From an uncultured Nitrospiraceae bacterium (GTDB taxonomy: Bacteria > Nitrospirota > Thermodesulfovibrionia > Thermodesulfovibrionales > UBA6898), in NCBI GenBank assembly GCA_963811165.1, contig CAWEQH010000004.1, positions 512,001 through 576,000 of the forward strand: 64,000 nucleotides of DNA, given 5' to 3'. The notes beneath the pieces were generated by a model. That model worked only from the letters and a program-made list of their open reading frames with translations. It ran no database searches and was not told the DNA's origin. The first letter of the stretch is position 1, and every line of letters begins with the position of its first letter. Both the position numbers and the translations under genes were made by a program. Below, piece after piece: positions 1-64,000 of the stretch.

Positions 1-443
1 ATGACGAGCTGAAGGTCGTCGATCTTTTTTGCTTTTACCCTCACCTGGTCTTTCTGTATCTCCGACTGCACCTTCATCTTTGTGTCCTTGATGATCTTGA
101 CGATCTCCTTCGCCTTTTCGACCGGGATGCCCTGCTGGAGCGTGACGATCTGCCTGACCGTGTTATTTGCGGCCTGTTCGATCTTTCCATAATTGAGGGC
201 CTTAAGCGATACGCCCCTCTTGACGAGCTTTGTCTGAAGGATGTCTATGACCGTCTTAAGCTTTAGCTCATCGTCGGAGATAAGGGTCAACTCATGTTTG
301 TCTTTATTCAGTTCGATACTGCTCTTGCTTCCTTTGAAATCGAATCTCTGGCTGATCTCCTTTGTCGCCTGCTGCACCGCGTTAAGCACTTCCTGCAGGT
401 CGACCTTGCTTACCACGTCAAAAGAATGTTCGTCCGCCGCCAT
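1..443 (-). CDS. yajQ: YajQ family cyclic di-GMP/nucleotide-binding protein (3' end outside window)
   Basis: Not in ORF track. Manual translation from ATG at 443: [40 protein letters not shown]...[34 protein letters not shown], the YajQ signature. GGAGG RBS upstream. Confidence 0.93.
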
Positions 444-460
444 ATAAACCTCCGTTCTTC

Positions 461-592
461 TTATTGTCTTTCGGGATTTGGCTTGCAGACAGGACAGAAT
501 AGTTCACCCGGATCGAGCGGGCATACATGCCCGCATCCCTCGCAGCAGGTACATTCTTCCGGCTGCTGTCCGCAGACCCCGCATTTGTTCAT
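461..592 (-). CDS. Small Cys-rich putative metal-binding protein (43 aa)
   Basis: [43 protein letters not shown]; 9 Cys including CxxC pairs; directly upstream of yajQ on the same strand. Confidence 0.65.
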
Positions 593-865
593 CGATGCAT
601 TATAACTATTTGGATCAAGTTCATCAATATGCGGGCGGAACGTAACGACTAAAAAACGCCCCGTCGAACAGATGCAAACAGAGGCAGGAGGGGATGGCAT
701 TCCCACTCATCATTCCCGCTCTCATCCGAGGCACCGCCGCATTTTGCCTGCCGGGTGAAGTAATACGCGCCGCTGAAGCCGTTCGAATGCGTCCCCACGC
801 AAAACTAGTCGGCTAATTCACATTGGTCTTGTTATGGGCCGCTATGGTAAAATTTCAGCGATCTT

Positions 866-1258
866 ATGAGCCCGATCGGTGACATTATTCTTACGTTACA
901 CAATTATTCCCTTGACGTAGCGGCCGCATTCTTGGTTACGGCCCTGGCGGTCGTCCGGACACTCCTGAAAACAAACCCTCCCCCGGGCGATGCGGAACTC
1001 GAAGTGGCATTTGTCCGCGTCTGTATGGGTGCGGGGCGAATCATAAGGTATTCCATTTTCTGGATACTTGCGGCGGGCGTACCAGCGGCGATATTTTTCA
1101 AGGGACGCGGCTTGCCGGCCCAGGGGGACCTTTGGGGCGCGGGTGCGGCTGTCCGGTATGCCGGAATGCTCGTTCTTTCGGTTATCGCTTTTTTCTCATG
1201 GTCAAGGCTTTCAAAAAAAATCGGCCGTCTCAAATCAAAACATACTCTCAACGACTGA
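866..1258 (+). CDS. Hypothetical membrane protein
   Basis: 130-aa ORF with about 3 hydrophobic segments; extended -10 (TGGTAAAAT) just upstream. Confidence 0.65.
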   Translation: MSPIGDIILTLHNYSLDVAAAFLVTALAVVRTLLKTNPPPGDAELEVAFVRVCMGAGRIIRYSIFWILAAGVPAAIFFKGRGLPAQGDLWGAGAAVRYAGMLVLSVIAFFSWSRLSKKIGRLKSKHTLND

Positions 1259-1262
1259 AAAT

Positions 1263-1284
1263 GTAGTGGGTTCCGGCCCACTAC
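1263..1284. repeat. GTAG-type REP-like palindrome
   Basis: GTAGTGGG-ttccgg-CCCACTAC, perfect 8-bp stem; degenerate second copy at about 1292-1314. Confidence 0.5.
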
Positions 1285-1406
1285 CAAATGGGCAGTGGGT
1301 CTTGACCCGCCTATCAAATTCCAGGTCCCACAGCCTGCCGGGCCCTTGTTTTACTGCATGTGCAGGCCGCAGTTTATACGCCCGGGGGCTACAGATTTTT
1401 TAAAAC

Positions 1407-1421
1407 CCGCTATGGTAAAAT
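1407..1421 (+). promoter_or_regulatory. Extended -10 promoter, probably giving a leaderless rseC transcript
   Basis: CCGCTATGGTAAAAT (identical copy at 839-853); TAAAAT ends at 1421 and GTG starts at 1428. Confidence 0.55.
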
Positions 1422-1427
1422 GCTTAG

Positions 1428-1856
1428 GTGATAGAAGAAATAGGCATCGTCAAGAGTATTGAAGGAATGACTGCGGTAGTTTCGGTGCCGAAGAAAAGCG
1501 CCTGCGAAGGGTGCACGATGGGGACCTGCACAACCCAGGAAAAGAGCATGGAGATAGAGGCATGGAACGAGGCCGGCGCAAAGGTGGGCCAGAAGGTAAG
1601 GGTGGCGATAAAGTCCTACGCGTACATGAAAGGGGCGATGATAGTTTACGGGCTGCCGGCAGTCGGCCTGGTAGCGGGAGCCGTTTTCGGCAAGGACCTT
1701 ATGAGCAGGGTATTTCCCACCGCCGATCCGGACGCGCTGTCGGCCGTCTTTGGGTTCGCTGCGTGTATCCTGTCCTTTGTAATCGTAAAGATATGGGCCA
1801 ATAAGGCGGGCAAGAAGACGGAGTCCAGGCCCGTCGTCGAAGAGATATTGAATTAA
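1428..1856 (+). CDS. RseC/MucC family (SoxR reducing system) protein
   Basis: N-terminal MIEEIGIV, SACEGC...C motif, GAKVGQKV, YGLP, two TM helices. Confidence 0.85.
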   Translation: MIEEIGIVKSIEGMTAVVSVPKKSACEGCTMGTCTTQEKSMEIEAWNEAGAKVGQKVRVAIKSYAYMKGAMIVYGLPAVGLVAGAVFGKDLMSRVFPTADPDALSAVFGFAACILSFVIVKIWANKAGKKTESRPVVEEILN

Positions 1857-1907
1857 AGGGGCGGTTCCTAGAGCGGTCCTGAAAATATTTTGATATAGGG
1901 GGACTTC

Positions 1908-4004
1908 ATGGCAAACTTTGAGGTAGGCAAGATCAGAAACGTTGCGGTAATCGCGCATGGCGGGGCGGGAAAGACTTCCCTTATCGAGGCGATGCTCTTT
2001 GATTGCGGGATGACCGACAGGCTCGGAAACGTGCAGGACGGCACCACGGTCACGGATTACGAGCCGGAGGAGATCGACCGCAAGATCACCATTACCTCAT
2101 CGTTGGCATTTTGCAACTGGGACAAGCACAGGATCAACCTCATGGACACCCCGGGCTTCATAAATTTTATCGAAGACACTCGCGGCTGCCTGAGGGTCGC
2201 CGACGGCGCCGTGATTATTGTGAGCGCGCTGTCGGGGGTGAAGGCCGAGACCGAGAAGGTCTGGAAATATGCCTGCGAATTCGAGATCCCGAGGATCGTG
2301 TTCATCAACAAGATGGACAAGGAGACCGCGAATTTCGAGAGGGCGCTGAGCGAACTCGAAAAATCCTTCGATACGGAAGGGGTGCCCCTTAATATCCCGA
2401 TAGGGATAGGCGAGGGCTTCTCGGGCGTCATCGATGTCGTCAAGATGAAGGCGTATCGCTTTAGCGGGGGCAAGGCCGAAGAGTCCGACATACCCGCCGA
2501 GATGCAGTCCGAGGCGGACAAGTACAGAAAAAAGCTCATCGAAAAGATAGCGGAGTCCGATGACAAGCTCCTCGAAAAATATCTCGAAGGCGGCGAACTG
2601 ACGAACGACGAGATCGTAAACGGGATAAAGGAAGGGTCGCTGACGAGGAAGTTCATTCCGGTCACCTGCGGGTCGGCCCTGAAGAATATAGGTATCCAAA
2701 GCCTTATCGAATCGGTCGTCCTCTGTCTTCCGTCTCCTGTGGAGATGGCGGGCATATCGCCTGTCAAAGGGAGGAGCCCCAAGGACGGGAGCGAAATCGT
2801 GAGGAAGCCGGCCGACAACGAGCCCCTCGCCGCCTACGTGTTTAAGACCATCGCCGACCCTTACGCCGGCAAGCTTTCGCTCTTTAGAGTTTACTCAGGG
2901 ACGCTCAAGGCGGACTCGAACGCCTTTAACTCGACCGCCGATGCCAAGGAACGCGTGGGACAGATCTTCCACCTTCTGGGCAAGAAGCAGGTGCCGGTCC
3001 AGGCGCTCGGCGCGGGTGAGATCGGCGTGGTCCCGAAACTGAAAGGGACGAATACGGGAGACACGTTTTCCGATGAGGCGAAACCGATTATCTTCGACAA
3101 GGTCAAGTTTGCCGACCCGATCATATCTTACGCGATTGCTCCCAGGAGCAAGGGCGATGAGGAGAAGGTGAGCATCAGCCTCCACAGGGTGCTTGAAGAA
3201 GACCCGACGCTCAGATTTTCGAGGGACGAGGAGACAAAGGAGATGCTGATCTCCGGAATGGGGCAGGTGCATATCGAGGTCGCACTCGAACGCCTGAAAA
3301 GGAGGTTCGGCGTCGAGGTCGAGATGAAGACGCCCAAGATACCGTATCGTGAGACCATAAAGGTCTCTACGAGCGTACAGGGGAGATATAAGAAGCAGTC
3401 CGGCGGAAAGGGGCAGTACGGCGACTGTCATATTAGGGTAGAGCCGCTGCCGAGGGGTACCGGCTTCGAGTTCGTAGACAAGATCGTCGGAGGGGCAATA
3501 CCCAGGCAATACATTCCCGCCGTCGAAAAGGGCATTGTCGAGGCGATGCACGAAGGCGTGGTGGCCGGGTTCCCTATCGTAGACCTGCGGGTCACCCTTT
3601 TTGACGGGTCATATCATACCGTAGACTCTTCGGAGATGGCCTTTAAGATAGCCGGCTCCATGGCGATAAAGAAGGCAGTGACGGAGGCAAAACCCGTTTT
3701 GCTTGAACCGATCATGAAGGTCGAGGTCACTACCCCCGACGATACCCTCGGTGCGGTAATAGGGGACCTGAACTCAAGGAGGGGGAAGGTCCAGGGGGTC
3801 GAGCCGCAGGCCGGCGGAAACCAGAAGATATTGGCGCAGGTGGCGATGTCTGAGATGCTCACCTACGCAAACCAGCTCCATAGTCTTACGTCCGGCAGGG
3901 GACTTTATTCCATGGAGTTTTCCCATTACGAGGAGGTGCCGGCCCACCTGTCACAAAAAATCGTAGCGGAGCGCCAGGCACAAAAAGAAGAGAAGAACGG
4001 GTAG
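1908..4004 (+). CDS. fusA: Elongation factor G paralog (EF-G2-like)
   Basis: Full EF-G domain set ([30 protein letters not shown]); GTPase motifs deviate ([19 protein letters not shown]). Confidence 0.92.
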
Positions 4005-4005
4005 C

Positions 4006-5070
4006 ATGAAGGCTTTGATTCTGAGCGGCGGCAAAGGGACACGCCTGAGGCCGCTGACTTATTCGGGCGCAAAACAGCTCGTTCCGGTTGCGAACAGGCC
4101 TATCCTTTTTTATTGCATCGATAACATCGTACATGCGGGCATCAGAGACATCGGCATTATCATATCGCCGGAGACTGGTGAAGAGATTAGGGATGCGGTG
4201 GGCAACGGCAAGAGGTGGGGTGCCAAGATCACCTATATCCTCCAGGACTCTCCTTCGGGCCTTGCCCATGCGGTAAAAACAGCAGACAAATTCCTTAAAA
4301 AGTCCCCGTTCGTTATGTACCTTGGGGACAATCTCATCGGCAGGGACATAAAGAAATTCGTGGAGGATTTCACAAAGAAGAAATCCGACGCGCTCATCCT
4401 GCTTAAGGAGGTCGAAAACCCCAGGCAATTCGGTGTCGCCGAAGTGACGAAGGACGGCCATATCGTGAGGCTGATCGAAAAGCCGGATGACCCGCCCTCG
4501 AACCTGGCCCTTGTCGGTGTCTATATTTTTTCGCCGGGTATACACCGCGCGATAGCAAGGATCAGCCCGTCGAAGCGGGGGGAGCTCGAGATCACCGATG
4601 CGATACAGGAACTGATTTTAATGGGGAAAAAGGTGAGGAGTTTTGTGCTTGACGACTGGTGGCTCGATACCGGCAAAAAGGACGACCTCCTTACGGCAAA
4701 CGCCATTGTGCTCGACGAATGGGGGAAGAAGGAGATCGCCGGCACAGTCGATAAGGCGAGCCATATCCTGGGCAGGGTCAAACTGGACAAGACATCACTG
4801 ATAAAAGGCAGCACGATACGCGGGCCGGTCGTCATAGGCCAGCACACGGTCATCGAAAATTCCTTCATAGGGCCCCACACGAGCATCGGCGACAACGTCA
4901 GGATAATTAATTCCTCGATAGAGCATTCGGTCATTATGGACGGAAGCGAGGTGGTACACATAGAGAGGCTGGAGGAGAGTCTTATAGGCCGAAGGGTCAG
5001 GATAATCAAGAACAGCAGACACAGGGCGCTTAGGCTTATGCTTGGAGATGACTCCACCATGGAGGTATAG
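4006..5070 (+). CDS. rmlA: Glucose-1-phosphate thymidylyltransferase, long form
   Basis: [40 protein letters not shown]-terminal hexapeptide-like region. Confidence 0.93.
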
Positions 5071-5075
5071 AGACA

Positions 5076-5516
5076 GTGGAAGGGGTTGTCATAAAGGAGC
5101 TTAACGTTTTTACCGACGACAGGGGATGGCTTTCCGAACTCTTCAGATATGATGAAACAGACTTCAGGCCGGTGATGTCTTACGTTTCGATGACGAAGGC
5201 GGGCATTGCGCGCGGGCCTCATGAACATATGGAGCAGTCTGATTTCTTCTGCTTCTTCGGGAACTTCAGGCTTTACCTCTGGGACAACAGAAAAGGGTCG
5301 CCGTCTTATGGAGAGAAGGTTGTGCGCGATACGGAGGGCAGGCCGGTCACCGCTGTCGTGCCTCCAGGGGTGGTCCACGCCTATAAAAACATGGGACCGG
5401 GGGAAGGCATAGTCCTTAATCTGCCCGACAGACTTTTTAAAGGACAGGGGAAGAAAGACCCCGTAGACGAAGTCAGATACGAAAATGACCCTGACTCGCC
5501 TTTCAGGATAGAGTAA
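5076..5516 (+). CDS. rmlC: dTDP-4-dehydrorhamnose 3,5-epimerase family protein
   Basis: DDRGWLSELFR, RGPHEH, PPGVVHAY cupin motifs; rml operon context. Confidence 0.88.
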   Translation: MEGVVIKELNVFTDDRGWLSELFRYDETDFRPVMSYVSMTKAGIARGPHEHMEQSDFFCFFGNFRLYLWDNRKGSPSYGEKVVRDTEGRPVTAVVPPGVVHAYKNMGPGEGIVLNLPDRLFKGQGKKDPVDEVRYENDPDSPFRIE

Positions 5517-6544
5517 TGAAGGTCCTTATCACAGGCGGGGCGGGCTTTATCGGTTCCAATTTTATCAGGCATTTTCTTGCCGCACATCCGGGCCACGAGG
5601 TCATCAACCTCGACAAGCTTACCTACGCCGGCAACTTCGAAAATCTTGCCGATATAGGAGACCTGCCGAACTATACGTTCGTCGGGGGAGACATCTGCGA
5701 CCGGCAGTTGCTTGAGGAGCTCTCATTCGATGCGATCATCCATTTTGCTGCGGAAAGCCATGTCGACAGGAGCATCATCGACGCTTCGCCTTTTTTGCAG
5801 ACGAACGTGATGGGGACCCAGAGCCTCCTTGAGGCCGCAAGGAAGAGGGGCTGCAGGATGCTTCATGTCTCTACCGACGAGGTCTACGGGTCCATAGAGG
5901 CTGGTCTTTTTACCGAGGAGTCCCCTTTAATGCCGAACAGTCCTTATGCGGCGAGCAAGGCGTCTTCAGACCTTCTCGCAAGGGCCTCTCACGAGACCTA
6001 CGGCCTCGACGTGGTCATCACCAGATGTTCCAATAATTACGGCCCTTACCAGTTTCCCGAGAAACTGATGCCGCTTGTCATTGCAAACGCGCTGGGGGGC
6101 AAGGCGGTCCCCGTATACGGCGACGGGATGAACGTAAGGGACTGGATATATGTGGCCGACCATTGCCGGGCGGTCGATATCGTTTTCCATAAGGGAAGGG
6201 CCGGCGAGGTATATAATATCGGCGGCAGGAACGAGCAGCGAAACATCGACATCGTCAGAATGCTCCTCGCTATGGTTGCCAGGAAGAGCGGGGCGCCCGA
6301 AGCGCAGCTGCTCAAACTCATCTCCTTCGTCAAAGACAGGCCGGGCCATGACAGGCGATACGCGATAGACCCTTCGAAGATGGAGAGGGAACTGGGCTGG
6401 AGGCCGGAGACGAGTTTCGAAGACGGCATATCGAAGACCGTCGAATGGTATTTGGGCAACAGGATATGGTGGGAACGGATCATCTCAGGCGAATACCGAA
6501 GATACTATGAAATCCAGTACGGCAAGAGGGCCGGCGGACCTTGA
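5516..6544 (+). CDS. rmlB: dTDP-glucose 4,6-dehydratase
   Basis: GGAGFIGSNF, DKLTYAGN, AAESHVDRSI, STDEVYG, YAASK, DRPGHDRRY. Confidence 0.96.
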   Translation: MKVLITGGAGFIGSNFIRHFLAAHPGHEVINLDKLTYAGNFENLADIGDLPNYTFVGGDICDRQLLEELSFDAIIHFAAESHVDRSIIDASPFLQTNVMGTQSLLEAARKRGCRMLHVSTDEVYGSIEAGLFTEESPLMPNSPYAASKASSDLLARASHETYGLDVVITRCSNNYGPYQFPEKLMPLVIANALGGKAVPVYGDGMNVRDWIYVADHCRAVDIVFHKGRAGEVYNIGGRNEQRNIDIVRMLLAMVARKSGAPEAQLLKLISFVKDRPGHDRRYAIDPSKMERELGWRPETSFEDGISKTVEWYLGNRIWWERIISGEYRRYYEIQYGKRAGGP

Positions 6545-7365
6545 AGGTCGCTGTTACAGGCTCAGAGGGCATGCTCGGCCATGACATAAAACGGGTCTTT
6601 TCGGACGTCGAGCTTGTCTGTCTGACTTGCGAAACCCTTGATATCACCAGACTCGACACGGTGGCGAAGATGATGAAGGAGATCAAGCCGGACTTCGTGA
6701 TAAACGCCGCCGCCTTTACCGATGTCGACCGTTGCGAGTCCGAACCCGATCTCGCGTATCTCGTCAACGGCATAGGCGCACGGAATATCGCGATGGCCTG
6801 TGAGCAGATCAGTTGCCCGGTCGTCCAGATCAGCACGGATTATGTCTTTGACGGGACGAAGGACGGTCCCTATCACGAATGGGACGACACCGCACCCATA
6901 AACCAATACGGGCTGTCGAAGCTGATGGGTGAGCGGTTTGTCACGTCTCTTACCAATAGGTTTTATGTGGTGAGGACCTCCTGGCTCTATGGGAAAAACG
7001 GGAAGAATTTTGTCGATACCATAGGCAGGCTCCTTTCCGATAGGGAAGGGATAGATGTCGTTGATGACCAGGTAGGATCTCCCACCTTTACGCTCGACCT
7101 GGCGAGGAAACTCAGAGAGATCATCGGAAAAGGGTACGGAACTTATCATATCACCAATTCCGGAAAGTGTTCGTGGTATGAATTTGCGGTCGCGATAGCC
7201 GCGAAAATGGGGATCACAAAAAGGATATCGCCTGTGACTTCCGAGATGTTCAAAAGGCCGGCAAAGAGACCTGCAAATTCGGTCCTCGGGCATACCATGC
7301 TCAGGCTCGAGGGGCTGGATGAGATGAGGGACTGGAAAGCGGCGCTCCACGAATATCTGGGATAG
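6541..7365 (+). CDS. rmlD: dTDP-4-dehydrorhamnose reductase
   Basis: GSEGMLG, NAAAFTDVD, ISTDYVFDG, YGLSK, DQVGSPT. Confidence 0.95.
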   Translation: MKVAVTGSEGMLGHDIKRVFSDVELVCLTCETLDITRLDTVAKMMKEIKPDFVINAAAFTDVDRCESEPDLAYLVNGIGARNIAMACEQISCPVVQISTDYVFDGTKDGPYHEWDDTAPINQYGLSKLMGERFVTSLTNRFYVVRTSWLYGKNGKNFVDTIGRLLSDREGIDVVDDQVGSPTFTLDLARKLREIIGKGYGTYHITNSGKCSWYEFAVAIAAKMGITKRISPVTSEMFKRPAKRPANSVLGHTMLRLEGLDEMRDWKAALHEYLG

Positions 7366-7958
7366 TCCATGTTCAGGTGAGTCGGATTATGACAACGATA
7401 GCCCCGCGACCGCGACATGGTCTTAAGCGAGTGGTCGAAGTTTATAAGGCTCTGGATATTCGGGGGACAAAAGAGCGCGCTTGAAGGCCGTACGGCGGAT
7501 AGTCCCTTATCCGAAAAATAGAGGGGACTTCATCAGCGCGAAGACCCTGTAAGTCGGTAGTTGTACCGCGTCAGCCAGGATTTCGAATACATCTGATACT
7601 ACTCACCTTGGACATTTCGCCGGAGGTGTTGGTTTCCAAAATAATGTGTCAAAAGTGGCTTGCGGTGTACGCCCTGCAGTCTGCATGGACCATGTGACTT
7701 AAGAATCGTTTCTTTCAGCCACAAGTATCGCTTTTTCTCTATAGGCCTGCGGCTCTCGATTACGGAATGAAACACGTAAACCTGAAAATAGTAGCGTCTT
7801 TATTATTTCTCATCGATTTGCCCGGCGATGCCGATAACATGCGCTGAAAAATGATGGGATATGTGACTCTATACGTTTACTCCCCCTTGCATAAATCCGG
7901 CGTTCTGTAATAATGGAGGTGAGATTGACCTTTTCTTTAAAAGGAAAAAGGAGAAAAG

Positions 7959-8351
7959 ATGAAGAGGCATAAATACTTATCTGCTGTGATCTGCATTTCC
8001 TCTTTGATCGTTTCTTTTTTGCCCGGACTCGCAAGGAATGTTCGGGGTGAGGTGAAAGAAATAGACACTACTATCCAGGGATATAAGTTAAAAGCAAAAG
8101 CGAAATTTGACGAGCTGAGCAAAAAGATAAATGAACTCGGAACGAAGGCAGAGAAGGCCGACTCAAAGACAAAGGCCATTGTGAAGACAAAGATGAATGA
8201 ACTGCAGGAAAAACGTGCAGCTTTACAAGTCAGTATGGAGAAACTCGATATGGTGAGCAAGGACCAATGGGAAACTGAAAGGCAGAAAGTAGAGTCTGAA
8301 ATGGACGAACTGGAGAAAGCATATCATAGTGCGCGTTCCCTTTTTAAATGA
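7959..8351 (+). CDS. Secreted coiled-coil protein, stress-response-like (similar to 9455-9745)
   Basis: Signal-peptide-like N-terminus, charged helical body with 'LDMVSKDQWE' motif; AGGAG RBS. Confidence 0.7.
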   Translation: MKRHKYLSAVICISSLIVSFLPGLARNVRGEVKEIDTTIQGYKLKAKAKFDELSKKINELGTKAEKADSKTKAIVKTKMNELQEKRAALQVSMEKLDMVSKDQWETERQKVESEMDELEKAYHSARSLFK

Positions 8352-8402
8352 TTAGATTCAAGAGGAATTGGCGGAGAAAAGCATAGGGGGGATTAAAGAA
8401 TA

Positions 8403-8603
8403 ATGTTTGGATTAGGATTGTATGAGCTAGCGAATACAGTCTTTTTAGTCTTAATCGTTTTTTTAGGTCCGCTAATGATTAATTACAGACTTGTAAAATC
8501 ACGCGGGAGAAAGAGTGAGATGTGTCTGTGGATGTTTATAAGCCTATTGTTTTCGTGGATAGCAACGTTTGTGTTACTTATTATGAAACGGAAAGATGCT
8601 TGA
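8403..8603 (+). CDS. Small two-TM membrane protein
   Basis: 66 aa with two hydrophobic helices; AT-rich. Confidence 0.6.
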   Translation: MFGLGLYELANTVFLVLIVFLGPLMINYRLVKSRGRKSEMCLWMFISLLFSWIATFVLLIMKRKDA

Positions 8604-8758
8604 AACGAATCCGAAGAAAGAGGGGGAAAACATTATCTTTGTAATCAAATGAGGAGATTATCATGGCAGAATTCAAGAATAAAGAAGAATACGAAAAATG
8701 GAAAGAAGAAAAAGCCAAACAAATCGCTCTGCAACACAATAAAAGGAGGTGGGGGAAA

Positions 8759-9121
8759 ATGAGACGATTTTGGGTGTACGTTGCATTGTTCTGTTTTATA
8801 TTTGCGGTTTCACTTCTGGCGTGCGAAAAGCCAAAGGAACAGGCCGGTACCGCAGAACAGGCGAAACAAGGTGAAGCGAAATCCGGCGAGGCGCTCTTTA
8901 AACAGCATTGCGCTGTTTGTCACCCCGACGGCGGCAATATCGCCAATCCTCAAAAGAGCCTTCACAAGAAGGACCGCGAGGCAAACGGCGTGAATACCGC
9001 GGCGGACATAATCGCCAAGATGAGAAACCCTGGGCCAGGAATGACAACATTCGATGAGAAAATGCTGCCCGACAAGGATGCGCAGGCTATCGCGGAATAT
9101 GAGTTGAAGACGTTTAACTAA
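8759..9121 (+). CDS. Mono-heme cytochrome c6-like lipoprotein (OmcF-like)
   Basis: Lipobox LLA-C, CAVCH heme motif, GGNIANPQKSL...RNPGPGM(T)F axial-Met region. Start chosen at ATG 8759 after GGAGG; ORF track starts at 8663. Confidence 0.88.
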   Translation: MRRFWVYVALFCFIFAVSLLACEKPKEQAGTAEQAKQGEAKSGEALFKQHCAVCHPDGGNIANPQKSLHKKDREANGVNTAADIIAKMRNPGPGMTTFDEKMLPDKDAQAIAEYELKTFN

Positions 9122-9197
9122 AGTCTGTTCATAGCCGTCTGAGGATAAAGCGTGAAGACTGAAGTACGAGCTGACTGTCGGGAAATCATGGAGGAAG

Positions 9198-9419
9198 ATG
9201 AGAACAAACACGATTATAGCCATTGTCCTTATCGCGATCGGAATTGTCTCCTTTGCGTATCAAGGCATCACCTATAAGACCAAAGAGAAGGTCATGGATA
9301 TCGGACCGGTCGAGGTAACCTCCGAGAAGACAAAAACACTCCCGCTCCCTCCGATCGTGGGGGCAGTTGCGCTGGTCGGCGGCGTTGTTTTGCTGATCAC
9401 GGATAGAAAGAAGGGCTGA
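9198..9419 (+). CDS. Small membrane protein (DUF3185-like)
   Basis: LIAIGIVSFAYQGITY...DIGPVEVT...PLPPIVGAVALVGG pattern; GGAGG RBS. Confidence 0.8.
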   Translation: MRTNTIIAIVLIAIGIVSFAYQGITYKTKEKVMDIGPVEVTSEKTKTLPLPPIVGAVALVGGVVLLITDRKKG

Positions 9420-9454
9420 TCGGAGGAAGATATTTCAACCAGAAGGAGACTGCT

Positions 9455-9745
9455 ATGACGGACAAACGAAAAGCGTACCAGGAACAATTTGAAGCTCGGT
9501 TAGCGGAATGGAATGCGCAGTTCTCTCTGCTCCGGGCCAAGGCGGACAAGGCCGGGGCAGAGGCGAAGGTTGAGTACACTAAGATTATCGAAGGGCTGCA
9601 GCAAAAGCATGATGTGGCCATGGCTAAACTGCGGGATTTGAAAGCCGCCGGCGATGAGGCATGGGAAGACCTCAAGTCCGGCGCGGAAAAGGCCTGGGCT
9701 GAAGTCAAAACTGCCTTCGACAGCGCCGCCTCGAAGTTCAAATGA
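9455..9745 (+). CDS. Coiled-coil stress-response-type protein (sll1863-like)
   Basis: KAYQEQFEARLAEWNAQ...LKAAGDEAWEDLKSGAEKAW pattern; AAGGAG RBS. Confidence 0.8.
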   Translation: MTDKRKAYQEQFEARLAEWNAQFSLLRAKADKAGAEAKVEYTKIIEGLQQKHDVAMAKLRDLKAAGDEAWEDLKSGAEKAWAEVKTAFDSAASKFK

Positions 9746-9796
9746 GCAAGGCCGGCTGCTTTGGACTGATACGCCAGTGAAAGGAGGTGAAGTAAA

Positions 9797-9934
9797 ATGA
9801 CCATCACCGTAGCTCATATGCAACCCATTGTGGCCTTAATAGCCGGGATTCTGATTCTCGTCATGCCGAGACTCTTGAATTTTATTATTGCCATCTACCT
9901 CATCGTGATTGGTATTATGGGGCTCATTCATTAG
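9797..9934 (+). CDS. DUF3096 family small membrane protein (45 aa)
   Basis: Below ORF-track cutoff. MTITVAHMQPIVALIAGILILVMPRLLNFIIAIYLIVIGIMGLIH; AAGGAGG RBS. Confidence 0.85.
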   Translation: MTITVAHMQPIVALIAGILILVMPRLLNFIIAIYLIVIGIMGLIH

Positions 9935-10138
9935 ATATCTGTAATCGACTGAAGAAGTCGAAGAAGGGATAAGTCGTAATTACCTGGCTGATTCAGAAAT
10001 GGGTACAGGAGGATTAAACGTTTTTTGGTAATCGTTACCAGAGGAGGTTGACTTGCTTTATTGGGCTGCTGTAATAATCTCGGAATGGGTATCTAATAAG
10101 GAAAAGTCTTTTCAATAAGTTTGAAGGAGGTTAATCAA

Positions 10139-10900
10139 ATGAAAAGAAGAAGCGGAAATCTATTAATGTTCGCATTGGCCAGCCTGCTTGTTCTCTCTGC
10201 GTGCGGCGGAGGAGGAAACCCAACGGGTACACCTCCTGCAACACCCTCTGCTGCAGCCGGCATCTGGATAGGGACATTTACGTCAAATGTTACGCACATA
10301 ACATCCAGCGCTACCGGCCTTGTCGCAGATACTAACAGTGCGCGTTTCGGACTCCCGGACACGCTTGCTCAATACAGTGGGGTGCTAAACGTGAACAACA
10401 ATTCTTTCTCAACAACTGCAACTGCGTATGCCCCTCATGGTTCAACGCTGCCGGATGGAAGTCAAGTCGGCACGGTAACTATCTCCGGCACATTTACACC
10501 TAAAGGCACAATGAGCGGCACTTACAATGGAGCTGGGGATGCAGGGACATTCACATTGACATATAATGGCTCCCTCTATGAAAGACCGTCTTCATTGCCG
10601 GGAGTCGCGGGTATATGGAAAGGTAAAATATTGGATTTCACCAATCTCATCAAGATCGATGAAAATGGCGCAATAACGGGAGTCAACACCACGGGATGTT
10701 TTTACGGCGGGCATGTGAGCGTAATTGATCCCTCATTCGATATATACCTTGTACATCTCGATATAGACAACTGTGGCAGTGATAACGGTAGCTATGACGG
10801 TTTGGGAGCCCTGAGTGATGCGAGCTCAACGAACGATACCTTTATAACTATTGTCTCCAGCCCCACTCTTTCACTCGTTGCTTCCCTGAGTAAGCAATGA
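10139..10900 (+). CDS. Hypothetical beta-rich lipoprotein
   Basis: Lipobox LSA-CGGGG; Thr/Gly/Ser-rich with two 'AGIW' half-domains; AAGGAGG RBS before ATG 10139. Confidence 0.8.
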   Translation: MKRRSGNLLMFALASLLVLSACGGGGNPTGTPPATPSAAAGIWIGTFTSNVTHITSSATGLVADTNSARFGLPDTLAQYSGVLNVNNNSFSTTATAYAPHGSTLPDGSQVGTVTISGTFTPKGTMSGTYNGAGDAGTFTLTYNGSLYERPSSLPGVAGIWKGKILDFTNLIKIDENGAITGVNTTGCFYGGHVSVIDPSFDIYLVHLDIDNCGSDNGSYDGLGALSDASSTNDTFITIVSSPTLSLVASLSKQ

Positions 10901-10938
10901 GCAAGGGGAGGATAAATTATCAGAATGAATCATACCCA

Positions 10939-11100
10939 TGTAAATCGGCATGCAAATTTGATCCACCATTGGCACCCAATTTTGACCTGCGGACATCAAC
11001 TATTTGATTTAATAATAGCGGGTTGCTGTCATAAAGACCGGGTCATGCTTAACGCTGATTAGGCTAACAATTGGGTCAATTCAGCATGTCGGTAAAAACT
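10939..11100. mobile_element. Degenerate miniature element with IS21-like ends
   Basis: Left end TGTAAATCGGCATGCAAATTTGATCCA with internal repeat TTGGCACCCAATTTTGACC; right end has two inverted GGGTCA... copies; no ORF. Confidence 0.5.
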
Positions 11101-11332
11101 GAAACTCCTATTAAGTTGTTTATTCCAATAATGAGGATTTCCATTTGAAGCAGAAACAGTCTCTATCCCGAGTTAACCGCCGATAAAATGCGATTTGGTA
11201 CGGAAATAGTCTATTTCTCGCTAATTCTATCTATAAGGTGATGATTTAGGTCACTTAGCCGCAAGTAGCTTTGTGACACACTGATTGATCCTGCGATATT
11301 ATGAAGTGAAGGATCAATTGAGGAGGTGCGAA

Positions 11333-11710
11333 ATGAAAGCTACGATGGAAGCTACAATCGCCCACATGGAAATCCCGGCAGATGACATAGAGCGTGCCAG
11401 AAAATTTTATGCAGATCTCTTTGGGTGGGAATTCAAGGAGTTCGGTGAAAGCGGCTATTGGCTCTTTTCTATGGAGAGAGGCACGAAACCGATGGGAGGC
11501 GGGATGATGAAGCGGATGAGGCCGGAACAGCCGATCATCAATTACTTCGATATACCGTCCATAGACGAATACTCGGAAAAAGTGAGATCCCTTGGGGGAA
11601 AAATAGTTGCGGAAAAAACAGCAGTGCCCGAAATGGGTTATTTCTGCGTCTGCAGCGATACAGAGGGAAACGCGTTCGGACTATGGGAAGGTAACGAGAA
11701 TGCAAAATAG
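11333..11710 (+). CDS. VOC family (glyoxalase/bleomycin resistance) protein
   Basis: HMEIPADDIERARKFYADLFGW, GGGMM, LGGK, DTEGNAFGLWE; AGGAGG RBS. Confidence 0.92.
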   Translation: MKATMEATIAHMEIPADDIERARKFYADLFGWEFKEFGESGYWLFSMERGTKPMGGGMMKRMRPEQPIINYFDIPSIDEYSEKVRSLGGKIVAEKTAVPEMGYFCVCSDTEGNAFGLWEGNENAK

Positions 11711-11768
11711 CATAAGGCGGGGCCTCGTCCCGCTGACTGGTGGAATTTGTCTCAGAAGGAGGCAAATC

Positions 11769-11957
11769 GTGAGAAAGGTAAAGTTTTCCTTACCAGAAAT
11801 AGGGGTTATGGCCCCGACACGCGGAATGCTCGGGGCGGGTGCCGGGTTATTATTAGCCGACAAGGTTCGGAAACAGAGAAGGGGATTAGGATGGACTCTA
11901 CTCGGTATCGGCATTCTTACAACTATTCCGTTTGTAAGAAAGGTCATAAAGAACTAA
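11769..11957 (+). CDS. Small membrane protein (62 aa)
   Basis: GTG after AAGGAGG; LPEIGVMAPTRGMLGAGAGLLLAD...GWTLLGIGILTTIP. Confidence 0.7.
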   Translation: MRKVKFSLPEIGVMAPTRGMLGAGAGLLLADKVRKQRRGLGWTLLGIGILTTIPFVRKVIKN

Positions 11958-12228
11958 AAAGGTTTGAATAAAGAATGTTTGAAGGAGGAGTTCATGACGA
12001 GAACGGTAATGGGCATGGGGGGAGTGCTTTGTTTTTTTGAGTTTTTCGGAGAGCGGGTCTGTCATAGACCTTAATAGAGGAATTGAAATAGGTTGACCGG
12101 CCGGCGTGCGGAAAAAATGCGTGAGGTCTTTTTCTTTTCAGGGACAATAGATTTTTCGACTGCTTCCTGTAATCCTGTTTTTCTTAAACTTGTTATCGGA
12201 TTTCCGGGACAATGGCAAGACACTACAG

Positions 12229-12268
12229 AAAAAAAAAGGCGGGATTTTTCCCGCCCTTCAAAAAAAAA
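12229..12268. terminator. Intrinsic terminator downstream of ihfB
   Basis: A-run, GGCGGGA-tttt-TCCCGCC stem, A-run; between convergent units; U-tract reads on the minus strand. Confidence 0.75.
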
Positions 12269-12280
12269 TGAAATGATTTC

Positions 12281-12592
12281 TTATTGGGTGGCGGGCTGGC
12301 CGCCGGCCGCCTCTTCTTTGTTGAGGGTCTCTTTAAGGGCCTTGCCGACCTTAAAGTAGAGGACCTTCTTGCCCGGCACCTCGACGCTCTCGCCGGTCTT
12401 GGGGTTCCTCGCCTTCCTGGGGTTTCTCGTTTTCAGCCTGAAGTTCCCAAAGCCCCTTATCTCTATCTTCTCACCTTGCATAAGGGCCTTCTTGATGCTG
12501 TCGAATACGGTGTCGACCACGATCTCCGTCTGGTTTCTCGTGAGCCCCTCGACTTTTTCCGAGACCTTCTCGATAAGAACCGATTTTGTCAT
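12281..12592 (-). CDS. ihfB: Integration host factor subunit beta / HU family
   Basis: MTKSVLIE, IEIRGFGNF, ARNPKTGE, FKVGK; downstream of rpsA-sppA. Confidence 0.92.
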   Translation of the reverse strand: MTKSVLIEKVSEKVEGLTRNQTEIVVDTVFDSIKKALMQGEKIEIRGFGNFRLKTRNPRKARNPKTGESVEVPGKKVLYFKVGKALKETLNKEEAAGGQPATQ

Positions 12593-12601
12593 AAGACCTC
12601 C

Positions 12602-13450
12602 TTAGGGCGAATAAAGATATTTTATCTTTGCCGACGGAAACACATCCAGGATTTCCTTCGGGAAATTGCTCCTGAGCATATCGATAAGAGAGACCTTGTC
12701 CTTCTTTATGACGACCTCGGGTTCCTCTTTTATGCCGCCGAGTTTTGCGGCCACCTTCGTCGCGTCCTCAAGCGTACCGAGTTCGTTGACGAGGCCCTTC
12801 TCGACCGCCTGTTCGCCTGTAAATATCCTGCCGTCGGCGATCTCCCTTACGTCCTCTATCTTCAGTTTTCTCCCCTCGGCCACTGCTCTTATGAACTGCT
12901 CATGGACGTTGTCCATGACACCCTGCAGCAGTTCTCTCTCCTCAGGTTTCATCGAGCGGAAGGCGGAACCTATGTCTTTGTTCTTTCCGGCCTTTATCAC
13001 CTCGGTCTTGACCCCGATCTTTGTGAGGAGGCCCTCGATGTTGGGTATTTCCATGATGACGCCTATCGAGCCGGTAAGCGTCCCCGGATTCGCGATTATC
13101 CTTGTCGCGGGGCAGGCGATATAGTAGCCTCCCGAAGCCGCGATCGACCCCATCGAGACGACTACCGCTTTCTTGGCGGCCGCCTTCTTTACCTCCGAAT
13201 AGATCTCCTGCGAGGGCGCTACCGCCCCGCCCGGACTATCGATCCTGAGGATGATCGCCTTGATCGAACTGTCTTTCCCGTATCCCTTGATCTCCTCAAC
13301 GGCGTTCTTCGAATCGAGTATGGGGCCCTCTATCCTGACAAGGGCGACCTTGTTCCTAAGAGGGATATTCTTCTGAACCAGCGTGAGCGTGAGGCTGATC
13401 GCGATGAGGATAAGCACAAGTGCGCCGATGATAAGGCAGAGTTTCTTCAT
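12602..13450 (-). CDS. sppA: Signal peptide peptidase SppA, 36K type
   Basis: RIDSPGG, AASGGYY, TGSIGVI, ADGRIFTG. Confidence 0.95.
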   Translation of the reverse strand: MKKLCLIIGALVLILIAISLTLTLVQKNIPLRNKVALVRIEGPILDSKNAVEEIKGYGKDSSIKAIILRIDSPGGAVAPSQEIYSEVKKAAAKKAVVVSMGSIAASGGYYIACPATRIIANPGTLTGSIGVIMEIPNIEGLLTKIGVKTEVIKAGKNKDIGSAFRSMKPEERELLQGVMDNVHEQFIRAVAEGRKLKIEDVREIADGRIFTGEQAVEKGLVNELGTLEDATKVAAKLGGIKEEPEVVIKKDKVSLIDMLRSNFPKEILDVFPSAKIKYLYSP

Positions 13451-15024
13451 TCATCCGTCCTTTTGATGTTCTTCATGCTAAGGCCGATCTTTCTCTCCTC
13501 CAGATCGATCTTAATGATCCGCGCCGCGACCGGCTCCCCTTCTTTGGGCTGCTCCTCTGCACCTTCGGACGGTACGACCTCCGATGAATAAATGAGGCCT
13601 TCGACCCCGCCTTCAAGCTCTATGAAAATACCGAAGTCGGTGACCCTCAGTACCTGGCCTTTCACCACATCGCCAAGTTTGAACGTGGAGGGGATCGCCT
13701 CTATCCACGGGTCCTGTTCGACCTGTTTGAGCCCCAGCGACATCTTCTCGTGCTCTGTGTCGATCGCAAGTATCACGGCGTCGACCTTCTGCCCTTTCTT
13801 AAGAATCTCGGAGGGGTGTTTGACATGCTTTGTCCATGAAAGGTCCGATATGTGGACGAGGCCGTCCACTCCCTCCGGCAGTCCGATGAAGGCCCCGAAA
13901 TCAGTCAGGCTCTTCACTTTGCCTGAGATCTTTTGCCCTGCCGCATAGCGTTCACTGATGAGCTGCCAGGGACTCGGTTTGCAATGCTTGATGCTCAGCG
14001 AGAGCTTTCTCTCCGCCCTGTCTACCTTCAGCACAACGGCCTCGACCGTCTCGCCGATGGAGAGGTACTTAGAGGGATGTTTTGGCTTTGGTGTCCAGTC
14101 TATCTCGGAGATATGGATGAGGCCCTCGAGCCCTCCTTCGAGTTCGATGAATGCACCGTAATCGGTAATGCTCACGATCTTGCCTTTGATCTTCTGGCCG
14201 GCGGGGTATTTTTCCTCGACATTTGCCCAGGGGTCATTCTGCTTCTGTTTATACCCGAGGGTTATCCTCTCGCTGGTTTCGTCGTATTTGAGGACGACCA
14301 CCTCTATCTTATCGCCGATGGCGAAAAATTCCGAGGGGTGCGTGATCCTTCCCCAGGAGATGTCCGATATATGCAGGAGGCCGTCTATGCCCCCGAGGTC
14401 CACAAATACGCCGTAGTCGGTAATGTTTTTGACGAAACCTTCCAAGACGGCGCCTTCCTTTATCTTGCCTATGGTCTCGCCTTTTTTCTTGACCCTTTCC
14501 TCTTCCAGAAGCGCCCTTCGCGACACGATAACGTTCGATCTCTTGTTGTTGATCTTCAGTATCTTAAAGAGCATCTTTTGTCTCAGCAGGGCGTCGGCGT
14601 CCTTCGTCACCTTAATATCAATCTGCGATCCCGGAAGAAATGCCTTGACCCCGCCTATGTCCACGGTAAGTCCGCCTTTCGTCTTTTCCGTGATCACGCC
14701 CTCTACCGGAGTGCCGTCCTGGGCGGCCTTCTCCAGGACATCCCAGATCTTCATCTTTGAAGCGCGGTCTTTCGAAAGGCTGATGGAGCCTTCGGAGTCC
14801 CTCATGGTTATGACGTAGACCTCTATCTTGTCTCCGGGCTTCATGGAACGCAGTTCTTCCTCGCTAAATTCTTCGATGCGAATGACCCCCTCCGTCTTAT
14901 AGCCGATGTCGACGATGACAACGTCTGGCTTGATGGCAACTATCTTTCCGGAGCGTATTCCTCCTTCTTCGATTCTCTGGAAAGTCTCGGCATAAAGCCG
15001 CTCCATCTCGTTGTTAGTTTCCAT
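13447..15024 (-). CDS. rpsA: 30S ribosomal protein S1
   Basis: Repeated S1 domains (FLPGSQID, DYGVFVDLGGIDGLLHISD). True start METNNE at 15024, overlapping the ispH stop. Confidence 0.96.
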   Translation of the reverse strand: METNNEMERLYAETFQRIEEGGIRSGKIVAIKPDVVIVDIGYKTEGVIRIEEFSEEELRSMKPGDKIEVYVITMRDSEGSISLSKDRASKMKIWDVLEKAAQDGTPVEGVITEKTKGGLTVDIGGVKAFLPGSQIDIKVTKDADALLRQKMLFKILKINNKRSNVIVSRRALLEEERVKKKGETIGKIKEGAVLEGFVKNITDYGVFVDLGGIDGLLHISDISWGRITHPSEFFAIGDKIEVVVLKYDETSERITLGYKQKQNDPWANVEEKYPAGQKIKGKIVSITDYGAFIELEGGLEGLIHISEIDWTPKPKHPSKYLSIGETVEAVVLKVDRAERKLSLSIKHCKPSPWQLISERYAAGQKISGKVKSLTDFGAFIGLPEGVDGLVHISDLSWTKHVKHPSEILKKGQKVDAVILAIDTEHEKMSLGLKQVEQDPWIEAIPSTFKLGDVVKGQVLRVTDFGIFIELEGGVEGLIYSSEVVPSEGAEEQPKEGEPVAARIIKIDLEERKIGLSMKNIKRTDE

Positions 15025-15911
15025 TACGGCGTTCCCCCTATATCTCTCAATCTTTTTTCTACTTCCGTGATAATCCAATCCGGCGTGGATGCGCCTGCGG
15101 TGACACCCACCATTGTTGCGCCGAGAAACCATTCGTCCTCGATCTCCGAGGCGGTCTCAACGTGGTAGGTCGTTACGTTCAAACCCTTGCAAAGGTTTGC
15201 GAGCTGAGTGGTATTGGCGCTGTTTTTGCCCCCCACAACCAGCATCACATCCACCTTATGAGACATATTTTCCGTCTCCTTCAGCCTAAGCGCAGTGGAA
15301 TTGCATATTGTATTATAAACCTTTACCTCCTTCGCAAGCTCGACAACCTTCGAAAGGACTTTTTTCAGCGCCTCTATCGGCTGCGTCGTCTGGACGATAA
15401 TTCCCACTTTCGACCTGAGCCCCTTAAGCGGGGTATGTCCGTCGACTACGATGACGTCCTTACCCGCATAACTCATGAGGCCCTTCACCTCCGGATGGTT
15501 GATGTCGCCCAGTATGACCACCTGGTAGCCGTTTTCCTTAAGAAGTTTAGCATAATGCTGCGCCTTTTTCACGAATGGGCAGGTGGCGTCTATTATCCTG
15601 AAGCCGCGCGTCGCTATATTATCATAGAGTTGATTTGGTATTCCATGTGTCCTTATGATAAGCGCCTTTATCTTCTTGTCGCCGAATTCCTCCGGACCTA
15701 TAGGGGAGATTCCTTTTTCCCTGAGCCTCTCTATCACCTGGGGGTTATGGATGATGGGGCCTAAGGTAAAGACGCCCTTCTTGTTCTGTTTGGCGATATC
15801 GAAGGTGATCTCTATCGCCCTCTTTACGCCAAAACAAAAACCTGCCCGCTTCGCCGTAATCGTCTTAAACTCCGGCGTCCCGCTTTTTTTTGTCTGTTTT
15901 TTCATTGCCAT
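15024..15911 (-). CDS. ispH: 4-hydroxy-3-methylbut-2-enyl diphosphate reductase
   Basis: AGFCFGVKRA, IIHN, DATCPFV, QTT, TICNST, TAGASTP. Confidence 0.96.
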   Translation of the reverse strand: MAMKKQTKKSGTPEFKTITAKRAGFCFGVKRAIEITFDIAKQNKKGVFTLGPIIHNPQVIERLREKGISPIGPEEFGDKKIKALIIRTHGIPNQLYDNIATRGFRIIDATCPFVKKAQHYAKLLKENGYQVVILGDINHPEVKGLMSYAGKDVIVVDGHTPLKGLRSKVGIIVQTTQPIEALKKVLSKVVELAKEVKVYNTICNSTALRLKETENMSHKVDVMLVVGGKNSANTTQLANLCKGLNVTTYHVETASEIEDEWFLGATMVGVTAGASTPDWIITEVEKRLRDIGGTP

Positions 15912-15930
15912 TTCTATTGTAACCTACTTT

Positions 15931-16611
15931 TCACTGTCTTGGCCCCGACTTCTTCCCCATGCTCTCCCCGACAAGTCCGGCAATCCTCCGCAGCACCTCT
16001 TCTTTCGTAAGCCCCGTTGAGTCGACGTAACAGGCGTCCTCCGCTTTCCTCAGAGGAGCAAGCTCCCTGCCCGAGTCCCTGGCGTCACGTTCGGTTATTT
16101 CCGAGCGTATGCGCCGTTCATCGACGTCAAACCCTTTTTCGATGAGCTCGGCTGTGCGCCTCCTCGTACGTTCTTCCACCGAGGCGTCGAGATAGACTTT
16201 TTTGAAGGCCCCAGGGAAGACGACTGTAGTCATGTCCCGTCCTTCAGCCACCAGGTCTGCCTTCGAAGAGGCATCCCTTTGGGTCTTCAGAAGATATGCG
16301 CGTACAGGCTGCCGTGCGGAAAACACGGAGGCGTAATGGCCCGCGCGGGGAGACCGGATCTCTTCCGACACGTCCCGGCCGTTGAGGAGCACCCTTCCTT
16401 TTTCGAATTCGACCTTCGTTTTTCCGAGTGCGGCAGATATGTCGTTGTCCGACGCCTTTTCGTCGAGGCCGAGCCTTACCAGATTCAGGGCAACCGCCCT
16501 GTAAAGGGCCCCGGTGTCGAGGTATTCGAACCCGAGCTCTTCCGCCAGAAGCCTGGCGATAGTACTTTTGCCTGCCCCCGAAGGACCGTCTATTGCGATC
16601 ACCTTTTTCAT
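15931..16611 (-). CDS. cmk: Cytidylate kinase
   Basis: AIDGPSGAGKST, YLDTGALYR, AEGRD, RDARDSGR. Confidence 0.96.
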   Translation of the reverse strand: MKKVIAIDGPSGAGKSTIARLLAEELGFEYLDTGALYRAVALNLVRLGLDEKASDNDISAALGKTKVEFEKGRVLLNGRDVSEEIRSPRAGHYASVFSARQPVRAYLLKTQRDASSKADLVAEGRDMTTVVFPGAFKKVYLDASVEERTRRRTAELIEKGFDVDERRIRSEITERDARDSGRELAPLRKAEDACYVDSTGLTKEEVLRRIAGLVGESMGKKSGPRQ

Positions 16612-17897
16612 GAGGAAAGTTCCTTCATGGAGTCGAAAAATGTGGGGAAGGAAATATCGACGGCGGAGGACCCGTATATCGTAGTCGTTCCCTCCGCAGC
16701 CAGTGCGGCAACCGCCATCGCCATGGCTATCCTGTGGTCACCGTGGCTTTCGACCTCTGCGCCTTTCATCCCTTCGGTCCCGTTGATCCCGATCCCGTCG
16801 GGGTATTCTTCGACCCTCACTCCCATTTTGCCCAACTCCGATGCCATCGCCCTTATCCTGTCGGATTCCTTCACCCGAAGTTCGGAGGCGCCCCGAATGG
16901 TGGTGAAGCCCTCAGCCGCTGCAGCCGCCACGCAGAGCACGGGGAATTCATCTATCAATGAGGGTATGATTTCTTCGGTAAGATGGGCCGCTTTCAGGGC
17001 CGCCTTCCCGCCGCAATGTATGTCGGCGACAGGCTCCCCCGAAATTGTGCGGGGGTTAATGATCTCGATCTTTGCGCCCATTAACGTAAGGGCCTCCAAA
17101 AGACCCGTCCTCGTTGGGTTTATCCCGACATTCCTCAGGACGATTTCGGACCCCGGCACTAAAAGCGCGGCGACGATGAAAAATGCAGCCGAGGAAAAAT
17201 CACCCGGCACTTCTGTTTCCATGGGAGAGAGTTCCCCGCCCCCCTTTACCGTGACCCTGAGTCCTTCCACGCGCACGTCCGCGCCGAACGCAGGAAGCAT
17301 CCTTTCGGTGTGGTCCCGCGATTTCGTCGGTTCCGTTATCTCGGAGGCTCCTTCACAGTAAAGGCCCGCAAGCAAAAGTGAGGACTTCACCTGTGCGCTC
17401 GCAACCGGCATCGTGTAACGAAGCGGCCTCAGCTTGGCCCCTTTAATGGCGACAGGGGGATACCGGTTGCCCGACCGGGCCATGATCTCTGCGCCCATTT
17501 GGCTCAGAGGTCCGATCACGCGGCCCATGGGTCTTGTCCTTAAGGAGTCGTCACCCGTGAGTACCGAAAAAAAAGGACTGCCGGAAAGTACGCCGCTTAA
17601 GAGCCTGATGGTGGTCCCGGAATTGCCGCAGTCTACGACGCCCGCGGGCTCGGACAGCCCGTAGAGTCCTTTACCGTAAATCGTAAGCGTGTCTCCTTCA
17701 TCCCTGATCTCAATGCCTAAGGCGCGGAAGGCGTTCATGGTGCTTTCGGTGTCTTTTGCACGAAGAAAATTCTTTACGATGCCTTTGCCCTTTGCAAGGG
17801 AAGAAAGGATGACGGCCCTATGGGATATCGACTTGTCCGGGGGAGGGGTGAACTCTCCTTTAAACGTCTTTGCCGGACTTATCTCAATCTTTTCCAA
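16608..17897 (-). CDS. aroA: EPSP synthase
   Basis: DKSISHR, GNSGTTIRL, ASAQVKS, RDHTERML, LRVKESDRI, DHRIAM. Confidence 0.97.
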   Translation of the reverse strand: MEKIEISPAKTFKGEFTPPPDKSISHRAVILSSLAKGKGIVKNFLRAKDTESTMNAFRALGIEIRDEGDTLTIYGKGLYGLSEPAGVVDCGNSGTTIRLLSGVLSGSPFFSVLTGDDSLRTRPMGRVIGPLSQMGAEIMARSGNRYPPVAIKGAKLRPLRYTMPVASAQVKSSLLLAGLYCEGASEITEPTKSRDHTERMLPAFGADVRVEGLRVTVKGGGELSPMETEVPGDFSSAAFFIVAALLVPGSEIVLRNVGINPTRTGLLEALTLMGAKIEIINPRTISGEPVADIHCGGKAALKAAHLTEEIIPSLIDEFPVLCVAAAAAEGFTTIRGASELRVKESDRIRAMASELGKMGVRVEEYPDGIGINGTEGMKGAEVESHGDHRIAMAMAVAALAAEGTTTIYGSSAVDISFPTFFDSMKELSS

Positions 17898-18738
17898 TGC
17901 CGTCCCTCAGCTTCCGGGCCTTATCGAACTCCTTCTCGATCGAGACGGAATCAGAGGCCGTAAGATAACGACTGAACAGTTCAAGGTTTTTCTGAAAAAG
18001 AGAAAGCATCCCGATCAGGTTCTCCCTGTTAAGAAGGCAGATGTCCCTCCACATCTCAGGAGAGCTCGAGGCAATACGCGTTGTGTCTTTAAACCCCTGC
18101 CCGCTATACCCGAGGTAAGAGGCGTCGATGTCGCAGACAGTATTCATCAGCATGTAGGCTATCACATGAGGGAGATGGCTGACCGCCCCGTAAATGCGGT
18201 CATGGGTTTCAGGGTCCATCGTGATCACCTTCGAGCCGAGGGATTCCCAGATCTCAGACACTACCCCTAGCGCTCCGGTATCGGACTTCTCGGTCGGCGT
18301 TACGACGCATACCGCGTTTCTGAAGAGTCCGGCATTCGATGAATCGATGCCCGATCGGTCGCTCCCTGCAATGGGATGGCCGCCGATATAACGCACATGG
18401 GACGGAATGAGACCCTCGATCTCGCGGACAAGCCTTCCCTTTACGCTTCCTGCATCGGTAAGTATTGCGTCCTTTCTGAAAGATGACGCACACCTTCTTA
18501 CCAGTTCCGGAAAAATCCCTACAGGGGTAGACAACAAAATAAGATCGGAACCGGCGCAGGCGACCGCGGGGTCGAGGTCGTAAGAGTCGATTATGCCCAG
18601 CCCGCTTGCCTTCCTTAAGTTATTCTCGTTTCTGCCGGAACCGGAGATATGCCCGCAGAGGCCTTCTTTCCTCATGGCAAGCGCAAAGGACGCACCGATG
18701 AGGCCGACCCCGAGGACTGTTATTTTATCGAACTTCAA
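17884..18738 (-). CDS. tyrA: Prephenate/arogenate dehydrogenase
   Basis: GVGLIGAS, DAGSVK, GGHPIAG, HD...SHLPH, GFKDTTRIA. Confidence 0.93.
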   Translation of the reverse strand: MKFDKITVLGVGLIGASFALAMRKEGLCGHISGSGRNENNLRKASGLGIIDSYDLDPAVACAGSDLILLSTPVGIFPELVRRCASSFRKDAILTDAGSVKGRLVREIEGLIPSHVRYIGGHPIAGSDRSGIDSSNAGLFRNAVCVVTPTEKSDTGALGVVSEIWESLGSKVITMDPETHDRIYGAVSHLPHVIAYMLMNTVCDIDASYLGYSGQGFKDTTRIASSSPEMWRDICLLNRENLIGMLSLFQKNLELFSRYLTASDSVSIEKEFDKARKLRDGIGKD

Positions 18739-18741
18739 GGT

Positions 18742-19767
18742 CTAGAGCTCCCTTCCCACAGCCTGGGCTATGGGCCTGAGCTCTTTCATTAATTTCTCGA
18801 AATGATCGGGTTTGAGGGACTGCTCGCCGTCGGACATCGCCTCTTCAGGATTTGTGTGGACCTCTATAATCAGCGCGTCCGCTCCGGCCGCGACAGCCGC
18901 CTTCGCCATCGGCGCAACAAGTTCCCTCTTCCCCACGCCGTGGCTGGGGTCGACGACTACCGGCAGGTGGGTGAGCTGTTTGAGGACCGGGACAGCGCTC
19001 AGGTCCAGGGTGTTTCTCGTTGCAGTCTCGAAGGTGCGGATGCCCCTTTCGCAAAGCATCACCTGGTGGTTTCCGCGGGACATGATATACTCCGCCGACA
19101 TAAGCCATTCCTTTATCGTCGAGGAGAGCCCCCGTTTGAGCAAGACCGGCTTTTGGGCGGACCCGACCTCAAGGAGGAGCCTGAAGTTCTGCATGTTCCT
19201 CGCGCCGATCTGGATGATGTCGGCATACTTGACGATCGCATCGAGGTCCCTGGGGTCCATGATCTCGGTCACCACAGGCAGGCCTGTCCTTTCCCTGGCC
19301 TCTGCAAGATATTTCAGTCCTTCCTCGCCAAGGCCCTGGAAAGAGTACGGAGATGTCCTGGGCTTATAGGCCCCGCCCCTTAGGAACGCTGCGCCGCCTG
19401 CCTTCACCTTTTCGGCGATAGCCAGAAGGACGGTCTTGTTCTCTACCGCGCACGGACCCGCCATGACCGGTATTCTTTTACCTCCTATAATAGTGCCTCT
19501 GATGTCTATCTCGGTGTTTTCCTTCTTGAATTCACGGCTCGCCAGCTTATAGGGTTTCAGTATCCTCAAGACGTTTTCAACGCCCGAGGCGGCCCGAAAG
19601 GCATCTTCTTCTTCCTCAGTGACCTTCGAGGTGTCACCTATGACGCCGATGATCGTCCTTTCTGTGCCGGCCGAGATGTGCGCCCTGAGCCCCCGGCCCT
19701 CCAGTTTTTTTACGACGTGCCTTATGTCCTCTTCTGTGGCGTCCCGACTCAACACAATGATGTCCAA
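18742..19767 (-). CDS. aroF: DAHP synthase class I-beta with N-terminal regulatory domain
   Basis: [37 protein letters not shown]. Confidence 0.95.
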
Positions 19768-19783
19768 CTGTTTCCTCCTTGTA

Positions 19784-19885
19784 AGTGTCAGTGACTAGTG
19801 TCAGTGTCAGCGGGCAGTGTCAGTTTATGAATAAAATCGTTTGAGTCCTTTGGGTCCTTGCCGGCACACTGACACTAGACACTGA
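19784..19885. repeat. Inverted arrays of AGTGTC hexamers
   Basis: About 4-5 AGTGTC(AG) units at 19784-19824 and complementary GACACT units at 19865-19885. Confidence 0.6.
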
Positions 19886-20948
19886 TTGCTGTTTTTAGCG
19901 CCTCGATGAACCTTCTGTTTTCCTCCGGAAGGCCGATAGTCACCCTGAGTGCGTTCGGTCCCATCGGTCTTACGATGACGCCCATTTTCAGAAGTTTTTC
20001 GTAAAGGGCGACGGCCCCCTTGACAGGCATGTATACAAAGTTCGCCTCCGTAGGGACAAAAGAAATTCCGAGCACACCCAGCTCGCGGGAGAGGTACGCC
20101 TTCCCGTCCTCGTTTACCTGGCGTGAGCGGCTGACATGTGCCTTATCCGTAAGGGCGGCGATCCCCGCCTTTTGAGCTATCGTGCTTGTATTGAAAGGGG
20201 CCCTCAGCCTGTTCATGTCGGTCAGGATCTCTTTCCTGGCGATACCGTAGCCAAGCCTGAGTCCGGCAAGACCGTATATCTTCGAAAAGGTCCTCAGTAT
20301 GAGGATGTTCTTTTCGGACCTGAGGTATTTCATGCTGTCCGCATAATCAGGGTCGGCGACGTACTCATAGTAGGCCTCGTCCATGACGACAAGGACATCA
20401 TCCGGCACCTTCCTCATCATCATCTCGAATTCGTCTTTCTTGTTGATGGTCCCGGTCGGGTTGTTCGGGTTGGCGATGAAGATCATCTTCGTAAGAGGGG
20501 TAATGGCGTCTGCCATCGCAGAGAGATCGTGGGTGTAATTAGTGAGAGGGACCTGGACAGATTTTCCGCCTACCGACTGGACGGCCATGAAATATACGAC
20601 GAAAGAAGGCGTTGCCATGACCGCCTCGTCGCCGTCTTTCATGAACGTCTTTGCGGCGAGGTCGAGGAGTTCATTCGAGCCGTTGCCGAGGATTATCTCT
20701 TCATCGCTGACCCCCAGCTCTTTCGAAAGGGCACTCTTAAGATAGAACCCCGAGCCGTCGGGGTAACGGTTGATGTCGGCAAAGCCTTCGCCGATCGCCT
20801 TTAGCGCGGCAGGGGAAGGACCCACCGGGTTTTCGTTAGAAGCGAGCTTGATCGAGTTTGATATGCCGAGTTCCCGCTCGAGTTCCTCGATAGGTTTGCC
20901 GGGAACGTAGGGCTGGATTCCCAGGACGTATTCGGGCGGCCGGATCAT
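19875..20948 (-). CDS. hisC: Histidinol-phosphate (aromatic) aminotransferase
   Basis: YVPGKP, KLASNENP, NPNNPTG, DEAY, RTFSKIYGLAGLRLGY; start MIRPP at 20948. Confidence 0.95.
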   Translation of the reverse strand: MIRPPEYVLGIQPYVPGKPIEELERELGISNSIKLASNENPVGPSPAALKAIGEGFADINRYPDGSGFYLKSALSKELGVSDEEIILGNGSNELLDLAAKTFMKDGDEAVMATPSFVVYFMAVQSVGGKSVQVPLTNYTHDLSAMADAITPLTKMIFIANPNNPTGTINKKDEFEMMMRKVPDDVLVVMDEAYYEYVADPDYADSMKYLRSEKNILILRTFSKIYGLAGLRLGYGIARKEILTDMNRLRAPFNTSTIAQKAGIAALTDKAHVSRSRQVNEDGKAYLSRELGVLGISFVPTEANFVYMPVKGAVALYEKLLKMGVIVRPMGPNALRVTIGLPEENRRFIEALKTAISV

Positions 20949-22018
20949 TGCATATTCCCCTGCGGGTAGGAGCCGAGGACCTTGAGATACAGGCAATTGT
21001 CCGTCAACCCGTCGATGGCTTTTTTTATCTTCTTGTCTTCCACGTGGCCCTCCATGTCAACGAAAAATATATACTCCCACGCCTTCCGCTTTGACGGCCT
21101 GGACTCGATCTTGGTGAGATTGATCTTCGCCCGCTTAAAAGGCAATAAGACGTCGTAGAGGGACCCGGGCTTGTGTTTGATTGAAAACATAATGGATGTC
21201 TTGTCGTTGCCGGTCCTGTGGGGGAATTCCTTTGAGATGACCAGGAACCGCGTGATATTGCGGCGGCTGTCCTGGATGTCCCGTTCAATTATGTTGAGGT
21301 CATACATGCGCGCGGCGATCTCGCTGGCTATAGCGGCCGACGCCGGGTCTTTGGAGGCCAGTTCTGCAGCCTTCGCCGTGCTGGTGGATTCGGCGATCGG
21401 GACACCCGGCATGTTCGCCTCGAGCCAGCCCCTGCATTGTGCCAGTCCCTGCGGATGCGAATATACCTTTTTTATCTTCGAACGGTTGGTCTGCTTCGAA
21501 AGCAGATTGTGGGACACCTCGATGATGATCTCTGCGACGACCTGCAGATCGGAATCCATGAACATGTCAAGCGTATGGCTTACGACGCCTTCGTTTGAGT
21601 TCTCGATAGGTACGACGCCGTACTCCGCCTTTCGGGACTCGACGTTTTCGAATACCTTCTTTATGCTGTCTACGGGCACAAAGGCGGCGGACGAACCGAA
21701 GTGGCGCAGGGCCGCCAGGTGAGTGAAGGTGCCCAGAGGTCCGAGGCAGGACACTTTGAGTGGTTCCTCAAGCGCAAGCGAGGCAGCGAGTATCTCCCGG
21801 TAAATTGCCTTTAACGCGTCATTGGGGAAAGGGCCCTTGTTATTGTTTGCGAGCCTCTGAAGTATCTGGCGTTCGCGGTCGGGTTTATAGAAGGTGGATT
21901 TCTGATGTCGCTTGATCCTGCCGACATCAACCACGAACTCGGCGCGCCTGTTGAGGAGCTTGATTATCTCATCGTCGGTCTTGTCGATACTGCTTCTGAG
22001 TTTTTTGAGTTCTTTCAT
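20945..22018 (-). CDS. pheA: Chorismate mutase / prephenate dehydratase (P-protein)
   Basis: N-terminal CM domain (LRSSIDKTD), PIENS, SHPQ, NITRF, LTKIESRP. Confidence 0.96.
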   Translation of the reverse strand: MKELKKLRSSIDKTDDEIIKLLNRRAEFVVDVGRIKRHQKSTFYKPDRERQILQRLANNNKGPFPNDALKAIYREILAASLALEEPLKVSCLGPLGTFTHLAALRHFGSSAAFVPVDSIKKVFENVESRKAEYGVVPIENSNEGVVSHTLDMFMDSDLQVVAEIIIEVSHNLLSKQTNRSKIKKVYSHPQGLAQCRGWLEANMPGVPIAESTSTAKAAELASKDPASAAIASEIAARMYDLNIIERDIQDSRRNITRFLVISKEFPHRTGNDKTSIMFSIKHKPGSLYDVLLPFKRAKINLTKIESRPSKRKAWEYIFFVDMEGHVEDKKIKKAIDGLTDNCLYLKVLGSYPQGNMQ

Positions 22019-22233
22019 ATGCAATTGTTATTGAGCACCATGCGAAAAAAGGCAAGCTCTCAGTCGGAAAATAATAATAATTCATTTTTTCTTATTTTTT
22101 CAAGAGGTTGGAGGGTACAGGCGTGATGAAAGGGAAAGAGTCGCACGGGGGCCCTTTTTTCGGCATACTCTCAATGGGAAATCCCTAGTCGGACCTCTTT
22201 AGCTTTAGGGGCCAATAATGGTATATTTTCCAA

Positions 22234-23472
22234 ATGGACAAAATGCGGCCCGACAGGGAACCGTTTCATTACGGATGGATAATTGCAGGCACCGGAACGC
22301 TTTGTATCATGGCATGTCTGGGTTTCGGCCGTTTCGCATTAGGCATGCTTCTTCCCTCGATGGCCACGACACTCCGCCTTAGCTACTCGCAGATGGGCTT
22401 TATCAGTACAGTAAATTTCCTGGGCTACCTGGTGGCGGTATTGGCCAGCGGTTTCTGGGTTGCCAGGATAGGATCGCGAAGATTGATTTTTATCTCGCTG
22501 CTTGTCGTCGGCGTCTCGATGTCCCTTATCAGTCAGGCAAAGAGTTTCCCTTACGTGCTCGTTCTCTACGGGCTCACGGGGCTTGGAAGCGGCGCTACGA
22601 ATGTGCCGGTGATGGGGCTGGTTTCCCCATGGTTCTCCCGAACCAAAAGGGGGAGGGCGGCGGGATTTATCGTGATCGGCAGCGGATTTGCCATCATCAT
22701 CTCCGGTAAACTCATCCCCTTCATTAACAAGCTCTCCGGAGCTGAAGGATGGAGGGTGAGCTGGCTTGTACTAGGCGGCGCCGTCATCCTCATCGCGTTC
22801 TTAAGTTATCTGCTGCTCAGAGACAGGCCCGAAGAAAAGGGGCTGAAGCCGCTTGGGGGAGAAAGCACTGCTTCTCCGTCTACGGTCGCCCAAAGGGGGA
22901 AACAGAATATCTATGCCAGCGGAATTATGTATTATCTGGGGACGATATACTTCCTCTTCGGATATACCTACGTGATATATGCGACCTTTATCGTAACCTC
23001 CCTGGTAAAGGAGAGGGGGTTTTCAGAATCCGTTGCAGGAGATTTCTGGGCCTGGGTGGGGTTTCTGAGCCTTTTTTCCGGCCCTGTATTCGGGACGCTC
23101 TCGGACCGACTGAGCAGAAAGGCGGGACTGATCATCGTGTTTTCACTTCAGATGCTTTCATATCTCCTTGCGGCGTCGGGGCTGCCCGGGGTCTTTCTGT
23201 ATCTGTCGATTGGCTTTTACGGCATTGTCGCCTGGAGCATTCCCTCTATTATGGCTGCGGCGGTCGGCGATTATGTGGGGGCGCGGAAGGCGGCCTCCGC
23301 ATTTGGTCTGGTCACCTTCATCTTCGGTTTCGGCCAGATTTCGGGGCCCGCGGTAGCCGGGTTGCTGGCCGAAAAGACCGGGAGTTTTTCGAGCAGTTTT
23401 TATATGGCCGCATTCTTTGCGGGCGTGGCCATCCTCTTTACCGCCTTCCTGAAAAAACCGAAAGCCGCTTAA
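22234..23472 (+). CDS. MFS transporter (YbfB/YjiJ-like)
   Basis: About 12 TM segments, GFGRFA, NFLGYLV, GTLSDRLSRK motif. Confidence 0.9.
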   Translation: MDKMRPDREPFHYGWIIAGTGTLCIMACLGFGRFALGMLLPSMATTLRLSYSQMGFISTVNFLGYLVAVLASGFWVARIGSRRLIFISLLVVGVSMSLISQAKSFPYVLVLYGLTGLGSGATNVPVMGLVSPWFSRTKRGRAAGFIVIGSGFAIIISGKLIPFINKLSGAEGWRVSWLVLGGAVILIAFLSYLLLRDRPEEKGLKPLGGESTASPSTVAQRGKQNIYASGIMYYLGTIYFLFGYTYVIYATFIVTSLVKERGFSESVAGDFWAWVGFLSLFSGPVFGTLSDRLSRKAGLIIVFSLQMLSYLLAASGLPGVFLYLSIGFYGIVAWSIPSIMAAAVGDYVGARKAASAFGLVTFIFGFGQISGPAVAGLLAEKTGSFSSSFYMAAFFAGVAILFTAFLKKPKAA

Positions 23473-23699
23473 AGGGACGGCGCCGATCGTGCAAAGGTCT
23501 GGGAAATCAGCCCTAGTTGTCACTATATTTGACCTCACAGAAAATGTCTGATAGAGCCGCGTGCGACTTGCACCGACAACATCACACCGACACTATATCT
23601 CAGAGCGTGACAATTACCGATCACAACCTGCATTTTTCTGAAGAAGATGAATTACAGAGTACATGGCTCTATCACAGCGTTACGCCGCTCATGGCACAA

Positions 23700-24260
23700 T
23701 TACTCAATAATCAGAGAACCGACTGACTCAGCCTGCCCGCCGCGTACTGGCCAAACGTTGAAGAGGCCCGCCTTACTGCCGTAATACGGTGTGCCATCCC
23801 CTGTATCGACGACCCACGCGTTGATCGCATCGTTCGCCTTCGTAGTAGACGTCCAGTTGCCGTACGACTGCACACTGATGAAGACATTCCCCTCCGTCCA
23901 CTTCGCCGTGCCTGCGTCGTTCGTCAACGACGGATAAGTGAAGCCGTATCTGTTAGCCTGGGTGACCATCGCCATCAACTCGACCTTAGTAGGCAGCCGC
24001 CAGTCCCCTTCACGTGAATTATCATATAAGTCGCACTCTTGGGGGGCAAGGCCCTTAACCCATGCCATGGCGTCATGCCAACTAAGATATGGCATGCAGT
24101 GTGCATTCTGGAGCCATATCAGGCCTGTCCTGCAATCGGTAACCGTTCCATCGGCATTGTTCACATACCTCACACTGTTGCATTCATCAGCATAGGCCCA
24201 AGTCCCGAACAACACCAAAACTAACGACAATACTATGATCCTTCCAACCTTCATACTCAT
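23700..24260 (-). CDS. Secreted DUF1566 (Lcl C-terminal, CLec-like) domain protein
   Basis: Signal peptide; NADGTVTDCRTGLIW, W.DA, DWRLPTKVEL, WTST, AW.V, VWPVRGG; GGAGG RBS before 24260. Confidence 0.9.
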   Translation of the reverse strand: MSMKVGRIIVLSLVLVLFGTWAYADECNSVRYVNNADGTVTDCRTGLIWLQNAHCMPYLSWHDAMAWVKGLAPQECDLYDNSREGDWRLPTKVELMAMVTQANRYGFTYPSLTNDAGTAKWTEGNVFISVQSYGNWTSTTKANDAINAWVVDTGDGTPYYGSKAGLFNVWPVRGGQAESVGSLIIE

Positions 24261-24586
24261 CCCTCCCTCTGTCTGAAAAATTGGCCTTAAACCACGGCAG
24301 CGGTAACTTCGCAGATGGAAAGTGCTGATTGAGCAAACGACGTGCTTGAAATTTTGTTTTATCTCCTCCCCAGGTAGTTGCCGCAGTCTAGCAACAAACC
24401 AGTACAAAATACAATAAAAAAATCTTCCGATTCATTATTATTTCAATAAGTTTTGGCTGCGGTGCGGCATTTTTGAACATCCGATTGTTTCCGCTGGAAT
24501 ACCTCACCTCTGGCAAGAAATTGACAGTTTCGAGTACAGGAAGAAGTCGAAAAGTTTATTGAGCCTCAGCTAAACAGGCTCGCCTT

Positions 24587-25171
24587 TTATGTTTTGTCCT
24601 TGCCAAGTATACGCTCAATCCGGCGATCAGGGACCAGCCACATCAGCGCGACGAACACATAGATACTGCCCGCAATCCAAGGCTCATAAAATGCCGCCAG
24701 GATTGCAGTCCCATAGAGGACAGGTGACAGCTTTCCTTTGAGGTCACGACCGACCGCCTTCGCCAGTAGCGAGTCGTCGCCTTGGCTCGAAATAATGGTG
24801 TGCTGCAATACGAAATATGCAACTGCCGCCATAAGCAGAACGAAACCATAAAGCGCCATCGTTGCGGGAGCAAAATGATTCTCCCCCATCCAGCCTGTGA
24901 CGAACGGAAAAAGCGACAGCCAGAAGAGGAGGTGCAGGTTTGCCCACAAAACAGCCCCGGTCACATGTTGTGTGGTGTGCAACATGTGATGGTGATTGTT
25001 CCAGTAGATGGCCAGGTATACGAAGCTCAGCACGTAGCTCAGAAACACGGGCAGAAGCGGATTCAAAGCGGCAAAGTCAGCACCGTGCGGCACCTTCATT
25101 TCCAGTACCATGATGGTTATGATTATGGCGAGAACGCCGTCACTGAATGCTTCTAGTCTGTTTTTCCCCAT
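24587..25171 (-). CDS. TMEM175 family potassium channel (DUF1211)
   Basis: RLEAFSDGVLAIIITIMVLE, YWNNHHH, LFWLSLFPF. Confidence 0.93.
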   Translation of the reverse strand: MGKNRLEAFSDGVLAIIITIMVLEMKVPHGADFAALNPLLPVFLSYVLSFVYLAIYWNNHHHMLHTTQHVTGAVLWANLHLLFWLSLFPFVTGWMGENHFAPATMALYGFVLLMAAVAYFVLQHTIISSQGDDSLLAKAVGRDLKGKLSPVLYGTAILAAFYEPWIAGSIYVFVALMWLVPDRRIERILGKDKT

Positions 25172-25409
25172 AACCCTTTATCCGACCTTCCATCTTCCTT
25201 TCAATACCCTTAACATGGAATCGCCTGGTTGTCCAGCGGTGTTTGGCCGAGGTTTCAAATAAGGATAAGGGGAGCTCTCTGGGCAAAGGTCACAAACGAT
25301 TTACGTTGCAAATCCTGACTCCGCCAAAGCACATCAGAACGCTGTATTTCAGGAAGTAGTCGAAATTGGAACATGCTGTGTCAGGATGGTGAAGTCCTAC
25401 CTTTACAAC

Positions 25410-26438
25410 TCAGGCGTATTCAGCCAGGTCCCTGACGAGCCGCTCCGAATCTTCCCATCCCAGACAGGGGTCGGTGATCGACTTTCCGTACACGTTTTCA
25501 GAAATCTTTTGGGAGCCTTCGACGAGATAGCTTTCGATCATAAGGCCCTTTACCTTGTTCCTGAGAGTCTTGGAATGCTGCCGGCTCCTCATTACTTCTT
25601 TGGCGATCCTGGGCTGCTCGAAAAAGCGTTTGTTCGAATTTGCGTGGTTGGTGTCGACTATGATCGCGGGGAAGAGGAGGTTTCGTTTCTTATATGCTTC
25701 CGCCAGCCTTTTAAGGTCTTCATAGTGATAATTGGGAATATTGTACCCGTAGTGGTTTACGGCGCCCCTTAATATGCAGTGGGTGAGCGGATTGCCTGAT
25801 GTCTTTACCTCCCAGCCGTTATAGACAAAGACATGCGGCAGTTGGGAGGCCTGTACCGAATTGAGCATTACTTCGAGGTCCCCGCTTGTGGGGTTCTTCA
25901 TCCCCGACGGCACATCGAGTCCGCTTATGGTGAGCCGGTGGAGCTGGCTTTCGACCGACCTTGCGCCGATCGCAACATAGCTGAGGATGTCGGCAAGATA
26001 CGGATAGTTTCCCGGATAGAGCATTTCGTCGGCCGCAGTGAGATGAGACTCCTTCATTGCGCGGATATGCATCCTTCTGATTGCCTTCAACCCGTTGACC
26101 ATGTTTGGGGCCTCGGAGGGTTTGGGCTGGTGGGCCATGCCTTTATACCCTTCGCCGGTAGTCCGGGGCTTGTTGGTATAGATGCGGGGAATAAGGAGCA
26201 GCTTCTCCTTTACCTCTTCCTGGAGTTTGGCGAGCCTCGACACGTATTCGCAGACAGGGTCTTCATCGTCGGCAGAGCACGGGCCGATTATGACGAGGAA
26301 CTTGTCGCTTTCCCTCTTGAAAACCGATATGATCTCCTTGTCCCTCTTCTCTTTGACCTTTCGCAAATCTTCCGGCAGGGAGATCTTCTCCAGGATTTCC
26401 TTTACGCTGGGAATTTCCCGCACATATTGAAAGCTCAT
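25410..26438 (-). CDS. DAHP synthase class I-alpha
   Basis: IGPCSA, KPRT, IGARS, GMKNPTSG, HCILRG, DTNHANS, YGKSITDPCLGW. Confidence 0.93.
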   Translation of the reverse strand: MSFQYVREIPSVKEILEKISLPEDLRKVKEKRDKEIISVFKRESDKFLVIIGPCSADDEDPVCEYVSRLAKLQEEVKEKLLLIPRIYTNKPRTTGEGYKGMAHQPKPSEAPNMVNGLKAIRRMHIRAMKESHLTAADEMLYPGNYPYLADILSYVAIGARSVESQLHRLTISGLDVPSGMKNPTSGDLEVMLNSVQASQLPHVFVYNGWEVKTSGNPLTHCILRGAVNHYGYNIPNYHYEDLKRLAEAYKKRNLLFPAIIVDTNHANSNKRFFEQPRIAKEVMRSRQHSKTLRNKVKGLMIESYLVEGSQKISENVYGKSITDPCLGWEDSERLVRDLAEYA

Positions 26439-26797
26439 ATTCTTTCCCTCGATTCTTTCAAGACTAAATTTACGACTTCATTTTAATATATTTTAAAAAC
26501 ATTCTGCTATCTATCTGAGGCATCCCGAAGGCTGCTGGAGATTCTCCCATTATGTTTTTTCTTGACAGAAAGTAAAAAGCGGAGTAAAATTGTCCTGTAT
26601 ATGTTTTTGGGTGATCTGACCTCGTGAAAACCATTAAAAAAACTTAATTTGACATTGGGGGATCTATTTTATAAGCTAAATCATTGAAAAAGTATTTCAA
26701 TTGCTCAGCCCGCTTCAAAGAAGATTCAAACAATAGATTTCGTAGTGGGGTTCCTGAAATTTCAGGAAGGAATATTAACTTTAAACAGGGAGGAAAA

Positions 26798-29700
26798 ATG
26801 AGGAGAAAAGTTCTCGTCACTTTACTTGTCACGGCTCTTATGGTTATGGGAGTCATGGGCATCACTAACGCATTAACGGCAACCGATGGGGCTGCCTTAT
26901 ATTCAACTGACTGTCAAATGTGTCACGGACCTTTGGGATCGTCTGCAGTCGCAGGAAGGAGCGCTGCTCAGATATCGGCTGCGATTGCGAATCCAGCTTT
27001 TCCGATGGCTGGTATGAGTACGCTTACGTCACTTACGGCTGATCAGGTTGCAGCTATCGCTGCTGCACTTGCACCTGCTCCAGCACCGACACCAGCACCG
27101 ACACCAGCACCGACACCAGCACCGACACCAGCACCGACACCAGCACCGACACCAGCACCGACACCAGCACCGACACCAGCACCGACACCAGCACCGACAC
27201 CAGCACCGACACCAGCACCGACACCAGCACCGACACCAGCACCGACACCAGCACCGACACCAGCACCGACACCAGCACCGACGCCGGTACCGACGCCGGT
27301 ACCGACATCACTCGTGCCTATGCCGCGTCCGGTGGGTCAGGTTGAATATGATAATCCCGGATCTGTCTTTCCTTCTATGAGCGCGGACCCTTCCCATGCG
27401 ATCCCGATTGGAGTCGGAACGGTCGCTCTCGGCGGAGATACGCTCAGCGTACAGGTCGGTCTTAACAAATTTAGCGGTCCGGTGGATGTATATGTGGGCT
27501 ATCGTACTTCAGCCGCTCCCGATAAAATCTCTGTGATAAAATCGGACTATACCGTTCAGGAATTTAATGTTTCGGACATAGATAATGCCGTGTTCGATGG
27601 AGCACCTGTGCCGTCAGGGTTTGAGGCATGGAAAACGGGGGTCACCGGACCGGTCAACGAAATCGTGTTGAACAGTCTGTCCATCACGGATATTGCAGCT
27701 GGTCAATACTCAGCTTATGTCTTGGTTACACCTGCAGGCGACTTCTCCCACTATTATCTATGGCAGACCGATTTTGCATCACCCCAGCATACAGAAGCTG
27801 CTCTTCCGCTGACTGCGCAGCCGCCGGTTGGTGAGCTGACATTCGGGTATTCTGCTCAGGCTTTCCCCGCGATAAATCCTGATCCTTCGCTTGCCGCGCC
27901 GATAAGTATCGGTCCGGCGGCATTGGGTGGGGACACGGTGAGCCTCCAGGTAAGCCTTGGTAAATTTGTCAGCCCGGTTGATATCTATGTGGCCTATGGA
28001 GTAGCGGCCGCACCTGACAAAATCTATCTCATGAAGTCGGATTACACTATCCAGGCGTTTTCTCTTAATGAGATATCCAATGCTATCTATCACGCAGGAC
28101 CAATGCCTAACGGGTTTGCACCCTGGAAACAAAACGTAACAGGACCGATAAACGAGATACTCCTGAACAACGTGCCGGTATCGCAGATTCCCGCAGGGTC
28201 GTACGCGCTTTATCTTATGGCTACGCCGGCAGGCAACCTTAGCAACAATACTATCTGGAGCACGGAGTTAAACGGCACTGGTTCGGACGGTGCGACCCTT
28301 TACTCTCAGAACTGCGCCGGATGTCACGGACCCCTTGCCGGCTCTACAAAGGCCGGGAGAACGGTCTCACAGATACGGGCCGCTATGAGCGCAAACCTGG
28401 GAGGAGTAATGGGCAGCCTTAACGGGCTTTCCGATTTTCAGTTACAGATGATTTCGGACGCCCTCACTCTGCCGACGCCTCCGCCTATGCCTTTGTCGCT
28501 TAAGACCACCGACGCTGCGACGCTTTATAATCAGAACTGTGCGCTTTGTCACGGTCCAAGTGATACGGCTTTCCCGGCGGGAGTTGCACAGAGCCAGGTG
28601 CAGGCGGCTATGAATTCGGTCCGCCAGATGCAGGGGGTTGGGCTCCTTCTTACACCCGATCAGGTGTCGGCCGTTGTAAATAAGATTGGTTCTCCCTCTG
28701 TTACGCCTACGCCGACACCTACACCGGGACCGACGCCTACACCGCCTCCGACTATGAATGGTGCGGCACTCTATGCGACTAACTGTTCGGGTTGTCACGG
28801 AGCGCTTGCAATGTCGGCAAAGAAAGGCCGGACTGCGGCGCAGATATCGGGAGCGATCAGTTCGGTAGGTGCGATGAGCGGGCTTAGCCTGACATCGGCG
28901 CAGATATCGGCCATCGCGTCTGCATTGGCAGGAACGACACCTATGCCTACACCGACACCTACACCGGGACCGACGCCTCCTCCGACGACAAACGGGGCGA
29001 CCCTTTATGCAAACAACTGTTCCGGTTGTCACGGGGCGCTTGCAACTTCGTCCAAGCGTGGACGCACCGCGGCGCAGATCACAAGCGCCATTAGTAGTGT
29101 AGGCCAGATGAGCGGGCTTAGCCTGACATCGGCGCAGATATCGGCTATCGCGTCTGCATTGGCAGGAACGACACCTATGCCTACACCGACACCTACACCG
29201 GGACCGACGCCTCCTCCGACGACAAACGGGGCGACTCTTTATGCGAACAACTGTTCCGGTTGTCACGGGGCGCTTGCAACTTCGTCCAAGCGTGGACGCA
29301 CCGCGGCGCAGATCACAAGCGCCATTAGTAGTGTAAGCCAGATGAGAGGGATTAGCCTGACATCGGCGCAGATATCGGCTATCGCTTCAGCGCTTAGTGG
29401 AACGACACCTACTCCTACACCGACACCTACACCTGGACCGACGCCTCCTCCGACGACAGACGGGGCGACCCTTTATGCGAACAACTGTTCCGGTTGTCAC
29501 GGAGCGCTTGCAACTTCGTCCAAACGTGGACGCACCGCGGCGCAGATCACAAGCGCCATTAGTAGTGTAAGCCAGATGAGAGGGATTAGCCTGACATCGG
29601 CGCAGATATCGGCTATCGCGTCTGCATTGGCAGGAACGACACCGACGCCTACACCTACACCTGGACCGACGAGCGGGGCCACTCTCTATGCGACCTACTG

Positions 29701-29980
29701 CGCAGGATGTCACGGCGCTCTTGCCAGCTCTCAAGTGGGCGGGGCCTCGGCATCTGAAATTTCGTCGGCGATCCACGGCGGCGTGAGTCAAATGTCCGGC
29801 TTAAGCAGCCTGACATCCACGCAGATATCTGCGATAGCATCGGCCCTTGCCGGTGTAAGAGGTTCAGATTCAGTCTTAGGTCAGGCGGCGCCTTCTTCGG
29901 GAGGGCTTCAGCCTGTGCTTTACGCCAGGATGGGGATGGAAATAAGACCGTCTAAAGGGCCTTTGTTCCTTTCAGCCTGA
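26798..29980 (+). CDS. Secreted multi-domain cytochrome c, 8 CxxCH, Pro/Thr-rich linkers (PgcA-like)
   Basis: GGAGG RBS; signal peptide; CxxCH codons start at 26912, 28313, 28538, 28784, 29018, 29252, 29486, 29699; PAPT/PT linkers. Confidence 0.9.
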   Translation: MRRKVLVTLLVTALMVMGVMGITNALTATDGAALYSTDCQMCHGPLGSSAVAGRSAAQISAAIANPAFPMAGMSTLTSLTADQVAAIAAALAPAPAPTPAPTPAPTPAPTPAPTPAPTPAPTPAPTPAPTPAPTPAPTPAPTPAPTPAPTPAPTPAPTPAPTPVPTPVPTSLVPMPRPVGQVEYDNPGSVFPSMSADPSHAIPIGVGTVALGGDTLSVQVGLNKFSGPVDVYVGYRTSAAPDKISVIKSDYTVQEFNVSDIDNAVFDGAPVPSGFEAWKTGVTGPVNEIVLNSLSITDIAAGQYSAYVLVTPAGDFSHYYLWQTDFASPQHTEAALPLTAQPPVGELTFGYSAQAFPAINPDPSLAAPISIGPAALGGDTVSLQVSLGKFVSPVDIYVAYGVAAAPDKIYLMKSDYTIQAFSLNEISNAIYHAGPMPNGFAPWKQNVTGPINEILLNNVPVSQIPAGSYALYLMATPAGNLSNNTIWSTELNGTGSDGATLYSQNCAGCHGPLAGSTKAGRTVSQIRAAMSANLGGVMGSLNGLSDFQLQMISDALTLPTPPPMPLSLKTTDAATLYNQNCALCHGPSDTAFPAGVAQSQVQAAMNSVRQMQGVGLLLTPDQVSAVVNKIGSPSVTPTPTPTPGPTPTPPPTMNGAALYATNCSGCHGALAMSAKKGRTAAQISGAISSVGAMSGLSLTSAQISAIASALAGTTPMPTPTPTPGPTPPPTTNGATLYANNCSGCHGALATSSKRGRTAAQITSAISSVGQMSGLSLTSAQISAIASALAGTTPMPTPTPTPGPTPPPTTNGATLYANNCSGCHGALATSSKRGRTAAQITSAISSVSQMRGISLTSAQISAIASALSGTTPTPTPTPTPGPTPPPTTDGATLYANNCSGCHGALATSSKRGRTAAQITSAISSVSQMRGISLTSAQISAIASALAGTTPTPTPTPGPTSGATLYATYCAGCHGALASSQVGGASASEISSAIHGGVSQMSGLSSLTSTQISAIASALAGVRGSDSVLGQAAPSSGGLQPVLYARMGMEIRPSKGPLFLSA
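27080..27307 (+). repeat. 12-bp coding tandem repeat (CCAGCACCGACA)
   Basis: 16 perfect copies, 1 synonymous variant and 2 CCGGTACCGAC(G/A) copies; encodes (PAPT)17(PVPT)2. Confidence 0.95.
28740..29680 (+). repeat. 234-bp coding tandem repeat (78-aa cytochrome module), about 4 copies
   Basis: Heme motifs and GATGAG anchors (28873, 29107, 29341, 29575) recur exactly 234 bp apart with near-identical DNA. Confidence 0.92.
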
Positions 29981-30007
29981 CATTATTACACGGTCATCTG
30001 ACCACCA

Positions 30008-30040
30008 AAAAGGGGGACATGTCATGTCCCCCTTTTTTAT
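30008..30040. terminator. Bidirectional intrinsic terminator
   Basis: AAAAAAGGGGGACATG-t-CATGTCCCCCTTTTTT; between the cytochrome and paaK. Confidence 0.85.
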
Positions 30041-30112
30041 TGCAGCTCTTTCTTAAAAAAATGACCGGCTTCGGGTATCGCTTAAGTCCCGTCATCAGAC
30101 GGATTAAACAAG

Positions 30113-31411
30113 CTAAATCTTCCTCAGGTCTATGACCCTTTTGGCCTTTCCCTCGCTCCGCTCGATGCTCTTTTTCTCTACAAGTCTTACATCCACCCCA
30201 ATCCCGAGTTCCGATGCAAGCCTCCGTCTGATGGTATCCATCAATTCGTTTTGTTTCTTCATCTCATCGAAGAATATCGATTCCGAGACCTCGACCTTTA
30301 CGGTGACGTCGTCCATGGCGCCTTTCCTGTCCACTATGATCTGGTAGTGCGGCTCGGTCCCCTCGATATCGAAGAGGACGGATTCGATCTGCGAAGGGAA
30401 TACGTTGACCCCTTTTATGATGAGCATATCGTCGGTCCTGCCCATGACCCGGTTCATCTTGATGAACCTTCTGCCGCAGGCACACGGTGAGGGTATCAGG
30501 CGGGTGAGGTCCCTTGTCCGAAACCGTATGACCGGGAATGCCTCTTTCGTGAGCGTGGTGATGACCAATTCACCGGTCTCCCCGGGGGCAACAGGGTGCA
30601 GCGTCTTGGGGTCCACTACCTCTACCAGAAAGTGGTCTTCGTTTATGTGAAGGCCGTTTCTTTCAAGACACTCCCCTGCGACCCCCGGTCCCATGACCTC
30701 GCTCAGTCCGTAGTTATCGGTGGCGACGATCTTGAGTTTTTCCTGTATCTCCTGCCTCATACCCTCGGACCATGGTTCGGCGCCGAAGAGGCCGTATCTG
30801 AGGGAGAGGGAGTTGACATTGATCCCCATCTCAGCGATGGTGTCGGCGATCAGGAGCGCGTAGCTTGGGGTGCAGATGAGTGCGGTGGTCTTGAAATCCT
30901 GCATGATCTTTACCTGCCTGGCCGTGTTGCCGCTGGATATCGGTATGACCGAGGCCCCGACCCTTTCGGCCCCGTAGTGGAGCCCGAACCCTCCGGTGAA
31001 GAGGCCGTACCCGAAGGCTATCTGGACCACGTCGTCCTTGGTAATGCCGCCGGCGGTGAGCACCCGCGCTACAAGATTAGACCAGGTCTTAAGATCGTTC
31101 TTCGTGTAACCGACTACCGTCGACATCCCGGTTGTTCCTGATGAGGCATGTATCCTTACCACCTCCCTCAAAGGCACGGCAAAGAGGCCATAGGGATAGC
31201 TGTCCCTGAGGTCGTTTTTTGTGGTGAAGGGCAGTTTTCCTACGTCGTCCAGGGAACGAAATTCGTCCGGGTCGATCCCGGCCTGGTCAAACTTTTTTCG
31301 GTAAAAAGGTACGTTCATGTACACACGCGACAGCGTCGACTGCAGCCTCTCGAGCTGGAGCTGTTGGAGTTCTTCTCTGCTCATTGTCTCGTTTTCAGGT
31401 TCCCAGTACAT
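30113..31411 (-). CDS. paaK: Phenylacetate--CoA ligase family protein (copy 1)
   Basis: [49 protein letters not shown]; start MYWEP after GGAGG. Confidence 0.93.
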
Positions 31412-31445
31412 AGTCTCCTCCGATCTATGGTGCGGCGTATGACGT

Positions 31446-31473
31446 GCAGGGGCACGGCATGCCGTGCCCCTAC
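31446..31473. repeat. GTAG-type REP palindrome
   Basis: GCAGGGGCACGGCATGCCGTGCCCCTAC (reads GTAGGGGCA... on the minus strand). Confidence 0.7.
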
Positions 31474-31481
31474 ATTTATTT

Positions 31482-32222
31482 TTATAACGTTGTCTCCGTG
31501 TCCAGGTCCCGGCCCAGATATGCCCGCTGGACATCCCGGTTGGAGAGGAGGTCTTCTGCGGCCCCCTGCAGCACTACCCTTCCGGTTTCGAGCACGTATC
31601 CGCTATCGGCTATCTTCAGCGCACTCCTGGCATTCTGCTCCACGAGCAAAACGGTAAGCCCGAAGTCGTCCCTGAGCGCCACGATATGTCTGAATATCTC
31701 CTTGATGATAAACGGCGCGAGGCCCATGCTTGGTTCGTCCAGAAGGAGCAGCTTCGGTTTCGCCATCAGCGCGCGTCCTATGGCGAGCATCTGCTGCTCC
31801 CCTCCCGAAAGCGTTCCCGCGACCTGTTTTCTCCTTTTTTGCAGTACCGGGAAGATCGAATAGATCTTTTCTCTGTCACTGCGGATCACGCGATTGTTCC
31901 TAAATGAATAACGATGATATGACCCCAGCAGAAGGTTGTCTTCAACGCTCATGGGCTTAAAGACGAGCCTTCCTTCAGGGACATGGGAAATACCCATCTG
32001 CACGATTCGGTCGGGAGCTTTTTTCGATATATCGCCGCCCTTGTAAACGATGCTGCCCCCCTCAGGCCTTATGAGCCCGGAGATAGTGGACAGGAGAGTG
32101 GTTTTGCCCGCCCCGTTTGCTCCTATAAGGGCTACGATCTCGCCCTGCTTTATATGGAGAGAGACCCTTTTTACCGCGTGTATCTTGCCGTAATAGACAT
32201 CGACGTTTTTAAGGATGAGCAT
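31482..32222 (-). CDS. Branched-chain amino acid-type ABC ATPase (LivF-like)
   Basis: [38 protein letters not shown]. Confidence 0.93.
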
Positions 32223-32988
32223 CCGTCACCTCTTCCTCAACGCCGAGATATGCGGCTACGACTTCCGGGTTTTTCTGGATCTCAAGGGGCGTCCCTTCAG
32301 CGATCACTTCTCCGAAATTAATGACTGTAATCCTGTCGCTTATCCCCATGATCAGGTCCATATCGTGCTCGACGAGCACAATGGTTATTCCTCGTCCGTC
32401 ACGTATCCTCCTTATCAGACCGCCGAGGTTACGGGTCTCTTTGATGTTGAGCCCTGCGGCAGGCTCGTCGAGGAGCAGGAGCTTCGGCTCTGTGGCAAGG
32501 GCCCTTCCGATCTCCAGTATCCGCTGCTCTCCTATGGGCAGGTTCGCTGCCTGCTCATTCATCCTCGCACTGAGACCGACATACTCAAGTATTTCCCCGC
32601 TCAGTTTTCGCGTCTCCTTTTCTTCCCTGATACCGCCGGGGAATCTCAGGCCGGAGGAAAAAAACCCGGAACTTGTTTTTGAGTATCTTCCCACCATAAC
32701 GTTTTCAAGTACGGTCATGCCGCTGAAGAGCTCCACATGCTGAAAGGTCCTCGAGATGCCTTTCCTGGCGATCCTGTCGGGGGAAAGGCAGCTGACCACC
32801 CCGCCGGAGAAACGGACTTCACCCCTGTCGGGGACATGGATGCCGCTGATGACATTGAGAAGCGTCGTCTTCCCTGCGCCATTAGGACCTATGAGGGCGC
32901 ATATCTGCCCCTCTGCCGCGTTGAAAGAGACGTCCTTGAGGGCGGTGAGTCCGCCGAAGCTTTTTCCTATGCCGCTAACTTCCAACAC
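32209..32988 (-). CDS. Branched-chain amino acid-type ABC ATPase (LivG-like)
   Basis: FGGL, GPNGAGKTT, RTFQ, LDEPAAG, VEHDM, AYLG. Confidence 0.93.
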   Translation of the reverse strand: MLEVSGIGKSFGGLTALKDVSFNAAEGQICALIGPNGAGKTTLLNVISGIHVPDRGEVRFSGGVVSCLSPDRIARKGISRTFQHVELFSGMTVLENVMVGRYSKTSSGFFSSGLRFPGGIREEKETRKLSGEILEYVGLSARMNEQAANLPIGEQRILEIGRALATEPKLLLLDEPAAGLNIKETRNLGGLIRRIRDGRGITIVLVEHDMDLIMGISDRITVINFGEVIAEGTPLEIQKNPEVVAAYLGVEEEVTDAHP

Positions 32989-33925
32989 GATCGGCCCTTT
33001 TCACCTTCTTCAGTTGATCGATCAACAGGGGAACGAGCCCTCTTCTGAAAAAAAGCAGCGACAGGGTGAGGATCAGCCCATAGACGAGCACGTCGAATTC
33101 CTCGAATTCCCGCAGAAGCTCCGGGAGGATGGTAATGACCACCGAGCCCACGACCGCACCCCAGAGGTTTGTAATCCCCCCGACGACGACCATCATCAGC
33201 ACCAGGATAGAGTAAAAGAGAGAAAATCCGGACGGGCTTATGAAGGTCACATAATGGGCATAGAGACCTCCGGCCAACGAGGCGCATACGGCAGCGAGCA
33301 CAAAGACCTTCACCTTTATCATCGAAACGTCGAGTCCCATTGCGTTACTTGCCAGCTCGCTTCCGTGGATCGCTTTTAGCGCCCTGCCGGTCCTGGAATG
33401 CATCAGGTTAAGGCAGAAGAGCATGACCGCAGCGACAATGCACCATATCAGGTAGAAGTAACTCTCAGGGGAAATAAAGGAATATCCGAAAAGGCTGAAA
33501 TGGGGGATGTCTCCGAACCCCGACGGCCCGCCCGGACCCCATTCGTTAAGGATGACATTCACGATCTCGCCGAAACCCAGGGTAGCGACCGCAAGATAAT
33601 GACCTTTTAATTTTAGTGCAGGCACCGACAGGACGAGCGCTGCCAACGCCGAGACGGCCATCGCCGCGGAGATACTCACCAGGACCGGCGCCCCGAGTTT
33701 CAGGCTCACGACAGCCGAGACGTAGGCGCCGATGCCGTAAAAGCCTGCCTGTCCCAAAGAGACCTGGCCGGCATACCCCATCAGCACGCAAAGACCTATC
33801 GCCACCAGTGCGTTGATCCCCGAAAATATTCCCACCGTCATCACGTAAGAGCCGCCCGATACAACCGGCAAGAGTCCGATCAGGACAAGAAAGAGGGAAA
33901 AGGTGAGAACGTTCCCCCTGCCCAT
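32975..33925 (-). CDS. ABC permease (LivM-like)
   Basis: GYAGQVSLGQAGFYGIGAY, YLAVATLGFGE, GRALKAI. Confidence 0.92.
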   Translation of the reverse strand: MGRGNVLTFSLFLVLIGLLPVVSGGSYVMTVGIFSGINALVAIGLCVLMGYAGQVSLGQAGFYGIGAYVSAVVSLKLGAPVLVSISAAMAVSALAALVLSVPALKLKGHYLAVATLGFGEIVNVILNEWGPGGPSGFGDIPHFSLFGYSFISPESYFYLIWCIVAAVMLFCLNLMHSRTGRALKAIHGSELASNAMGLDVSMIKVKVFVLAAVCASLAGGLYAHYVTFISPSGFSLFYSILVLMMVVVGGITNLWGAVVGSVVITILPELLREFEEFDVLVYGLILTLSLLFFRRGLVPLLIDQLKKVKRADRVGS

Positions 33926-33926
33926 T

Positions 33927-34814
33927 CTAAAATTTTCTCATCTCTAACATCGTCTTACTCCCGAAGATTCCGGCGGGCCGGAAAAAGAGTATGGATAAAA
34001 GAATCACGAGGGCGACCGCGTCTTTGAGCCCTGAATGGAGATAGCCGGCGGTCATCGATTCGAGGATGCCGATGGCGAAGCCGCCGATCACCGCACCCCT
34101 GTTTTTTCCCAGGCCGCCCATGATCGCCGCGCAGAAGCCCTTCACCGCAAGCATGGGACCTTTGTCATACTCCATCAGGGAAATAGGCGTGATGGCGATT
34201 CCGCCGAGCGCACCGACCATAGCGCTAAGGACGAAGGAGATCATGACCATGCGCGAAACATTGATCCCGACGAGTTTGGCGGCGTTTGGGTCGACGGCGC
34301 AGGCCCGCATCGCCTTCCCTACGATCGTCATATTGAAAAAGACAAACAGGAAAGTAATGCAAAGGCCCGTGATGCCGATTACCCAGAGCGTCTGTTGCTG
34401 GATAATGGCCCCGTAGACGGTAATGGGCTCCCCGGAGGTGAAGGGCGGGTAGTCATAGGGGTCTTTACCGAACTTGAACATCAGGACCCCCCGTAAGAGG
34501 ATGGATACCGCGATTGTTACCATGATCATAAGAAGGAGGTCGGCGTTTTTTAGAGGGCGTATCGTCAATCTTTCCATCAACAGTCCGACAAGGCCGGAGC
34601 TGAGGAGTGTGAGCACTACGGAAAGAAAAAAGGGCAGTTTTAGAGATTCTGAAAAAAGCCACATCATGAGCCCTCCGATCACTACGAATTCCCCCTGCGC
34701 AAGGTTGATGATCGACGTGGCGTTATAGATGATGTTGAACCCCACGCCTACAAGGGCATACACCGCCCCTGTCGTGAGGCCGGAGAAAAGGAACTGTAAA
34801 AAGACCGTAAACAA
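33927..34814 (-). CDS. ABC permease (LivH-like)
   Basis: GAVYALVGVG, INLAQGE, GKAMRA, MGGLG, RPAGIFG. Confidence 0.92.
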   Translation of the reverse strand: MFTVFLQFLFSGLTTGAVYALVGVGFNIIYNATSIINLAQGEFVVIGGLMMWLFSESLKLPFFLSVVLTLLSSGLVGLLMERLTIRPLKNADLLLMIMVTIAVSILLRGVLMFKFGKDPYDYPPFTSGEPITVYGAIIQQQTLWVIGITGLCITFLFVFFNMTIVGKAMRACAVDPNAAKLVGINVSRMVMISFVLSAMVGALGGIAITPISLMEYDKGPMLAVKGFCAAIMGGLGKNRGAVIGGFAIGILESMTAGYLHSGLKDAVALVILLSILFFRPAGIFGSKTMLEMRKF

Positions 34815-34868
34815 GTTATGTATCTGAGGAGGAGAGGGAGGAGGAAGCCTCCCTCTCTTTCCGGGCTC

Positions 34869-36020
34869 CTACTTTAAGATTTCCCAGTCGCCGTTTTTTA
34901 CGACGACCATGTCGAATGCGTCTTTGTCCAGACCGCAGTGGTCTTTAGGCGACATATTGAAGATGCCGCCCGTGCCGGGCCAGTTCCTGATCTTTGTCTC
35001 GATGTAGTCCCTGATCTTTGCCTTGTCGGCGCCTTCTTTCTTTATCGCATCGACCAGCATCATGATCGAATCATAGGCATGGCCGCCGAACGTGCCGGGC
35101 TCGCTCTTGTATCTCGCCTCGTAATCGTGCGAGTATTTCTTCAGGAGGGGCTTCTGGGGGTTTTTGTCCGAAAGTTTGTCCCATACGACAAGCCTCCCGA
35201 GGGGTGCGATGACGCCTTCAGCCGCTTTGCCGGCCAGTTCGATATTTTTCTTGCTGCCCCAGCCATGGCTTTGGTAAAGGGGGATGCCCATCTTCAGGTC
35301 ATGCCAGTTTTTCGTGACGACTACCTGACCCGGGCCGACCGACCAGTTGATGACCGCCTGGGCGCCCGATGCCTTGATCTTGGTGAGCTGGGTCGTCATG
35401 TCTGAATCTTTAGGGCCGTATTTTTCATCGGCCACGATCGACATCCCGTATCTCGGGGCGACCTCATGCAGGGCCTTTTTCCCGGCGTCCCCGAACCCGG
35501 TGGATATCGTGATAATGCCTACTTTAGAAATTCCGTGCTTCTTCATATAAGTATATATCGCCTCAACCGCGCTGGTGTCGTATTGGGGGGTCTTGAATAT
35601 CCAGTGCCTCTCGCTGACCGGGTTTGTTATCGGCGCACCTGCGGCGCAGGAGATAAGAGGCGTTTTCGCCCCGTTCATGATAGGCACAACCGCCATCGAT
35701 TCGCCCGTAGTAGAGGGGCCTATGATCGCAATCACCTTGTCTCTGTCCAGCAGCTTCTTGGCCGCAAGGACGGCCTGGGATTCATCGCTTTTGGTGTCTT
35801 CGATAATTATCTCAAGGGGGCTGCCGTTTATTCCCCCTGCCTTATTGATCTGGTCCTGGAGCATGAGGGCCGTGTTCTTTTCCGGCTCACCCAGAAATGA
35901 CGCTGCCCCGGTTACCGAAAAGAGAGCGCCGATCCTGATCGGCTCCTTCGCAAACGTGATTCCGGACAAAATAAAGACAGATGCCAGGACTGCCAATACC
36001 GAGAGGATGCTTTTTTTCAT
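34869..36020 (-). CDS. ABC substrate-binding protein (LivK/aromatic-compound-binding-like)
   Basis: Signal peptide, IRIGALFSVTG, INKAGGING, EDTKSD, AYDS. Confidence 0.9.
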   Translation of the reverse strand: MKKSILSVLAVLASVFILSGITFAKEPIRIGALFSVTGAASFLGEPEKNTALMLQDQINKAGGINGSPLEIIIEDTKSDESQAVLAAKKLLDRDKVIAIIGPSTTGESMAVVPIMNGAKTPLISCAAGAPITNPVSERHWIFKTPQYDTSAVEAIYTYMKKHGISKVGIITISTGFGDAGKKALHEVAPRYGMSIVADEKYGPKDSDMTTQLTKIKASGAQAVINWSVGPGQVVVTKNWHDLKMGIPLYQSHGWGSKKNIELAGKAAEGVIAPLGRLVVWDKLSDKNPQKPLLKKYSHDYEARYKSEPGTFGGHAYDSIMMLVDAIKKEGADKAKIRDYIETKIRNWPGTGGIFNMSPKDHCGLDKDAFDMVVVKNGDWEILK

Positions 36021-36069
36021 TGATTCCTCCTTTGTGTATTATTTTCCATGGAATACATGGATATAAAGA

Positions 36070-36501
36070 TCAGAGGGCATATACGTCTTCACCCTTCAAA
36101 ATTACCACACCCGCTTTTTGTAAGGCCTGTATCGCTTTTTCGAGCTCATCAAAACGGAAGATAATGATCGCATTCCCCCCTGACCTTTGCACAAAGGCGT
36201 ACATATATTCGACGTTCACCCCTTCGTCCTTCATAACCGAAAGGATATGGGCGAGTCCTCCGGGCCTGTCAGGGACCTCAACCGCGATCACCTCGGTCTT
36301 GCCCACGGTAAAGCCGTTGTCCTTGAGCACCTGCTTCGCCCTCTCCGTGTCGTTGACGATAAGCCTGAGTATGCCGAAATCAGTCGTGTCTGCAAGGGAG
36401 AGGGCGCGGACATTGATCCCTGCCCCTGCAAGTACACCCGCCACCTCCGCAAGCCTGCCGGATTTGTTTTCGAGGAATATCGAAATCTGCTCGACTTTCA
36501 T
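36070..36501 (-). CDS. Tandem ACT domain protein
   Basis: [38 protein letters not shown]. Confidence 0.92.
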
Positions 36502-36514
36502 AAAACCTCCTTTA

Positions 36515-36669
36515 AAAAGTGAAAAGTGAGACGTGAATAGTGAATGGTAAAGACGAAACTATATCTTTCCATAGCCCCACATTCTGTCATTCCCCGGACC
36601 GACCGGGGAAGCAATACTTTTATTTCCTTGTTTTCAACTATTCACTATTCACCATTCACTTTTTACTGT
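36515..36669. repeat. Inverted heptamer arrays enclosing a GTCATTCC-type palindrome
   Basis: AAAAGTG/AATAGTG-type x5 at 36515-36549; complementary CACTATT-type x5 at about 36635-36669; GTCATTCCCCGG-accga-CCGGGGAA at 36586-36610. Confidence 0.65.
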
Positions 36670-36671
36670 TT

Positions 36672-37973
36672 TTATAGCTTTCTGTTATCGATCACGCGCT
36701 TTGCCTTTCCTTCGCTTCTTTGGATCGTCTTGGGCTCGACAAGCTTGATCTTGCAACTGATCCCGAGGAGGTCTTTGATCTCCCGCTCTATCTTTTTGCC
36801 CAGCTTCTCAAGCACCTTGACCTCGTCGGAGAAGATGTTTTCGCTCACCTCGACCTGTACCTCGACCACGTCCAGGGAACCTTCGCGGCCGACGATGATC
36901 TGGTAGTGGGGCTCAACGCCCTCGATGCTCATAAGTACATGCTCGATCTGCGACGGAAAGACATTGACGCCCCTTATGATCAGCATGTCATCGGTCCTGC
37001 CGGTGATCCTCTCCATCCGGTGGAAGGTCCTGCCGCAGGAGCAGGGTTCGGCAATAATCCTTGAGATGTCTTTTGTGCGGTAGCGGATGACAGGGAAGGC
37101 CTCTTTCGTGAGAGTCGTAAAAACAAGCTCTCCGTGCTCGCCGTGAGGCAGCGGCTCCATGGTCTCGGGGTCCACGATCTCGGGCACGAAATAGTCCTCG
37201 AAGATGTGAAGGCCGTGCTGTTCCTCGATGCATTCGCTTGCAACACCCGGGCCCATAACCTCGCTCAGACCGAATATGTCGATGGCCTTCAGGTTGAGCC
37301 TCTTCTGGATCTCTTCCCGCATGTTCTCGCTCCACGGTTCGGCCCCGAAAAGCCCGACGCGGAGCTTAAGAGAGGCCGGCTCCACATTCATCTCCTTCAT
37401 TACATCGGCAAGGTTCAGCGCGTATGAAGGCGTGCACATCAGTACGGTCGAACCGAAGTCCTGCATGATCATTATCTGGCGTTTAGAGTTGCCGCCCGAT
37501 ATCGGGATAACCGCGGCCCCGAGTCTTTCGGCCCCGTAGTGGGCGCCGAGTCCGCCTGTGAAAAGGCCGTATCCGTATGCGTTATGGACTACATCGCCCT
37601 GGTGGGCGCCGCCGCAGGAAAGTGTTCTTGCCATAAGTTCAGCCCATGAATCTATGTCCCTTTTCGTATATCCGACGACCGTCGGTTTTCCAGTCGTGCC
37701 CGAGGACGCATGGATCCTCACCACCCGTTCGAAGGGTACCGCGAAGAGACCGAAGGGATAGTTCAGCCTAAGGTCTTCCTTTGTGGTGAAGGGAAGTTTG
37801 CGGATGTCCTTAAGATTCTTGATGTCGGACGGCTTTACCCCCATCTCGACCATCTTGCTCCGATAATAGGGGACCGCGGCATAGACCCGCTCGATCTGGT
37901 GCTGCAGACGTTTCAACTGCAGCGCTTCCAGGGCCTCGCGCGGAAGTGTCTCGAATTCCTCATTCCATATCAT
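36672..37973 (-). CDS. paaK: Phenylacetate--CoA ligase (copy 2)
   Basis: [49 protein letters not shown]. Confidence 0.94.
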
Positions 37974-38024
37974 GGCTGAACCTTACCTCCGTAATTAGGT
38001 TGATGCGGGCAACTCTTCTGTTTT

Positions 38025-38618
38025 TTATAATCTTTCACCTTTTACCTTTTCTCTTCCCCTGCTAAACGCCTCCCGGTTGACCTTCCGGATCTTCTCCGGG
38101 ACCCTTTCGGCGATCACATCGAGGAATATCTTTTCATCCAGGTCGAGGAAGACCGACAGTGCGCCGACGAGCACCATGTTGACCGCCTTCGTCTGGCCCG
38201 CGGACCTTGCGATCCCGAATGCGTCGACAGGAAAGACGGACAGTCCCCTTGATTTCAGTTGCTCAAGGACATCGGCCGGGTAGGTATCGATGCCTGTGGT
38301 AACCGGCGCCGGCAATATCTTTTGGGTATTTACGATGACCTTGGTATCTTTGTGATAGTAGGGGAGGTAGCGGAGCGCCTCCAGGAGTTCAAAGGACACC
38401 GCGATATCTGCGGAGCCGGGTTCTATGAGAGGGGAATATACCTTGTCACCGTACCGCAGGTGTGCGACAACGGAGCCGCCCCTCTGCGCCATGCCGTGGA
38501 CCTCGCTCTTTTTTACGTCAAAACCGGCCTCGATCAGCGCTGATGAGGTGATCTCGCTCGCAAGTAAAATGCCCTGTCCGCCGACCCCGCAGAGGAGGAT
38601 ATTACCGGATTTCTTCAT
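38025..38618 (-). CDS. iorB: Indolepyruvate:ferredoxin oxidoreductase beta subunit
   Basis: GVGGQG, SEVHGMAQRGGSV, NMVLVGA, N..AF..G. Confidence 0.93.
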   Translation of the reverse strand: MKKSGNILLCGVGGQGILLASEITSSALIEAGFDVKKSEVHGMAQRGGSVVAHLRYGDKVYSPLIEPGSADIAVSFELLEALRYLPYYHKDTKVIVNTQKILPAPVTTGIDTYPADVLEQLKSRGLSVFPVDAFGIARSAGQTKAVNMVLVGALSVFLDLDEKIFLDVIAERVPEKIRKVNREAFSRGREKVKGERL

Positions 38619-40446
38619 CGTCCTCACCGGAAGTCACGATCGCCTTGAACTTGCAAAGCGGGGCGCACTGTCCGCACCCGTCGCATAACACGGGGTTGAT
38701 CCTCGAATAGCCTTTCTGTTTTTCCTTGTAACCGAGCTTTTTTGCCTCGTCAGCCGTCAGCGGCACCCACTCGATCGCAGGGCAGCCGAGTTTCAGACAC
38801 GATCTGCAGCCGGTGCATTTTGAGGAAACGATGGCGTAGAGCTGCTTGTTTTTCCTCTTTTTCATTTCGGGCAGGAGCACGCAGGGCGACTTGGCGATGA
38901 TGACCGAGGGCTCGGGCCTTTCGATCTCCTCCTTCAGTACCTTCAGTGTCTCTTCGATAGCATGGGGGTTGACCGTGCGGACATGTCTCACGCCTATGGC
39001 CCTGCAGATTGCCTCGATATCGACGGAAGCGCTGATTTCCCCCGACAGCGTGGATCCTGTGGAGGGGTTCGGCTGGTGGCCCGTCATGCCGGTTGTCCGG
39101 TTGTCGAGTATGACGACGGTGGTGAACCCCCGGTTATACACGACTTCGACCAGCCCGGTGATGCCTGAATGCATAAAGGTGGAGTCTCCGATGACGGCAA
39201 TAATCTTGCCGAGACTTTCTTTGCCTATCGCCTTCTCCATGCCGAAGGCGGTCCCGATGCTCGCTCCCATGCATACGCATGAGTCCATCGCGCTGAGGGG
39301 TTTGAGCGCCGCCAGGGTGTAACAGCCGATATCGCCTGCGACAAAGACGCCGAGCTTCGATATCGCATAGAATATGCCCCGATGAGGACAGCCGGGACAG
39401 AGGTTGGGGGGACGCATAGGCATCTGCACGGGCTCAAATACCGCCCCTCCTTTTTCTCCGGTTATCGATCTTCTGATGATTCCGGGGTTCAGTTCTCCCA
39501 TCGCCGGGATTAACTCCTTGCCCTTGCATTTTACCCCCATGGCCTTCACACGAAGCTCAATGAAGGGATCGAGTTCCTCGACGATATAAAGCTCGTCGAT
39601 CTCTGCGGCAAACCCCTTGATCATATTTTCAGGCAGGGGATGCACCATTCCGAGTTTAAGGACGGACGCCTCCGGGAAAGCCTCTTTGACGTAGAGATAA
39701 GAAACGCCTGAGGTGATGAACCCTCTTTTTTTGTCCGCCCACTCGATCCTGTTTTCGGGGAATGTCTCTGCATATTCCCTGAGTCTGCCGATTCTCTTTT
39801 CGAGTTCGACCCTTCTCTTCCTTGCGTTTGACGGGAGCATGACGAACTTCTCAGGCATCTTCTCTATGCCGGCCTTTATGGCAGGGCCTTCTTTTTTTCC
39901 GGCGGTGACCATGCCCTTGACGTGTGCGACCCGTGTCGTCGTCCTTAGGAGCACGGGGGTATCGAATCCCTCGCTTATGCGGTATGCAATCTTCGTGAAC
40001 TCCTTTGCCTCTGAGGCGTCTGATGGCTCAAGCATCGGGACCTTTGCCGCATAGGCATAGTTGCGGTTGTCCTGCTCGTTTTGCGAACTGTGCATCTCGG
40101 GGTCGTCCGCGGTCACTATCACCAGGCCTCCGCGGACGCCGGTGTAAGCCGCGGTAAAGAGAGGGTCTGCCGCGACGTTGAGGCCGACGTGTTTCATCGT
40201 TGCCAGGGCCCTGACCCCCCCGAAAGATGCCCCGAGGGCCACCTCGAGGGCCACCTTTTCGTTCGGCGCCCATTCGGCATATACGCCTTCATAGGTGCAG
40301 AGGTTTTCGAGTATCTCGGTAGAAGGCGTCCCGGGATAAGCCGACGCCACTTTGACCCCTGCCTCGAATGCGCCGAGGGCCAGGGCTTCGTTGCCGGAGA
40401 GCAGGGAAGACCCTTTAATGCCGGGATGTAATTTCTTGTTTTTCAT
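38602..40446 (-). CDS. iorA: Indolepyruvate:ferredoxin oxidoreductase alpha subunit
   Basis: LSGNEA, YPGTPSTE, KHVGLNVAAD, RPPNLCPGCPH, GDIGCY, GDSTF, two ferredoxin Cys motifs. Confidence 0.95.
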   Translation of the reverse strand: MKNKKLHPGIKGSSLLSGNEALALGAFEAGVKVASAYPGTPSTEILENLCTYEGVYAEWAPNEKVALEVALGASFGGVRALATMKHVGLNVAADPLFTAAYTGVRGGLVIVTADDPEMHSSQNEQDNRNYAYAAKVPMLEPSDASEAKEFTKIAYRISEGFDTPVLLRTTTRVAHVKGMVTAGKKEGPAIKAGIEKMPEKFVMLPSNARKRRVELEKRIGRLREYAETFPENRIEWADKKRGFITSGVSYLYVKEAFPEASVLKLGMVHPLPENMIKGFAAEIDELYIVEELDPFIELRVKAMGVKCKGKELIPAMGELNPGIIRRSITGEKGGAVFEPVQMPMRPPNLCPGCPHRGIFYAISKLGVFVAGDIGCYTLAALKPLSAMDSCVCMGASIGTAFGMEKAIGKESLGKIIAVIGDSTFMHSGITGLVEVVYNRGFTTVVILDNRTTGMTGHQPNPSTGSTLSGEISASVDIEAICRAIGVRHVRTVNPHAIEETLKVLKEEIERPEPSVIIAKSPCVLLPEMKKRKNKQLYAIVSSKCTGCRSCLKLGCPAIEWVPLTADEAKKLGYKEKQKGYSRINPVLCDGCGQCAPLCKFKAIVTSGEDDEEIR

Positions 40447-40517
40447 AAAAATAATGTAAGCCCGGTATTATACCACCGGGTCATTTTGAACCTCAACAGC
40501 TTTCCTCCGCGCCGGGG

Positions 40518-41327
40518 TTAGATCGAATTCAGCAGGGTGAGCGCATTGTCCCTCAGGACCTTATTCTCCCTCTCCGGCCCGAGCTCAAGACCCTTTAAAA
40601 GAGAGAGTGTTTTGTCCTGTGCGGTCCATGGGGAATCCGTGCCGAAAAGCAGATACTCAGCCGGATGGGACAATATCATCTTCCTCGCCCGCTTTGGATC
40701 TAATATATCAAGTGAGTAAGATATCTCCATATAGACCTTCTTCCCTATGATCAGCCTTTCGACTTCGTCCCAGTCCTCCCAGGCGCCCAGATGGGAAGTG
40801 ACCAACTTTAGATCAGGAAAATCCTCGAGGACGCGCATGATCCTCTCCGGATCGCAAATCCTGTTTCTCTCAAAGGCGAGGTCGAACCCCGTATGCATAA
40901 GCACGATCAAACCCTCTTCAGAGATCCTCTTATAGATTGGAAATAGTCTTTTTTCGTCAATGCTGAAGTTCTGATAATAAGGATGAAACTTTATTCCCTT
41001 GAACCCCTCCTGCCCGATGCGGGACACCTTTTCGACTGCCTCAGGATCGTCCGGGTGGAGCGAAGGAAATGGGACCAGCCTATCCGATGCGATCTTTTTT
41101 GACCACGCAAGGATCGGTTCGAACTGGGACGGCTTTGTGGCGATCGAGCAGACGATGCTTTTTTCAATATTATTCCTGTCCATAGAGGACAGCAGCGACG
41201 GCACCCTGCCGTCTAAGTGGGCCGTAACGTCTGATTTTTTCTTCCCCTCTTCAAGAAGGGCGGCCATCGCCCTTTGGGCCAGTTCGTCCGGAAAGGCATG
41301 TGTATGAAAGTCTATTGTCCCTTGCAT
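40518..41327 (-). CDS. Amidohydrolase_2 family metal-dependent hydrolase
   Basis: DFHTH, GIKFHP, HTG, SHLG, FGTDSPW. Confidence 0.9.
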   Translation of the reverse strand: MQGTIDFHTHAFPDELAQRAMAALLEEGKKKSDVTAHLDGRVPSLLSSMDRNNIEKSIVCSIATKPSQFEPILAWSKKIASDRLVPFPSLHPDDPEAVEKVSRIGQEGFKGIKFHPYYQNFSIDEKRLFPIYKRISEEGLIVLMHTGFDLAFERNRICDPERIMRVLEDFPDLKLVTSHLGAWEDWDEVERLIIGKKVYMEISYSLDILDPKRARKMILSHPAEYLLFGTDSPWTAQDKTLSLLKGLELGPERENKVLRDNALTLLNSI

Positions 41328-41601
41328 TGCCGGGTATTATAAGAAATTTCTGCCGCTAATGGCAAAGCCTTGACCAGCCGGGTTTCGGTTCCGAGAAAGT
41401 CCTCCCGTGGTATCAAACTGCACTGTTTCGCATATGTGAGGAGACGGTCTTGACAAGGCCCCGGTTGTCCGCTTATTATTTCTCACTTGCTGAAAGGGTG
41501 GAATTATCTGCAGGCACTCATGTTGTCGGTAATTACAGTAAGTCCAGAAATAAGAATCTGGGATGTTATTCGATAAGGAATTCAATAAAAAGGAGGAGAG
41601 C

Positions 41602-43011
41602 ATGCTTAAAAGATCTATTGCAGTAATGTTCGTTTTTTTCCTGGCCACGGTTCTGTATGTCTCTGCTGTACATGCGGAAACAACCTTCACGTCCGGAGCG
41701 GCCTTCAGACTCCGTCAGGAGATCTGGGATGACGTCGTTACCTTGGACACCAGTAATACCGGGAGTGCGGCGGACAGAAACTTCTTCCGGCTAAGGACCC
41801 AGCTTTGGGCGAGGGCCGACTTCAACCCGAAATTCGGCGTATACGCCAGGCTCGTAAACGAGATGAAGTATTTTGACGGACCTTTCACTAACTTTAAGGC
41901 GAACAACGACACGCCTGTGCAGCCGGATCCCACAAGGTATGATCCGGACGAAGTCGTCATCGACAACCTGTATTTCGACGCGAAGGATGTCTTCGGTCTC
42001 CCTGTCGATGTGAGGATCGGGCGTCAGGATTTCCTCGGCCCGGATATGTACGGCGAGGGCTTTCTCCTTATGGACGGAACACCAGCTGACGGCTCAAGGA
42101 CCTTCTATTTTAACGCAGCAAAACTCAGGTGGAAGATCAACGGGAAAACCAGCCTGGATTTTGTCTATATCGACGACCCCAAGACGGATGTGTTCCTCCC
42201 TTCGATACACCCGTCGGTTGACGGGGGCCTGTATGTCGACAACAAGAAGCTCCTGACAGCTTCCCGGGAGCAGGCGTTTGTATTGTATGGAAGAAGCAAA
42301 GTAACGGATAATGTCAGCGTAGAGCCTTACTACATTTATAAAACAGAGCAGTCCTTCGGGACTATCCCGAAACTTAGACTCAACACCTTTGGCGCAAGGG
42401 CGGTAGCCGCGCTCAATGGGGGATGGAAGTTCGGCGGCGAGTTTGCCACCCAGTTCGGAGATTACAACTCGGGCGGTAAGTGGAACGACAGGACGGGCAA
42501 CGGCGGATACATCTTTGTAGGGCGCAAATATGAGAACGTCGGACTGAAGCCTGAGTTCGACCTGAGATATGTCTATCTCTCGGGAGACGACACCGGTACT
42601 ACCGACAAGAATGAAACGTTCGACCCGCTTTTTTCGAGGAACCCTTACTGGAATGAACTCTTGATCTATCCTCTTCTGAACGAAACAGCGAATTTCGGAG
42701 GGGGCGGGATTCCAGGGTACTGGACGAACATAGAAATACTGAAGGCATCGCTGACGCTTAACTTCAGCCCCCAGACCAGTCTTCTTCTTGCCTATCAGTA
42801 TTTATGGGCGCCGGAGAATTCGGGACTCACTACGGCCATGTTCGGGACGGGGAAGGAAAGAGGACACCTCCCTATGGCAATCCTTAGCCATAAGTTCTCG
42901 AAGAGCCTGGACGGGATGGCACAGCTTGAATACTTTATCCCGGGAAGTTATTATGCCTCCAGCGCCGATAATGCCACGTTCTTTAGGTTGCAGCTCCAGT
43001 ATAGGCTGTAA
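41602..43011 (+). CDS. Outer-membrane beta-barrel (alginate export family-like)
   Basis: Signal peptide ending VHA; RLRQE, RLRTQL, RIGRQD, SGDD, C-terminal QLQYRL; AAGGAGG RBS. Confidence 0.82.
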   Translation: MLKRSIAVMFVFFLATVLYVSAVHAETTFTSGAAFRLRQEIWDDVVTLDTSNTGSAADRNFFRLRTQLWARADFNPKFGVYARLVNEMKYFDGPFTNFKANNDTPVQPDPTRYDPDEVVIDNLYFDAKDVFGLPVDVRIGRQDFLGPDMYGEGFLLMDGTPADGSRTFYFNAAKLRWKINGKTSLDFVYIDDPKTDVFLPSIHPSVDGGLYVDNKKLLTASREQAFVLYGRSKVTDNVSVEPYYIYKTEQSFGTIPKLRLNTFGARAVAALNGGWKFGGEFATQFGDYNSGGKWNDRTGNGGYIFVGRKYENVGLKPEFDLRYVYLSGDDTGTTDKNETFDPLFSRNPYWNELLIYPLLNETANFGGGGIPGYWTNIEILKASLTLNFSPQTSLLLAYQYLWAPENSGLTTAMFGTGKERGHLPMAILSHKFSKSLDGMAQLEYFIPGSYYASSADNATFFRLQLQYRL

Positions 43012-43042
43012 TTCTTCAGGATAAAGAAAGTCATCGATTCAT

Positions 43043-43074
43043 GCCCCGCCGGACAACCGGCGGGGTATTTTTTT
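43043..43074 (+). terminator. Intrinsic terminator after the porin
   Basis: GCCCCGCCGG-acaa-CCGGCGGGGT then T-run. Confidence 0.85.
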
Positions 43075-43104
43075 ATATTAAGGATCTCATAATTGAATTG
43101 ACAC

Positions 43105-43281
43105 TAGAACCTATCTCAAAATTAGTTTCTGTCCTTTTGTCGTCATTCCGGGCTTGACCCGGAATCCAGTGACTTTGCTGTTTTGTTATTAGAGACGAGG
43201 AGTTGCGAATTACTAATTTAGGAGATTAGAGCCGCTGGATGCCGGTTTCCACCGGCATGACTAATTTTGAGATAGGTTCTA
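43105..43281. mobile_element. MITE-like element, 177 bp, with perfect 22-bp terminal inverted repeats
   Basis: TAGAACCTATCTCAAAATTAGT (43105-43126) and its exact reverse complement (43260-43281); internal GTCATTCC...GGAATCCAG / CTGGAT...GGCATGAC palindromes. Confidence 0.8.
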
Positions 43282-43287
43282 ATCAGA

Positions 43288-43362
43288 AAATCTCCCCTAA
43301 CCCCTCTTTTTCAAAGAGGGGCATAAATCCTCCCTTTGAAAAAGGGAGGGTAGGAGGGATTT
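43288..43362. repeat. Composite palindromic repeat (CCCCTCTT...AAGAGGGG type)
   Basis: Nested hairpins AAATCTCCCCTAACCCCTCTTT...AAAGAGGGG...CTCCCTTT...AAAGGGAG...GGAGGGATTT; related copy at about 45065-45101. Confidence 0.6.
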
Positions 43363-43499
43363 CATAAATCAAAATCTACTCAATTTTGAGACAGTTAATA
43401 AGACCCTTTTCTTGACAGAACACTTGGCGAAAAGGAATACTCTGATGCCATAGGGTGAACGGTCCGGGCGGGACCGAAAAGAACAGACGGGGTGACGAT

Positions 43500-44879
43500 A
43501 TGAAGATACGGTTTTTGGGCGGGGCAAGGACGGTGACAGGTTCGTGTTTTGAGGTGACCGGTGGGAAAGAGAAGATACTGATAGATTGCGGGATGTATCA
43601 GGGACCGGACGCCGAAGAAGTGAATAAAAGAGAATTCGATTTCATACCCTCGGAGATCGACTGTCTTTTTCTGACGCATTCCCATCTGGACCACGTCGGC
43701 CTGGTGCCGAAGCTGGTGAAGGAGGGGTTCAGGGGAAAAATCATCACGACGTCGGCTGCCGCAGATATCGCTGAACTCATTATGTATGACTCGGCCCACA
43801 TACAGGAGTCCGATACCGAGTGGTACAACAGGAAGGCCCTGAGGTCGGGGATGGAGCCGAAAGAGCCTTTGTATGTCAGCCGGGATGTGGACAGGGTGCT
43901 GCCTCTCATTCAGAGGACGCACTATGGCGGAATCCAGGGCCTTGATGAAAATGTCAGATACCGGTTCGTCAATGCCGGGCACATTCTGGGGTCGTCGACA
44001 CTCGAGCTTTGGTGCCGCGACAGCGGCAGGGAAAGGAAGATGGTCTTTTCAGGAGATATCGGCAAGAAGGACAACCCGATAGTCGACGACCCGGTATTTG
44101 TAGAGGAGACGGACTATCTTACGATCGAGTCCACCTACGGAGACAGGAACCACAAGGGTATGCAGGAATCGATCGATGAACTGGTCAATGTCATAAGGAG
44201 CACTTTTAAGAGGGGCGGAAACGTGATCATCCCGTCCTTTGCCTTGGGAAGGACCCAGGACCTGCTTTTTATCCTGAACAAGCTCGTCAAAGAAGACAGG
44301 CTCTTTAGGATAAACGTATATATCGACAGCCCTCTTGCCGAGGGTATCACCAGGGTCTACGAAGCCCACAAGGAATACTTCGACGACGAGGCGAGGCTCC
44401 TTTTCAGCACGGAGAGCAGGGACGCCATCAGGATCCATTTTACGCGTAAGATGGAGGAATCCATGGCCCTTAACAGGGTCAAGAAAGAGGCGATCATCAT
44501 CGCCGGCTCAGGGATGTGCGACGGGGGCAGGGTGCGGCACCATCTAAAGCACAACCTCTGGCGCAGGGAATGCAGCATCGTGTTTGTCGGCTTCCAGGCA
44601 AATGGCACCCTGGGAAGGCAGATCGTCGATGGGGCCAAGGTGGTCGAGGTCCTTGGGGAAAATATCGTCGTCAGGGCGCAGATACATACATTGGGCGGGT
44701 TTTCCGCACATGCCGACCAGTCCGAACTGATAGGCTGGATATCGAAGTTTAAGAATTCGCCCGAGGTCTTTATCGTGCACGGCGAAGAGAAGGCTTCATT
44801 CGATTTTCAGAAACTCATAAACGAGAAGTTCAGGTATAAGACTCACGTGCCGGAAAGGGGAGAGGAATTCGAGATATAA
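43500..44879 (+). CDS. MBL-fold beta-CASP RNA-processing metallo-hydrolase
   Basis: GGARTVTGS, DCGMYQG, THSHLDHVG, AGHILGS, ESTYG, SGMCDGGR, FSAHAD, VHGE. Confidence 0.93.
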   Translation: MKIRFLGGARTVTGSCFEVTGGKEKILIDCGMYQGPDAEEVNKREFDFIPSEIDCLFLTHSHLDHVGLVPKLVKEGFRGKIITTSAAADIAELIMYDSAHIQESDTEWYNRKALRSGMEPKEPLYVSRDVDRVLPLIQRTHYGGIQGLDENVRYRFVNAGHILGSSTLELWCRDSGRERKMVFSGDIGKKDNPIVDDPVFVEETDYLTIESTYGDRNHKGMQESIDELVNVIRSTFKRGGNVIIPSFALGRTQDLLFILNKLVKEDRLFRINVYIDSPLAEGITRVYEAHKEYFDDEARLLFSTESRDAIRIHFTRKMEESMALNRVKKEAIIIAGSGMCDGGRVRHHLKHNLWRRECSIVFVGFQANGTLGRQIVDGAKVVEVLGENIVVRAQIHTLGGFSAHADQSELIGWISKFKNSPEVFIVHGEEKASFDFQKLINEKFRYKTHVPERGEEFEI

Positions 44880-45498
44880 GGGTGACGGTGGGAAGTGCTA
44901 TTTTGAAAACATCAGGAGATATCGCCGAGTTTCTCTACAAATCTCTTGATATAGTCTCTCCGCATCACACGAAGCTTTTCCGTGTCTAAGTAAAGTTTCC
45001 ACGCTCTCAGTTCTCCTCTTCAAAAGTTCCCGCTCGCTCCTCATAACGCCCCCGGCCTTTGGCCAACCCCCTCTTAAGATAAGAGGGGGATAGGGGGAGT
45101 TATGATACCCGGAGGCTGGGGAAGATTTTGTGAGAATTCCCTACCCGTAGCTGTAAAGTCTTACGTCATGCCGCATGGCCCGGAAAGCGATGGTAGGTCT
45201 TTTTCACTATTTCGATACTGCTTCGGAACGGAACGGCAGGCAACAATACTTCCTCCTACCAACAAATACCGCGTTGTATTGATTAATGAGTACGGCGGGG
45301 CTCAACACTTTATTCTTGACCGTGGGTCCAGTAAGGGAGTATAAAGGGATACTGCAGGAAGGCTATAGCCACCGCACAGTTTGGTCGTTATCTATACAAT
45401 CACAAATCAGTACTGGTTCCCGTATCTTCGTATTTCACTCATACACTCTTATATGATGACTGATACTGCATTTGACAAAGCAAACAATACGTGATATT

Positions 45499-45518
45499 GA
45501 TTAGGAATCATTCCGATC
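45499..45518 (+). promoter_or_regulatory. Candidate PerR/Fur-family operator (autoregulatory)
   Basis: GATTAGGAATCATTCCGATC imperfect palindrome immediately before the regulator start; TTGACA at 45472. Confidence 0.6.
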
Positions 45519-45956
45519 GTGAATAAATATAAAAAGTCTTGTGATATTGAACAGACGCTAATTTCAAGTTTACAGGAGAAAGGATACAAACTTACTCCTC
45601 AAAGACGGGAAATTATCAGACTTATGTCACGTAGTAAATCACATCCCGGGGCAATGGAAATTTTAGAGAAAGTCAGAAAGATCGTTCCAAGAATAAGTAT
45701 GTCAACTGTATATTACACCCTTGACATGATGAAAAAGGAAGGCTTGATACGAGAGCTTGAATTTTACGATATGGAAAACCGTTACGAAATTAACGTATCG
45801 GATCATATTAACCTCGTCTGCACAAGGTGCCGAAAGATAACTGATTTTACGGGTAATGTGCCTTCATTCTCAAAGGCTGTAGAAAAAGAAACAGGTTTTA
45901 GGTCATCAGGTATGCGGTTTGAATATTACGGCATCTGCAGGAATTGCGCGGAGTGA
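45519..45956 (+). CDS. Fur family transcriptional regulator, PerR-like
   Basis: KLTPQRRE, HP, STVYYTL, H..LVCTRC, GICRNC; upstream of katG. Confidence 0.88.
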   Translation: MNKYKKSCDIEQTLISSLQEKGYKLTPQRREIIRLMSRSKSHPGAMEILEKVRKIVPRISMSTVYYTLDMMKKEGLIRELEFYDMENRYEINVSDHINLVCTRCRKITDFTGNVPSFSKAVEKETGFRSSGMRFEYYGICRNCAE

Positions 45957-45980
45957 GGGTCGCTGTTTTTTTATTTGATT

Positions 45981-46000
45981 GTTAGGAATGGGTCCTGATT
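45981..46000 (+). promoter_or_regulatory. Second candidate PerR operator, upstream of katG
   Basis: GTTAGGAATGGGTCCTGATT, similar to the box at 45499. Confidence 0.55.
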
Positions 46001-46150
46001 AGATGATAAAGGAGCTGTATCCGTTACCTTGCAGGGTTCAATATTCTGTACCACGCTGCTTTGTAGCACATTATAAGAAAGGAGTAAAAACAACTGACAA
46101 AAACAGTTGATAGGTTGTTGGAATATCTGTCTCATCGAAAAATGGACTAG

Positions 46151-48403
<2,253 letters not shown>

Positions 48404-48605
48404 TCGTGGCATGAATTGCTTTACGAGCTCTTGACGGGACGGCAAGAAAACGGTCAGCAAACAAACGGTTCAGCGGCGGCGGTATGCCGTCCGCTGGACC
48501 GGAGCGTTACCGCTGCATGTTTCTCATGTGAATCTTCAATAATTGCTTATTCTTATTTTTGCGGAGTTGTCGGCGAAATCTGCGGCGCGCCACTGCAGCA
48601 TGGGT

Positions 48606-49085
48606 TCAGAGCTGTATTATCTCCGCTGTCATCGGCGAAAGATCGGCGATGGCAACGGTAGATTTCCCATAAAGCCAGCTGCCTGCCTCTCCGGGGTTGA
48701 TTACCAGCGCCTTCTTCACCTTCCTGACGGCCGGTTTGTGTGTATGTCCATAAATAACGACGTCGTAATGGCCGCTTTCGGCAAGGGCATCGGCGATATG
48801 ATGCTCGTGTATTACTATTATCTTCCTGCCCCCCAACTCAAAGATATGGGGCTGATTAAAGACCCGTCCTTCGGACATCTTTTGCAGAAGGAGTTTGTCC
48901 CCGTCGTTGTTGCCGAAGATGCCGGTAAAGCCGCAGGTGAGGTCCTTCAATATCCGGAAGGTGAAGGGCGACGTAAAATCCCCTGCATGGACCACATGTT
49001 CGACCTTTCTTTCATTAAAGAGGTCGACCGCCCTTTTGACCTGGGGCATATTGTCGTGCGTGTCAGAAATGATGCCTATGACCAT
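48606..49085 (-). CDS. YfcE-type metallophosphoesterase
   Basis: ISDTHDN, HAGD, GNND, GHTH, INPG. Confidence 0.92.
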   Translation of the reverse strand: MVIGIISDTHDNMPQVKRAVDLFNERKVEHVVHAGDFTSPFTFRILKDLTCGFTGIFGNNDGDKLLLQKMSEGRVFNQPHIFELGGRKIIVIHEHHIADALAESGHYDVVIYGHTHKPAVRKVKKALVINPGEAGSWLYGKSTVAIADLSPMTAEIIQL

Positions 49086-49104
49086 ATTCCCTTCCTATTC
49101 ATGA

Positions 49105-49620
49105 CTATAGGAAAAAAGCTCCTAGAGCGCCCGCCCCGAGAATGACAAAAGTTGGGTCCAGTTTTGTGAAAGTAATGACTGCAAAACTTATCACCGCAAT
49201 CCCCGCCGTGCGGATGTCGATGAGTGAAGCATTTCCCAAAGAGATGGCCACCGCCGCAAGAAGACCTATGACCGCGGCCTTTATCCCCTTAAAGCTCGAA
49301 CTGACGATAACCGACTCTTTGTATGCGTAATAGAATTTTGCGACCAGCGTCACGATAATAATGCACGGCAGGTAGGAACTTACCATCGCCATAATAGCGC
49401 CGGTCAGGCCATAAATCTTATATCCAATAAAGGCGTTCATCACCGTAAGGGGACCGGGAGTGACCTGCCCGATGGCGATGGCATCCAGAAATTCCTGGTT
49501 GGTCAGCCAGTGATATTTATCCACAAATTCACTCTGGAGCATAGGGAGCATTACGAAGCCTCCCCCTATCGTGAGGGCATTGATTACAAAGAGTATCCAG
49601 CAAAACTCAAGGAGAATCAT
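49105..49620 (-). CDS. Chromate transporter, short-chain half
   Basis: IGGG, FLDAIAIGQVTPGP, FIGY. Confidence 0.9.
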   Translation of the reverse strand: MILLEFCWILFVINALTIGGGFVMLPMLQSEFVDKYHWLTNQEFLDAIAIGQVTPGPLTVMNAFIGYKIYGLTGAIMAMVSSYLPCIIIVTLVAKFYYAYKESVIVSSSFKGIKAAVIGLLAAVAISLGNASLIDIRTAGIAVISFAVITFTKLDPTFVILGAGALGAFFL

Positions 49621-50159
49621 TTTTTTCCCTCCCTGAAGAAAATAAAACCAAATATTCCGGCGGCAAGAATAAGGCCGATGGGATTAAGTTTTAAGACCGC
49701 CAGCGCAACAAGGGCAACAAGTGAGAACAAAAACGTCTTGTAATCTTTGAGGTTTTTCCTTGCCATCTTATAGATAATAGACACCAGCAGGCCTACTACC
49801 GCCGCCCCGACGCCCTTCATGACCGATTGAAGCAGTGCGTTGTCTTTGGTTTTTATATAAAAAACGGCCAACAAGATGGCAAAGACGGTCCCGGTAAACG
49901 CCTGTCCCGCAACAGTCGCAATGGCCCCCCTGATTTTCCTCAGCTTATAGCCGATGCAGATCCCGGTGTTTACGATCGGAGGACCTGGCGTCATCTGACC
50001 GATTGCGACGCTCTCGAGATATTCGTCGTGGGTAAGCCATTTACGTTTCTCCACCAATTCCTTTTCGAAGAAAGAGAGCATGGAGTAGACCCCGCCGAAT
50101 GCAAAGGTCCCCATCTTGAGAAAAACAAGGAAGATGCGCCTCAGCGAAACATTTTCCAT
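49617..50159 (-). CDS. Chromate transporter, short-chain half
   Basis: FLKMGTFAFGG, LVEKRKWL, GQMTPGP. Confidence 0.9.
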   Translation of the reverse strand: MENVSLRRIFLVFLKMGTFAFGGVYSMLSFFEKELVEKRKWLTHDEYLESVAIGQMTPGPPIVNTGICIGYKLRKIRGAIATVAGQAFTGTVFAILLAVFYIKTKDNALLQSVMKGVGAAVVGLLVSIIYKMARKNLKDYKTFLFSLVALVALAVLKLNPIGLILAAGIFGFIFFREGKK

Positions 50160-50373
50160 GCGGGGTCCTTTCAAAAAAGATCGTTTTGCTGCATAGAACA
50201 GACTTTTTTACCATATATGCTTTTGTTTTGGCAACGGGCCGGTTCTCAAAGAGGACTCTGGGAGGAAAAGCTTTCAGCGTGATAACTGATATAATGGAAA
50301 CAGAGAAGATAAGAGGCATGTCACTGATGAGTAGTATAATTTTATGAACCTATTTTACAAAGGGGATGAGGCT

Positions 50374-50685
50374 ATGATTATTAAAAGGGCAGTGAGCATT
50401 ATTATCATCCTGCTGTTCCCGTTTCTGACAGGTCTCAGCTATAGATCTGCGCGTATAAGTTTATGGGAGCGGATGTGCGAGGCCTGTCATGACGGTTCAA
50501 CCGTGCTAAACGGGAAGGTCGTCATGGATAAGGACCAGATGAAGGCGAAATACCACACCCTCGATGAGCTGGTCAATGCAGTGACCTGTGAAAGCCCGCC
50601 GTGCATGAATATTTTAAAGCATGACGAAAAGCTGGTGCGGAAGGTGGGGAAGGAGATCGGGATCAGGGAAGCTCCGAGGAAGTGA
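50374..50685 (+). CDS. Small mono-heme cytochrome c
   Basis: N-terminal hydrophobic segment, CEACH, additional CESPPCM. Confidence 0.7.
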   Translation: MIIKRAVSIIIILLFPFLTGLSYRSARISLWERMCEACHDGSTVLNGKVVMDKDQMKAKYHTLDELVNAVTCESPPCMNILKHDEKLVRKVGKEIGIREAPRK

Positions 50686-50837
50686 GTCGGGGCCTCCGGC
50701 CGGATGCCTGTAATTAGGGTCCATGCTGATTTATCCTGTTGTATTTAAATAATTATTTGATATCTTAATTGAATTGATAAGAAAGATTAAATAGCAGGTC
50801 AACCTGCGGGTTGATATAATATTATTAGAAAAGACGA

Positions 50838-50919
50838 AGTCCCGACAAAGCCAAACCCTTCGAAAGGGGGGGACGGAAAGCGGCGGGTCTTTCTAAGAAG
50901 ATGGCCGAGCTGCCGAAGG
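50838..50919 (+). promoter_or_regulatory. c-di-GMP-I (GEMM-I) riboswitch
   Basis: CGACAAAGCCAAACCCTTC-GAAA-GGGGGGGACGGAAAGC...GGGTCTT...AAGATGGCCGAGCTGCCGAA: AAACC, GAAA tetraloop, GGACGGAAAG junction, 3' GCCGAA. Confidence 0.88.
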
Positions 50920-50985
50920 AATAAAACGGCGGGCCCGGCCTTTTATTTTGGGTGAAGGCGCCCGCTTTTGAAAGGAGGCAATGTC

Positions 50986-51159
50986 ATGGTACTTGAACTA
51001 AATGACAGGGAAGAGGAGCTGTTGAAGCGTGCCCTTAATACGTTTGAGGAAGAGTTGAGAACCGTAATATTGAAAACAGACAAACGGGACCTGAGGGATG
51101 ATCTGCGCGGTGATGAGATCGTTGTAAAAAAGATGATCGAAAAGATCACCTGGCACTGA
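50986..51159 (+). CDS. Small helical hypothetical protein (57 aa), downstream of the riboswitch
   Basis: AAAGGAGG RBS; MVLELNDREEELLKRAL...EELRTVILKTDKRDLRDDL. Confidence 0.75.
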   Translation: MVLELNDREEELLKRALNTFEEELRTVILKTDKRDLRDDLRGDEIVVKKMIEKITWH

Positions 51160-51204
51160 AAGTCCGCTTACTTAAAATAATGGGACAACTGAGAGGAGGC
51201 CCAG

Positions 51205-51378
51205 ATGAAAACCTTATCCTGTAAAGATGTCGGGGTAGACTGCGGTTATCAGGCCCGCGGCAGGACTGTAAATGAGGTCCTGAAAAAAGTGACTGCACAT
51301 GCAAAGAAAGACCATAACATAAAGAAGGTCGGAAAGGATTATCTTGATTCGTGGCGTACGAAGGTCCATGATGCATAG
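51205..51378 (+). CDS. DUF1059 family small metal-binding protein (57 aa)
   Basis: Below ORF-track cutoff. MKTLSCKDVGVDCGYQARGRTVNEVLKKVTAHAKKDH; AGGAGG RBS. Confidence 0.85.
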   Translation: MKTLSCKDVGVDCGYQARGRTVNEVLKKVTAHAKKDHNIKKVGKDYLDSWRTKVHDA

Positions 51379-51582
51379 GCAGGCGCCGGACGACGGGAAT
51401 TAACGGCATGAACAGAAAAAGGTGTCCATGCCGTTTTTGTTGCTCGCTAAATAGCTATTCCTTCCTTTTAACCGACCAGACAAACATTTAAATAATATAG
51501 AGAATGCTGGGGGAAAAGGCCGAGGAAAAGCCAAAGGAGATCTTGCAGAAAAAAGCAAAGAGGCTGGCGCATTAAGAAGACC

Positions 51583-52461
51583 CTATTTTTTTTCGAGAAG
51601 CTTCAGGAATTCGAGCGCCGGTCTTGAGAGGAACTTGTCTTTGAGGTAGACTACGCCCAAGTCCCTAGAGAAGTTCGCATCTTCTATCTTTGCCTTTACT
51701 ATTGCGCCCGATTTAATCTCCTGTTCCACGGCCTTATCAGGCAAAATCGATACCCCTAGTCCCGCCTTAACGAGTCCCTTGATCGTCTCGATATAGGCCA
51801 CCTCCATGGTGACGTTGGGGATGAGCTTCTTCTTCATAAAGGCGGCATCAATAGTATCTCTCGTGGTTGTTCCTGCTTCGGGCAGTATCATTGCATAAGT
51901 GGTTATGTCTTTCAATCTGACCTCTCTTAGTTTGGCAAGGGGATGGCCTTTGGGAAAAACAAGGGACATGGGGTCTTGCCATATGACCTTTGAGATGAGA
52001 TTGGCCGCTACCCGCGGCAGGGTGATGACCCCGATATCAACGAGGTTCTTACCCACCATCTCAAGGACCGTCTCCGATCTATGGCAGCGGAGCTTCAAGT
52101 CCACTTTCGGAAATGCGGTTATGTATCTTTTTAATATGCCGGGAAGCCGGTGGAGGCTTATGTGGTCGCTTGTGCCGATGACGAATTCCCCCGAACATTC
52201 TTCGGACAGGTCACGGACGGCCGTCTTTGCCTCCTCAAGCGACCGCAGTATCTTGTCTGCATGGACCAAAAGCACCTGACCGGTTTTCGTGAGGAAGACC
52301 TTCTTCCCTATCCGGTCGAACAGCTTTTCCCCGAGTTCGTCCTCAAGGGCACGCACCTGCTTGCTCACGGCCGGCTGGGTGATGAAGAGTTCTTCGGCCG
52401 CACGGCTTATACTCTTCGTCTCGGCGACTTTTCTGAAATAAACGAGCTGGTAAAAATTCAT
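51583..52461 (-). CDS. LysR family transcriptional regulator
   Basis: SISRAAEELFITQPAVSKQVRALEDELG.KLFDR HTH; divergent from leuCD. Confidence 0.95.
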   Translation of the reverse strand: MNFYQLVYFRKVAETKSISRAAEELFITQPAVSKQVRALEDELGEKLFDRIGKKVFLTKTGQVLLVHADKILRSLEEAKTAVRDLSEECSGEFVIGTSDHISLHRLPGILKRYITAFPKVDLKLRCHRSETVLEMVGKNLVDIGVITLPRVAANLISKVIWQDPMSLVFPKGHPLAKLREVRLKDITTYAMILPEAGTTTRDTIDAAFMKKKLIPNVTMEVAYIETIKGLVKAGLGVSILPDKAVEQEIKSGAIVKAKIEDANFSRDLGVVYLKDKFLSRPALEFLKLLEKK

Positions 52462-52615
52462 ACCAAAAGTTATGTATTATATGAAAATAATGAATTTGAA
52501 TAATGCATAATGATATGATAGATTCAATACATAAGTTAGTCAAGAAGGTCATGAAAGGGTACGTTGTAACGGGAAGAAACGTTCGTGTTAAAATTAGGTA
52601 TTGTGAGGTGCTGAT

Positions 52616-53914
52616 ATGGCAATGACATTGGCGGAGAAGGTATTTAAATCGCACTTGAGGGACGAGCCCTTCCCGGGCACTAAGGTGCTCGGCATAGATG
52701 TGGTGATGTGCCACGAGATAACCACGCCCATCGCGATAAACGATCTCGTGGCCAGGGGCAAGGACAGGGTCTTCGATCCCGCAAAGATCAAAGTCGTGAT
52801 CGACCACGTTACCCCCGCAAAGGACACAAAAACAGCGACGCAGGGAAAGATCCTGAGGGACTGGGCCAGGAGGCAGGGTATCAGGGATTTCTTTGATATA
52901 GGCAGAAACGGCGTCTGTCATGCCATATTCCCCGAGCACGGCTTCATCAGACCGGGCAATACGGTAATTATGGGCGACTCCCACACATGTACGCACGGCG
53001 CCTTCGGCGCATTCGCCGCAGGCGTCGGCACCACGGACCTCGAGGTCGGCATACTTAAGGGAGTATGTGCATTCAGGGAGCCAAGGACGATCCGTATAAA
53101 TGTAAACGGCAAGATGCCTGAGGGCGTTTATGCAAAAGACGTTATCCTTAGGGTGATCAGGGAACTTACGGTAAAAGGGGCCACGGACTGCGTCATTGAG
53201 TTCCGCGGCGAGGTTGTGGATGGCATGTCGATGGAGTCCAGGATGACCCTTTGCAATATGGCGATAGAGGCGGGTGGAACGTCCGGTATTTGCATGCCCG
53301 ATGAGGTGACCGTCGAGTATCTCTGGCCCTTTATCTCCTCCGAATACGGCGACAAGAAGTCGGCGCTTGAGGATTTCAAAAAGTGGCGGTCGGATGAAGG
53401 CTGCGACTATGTAAGGATCGTTACTATCGACGTTTCCGATCTTGAGCCGCAGGTTACCTATGGGTATAAACCGGACGAAGTGAAGAACGTCTCTGAGATG
53501 GAAGGGACACCGGTTGACCAGGTGTATATAGGCTCGTGCACCAACGGAAGGATAGAGGACCTGCGCGTTGCCGCAGGCTATCTGAAAGGAAGGACGGTCT
53601 CACCGACTGTTCGGGGCATAATCTCGCCTGCCACGCCTAAGGTATTCCGGCAGGCGGATGAGGAAGGACTTATCAAGATATTCATGGATGCCGGGTTCTG
53701 TGTAACGAACCCCACTTGCGGCGCATGCCTGGGGATGTCAAACGGCGTGCTGGCGCCGGGTGAGGTATGCGCATCGACTACGAACCGCAACTTTAACGGC
53801 AGGATGGGAAAGGGCGGCATGGTGCATCTGATGAGTCCCGCGATGGCGGCGGTGACTGCGATCGAGGGCAAAATAGCAGACCCAAGGAAATACGGGAAGG
53901 GAGGTGCGAAGTGA
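52616..53914 (+). CDS. leuC: 3-isopropylmalate dehydratase / homoaconitase family large subunit
   Basis: DHVTP, GVCH, DSHTCTHGA, GSCTNGR, CGACLG, STTNRNF.GRMG. Confidence 0.9.
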   Translation: MAMTLAEKVFKSHLRDEPFPGTKVLGIDVVMCHEITTPIAINDLVARGKDRVFDPAKIKVVIDHVTPAKDTKTATQGKILRDWARRQGIRDFFDIGRNGVCHAIFPEHGFIRPGNTVIMGDSHTCTHGAFGAFAAGVGTTDLEVGILKGVCAFREPRTIRINVNGKMPEGVYAKDVILRVIRELTVKGATDCVIEFRGEVVDGMSMESRMTLCNMAIEAGGTSGICMPDEVTVEYLWPFISSEYGDKKSALEDFKKWRSDEGCDYVRIVTIDVSDLEPQVTYGYKPDEVKNVSEMEGTPVDQVYIGSCTNGRIEDLRVAAGYLKGRTVSPTVRGIISPATPKVFRQADEEGLIKIFMDAGFCVTNPTCGACLGMSNGVLAPGEVCASTTNRNFNGRMGKGGMVHLMSPAMAAVTAIEGKIADPRKYGKGGAK

Positions 53915-54435
53915 AGAAATTTGGAGGCAAGACCCTTTTTCTCGACAGGTCCGATATCAATACGGACGAGATAATACCGGCCAAGTACCTTACAGAGATA
54001 TCGAAGGAGGCATTGAAGTCTCACATGCTCGAAGACCTTAAGCTCAACGGGTTCGATCCGCAGTCGCCCGGTCTTAAAGAGGCGAAGGTCATCGTGACGA
54101 GGGCGAACTTCGGATGCGGCTCTTCACGCGAACACGCCCCCTGGGTCTTTGAGGTTAACGATATAAATGTCGTTATCGCATCAAGTTTTGCCAGGATATT
54201 CAGACAGAATATGTTCAACTGCGGCATGCTTGCGATAGAGCTTCCGGAGGATGTCGTCGATAGCCTCTTTAAACACAAAGGCGGCGAGGCAAAGGTGAGT
54301 ATCGATTTTAATAATGATTCGCTTGAGATAGAATCCGGAAGGGGTAAAGAGACCTTTAGTTATCAGATATCGGGGTTCGACAAGGCGCTTGTCGAGGCCG
54401 GCGGCTGGGTAGAGTTTGCGGATTCGAGATATTAA
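53911..54435 (+). CDS. leuD: 3-isopropylmalate dehydratase small subunit
   Basis: DINTDEIIPAKYL, NFGCGSSREHA, SFARIF. Confidence 0.9.
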   Translation: MKKFGGKTLFLDRSDINTDEIIPAKYLTEISKEALKSHMLEDLKLNGFDPQSPGLKEAKVIVTRANFGCGSSREHAPWVFEVNDINVVIASSFARIFRQNMFNCGMLAIELPEDVVDSLFKHKGGEAKVSIDFNNDSLEIESGRGKETFSYQISGFDKALVEAGGWVEFADSRY

Positions 54436-54594
54436 GGTGAAGGAGGCCGATATGATATTTTCGCTCATTCTCGTCCGCCGCTGCGGACCCCGAGGGCTAT
54501 TGTCCCGATTTTTGATCGTGACAATAGAAGCCGCTCAAATACCATATCGGACTCCTTTTGTTAATAATTTTCCCTCGTATTGTGAGGAGGTCAT

Positions 54595-55056
54595 ATGACA
54601 ACGGAAGAAAAATTGAAGTCCCTTGGAATTGAATTGCCTGCCGCCCCCAAGCCCTTGGGTGCGTATGTGCCTTTTGTGAAAACGGATAGCCTCGTGTATC
54701 TGAGCGGGATGCTTCCTCTAAAGGACGGGAAACTCACAAAGACGGGAAGGGTAGGGGAATCTGTTACGCCTGAGGAGGCGGCCGAGGCCGCTAAGACAGC
54801 CGCGATAAACGCCCTTGCAGTCTTAAAATTAGCTGTCGGCAGTCTCGATAAGGTAAAGAGATGTGTCAGGATCGAGGGGTTTGTCTCATCCGCTCAGGAT
54901 TTTACTGATCAGCCGAAGGTCTTAAACGGGGCCTCGAATTTTATCTTCGAGGTCCTGGGCGACGCCGGCCTTCATACAAGGACGGCCATTGGCGTAAATA
55001 TCCTGCCGTTAAATTCGCCTGTTGAGATCTCCTTTATCTTTGAGGTAAAAGAATAA
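54595..55056 (+). CDS. RidA/YjgF family protein
   Basis: LGIELP, GAYVP, YLSG.LP, QPKVLNGAS, LPLNSPVEI. Confidence 0.92.
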   Translation: MTTEEKLKSLGIELPAAPKPLGAYVPFVKTDSLVYLSGMLPLKDGKLTKTGRVGESVTPEEAAEAAKTAAINALAVLKLAVGSLDKVKRCVRIEGFVSSAQDFTDQPKVLNGASNFIFEVLGDAGLHTRTAIGVNILPLNSPVEISFIFEVKE

Positions 55057-55069
55057 CTTTTAGTGTTGT

Positions 55070-55783
55070 ATGAGCCAAAATCATCATCAAAGCCCTGACG
55101 GGCAAGCCGGCAATGCAGGCGGCATATACTCCTTTATGGATAAGGTGGCAAAGGAGGCGGAGGAGTATGCATCGGAGCATACCACGCCCCTTTCGCCGCT
55201 TCTTGAGGAGATCGAAAACTTTACCCTAAAAGATACGCCTTACCCCAGCATGCTCACCGGCCGGGTCGAAGGCCGGTTCCTTCGGTTAGTGGCACAACTG
55301 TCAGGCGCGAGGCGGATCGTCGATATCGGTACCTTCACCGGCTACTCGGCCCTTGCCATGGCAGAGGTCCTGCCTGATAGCGGCAAGATAGTGACGATCG
55401 AAAATAACCCCGATCATGCGAAGACCGCTCAGGGTTTTTTCGACCGGAGTCCAAGCGGCTTTAAGATCACCCTTCGCAAGGGTAATGCCCTCGAAATACT
55501 TAAGACCCTCCCGGATGCAAAGACCGACCTGGTCTTTATCGATGCCGACAAACAAAACTATGGCGCCTATTACAGGGAGTCGATGCGGATATTACGAAAT
55601 GGCGGATTGATACTTGCCGACAATGCCCTTTGGTACGGCAGGATCTTCAACCCAAAGGACGACGAAAGTCGCGCGATGGCGGACTTTAACGAATTGGTGA
55701 AGGCAGACGACCGGGCCGAGAAGTTGTTTCTCACCATCCGGGACGGGATTTACGTAATAAGAAAACGTGTGAGCGGCGAATAA
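55070..55783 (+). CDS. Caffeoyl-CoA-type O-methyltransferase (start may be 55136)
   Basis: DIGTFTGYSAL, FIDADK, DNALW.G, RDG. Confidence 0.9.
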   Translation: MSQNHHQSPDGQAGNAGGIYSFMDKVAKEAEEYASEHTTPLSPLLEEIENFTLKDTPYPSMLTGRVEGRFLRLVAQLSGARRIVDIGTFTGYSALAMAEVLPDSGKIVTIENNPDHAKTAQGFFDRSPSGFKITLRKGNALEILKTLPDAKTDLVFIDADKQNYGAYYRESMRILRNGGLILADNALWYGRIFNPKDDESRAMADFNELVKADDRAEKLFLTIRDGIYVIRKRVSGE

Positions 55784-55836
55784 AGCCGGAACCGGCCCGG
55801 TTAGGTTATGCCTCTTTGCTTTGCTATAATTTTCCT

Positions 55837-56670
55837 ATGGGCATCCCTAAAAGAAGGCTTGGCAAAACAGGTATCGACGTTTCAATTCTTGCCCTTGGGG
55901 GCGAAGGCATACTAAGGACTACCGGATACGACAGGGAGGCGTACGACCTGATCAACAAGGCAATTGACGTGGGCATAACCTACCTCGAATCTGCCCGGGC
56001 GTATTCAGGAAGCGAGTCGTATTATGGTAGGGCGCTAAGGGAGAGAAGAAAAGAGATCTTCCTTGCAAGCAAGTCACACGCAAGGGACAAAAAAGGGGCC
56101 TTTCAACACCTCCGGGAGACTCTTAAGAACATGAAGACCGACTATATGGACCTCTGGCAAGTCCACGATATGAGGACTAAAGAGGACGTGGATGAGATTC
56201 TTGCTCCCGAGGGGGCACTGGAGGCGTTTCAGGAGGCTAAGGAACAAGGCCTTGTGAGGCTTCTGGGTGTCACGGGCCACCACGACCCGGGTATTCTCCT
56301 CAGATGCATCGAGAGGTTTCAATTCGATACCGTACTTATGCCGGTGAATCCGGCGGAGCCCGCGTATAAGAGTTTCATAGCCGAAGTGATACCGGTTGCC
56401 AAAGAAAAGGGAATGGGTATCATCGGCATGAAGGTTTATTTCAGGGGCCTTGCAGCGAGGCTGCCTGGAGTCACGTCCCTTGAGCCTTTCTACCGGTACG
56501 CCCTTTCACAACAAATTACCACCGCGGTCATCGGCTGCGATGATATCAGGCAGCTAAATGAAAATGTAAGATTTGCCTCATCCTTCAAAGCCATGTCCGG
56601 CATGGAACAAAGAGAGCTGGTGGATTCCGTCTCCCCCATCGCCAGGCAGCTCATGTATTACAAGCCTTAG
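55837..56670 (+). CDS. Aldo/keto reductase
   Basis: RRLGKTG, ARAYSGSE, DLWQVH, GVTGH, GMK. Confidence 0.9.
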   Translation: MGIPKRRLGKTGIDVSILALGGEGILRTTGYDREAYDLINKAIDVGITYLESARAYSGSESYYGRALRERRKEIFLASKSHARDKKGAFQHLRETLKNMKTDYMDLWQVHDMRTKEDVDEILAPEGALEAFQEAKEQGLVRLLGVTGHHDPGILLRCIERFQFDTVLMPVNPAEPAYKSFIAEVIPVAKEKGMGIIGMKVYFRGLAARLPGVTSLEPFYRYALSQQITTAVIGCDDIRQLNENVRFASSFKAMSGMEQRELVDSVSPIARQLMYYKP

Positions 56671-56962
56671 GAAGGGTATGTGTTTCAGCCGTTATGTGGA
56701 GCTACACATAACAGCCACAAAGAAACATACCAGTGACCAAGGATGATTTAACAATTACGAGACGTAAGGTTTACAGTGTTTACCCCGCTCCATGTGCCGC
56801 TCGACATTGACCTGTTATTTCTCATTAAAAGTTGCCTTCCCCTTCTTTCTCCCAAAAAGTCTTTCGAGTATCTCGTTACAATCCCTCCTTTGATAAAGGA
56901 AGATTGCAAGAGATTATATATATATTATCCTTTCATATCCAATCGTGATTATAATAATCAAT

Positions 56963-58171
56963 ATGTTGGACAGGGCACTGATTATTTTCGTTCTCACTTA
57001 TGTTGTGATCGCTGTTGGGCGGCCGCCGATTTTCAGGATTGACCGGACAGGCGCAGCCCTTATCGGCGCGTCGCTCATGATTGTCCTGAATGTAGTGGAT
57101 ATCGAAACAGCTTACAGGGCTATTGATTATAAGACGATAGCTGTCCTCTTTGGCATAATGATAGTTGTAGCCAATCTCAGACTTTCAGGCTTTTATCATC
57201 TGATTTCAGCCGTTGTCATCAATCGCATAAGGAGCAGGTCGATGCTGCTGTACGCATTGATTATGACATCCGGCATCCTCTCTGCCCTTCTTATCAACGA
57301 CACTGTTTGCCTAGTTTTCACGCCTCTTGTGGTGGGGCTGACTGATCGCCTGAAACTAAATCCTCTGCCGTATTTACTGGCCCTCTGCATGGCATCTAAT
57401 ATCGGGAGCGTTGCTACAATTACAGGAAATCCACAAAACATTATGATAGGGAGTTTTTCTGAAATTCCATACGCCCGGTTCACCTTTAAAATGTTTCCGA
57501 TCGCATTGGCTGGTCTCATTCTCTGTGCCGTCATGATTAGAGCTATTTATGCCAAACATTTTGACGGCGGGCCACTCATATCTTCTCCTGCTAAGCCCAA
57601 GATTCATAAGGCCCTCTTGATCAAGTCCTTGTCCGTATCAGTCGTAATGATGATGCTCTTTTTCCTGGGCATTTCGTTACCAGTTGTTTCCATTGCGGCA
57701 GCATCATTTTTGTTGATCACGCGAAGGTTAAATCCTCAGAAAATCTATAACTCGATTGATTGGAAACTGCTCATTCTTTTTATCGGCCTCTTCATAATCG
57801 TGGCAGGCGTCGAGCATTCTGGTTTTGCGGAAGGGGTACTGAAAGCTATCGGCGGCGAGACCGCTGATCATCCATTGTTCCTTGTGACTTCCAGTGCGCT
57901 GCTCTCCAATTTTGTAAGCAACGTCCCTGCAGTGATGTTGTTCAAACCTTTAATGGCTGCAATGCCTAACCGGGAAAACGCGTGGCTTTTACTTTCGATG
58001 AGCAGCACTCTTGCCGGCAATCTGACGATTCTGGGTTCTATTGCAAATCTTATAGTTATAGAAGGGGCAAGATCGAGAATTAAAATAAGCTTCCTTGAAT
58101 ACATGAAAGTCGGTGTGCCGTTGACGATCCTGTCTTTGTGCTTCGGAACCTTCTGGCTGAGCATAATTTGA
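56963..58171 (+). CDS. ArsB/NhaD-superfamily anion transporter
   Basis: IDRTGAAL, LINDT, SNIGS.AT.TGNPQN, SNVPAV, STLAGN...GSIAN. Confidence 0.9.
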   Translation: MLDRALIIFVLTYVVIAVGRPPIFRIDRTGAALIGASLMIVLNVVDIETAYRAIDYKTIAVLFGIMIVVANLRLSGFYHLISAVVINRIRSRSMLLYALIMTSGILSALLINDTVCLVFTPLVVGLTDRLKLNPLPYLLALCMASNIGSVATITGNPQNIMIGSFSEIPYARFTFKMFPIALAGLILCAVMIRAIYAKHFDGGPLISSPAKPKIHKALLIKSLSVSVVMMMLFFLGISLPVVSIAAASFLLITRRLNPQKIYNSIDWKLLILFIGLFIIVAGVEHSGFAEGVLKAIGGETADHPLFLVTSSALLSNFVSNVPAVMLFKPLMAAMPNRENAWLLLSMSSTLAGNLTILGSIANLIVIEGARSRIKISFLEYMKVGVPLTILSLCFGTFWLSII

Positions 58172-58592
58172 CTATTTTGTTTCATTCTCTCGCGTCGATT
58201 TCGCATATTCGCCTTAACGGTTGGCCATCTTACGTCTCTATAAAGTCATGACTGTGAGGAGCTTATCATTTCAAAATGAAAGTTGGCATGCTATCGATGA
58301 GGCCGTGGGTGCGGCCTATAGGGAGTACACTTGAATCGTTGCTGTTCCTGAATTTTATTTGTTACGTTCGGTAAAGAACAGTTCTCGAAATCCGAAACGG
58401 TTGCGGTGTACAGTTAATGAGCGAAAAGGGCCGTCCCGTGGATCGTGGCATGTTTTGCATCGTACGTCAGACGAACATTTTGACGGCTGGACCGCAACTT
58501 GATAGTTGAGGTGGTTCGAAACTATTGCCGACTTCTGAAGGAAATGGGGCGTAAGCGATTGAGGCCCTTTAACTCTGCCCCTCTAAAATCCA

Positions 58593-59276
58593 CTATTTAG
58601 ATACCTTTAAGAATTCGAGGATAACAAAAGAGTAGACGGCAATGGTGAACGCACAGACTGCCCTGAAAAGCTGTATAGGAAGCCCCAGGATTGGTTCAAC
58701 AACAAGCCCTCCAAAAACGGCATAACACACAAACCCAATTCCAGTAACGATAAGCCTATTCGTCAGTCTGGGATGCCCTATGACTTTCATCGATTTGGCA
58801 AGGCTGAAAAAGGCGAGACCGCTTAATAGTGCACCAGAAAAACCAAAGCCACGTCGAGCAATAAGTCCAGCTGTCCTTATATGGGAGGTCTCAGCAACAA
58901 AAATATAGGCGATATAGGCGACAAAAAAAAGTGCAGGTAATGACCTGTAAATACCTTTTTTCTCGCTCTTGTATGTCAAAAGGTTGATCCCGAACTGCAA
59001 AAGAAGAACAAATGAAGTGATCAAGCATGACTGTGACAAGATGGTCAGTGCCTCGAATTCACCGGCACCGCTTGTCTTAAGAATAAAACTCACCCAATCT
59101 ATGAGTTCGGTGATTCCGTGGACAAGGCCAAAGCCGCCAAGCATATGGAACGTAGTAACAAAAATAATTGAAGATGCCTTCCTTGTTCCTTCGAAAACCA
59201 CGAAAGACATTAACAGGAAGCTTATGCCGTACAACAAGTCTATGTAAAACAGGGGCTCAGACAGAACCTGGTTCAT
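58593..59276 (-). CDS. Polytopic membrane protein resembling a stand-alone sensor input domain
   Basis: About 7 TM; YGISFLLM, FGLVHGITE, LLQFG, GLPIQLFRA; GGAAGGAG RBS before 59276. Confidence 0.75.
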   Translation of the reverse strand: MNQVLSEPLFYIDLLYGISFLLMSFVVFEGTRKASSIIFVTTFHMLGGFGLVHGITELIDWVSFILKTSGAGEFEALTILSQSCLITSFVLLLQFGINLLTYKSEKKGIYRSLPALFFVAYIAYIFVAETSHIRTAGLIARRGFGFSGALLSGLAFFSLAKSMKVIGHPRLTNRLIVTGIGFVCYAVFGGLVVEPILGLPIQLFRAVCAFTIAVYSFVILEFLKVSK

Positions 59277-59712
59277 CTGGTGCTCCTTCCAGTAAAGGGA
59301 AGACAAATGTTGATTAGATTGAACTGATGCTCTGCGATACGATCAAAAAGAGACTGCCCGGGAGTGCGAGGGAAACGGAAATCTTGTGTCAGGGGATTCT
59401 TGCGGTTGCCATTTGAAAATGGATGCACACGGTCGAGCACGACGCGGAAGATGACCATACACATGACAGGAATGAGAAAAAAACCAAATCGAATGGCCAT
59501 CCTAAAGATGTCATCAATGGAATCTGGCATACGCCATATCTTAACACAGGAGATTACTACAAGATATTGTATTACCATGGCTATTTCCATTGGAAGGCAA
59601 CACTCCGAGTAAATGGGGAGAAGGTGTTAACTTCCGGAAGTAGGACCGCTCACTTCATCTTTCTACGGGAAATCAATGACGGTTGACAGTGCGATGTCTC
59701 GTGGATGGTCTG

Positions 59713-60348
59713 CTATTTTGCGAGGCCGGGAAGAAGTTGAGTCAGTCCGCCGGCGATGAATTCTACAGAGATCGAGGCCAGCAGTAATCCCATCAGGCGC
59801 GTTGCGATATTGATCCCGGTTTTGCCCAGCAGCTTGCCGATGGGGTTGGCCACATGAAGTGCGGCCCATGTGATGATGGCTACTATAAGTACGATAAGGA
59901 TAATCAGGGCAATATGTACCGGCTGATACGACGCGTGGGCATAAATAATTACTGTAGATATTGCACCGGGCCCCGCCAAAAGAGGGATCGCAATCGGCAC
60001 CACCGCGACGCTTTGTTTGTCTTCGGCTTCCCGGGCCTCCTCAGGGGTCTGCCTGGTCAGGGTGTATCCGGCCTGCATCATCGAGATCGCCATTAGCATT
60101 AAAAGGATGCCGCCGCCAACTTTAAAAGAGGGGATGCTGATACCGAAAAAATTCAATAGCGCCTCGCCCACTAAGGCGGCCGAAATCAATACTACGGCAA
60201 AAGCCAGGCTTGTGGTCCGGACGATCCGTCTGCGCTCCTCTTTGGTAAGGTTTCCGGTAAGGCTGACAAAGATTGGAATCGCTCCAAGCGGGTTTACTAT
60301 CGCAAGAAGCGCAGTAAATATCTTTATGTACCCTGTCAACTCAATCAT
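59713..60348 (-). CDS. MarC family protein
   Basis: IVNPLGAIPIF, FFGIS..SF..GGG, VPIAIPLLAGPGAI, RLMGLLL. Confidence 0.93.
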   Translation of the reverse strand: MIELTGYIKIFTALLAIVNPLGAIPIFVSLTGNLTKEERRRIVRTTSLAFAVVLISAALVGEALLNFFGISIPSFKVGGGILLMLMAISMMQAGYTLTRQTPEEAREAEDKQSVAVVPIAIPLLAGPGAISTVIIYAHASYQPVHIALIILIVLIVAIITWAALHVANPIGKLLGKTGINIATRLMGLLLASISVEFIAGGLTQLLPGLAK

Positions 60349-60367
60349 CTTTCCCCCTTGCCCGGCG

Positions 60368-61255
60368 CTACTTCGTCTTACCCGACCGCGACGGCTTCTT
60401 TTGCCCCGTCTTTCCTTCGAGGTCGTCGACGAATTGCCTCGCTGCTCTGCCCGAAAAACTTCCATGGGCCATAGACCACTGCATTGCCTTTTCTCTTAAT
60501 TCCTGCTGCTGCAGTCCGATCTTTTTAAGGTGGGCATAGTTATCGATGATGGAGAGATAGGTCTCCATATCGAAATGCGGGAACCCGAACCTCAGGCCGA
60601 ACCTGTCGCTAAGCGAGAGCTTTTCTTCCAAGCTATCGGCTGGATGAAGTTCCCCATCCGTAAGTACCGGGAGGTTATCGGAGGTCTTCTCAGGCATGAG
60701 ATGGCGCCTGTTAGAGGTGGCGTATATGAGCATGTTCGCGGGCCGTGTCTCAAGCCCTCCCTCAAGGACGGTTTTTATCTGCCGGTAGGATTTTTCGTCT
60801 TCCTCGAAGGAAAGGTCGTCACAGTAAATGATGAACTTCTCCTTCCTTTTTTTTATCATTTCCGCGACTTCGAGGGTATGCACAAGCGTGTCTCTTTGCA
60901 TCTCGATCATCCTTAGTCCCCTGCCGGCGTATGCATTGAATACGGCCTTTACCGCAGAGGATTTCCCGGTCCCCCTTGGTCCGTAGAGTAATACGTTATT
61001 GCAGGGAAGGCCCCCGAGGAATTGTTCGGTATTGGCCTTTAGCCCTTGTATCACGGCGTCTATGCCCTTCAGTTCGCGAAATCTTACCGGATCAGGGTCT
61101 TTGATCCCCTTTAGAAGGAGTATATCCTGACGGGAATATGCTTGAAATGCCCTGAAGGCATCGAAGATGCCGGTGTCCTGAGAGGGCGACACGGCATCGG
61201 CAAGCCGCTTAAGCGTCTTATTCAGCAATCGTAATTCCTTTAGAAGTTCATTCAT
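60368..61255 (-). CDS. DUF815 family AAA+ ATPase
   Basis: NTEQF, NNVLLYGPRGTGKSS, DDLSFE, YATSNRRHL, EEKLSLSDRFGL, SGRAARQF. Confidence 0.92.
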   Translation of the reverse strand: MNELLKELRLLNKTLKRLADAVSPSQDTGIFDAFRAFQAYSRQDILLLKGIKDPDPVRFRELKGIDAVIQGLKANTEQFLGGLPCNNVLLYGPRGTGKSSAVKAVFNAYAGRGLRMIEMQRDTLVHTLEVAEMIKKRKEKFIIYCDDLSFEEDEKSYRQIKTVLEGGLETRPANMLIYATSNRRHLMPEKTSDNLPVLTDGELHPADSLEEKLSLSDRFGLRFGFPHFDMETYLSIIDNYAHLKKIGLQQQELREKAMQWSMAHGSFSGRAARQFVDDLEGKTGQKKPSRSGKTK

Positions 61256-61352
61256 GGCATAGCTCCGGGATCGACTCTCTCATACACGAAATCCAGTCGC
61301 ACCAATTATATCTCAAAAAAGATTTGTTGGCCAACAGGTAATGAGGTTTTTT

Positions 61353-61380
61353 GTAGGGGCAATTCGCAAATTGCCCCTAC
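61353..61380. repeat. GTAG-type REP palindrome
   Basis: GTAGGGGCAATT-cgca-AATTGCCCCTAC. Confidence 0.75.
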
Positions 61381-61399
61381 TATTGCGATGGATGTTTTC

Positions 61400-62002
61400 T
61401 TATTTCATCCCCGGGGCAAACATGCCTGCCGTGGGGTAAGAAATGAAGGAGCGGGAGATGCCGCCGATAACCAAGAAAATAATAATGGCTGCAACAATGA
61501 CTGCGACCGTATATCCGACCGATTTTTCCTGAGGTGACTTCATCAGGACGGGAAGACCCAGGTAAAGAAGATATAAGCCGTAGAGACCCAAGATGCTAAG
61601 GACACCCAATAAAGGGACAATCATAAAAATACCGCACAGCCAGCCCGGGGTATAGGAATATGCAGCCAATTTAAAGGCCTGGTTTATGTTCTTTTGGCCT
61701 GAGAAGGTGGGGGCCAAAGCATCAATTATTATTGCCAGGACGTATACGCCTGCCAAGGTCAGGACGTACTGCACTATGGCCGAGCTCACGGAGGTCATTA
61801 TCGGGACCCGGTATGAACCTACGAACGGCAGAGTTATGCCCACAATAGACATCCCTATGACTGATGCCGCCGGCCCGATGGCCGCAAGAATGATAATGTA
61901 GGACTTATACAGATCTGCAATGCTTGAAGTTTCCCCCGAAATAGTCTGCCATTCCTGATTAGGCCTGAGCAAAATGCCTTTGCAACGTTCAACCAGATCC
62001 AT
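61400..62002 (-). CDS. Yip1 family membrane protein
   Basis: ILLRP..EW..I, IIDALAPTF, AYSYTP.W, LYGLYLLYLGLP.LM. Confidence 0.9.
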   Translation of the reverse strand: MDLVERCKGILLRPNQEWQTISGETSSIADLYKSYIIILAAIGPAASVIGMSIVGITLPFVGSYRVPIMTSVSSAIVQYVLTLAGVYVLAIIIDALAPTFSGQKNINQAFKLAAYSYTPGWLCGIFMIVPLLGVLSILGLYGLYLLYLGLPVLMKSPQEKSVGYTVAVIVAAIIIFLVIGGISRSFISYPTAGMFAPGMK

Positions 62003-62206
62003 GCTTTCTTCCTCCTTTTTTAAGAACCGTTATGTGTTACGATAACACCAGGCAGCTTTATTCTACGGGAGGAAATCCCCGATGTAAAGGTAAAATCACA
62101 TTTTCTGACCGGGTATAAGCCCTGGTACCCAAGTCATGATTTTAAGAAAAAACTATTGATGATATAATACCGCGGTGTGAAAGAAAGGATCTGTTACGGG
62201 TGAGGA

Positions 62207-63241
62207 ATGAAAAAGAAAAAAATCATAGACGTCGGCTCCGGCATATGCCCTCTGGGACCTTCCAATAAGGTCAAGGCCGCGATAAGGAAGGCAATCAAGG
62301 AGATAAAAGATACTCCCGATGCTTCGCGTAAGAGACTGGAAAGGGTTTTTTTATCGAAGTTCGGACTCTTGCATGACCGGGTCCTTTTTGCGAACTCTGT
62401 CGGAGAACTCCTCTACGCGGTTGTTAGGGCACTGGGGCCAAAGAGGGTGCTCATAATGGGTCCGGCGACGCGCATTTATGAAGAGGCAGCGTCCACGATA
62501 GGGGCAGAGGTACTCTATCTCGATTCTCACGAGGACTCGGGGTTTGCGGTCGATGCCGGGGAGTTTATCAAAAACCTGGAAGGCGTTGATCTGGTGTGTA
62601 TCGCCGATCCGAACCGTATTACGGGAAGATCTGTCGATGGGGCAACGATTTCTCTCATAATGGAAAGCGCAACTAAAAAGAAATTGTTCGTGGTCATTGA
62701 CGAATCCCTCGCGGAGTTTACATCCCGGGAAGGGTTTGGTCCCGCCGCCAAGGCGGAAGGGAATGTGATCACGTTAAGGACGACCGCGTATTTTTACGGC
62801 CTGCCGGGGCTCGAGCTTGCATATGCTGTTTCGGACGAGGCGACTATCCGGAGACTTGCGATGGGGAAAGATTGCAGCCTTAATATGCTCTCTATCGAGG
62901 CGGCAAGGGCTGCGCTCAAAGACGAGACTTACAGGAAGCTCACGCGCCGTTTTATTTCGGATGAGAAGAAGCTCCTTTCAATGGAGATGGAGAGGGTCGG
63001 GGGCATCGCCTATATAGATTCCGATTCGAACGCATATCTTGTTAAGTTGGTCCGTCCGGAGGAGGGGCTGCTGAACTCCTTCTTGAGCTCTGGTTTTTTT
63101 ATACGGGACTGCGGCGATATCTCAGGGCTTGGAAAGTCTTTCCTCAGGTTCTCGGTAATGAGCCACGACAGGAATCAGAAACTGCTCAGGTTGATTAAGA
63201 CGCTCGTCCCGCCTTCTACCGTGTCCCAAATTGGCCGCTAG
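62207..63241 (+). CDS. Class I/II aminotransferase-fold protein (CobD/HisC-like), catalytic Lys apparently absent
   Basis: PLGPS, DES, LRTTAYFYGLPGL, IRDC, FLRFSV. Confidence 0.8.
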   Translation: MKKKKIIDVGSGICPLGPSNKVKAAIRKAIKEIKDTPDASRKRLERVFLSKFGLLHDRVLFANSVGELLYAVVRALGPKRVLIMGPATRIYEEAASTIGAEVLYLDSHEDSGFAVDAGEFIKNLEGVDLVCIADPNRITGRSVDGATISLIMESATKKKLFVVIDESLAEFTSREGFGPAAKAEGNVITLRTTAYFYGLPGLELAYAVSDEATIRRLAMGKDCSLNMLSIEAARAALKDETYRKLTRRFISDEKKLLSMEMERVGGIAYIDSDSNAYLVKLVRPEEGLLNSFLSSGFFIRDCGDISGLGKSFLRFSVMSHDRNQKLLRLIKTLVPPSTVSQIGR

Positions 63242-63501
63242 GGTGTGGGTGGTGTTATGGTATGGACATCCTCGTGCTTGTCGACGAGTTTCCCGGTCAC
63301 TGTGTCGATGACGTAATATCCGCTGTGATGACCGTATGTCCCTATTGAAGAGGCCCATGCTGATATCTGGTATCTGTTTACAGGGTCGGCTTGTGGTCCG
63401 GCAGCTGCCGGCCTGATAGAGAATAGGCCGCTGATGAGATTCAGACAAAGCAGCACGGCGATGGCGGAAAGCACGGCTTTTGTGAATAGGTCTGTCTTCA
63501 T
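63238..63501 (-). CDS. Small secreted hypothetical protein
   Basis: MKTDLFTKAVLSAIAVLL signal-like N-terminus; RYQISAW...VIDTVTG; AGGAGG RBS. Confidence 0.7.
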   Translation of the reverse strand: MKTDLFTKAVLSAIAVLLCLNLISGLFSIRPAAAGPQADPVNRYQISAWASSIGTYGHHSGYYVIDTVTGKLVDKHEDVHTITPPTP

Positions 63502-63710
63502 GATGTTCCTCCTGTTGCATTATTCGTAGGCTTTTACACAAATTATCACCATCGCTTTGGATTGTCAATGCCGGAAGGGCTTTGGGAGGTGCCCAAATGA
63601 AGGGGGGAATATGCTAAAATACAGAACATTTTTTTTGTAGTTCCCAGTGAATGGTGTTTGTGAGGATGCAAGCCTGGGTATCGGCATTATTCTTTGTCTT
63701 TTTGCAGGTG

Positions 63711-63807
63711 GCGAGCGGCCCTGCGCAACAGGAAGGTGTGAACCTCGTCAGATCCGGAAGGAAGCAGCGATAAGCATTATCCCTGTGTGCCGCAGCAAGT
63801 CGTTCGC
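63711..63807 (+). ncRNA. ffs: Signal recognition particle RNA (core)
   Basis: Helix-8 signature GTCAGATCCGGAAGGAAGCAGC; closing stem GCGAGCGGC/GTCGTTCGC; upstream of dnaX as is typical. Confidence 0.93.
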
Positions 63808-63887
63808 GGCCTGCAATAAGACAAAGTGTCGAACGGCGAATGCCGTCGCGGGACCATCGGCCGCGCACGTTTACGCACTTAAAGAGT

Positions 63888-64000
63888 ATGGGTTACCTCG
63901 TATTAGCAAGAAAGTGGAGACCGCGGGGATTTGACGACCTTGTGGGCCAGGAGCCGATCATGCGCATCCTGAAAAACGCCATTTCGCAGGGCAAGATCGC
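63888..64000 (+). CDS. dnaX: DNA polymerase III gamma/tau (5' part only)
   Basis: Not in ORF track. MGYLVLARKWRPRGFDDLVGQEPIMRILKNAISQGKI. Confidence 0.93.
   Translation, partial: MGYLVLARKWRPRGFDDLVGQEPIMRILKNAISQGKI

What the first reader, a model, noticed from the sequence alone, without database searches (positions are those of the whole stretch)
26798..29980. Giant beads-on-a-string octaheme cytochrome: an expanded PgcA-like architecture
Seen: signal peptide without an obvious lipobox, one mono-heme domain, an ~80-aa PAPT tether, two copies of an unknown ~155-aa domain, then seven more mono-heme domains, mostly joined by PT linkers. Each domain has (G)A.LY...CxxCHG and a downstream Met in an A(I/M)...M motif. 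Established: Geobacter PgcA has three His/Met mono-heme domains joined by PT-rich linkers and aids Fe(III)-oxide reduction. Inference: a flexible extracellular electron carrier or mineral-binding wire built by domain amplification rather than heme stacking, in what appears to be a non-Geobacter lineage. Best candidate here for an undescribed system. It appears monocistronic with its own terminator.
Basis: partly seen in the sequence, partly recalled or inferred. Interest (0 to 1): 0.85.

Follow-up and report, generated by a model that had tools for sequence, protein, structure and literature searches.

The report
Eight-heme bead string, unnamed tag domain
This gene encodes a secreted chain of eight small one-heme cytochromes on flexible tethers, a design already known from Geobacter PgcA; it lacks PgcA's lipid anchor and iron-oxide-binding tip and instead carries two copies of an uncatalogued domain that likely holds it at the cell surface, where it would relay and store electrons.

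Summary
In detail: one intact 1060-aa ORF with a signal peptide, eight CxxCH domains, Pro/Thr tethers and two ~155-aa unknown domains ('U'). The beads are true homologues of PgcA domains I/II (8QJ6: E 2.6e-12, TM 0.94). The class is already named ('microbial heme-tethered redox strings'), and eight is no record: 48 of 119 listed homologues have eight or more beads, up to 12, from Geobacter relatives to Methanoperedens. This is not a PgcA orthologue. It lacks the lipobox, the N-terminal domain and the bis-His domain III, which is the only PgcA domain that binds and reduces Fe(III) oxide; a direct iron-oxide wire is therefore unlikely. The new part is U: an Ig-like beta-sandwich in no Pfam or NCBIfam family. 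It is nearly confined to one Thermodesulfovibrionales family, occurs in eight other genes of this genome, and rides mostly at the ends of unrelated secreted proteins that seldom have lipoboxes. Best reading: a tethered electron relay and buffer, likely exported and held at the surface through U (0.5). Main rival: a periplasmic carrier (0.3). Location, function of U and direction of electron flow are untested.

The parts
26636..26677 (+). Likely sigma-70 promoter: A-tract, TTGACA (26649-26654), 17 nt, TAAGCT (26672-26677)
   Evidence: Conserved in position and sequence in orthologues G004 and G005 (sequence). The scan's best hit at 26562-26590 (3 found against 2.9 expected) is not conserved in that alignment.
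26752..26769 (+). 5' leader hairpin about 20 nt before the ribosome-binding site; role unknown
   Evidence: A hairpin of different sequence is predicted at the same place in G000, G004 and G005. No Rfam match up to E 5, so no GEMM riboswitch.
26798..26869 (+). Sec signal peptide (about residues 1-24; cleavage site inferred), no lipobox
   Evidence: Basic N-terminus plus hydrophobic stretch, no Cys outside heme motifs. GGGAGGAAAAATG start conserved in three orthologues.
26882..27070 (+). Heme bead D1 (His43/Met70), PgcA domain I/II type
   Evidence: 38-56% identical to the other beads.
27071..27316 (+). 82-residue (PAPT)n tether
   Evidence: 19.0 x 12 bp, 98% matches; length.
27317..27778 (+). 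U1: uncatalogued Ig-like beta-sandwich module
   Evidence: AlphaFold pLDDT 96. Best structural match Z 6.2, generic Ig/Fn3-like domains. No Pfam or NCBIfam family. 735 representatives.
27812..28273 (+). U2: second copy of the module
   Evidence: 49% identical to U1.
28283..28465 (+). Heme bead D2 (His510/Met538), 4 residues after U2
   Evidence: Aligns to 8QJ6.
28508..28687 (+). Heme bead D3 (His585/Met611), the most divergent bead
   Evidence: 34-42% identity to the others.
28754..29635 (+). Beads D4-D7: recent 234-bp tandem expansion, basic (3-4 K/R, 0-1 D/E each), joined by 21-residue PT linkers
   Evidence: 4.1 copies of period 234; 78-96% amino-acid identity. D5 against 8QJ6: E 2.6e-12, TM 0.94, rmsd 1.0.
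29669..29854 (+). Heme bead D8 (His972/Met999)
   Evidence: close match in the G002 orthologue.
29849..29980 (+). 43-residue C-terminal tail (..ARM.M..) in place of the diheme cap of other orthologues; role unknown
   Evidence: Same length and stop in G002; similar tails in P0005 and P0194; no NCBIfam match; no transmembrane segment.
30007..30038 (+). Intrinsic terminator, likely bidirectional (A-run before, U-run after)
   Evidence: z -4.63; a similar G/C hairpin with T-run follows the G002 stop.

Best explanation
The gene encodes a signal-peptide-bearing chain of eight PgcA-domain-I/II-type one-heme beads on Pro/Thr tethers that likely passes and stores electrons by tethered collisions, and its two U domains likely serve as the export or surface-holding tag in place of PgcA's lipid anchor. 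Steps: (1) Sec export and heme attachment. The signal peptide and CxxCH motifs are shown; a system II ResB gene is present; maturation itself is inferred. (2) Each bead folds like PgcA I/II with His/Met ligation. Homology and the model are shown; ligation is inferred from Met at His+26 to +28. (3) Beads move independently and exchange electrons on contact, as measured for PgcA (inferred). The 211 linker residues give 65-76 nm of contour at most, against 18 nm measured for PgcA. (4) The folded protein is likely exported by one of two type II secretion systems and held by U1-U2, with D1 on an 82-residue arm on one side and seven beads on the other (inferred; the weakest step). (5) It would trade electrons with the host's porin-cytochrome conduits and give them to Mn(IV) oxide, soluble Fe(III), other high-potential acceptors or partner cytochromes, but not directly to Fe(III) oxyhydroxide, since it has no domain III (inferred from PgcA domain assays). 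The direction of flow is not determined.
For: Bead homology; PDB ids tied to PgcA in PMC11520253. Met present in 863 of 867 family beads. Tethered-diffusion mechanism of PgcA. Domains I/II reduce birnessite, Fe(III) citrate and chromate but not akaganeite. U behaves like a tag. Of the top 150 of 735 representatives, 67 have U within 8 residues of the C-terminus, 37 directly after a signal peptide, 14 at a truncated N-terminus and 32 internally; 0 of 150 have a C-terminal membrane segment. Partners in the 88 scanned include subtilases, M10 peptidase, fn3/PKD/Big, beta-propellers, Lcl_C, lectins and cupredoxins, and choice-of-anchor Q. A crude lipobox rule of 95 signal-bearing U proteins but 58 of 100 U-less heme strings. 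By eye, 0 clear and 2 doubtful of 11 U-bearing cytochrome starts have a lipobox, against 5 of 8 U-less Nitrospirota strings (two of the 5 come from one genome). Strings elsewhere carry known surface signals: JDVT-CTERM in L041, E 1.1e-10, and a C-terminal membrane segment in P0260. They also occur in the archaeon Methanoperedens, which has no periplasm (my own knowledge). Host machinery: ResB; two T2SS clusters, one back-to-back with a porin and three multiheme cytochromes; a DmsE/MtrA-like plus MtrB-like pair.
Against: No test of location or activity. PgcA without its lipobox is retained in the periplasm. U is internal in this protein and in 32 of 150, unlike strict C-terminal sorting tags. 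3 of 8 U-less Nitrospirota strings also lack a lipobox, so the swap is not a rule. No gene tracks U. A GspD match over the cut-off occurs in 34 of 41 relatives with or without U. The FadL/PorV-like barrel seen beside U genes in 3 of 20 loci also lies beside U-less proteins and was not found in U-bearing G002, G006 and G014. The gene has no conduit neighbours. One gspD of the host is split into two ORFs. Kin share traits, so the counts are not independent.
Confidence: 0.5

Rival explanations
1. It is a periplasmic electron shuttle and capacitor: without a lipobox it stays in the periplasm, U binds peptidoglycan or another envelope structure or is only a spacer, and the beads link inner-membrane quinol oxidases to outer-membrane conduits or terminal reductases.
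For: A lipobox deletion keeps PgcA in the periplasm, where it rescues Fe(III) citrate reduction (10.1101/2022.08.12.503762). No lipobox, no PgcA N-domain, no domain III. No dedicated export partner found. Cupredoxins, often periplasmic, also carry U.
Against: Most identified U passengers are types usually found outside the cell (judgement from my own knowledge). A 65-76 nm contour exceeds a typical periplasm of about 20-30 nm (my own knowledge). Related strings carry surface signals and occur in an archaeon.
Confidence: 0.3
2. It is a direct Fe(III)-oxide-binding wire: the PT/PAPT tracts grip the mineral and the beads reduce it.
For: PMC10570954 argues that PT stretches drive oxide binding of full-length PgcA. 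Basic D4-D7 surfaces. 49 of 119 homologues also end without a further heme cap, so capless strings are a normal form.
Against: Domains I/II neither bind nor reduce akaganeite, and PMC11520253 found no contribution of (PT)x to binding. No domain III hit. All eight beads lack the His+7 acid proposed to keep the potential low.
Confidence: 0.12
3. It works mainly inward, collecting electrons from Fe(II), reduced sulfur, humics or partner cells for nitrate, nitrite or sulfate respiration.
For: Long strings occur in proteins labelled Sideroxydans and Sideroxyarcus (Fe(II) oxidisers by my own knowledge). The host has dsrAB and dsrMK. A Thermodesulfovibrionia lineage has an Fe(II)-oxidising Cyc2 (PMC13647500). 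His/Met hemes without the acid may sit at higher potential (inference).
Against: Strings are equally common in metal reducers. No potential measured; no oxidative partner next to the gene. I did not search the host for Cyc2.
Confidence: 0.07
4. The expansion is an assembly artefact or a non-functional repeat run.
For: The host assembly shows frame splits in dsrA, gspD and one U gene. No outside contig spans D4-D7.
Against: The units differ from each other. Differences in other samples are mostly synonymous. Syntenic orthologues have 4 and 5 beads plus two U domains. The frame is intact over 3.2 kb.
Confidence: 0.01

Closest known systems
PgcA (GSU1761) of Geobacter sulfurreducens; PDB 8QJ6, 8QJG, 8QK0; type of the 'microbial heme-tethered redox strings' (PMC10570954, PMC11520253)
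   Same: Bead fold and sequence (52-56% identity, TM 0.90-0.94), His/Met spacing, PT linkers, Sec signal, stand-alone gene.
   Different: Eight I/II-type beads instead of two; no bis-His domain III; no lipobox; no match to 9I0D/9I0E, which I take to be PgcA's N-terminal domain; no His+7 acid; no GEMM riboswitch; two U domains; 82-residue PAPT arm; 43-residue tail.
Uncharacterised long PgcA-type strings (Geotalea daltonii 'lipoprotein cytochrome c, 7 heme-binding sites', Geothermobacter, Ca. Methanoperedens, Sideroxydans, gammaproteobacterial PKD-containing forms)
   Same: 4-12 of the same beads on PT linkers.
   Different: They use lipoboxes, PKD domains, JDVT-CTERM or membrane tails and often end in multiheme caps; among 47 named loci examined, U occurred only in 4 Nitrospirota-labelled ones.
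T9SS C-terminal domain and other 'choice-of-anchor' sorting domains (analogy for U; features recalled)
   Same: Ig-like beta-sandwich appended to many unrelated secreted proteins, often as the last domain with a conserved end (42 of 58 listed C-terminal cases end in Pro).
   Different: No match to any Pfam or NCBIfam model; about 150 aa; also N-terminal, internal and doubled; no cognate machinery identified.

Membership tests
Microbial heme-tethered redox strings (class) | Several separate small cytochrome domains rather than a packed heme chain | tested here: met
   Eight domains of about 60 aa, one CxxCH each.
Microbial heme-tethered redox strings (class) | Low-complexity Pro/Thr or Pro/Ala linkers between domains | tested here: met
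   Linkers of 82, 14, 23, 21, 21, 21 and 14 residues.
Microbial heme-tethered redox strings (class) | Independent tumbling and electron exchange between domains | not testable with these tools
   Shown for PgcA by SAXS and NMR; needs the same here.
PgcA orthologue | Domain I/II-type His/Met monoheme domains | tested here: met
   E 2.6e-12 and 6.4e-10; TM 0.94; Met at His+26 to +28.
PgcA orthologue | Lipobox cysteine | tested here: not met
   All 16 Cys lie in CxxCH motifs.
PgcA orthologue | N-terminal non-heme secretion domain | tested here: not met
   No hit of the whole protein to 9I0D/9I0E at E 0.001 or of the U pair at E 10, while P0217 hits them at 4e-47. That these entries are PgcA's N-domain is my inference from their name and place.
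PgcA orthologue | C-terminal bis-His domain III (mineral reductase) | tested here: not met
   8QK0 is in the library but is not hit; the last bead D8 is 67-70% identical to D4-D7 and keeps the Met.
PgcA orthologue | Acid at His+7 that hydrogen-bonds the proximal His (Glu281, Asp372) | tested here: not met
   A, T, F, A, S, S, S, Q in the eight beads; D or E in only 15 of 867 family beads.
PgcA orthologue | GEMM-I riboswitch upstream | tested here: not met
   No Rfam match up to E 5 in 26380-26900.
PgcA orthologue | Extracellular location and role in Fe(III)/Mn(IV) oxide reduction | not testable with these tools
   No RNA, protein or phenotype data available.
T9SS CTD-like sorting domain (for U) | Ig-like beta-sandwich fold | tested here: inconclusive
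   All-beta sandwich predicted; best Z 6.2, rmsd 3.4, 99 aligned, generic Ig/Fn3-like hits, none standing out.
T9SS CTD-like sorting domain (for U) | Match to CTD profile models | tested here: not met
   No family shared by the U region across 61 members in NCBIfam (E 0.01) or Pfam (E 0.05).
T9SS CTD-like sorting domain (for U) | Always the last domain | tested here: not met
   C-terminal in 67 of 150; internal in this protein.
T9SS CTD-like sorting domain (for U) | Dedicated receptor or secretion machinery that co-occurs | tested here: inconclusive
   T2SS is near-universal in the order; the FadL/PorV-like neighbour does not track U; no whole-genome profiling was possible.

The most novel reading that the evidence does not exclude
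U is an undescribed export or anchoring tag of one Thermodesulfovibrionales family that replaces the lipid anchor on many secreted proteins. Here it mounts a heme string up to tens of nanometres long on the cell surface as a swappable-tip electron relay: orthologues at the same locus exchange N-terminal and C-terminal heme caps and change bead number from 4 to 8. This would give a sulfate-reducing Nitrospirota lineage a surface electron-transfer reach not described in the papers searched.
Probability: 0.35. Interest if true: 0.7.

Novelty: new variant of a known kind. Interest (0 to 1): 0.45.

Why it matters
The string is a natural test of the PgcA model. It has eight near-identical relay beads and no mineral-reductase tip, so it can show whether long tethered chains act as capacitors or lateral relays and how rate scales with bead number. 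It extends heme strings to Thermodesulfovibrionales of soils and freshwater sediments that also encode porin-cytochrome conduits. If U is a sorting or anchoring tag, it defines the secretome of a whole uncultured family and a new way to display cytochromes without lipidation. If U is only a spacer and the protein is periplasmic, this is an ordinary long member of a known class.

Tried and rejected
- 'Record-length, undescribed architecture': rejected; 48 of 119 listed homologues have 8 or more beads, maximum 12. Only the best 120 of 233 hits were listed and only proteins of 583-1855 aa were searched, which favours long arrays.
- Riboswitch control as for pgcA: no Rfam match.
- Known family or fold for U: no Pfam or NCBIfam family (weak FosA hits at E 0.03-0.08 and PDB hits at E about 1 treated as chance). 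Foldseek gave nothing at E 0.001; VIA-align best Z 6.2. ESM Atlas gave unnamed clusters at 0.89-0.91 with low recognition, and no usable named hit.
- U self-association: complex prediction with two copies gave no answer (score 0.01); no evidence either way.
- U-specific secretion partner: T2SS uninformative. The FadL/PorV-like barrel plus MalT-like regulator cassette is not U-specific, and the regulator was not found in the host.
- Named-genome scan for U: the pattern scan found no relative, so the range of U rests on (16 of 41 relatives; 4 of 201 phylum genomes) and 5 organism-bearing names, all Nitrospirota, from 30 proteins looked up. Ranks 151-735 were not seen, and Atlas neighbours labelled Pseudomonadota suggest distant relatives elsewhere.
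- Relic of the diheme cap in the host: none (best E 0.49).
- Expression: no RNA holder listed.
- Literature searches: 'PgcA'+'Nitrospirota' 0 papers; 'PgcA'+'Nitrospirae' 2 agricultural reviews, listing only; 'PgcA'+'cytochrome'+'homologs'+'Methanoperedens' 0; 'PgcA'+'secretion domain'+'type II secretion' 0; 'heme-tethered redox strings' 1. The supplement of PMC10570954 (Fig. S1, homologue architectures) could not be read and may already show long arrays.
- The search of earlier findings by place and by sequence returned nothing.
Full report
1. Observation. The finding is one intact ORF, 26798-29980 (+), 1060 aa. Its order is: signal peptide, heme bead D1, an 82-residue PAPT tether, two ~155-aa domains (U1, U2), beads D2-D8 on 14-23-residue Pro/Thr linkers, and a 43-residue tail. 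All 16 cysteines lie in the eight CxxCH motifs, so there is no lipobox. Each bead has a Met 26-28 residues after the heme His. The flanking genes point away (DAHP synthase) and towards it (PaaK-like ligase), and a strong hairpin follows the stop (z -4.63). A TTGACA-17-TAAGCT promoter is conserved in two orthologues.

2. Is the repeat real? D4-D7 are 234-bp units that differ from one another. Contigs of 4 public runs from at most 2 studies carry pieces of the gene at 90-100% identity, bridging U2-D2 into D3 and D7-D8-stop. Of 27 differences classified, 23 are synonymous; 8 clustered ones left out at first give 4 synonymous of 6 codons, and 14 rows were not shown. The best holder may be the source sample, and no contig spans the gene, so exact copy number and the PAPT tract are not independently confirmed. 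The host assembly has frame splits elsewhere, but this ORF is unbroken.

3. The beads are PgcA domain I/II homologues. D5 hits 8QJ6 (E 2.6e-12) and 8QJG (6.4e-10), and the next entry only at 0.014. Its model (pLDDT 94.7) matches 8QJ6 with TM 0.94 and rmsd 1.0. These entries are PgcA domains I and II (PMC11520253; I read parts 1-3 of 6 and search passages). That paper shows domains I/II are His/Met and domain III is bis-His. It finds that the domains move freely up to 18 nm apart, that only domain III binds akaganeite, and that (PT)x adds negligibly to binding. PMC10570954 (passages and one section; supplement unreadable) names the class 'microbial heme-tethered redox strings' and notes homologues with multiple domains. 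It reports that domains 1 and 2 reduce birnessite, Fe(III) citrate and chromate but not akaganeite, and it argues, against the later paper, that PT stretches drive binding. PMC5732950 (passages) reports one to six CXXCH among homologues and a GEMM riboswitch.

4. It is not a PgcA orthologue. The whole protein hits neither 8QK0 (domain III) nor 9I0D/9I0E, although 8QK0 is in the library and a Geotalea homologue hits 9I0D at 4e-47. None of the eight beads has the His+7 acid, which is rare in the family anyway (15 of 867 beads). No riboswitch was found.

5. Long strings are common. A search with residues 490-1020 gave 233 hits, 120 listed. Leaving out the window's own protein, 118 of 119 have more than three beads, 48 have eight or more, and one has twelve; 49 end without a further heme cap. 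The length filter favours long arrays. Named carriers include Geotalea, Geothermobacter, Ca. Methanoperedens, Sideroxydans, gammaproteobacteria and Nitrospirota. Beads occur in 13 of 41 relatives and 21 of 201 phylum genomes. The closest named bead match is a Thermodesulfovibrionales record at 84% (L042), and the host has dsrAB and dsrMK. Two same-genus orthologues at the same locus have two U domains, 4 and 5 beads, a different N-terminal heme domain and a C-terminal diheme cap. Others share this gene's tail instead. Bead number and tips are therefore exchanged within one genus.

6. The U domain. It has 735 representatives at E 0.001, occurs in eight other genes of this genome, in 16 of 41 relatives (14 of 24 other members of the own family) and in only 4 of 201 phylum genomes. 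The 5 names that gave an organism, from 30 proteins looked up, are all Nitrospirota. It folds as a confident beta-sandwich (pLDDT 96) with only generic Ig/Fn3-like matches (Z up to 6.2) and no Pfam or NCBIfam family. In the top 150 it is C-terminal in 67, directly behind a signal peptide in 37, at a cut N-terminus in 14 and internal in 32. Partners among 88 scanned are proteases, adhesin-type and beta-propeller domains, lectins and cupredoxins. A crude lipobox rule fires for 6 of 95 signal-bearing U proteins against 58 of 100 U-less strings. By eye, 0 clear and 2 doubtful of 11 U-bearing cytochrome starts have one, against 5 of 8 U-less Nitrospirota strings; some of these loci are the same proteins under two labels or come from one genome, so they are not independent. 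One gammaproteobacterial string ends in JDVT-CTERM. This pattern suggests that U does the job of an anchor or export tag (inference). Against it: U can be internal, 3 of 8 U-less strings also lack a lipobox, and no partner gene tracks it.

7. Host context. The genome has ResB and two T2SS clusters. One lies back-to-back with a porin and three multiheme cytochromes, next to ExtH/ExtI homologues. There is also a DmsE/MtrA-like and MtrB-like pair. An export route and electron sources therefore exist, but none is linked to this gene.

8. Mechanism. Shown: architecture, bead homology, absence of lipobox and domain III, and the spread of U. Inferred: heme ligation, free tethered motion (211 linker residues, 65-76 nm at most with per-residue lengths from my own knowledge), export and surface holding through U, and exchange with conduits. 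Predicted: activity on Mn(IV) oxide and soluble acceptors rather than Fe(III) oxyhydroxide. I give this 0.5. The periplasmic reading gets 0.3, because a lipobox deletion keeps PgcA in the periplasm, where it carries electrons (10.1101/2022.08.12.503762, passages). The direct iron-oxide wire gets 0.12 and mainly inward flow 0.07 (context: PMC13647500, passages).

9. Novelty. It works like PgcA and belongs to the string class on the features I could test, but it is not PgcA. I found no paper on such strings in Nitrospirota (searches, listings only; PMC11492766 passages, list PgcA homologues in Desulfuromonadia). Earlier notes of this scan already describe ten-bead strings in other lineages and uncatalogued Ig-like terminal tags in other phyla; these are unchecked leads, and I did not test whether any of those tags is U. 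Verdict: new variant of a known kind, interest 0.45, carried mainly by the U domain and the missing mineral-reducing tip.

Noticed in passing
G000:C10:1127896-1148000 (L031): A porin gene and three multiheme cytochrome genes (two lipoprotein-like) sit back-to-back with gspCDEF, followed by ExtH- and ExtI-like genes: a likely porin-cytochrome conduit with its own type II secretion system.
   Followed up: partly
G000:C10:747400-750600 (L032): DmsE/MtrA-like multiheme gene followed by an MtrB/GSU2204-like barrel.
   Followed up: partly
G000:C10:882000-902300 (L033) and C7:2600-8400: Clusters of multiheme and CxxxxCH/CxxCH cytochromes with NHL-repeat proteins, a peptidyl-prolyl isomerase, an unassigned 684-aa protein and a 1541-aa PKD-containing cytochrome.
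   Followed up: no
G000:C10:1176470-1177900: Secreted protein with one CxxCH domain, four near-identical Cys-rich repeats and a C-terminal U domain: a second heme-plus-U design.
   Followed up: no
G000:C1:445889-448042 (L034): 718-aa, 8-CxxCH secreted cytochrome whose N-terminal heme domain (GEGP-like, with a DSDGDG motif) is the one that replaces D1 in orthologues of the window gene.
   Followed up: partly
G000:C8:231900-234200, C10:1136100-1138400, C8:170277-170911: dsrA, gspD and one U gene are split across frames, which suggests indel errors in this assembly.
   Followed up: partly
L121, L122, L124, L126: A MalT-like regulator of about 1070 aa (4 of 20 loci), usually with an OmpP1/FadL barrel (3 of 20), precedes large secreted U proteins; the same cassette precedes U-less proteins elsewhere.
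   Followed up: yes
G000:C10:663646-664224 and C4:481331-482047; L120: Small proteins made of little more than a signal peptide, a short linker and U; G002 has two within 4 kb. U may have a function of its own.
   Followed up: no
window 26752-26769: Leader hairpin kept in position but not sequence in three orthologues; possibly an mRNA stabiliser or protein-binding site.
   Followed up: partly
P0151: The public gene call for this locus is 828 aa and starts inside U1, losing the signal peptide, D1 and the tether.
   Followed up: no
L080: A Methylococcaceae locus has four genes in a row that each end in a single PgcA-type bead; Bdellovibrionota lipoproteins also carry single beads.
   Followed up: no
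window 23700-25171: An Lcl_C-domain secreted protein and a TMEM175-type potassium channel gene lie upstream of the DAHP synthase gene.
   Followed up: no
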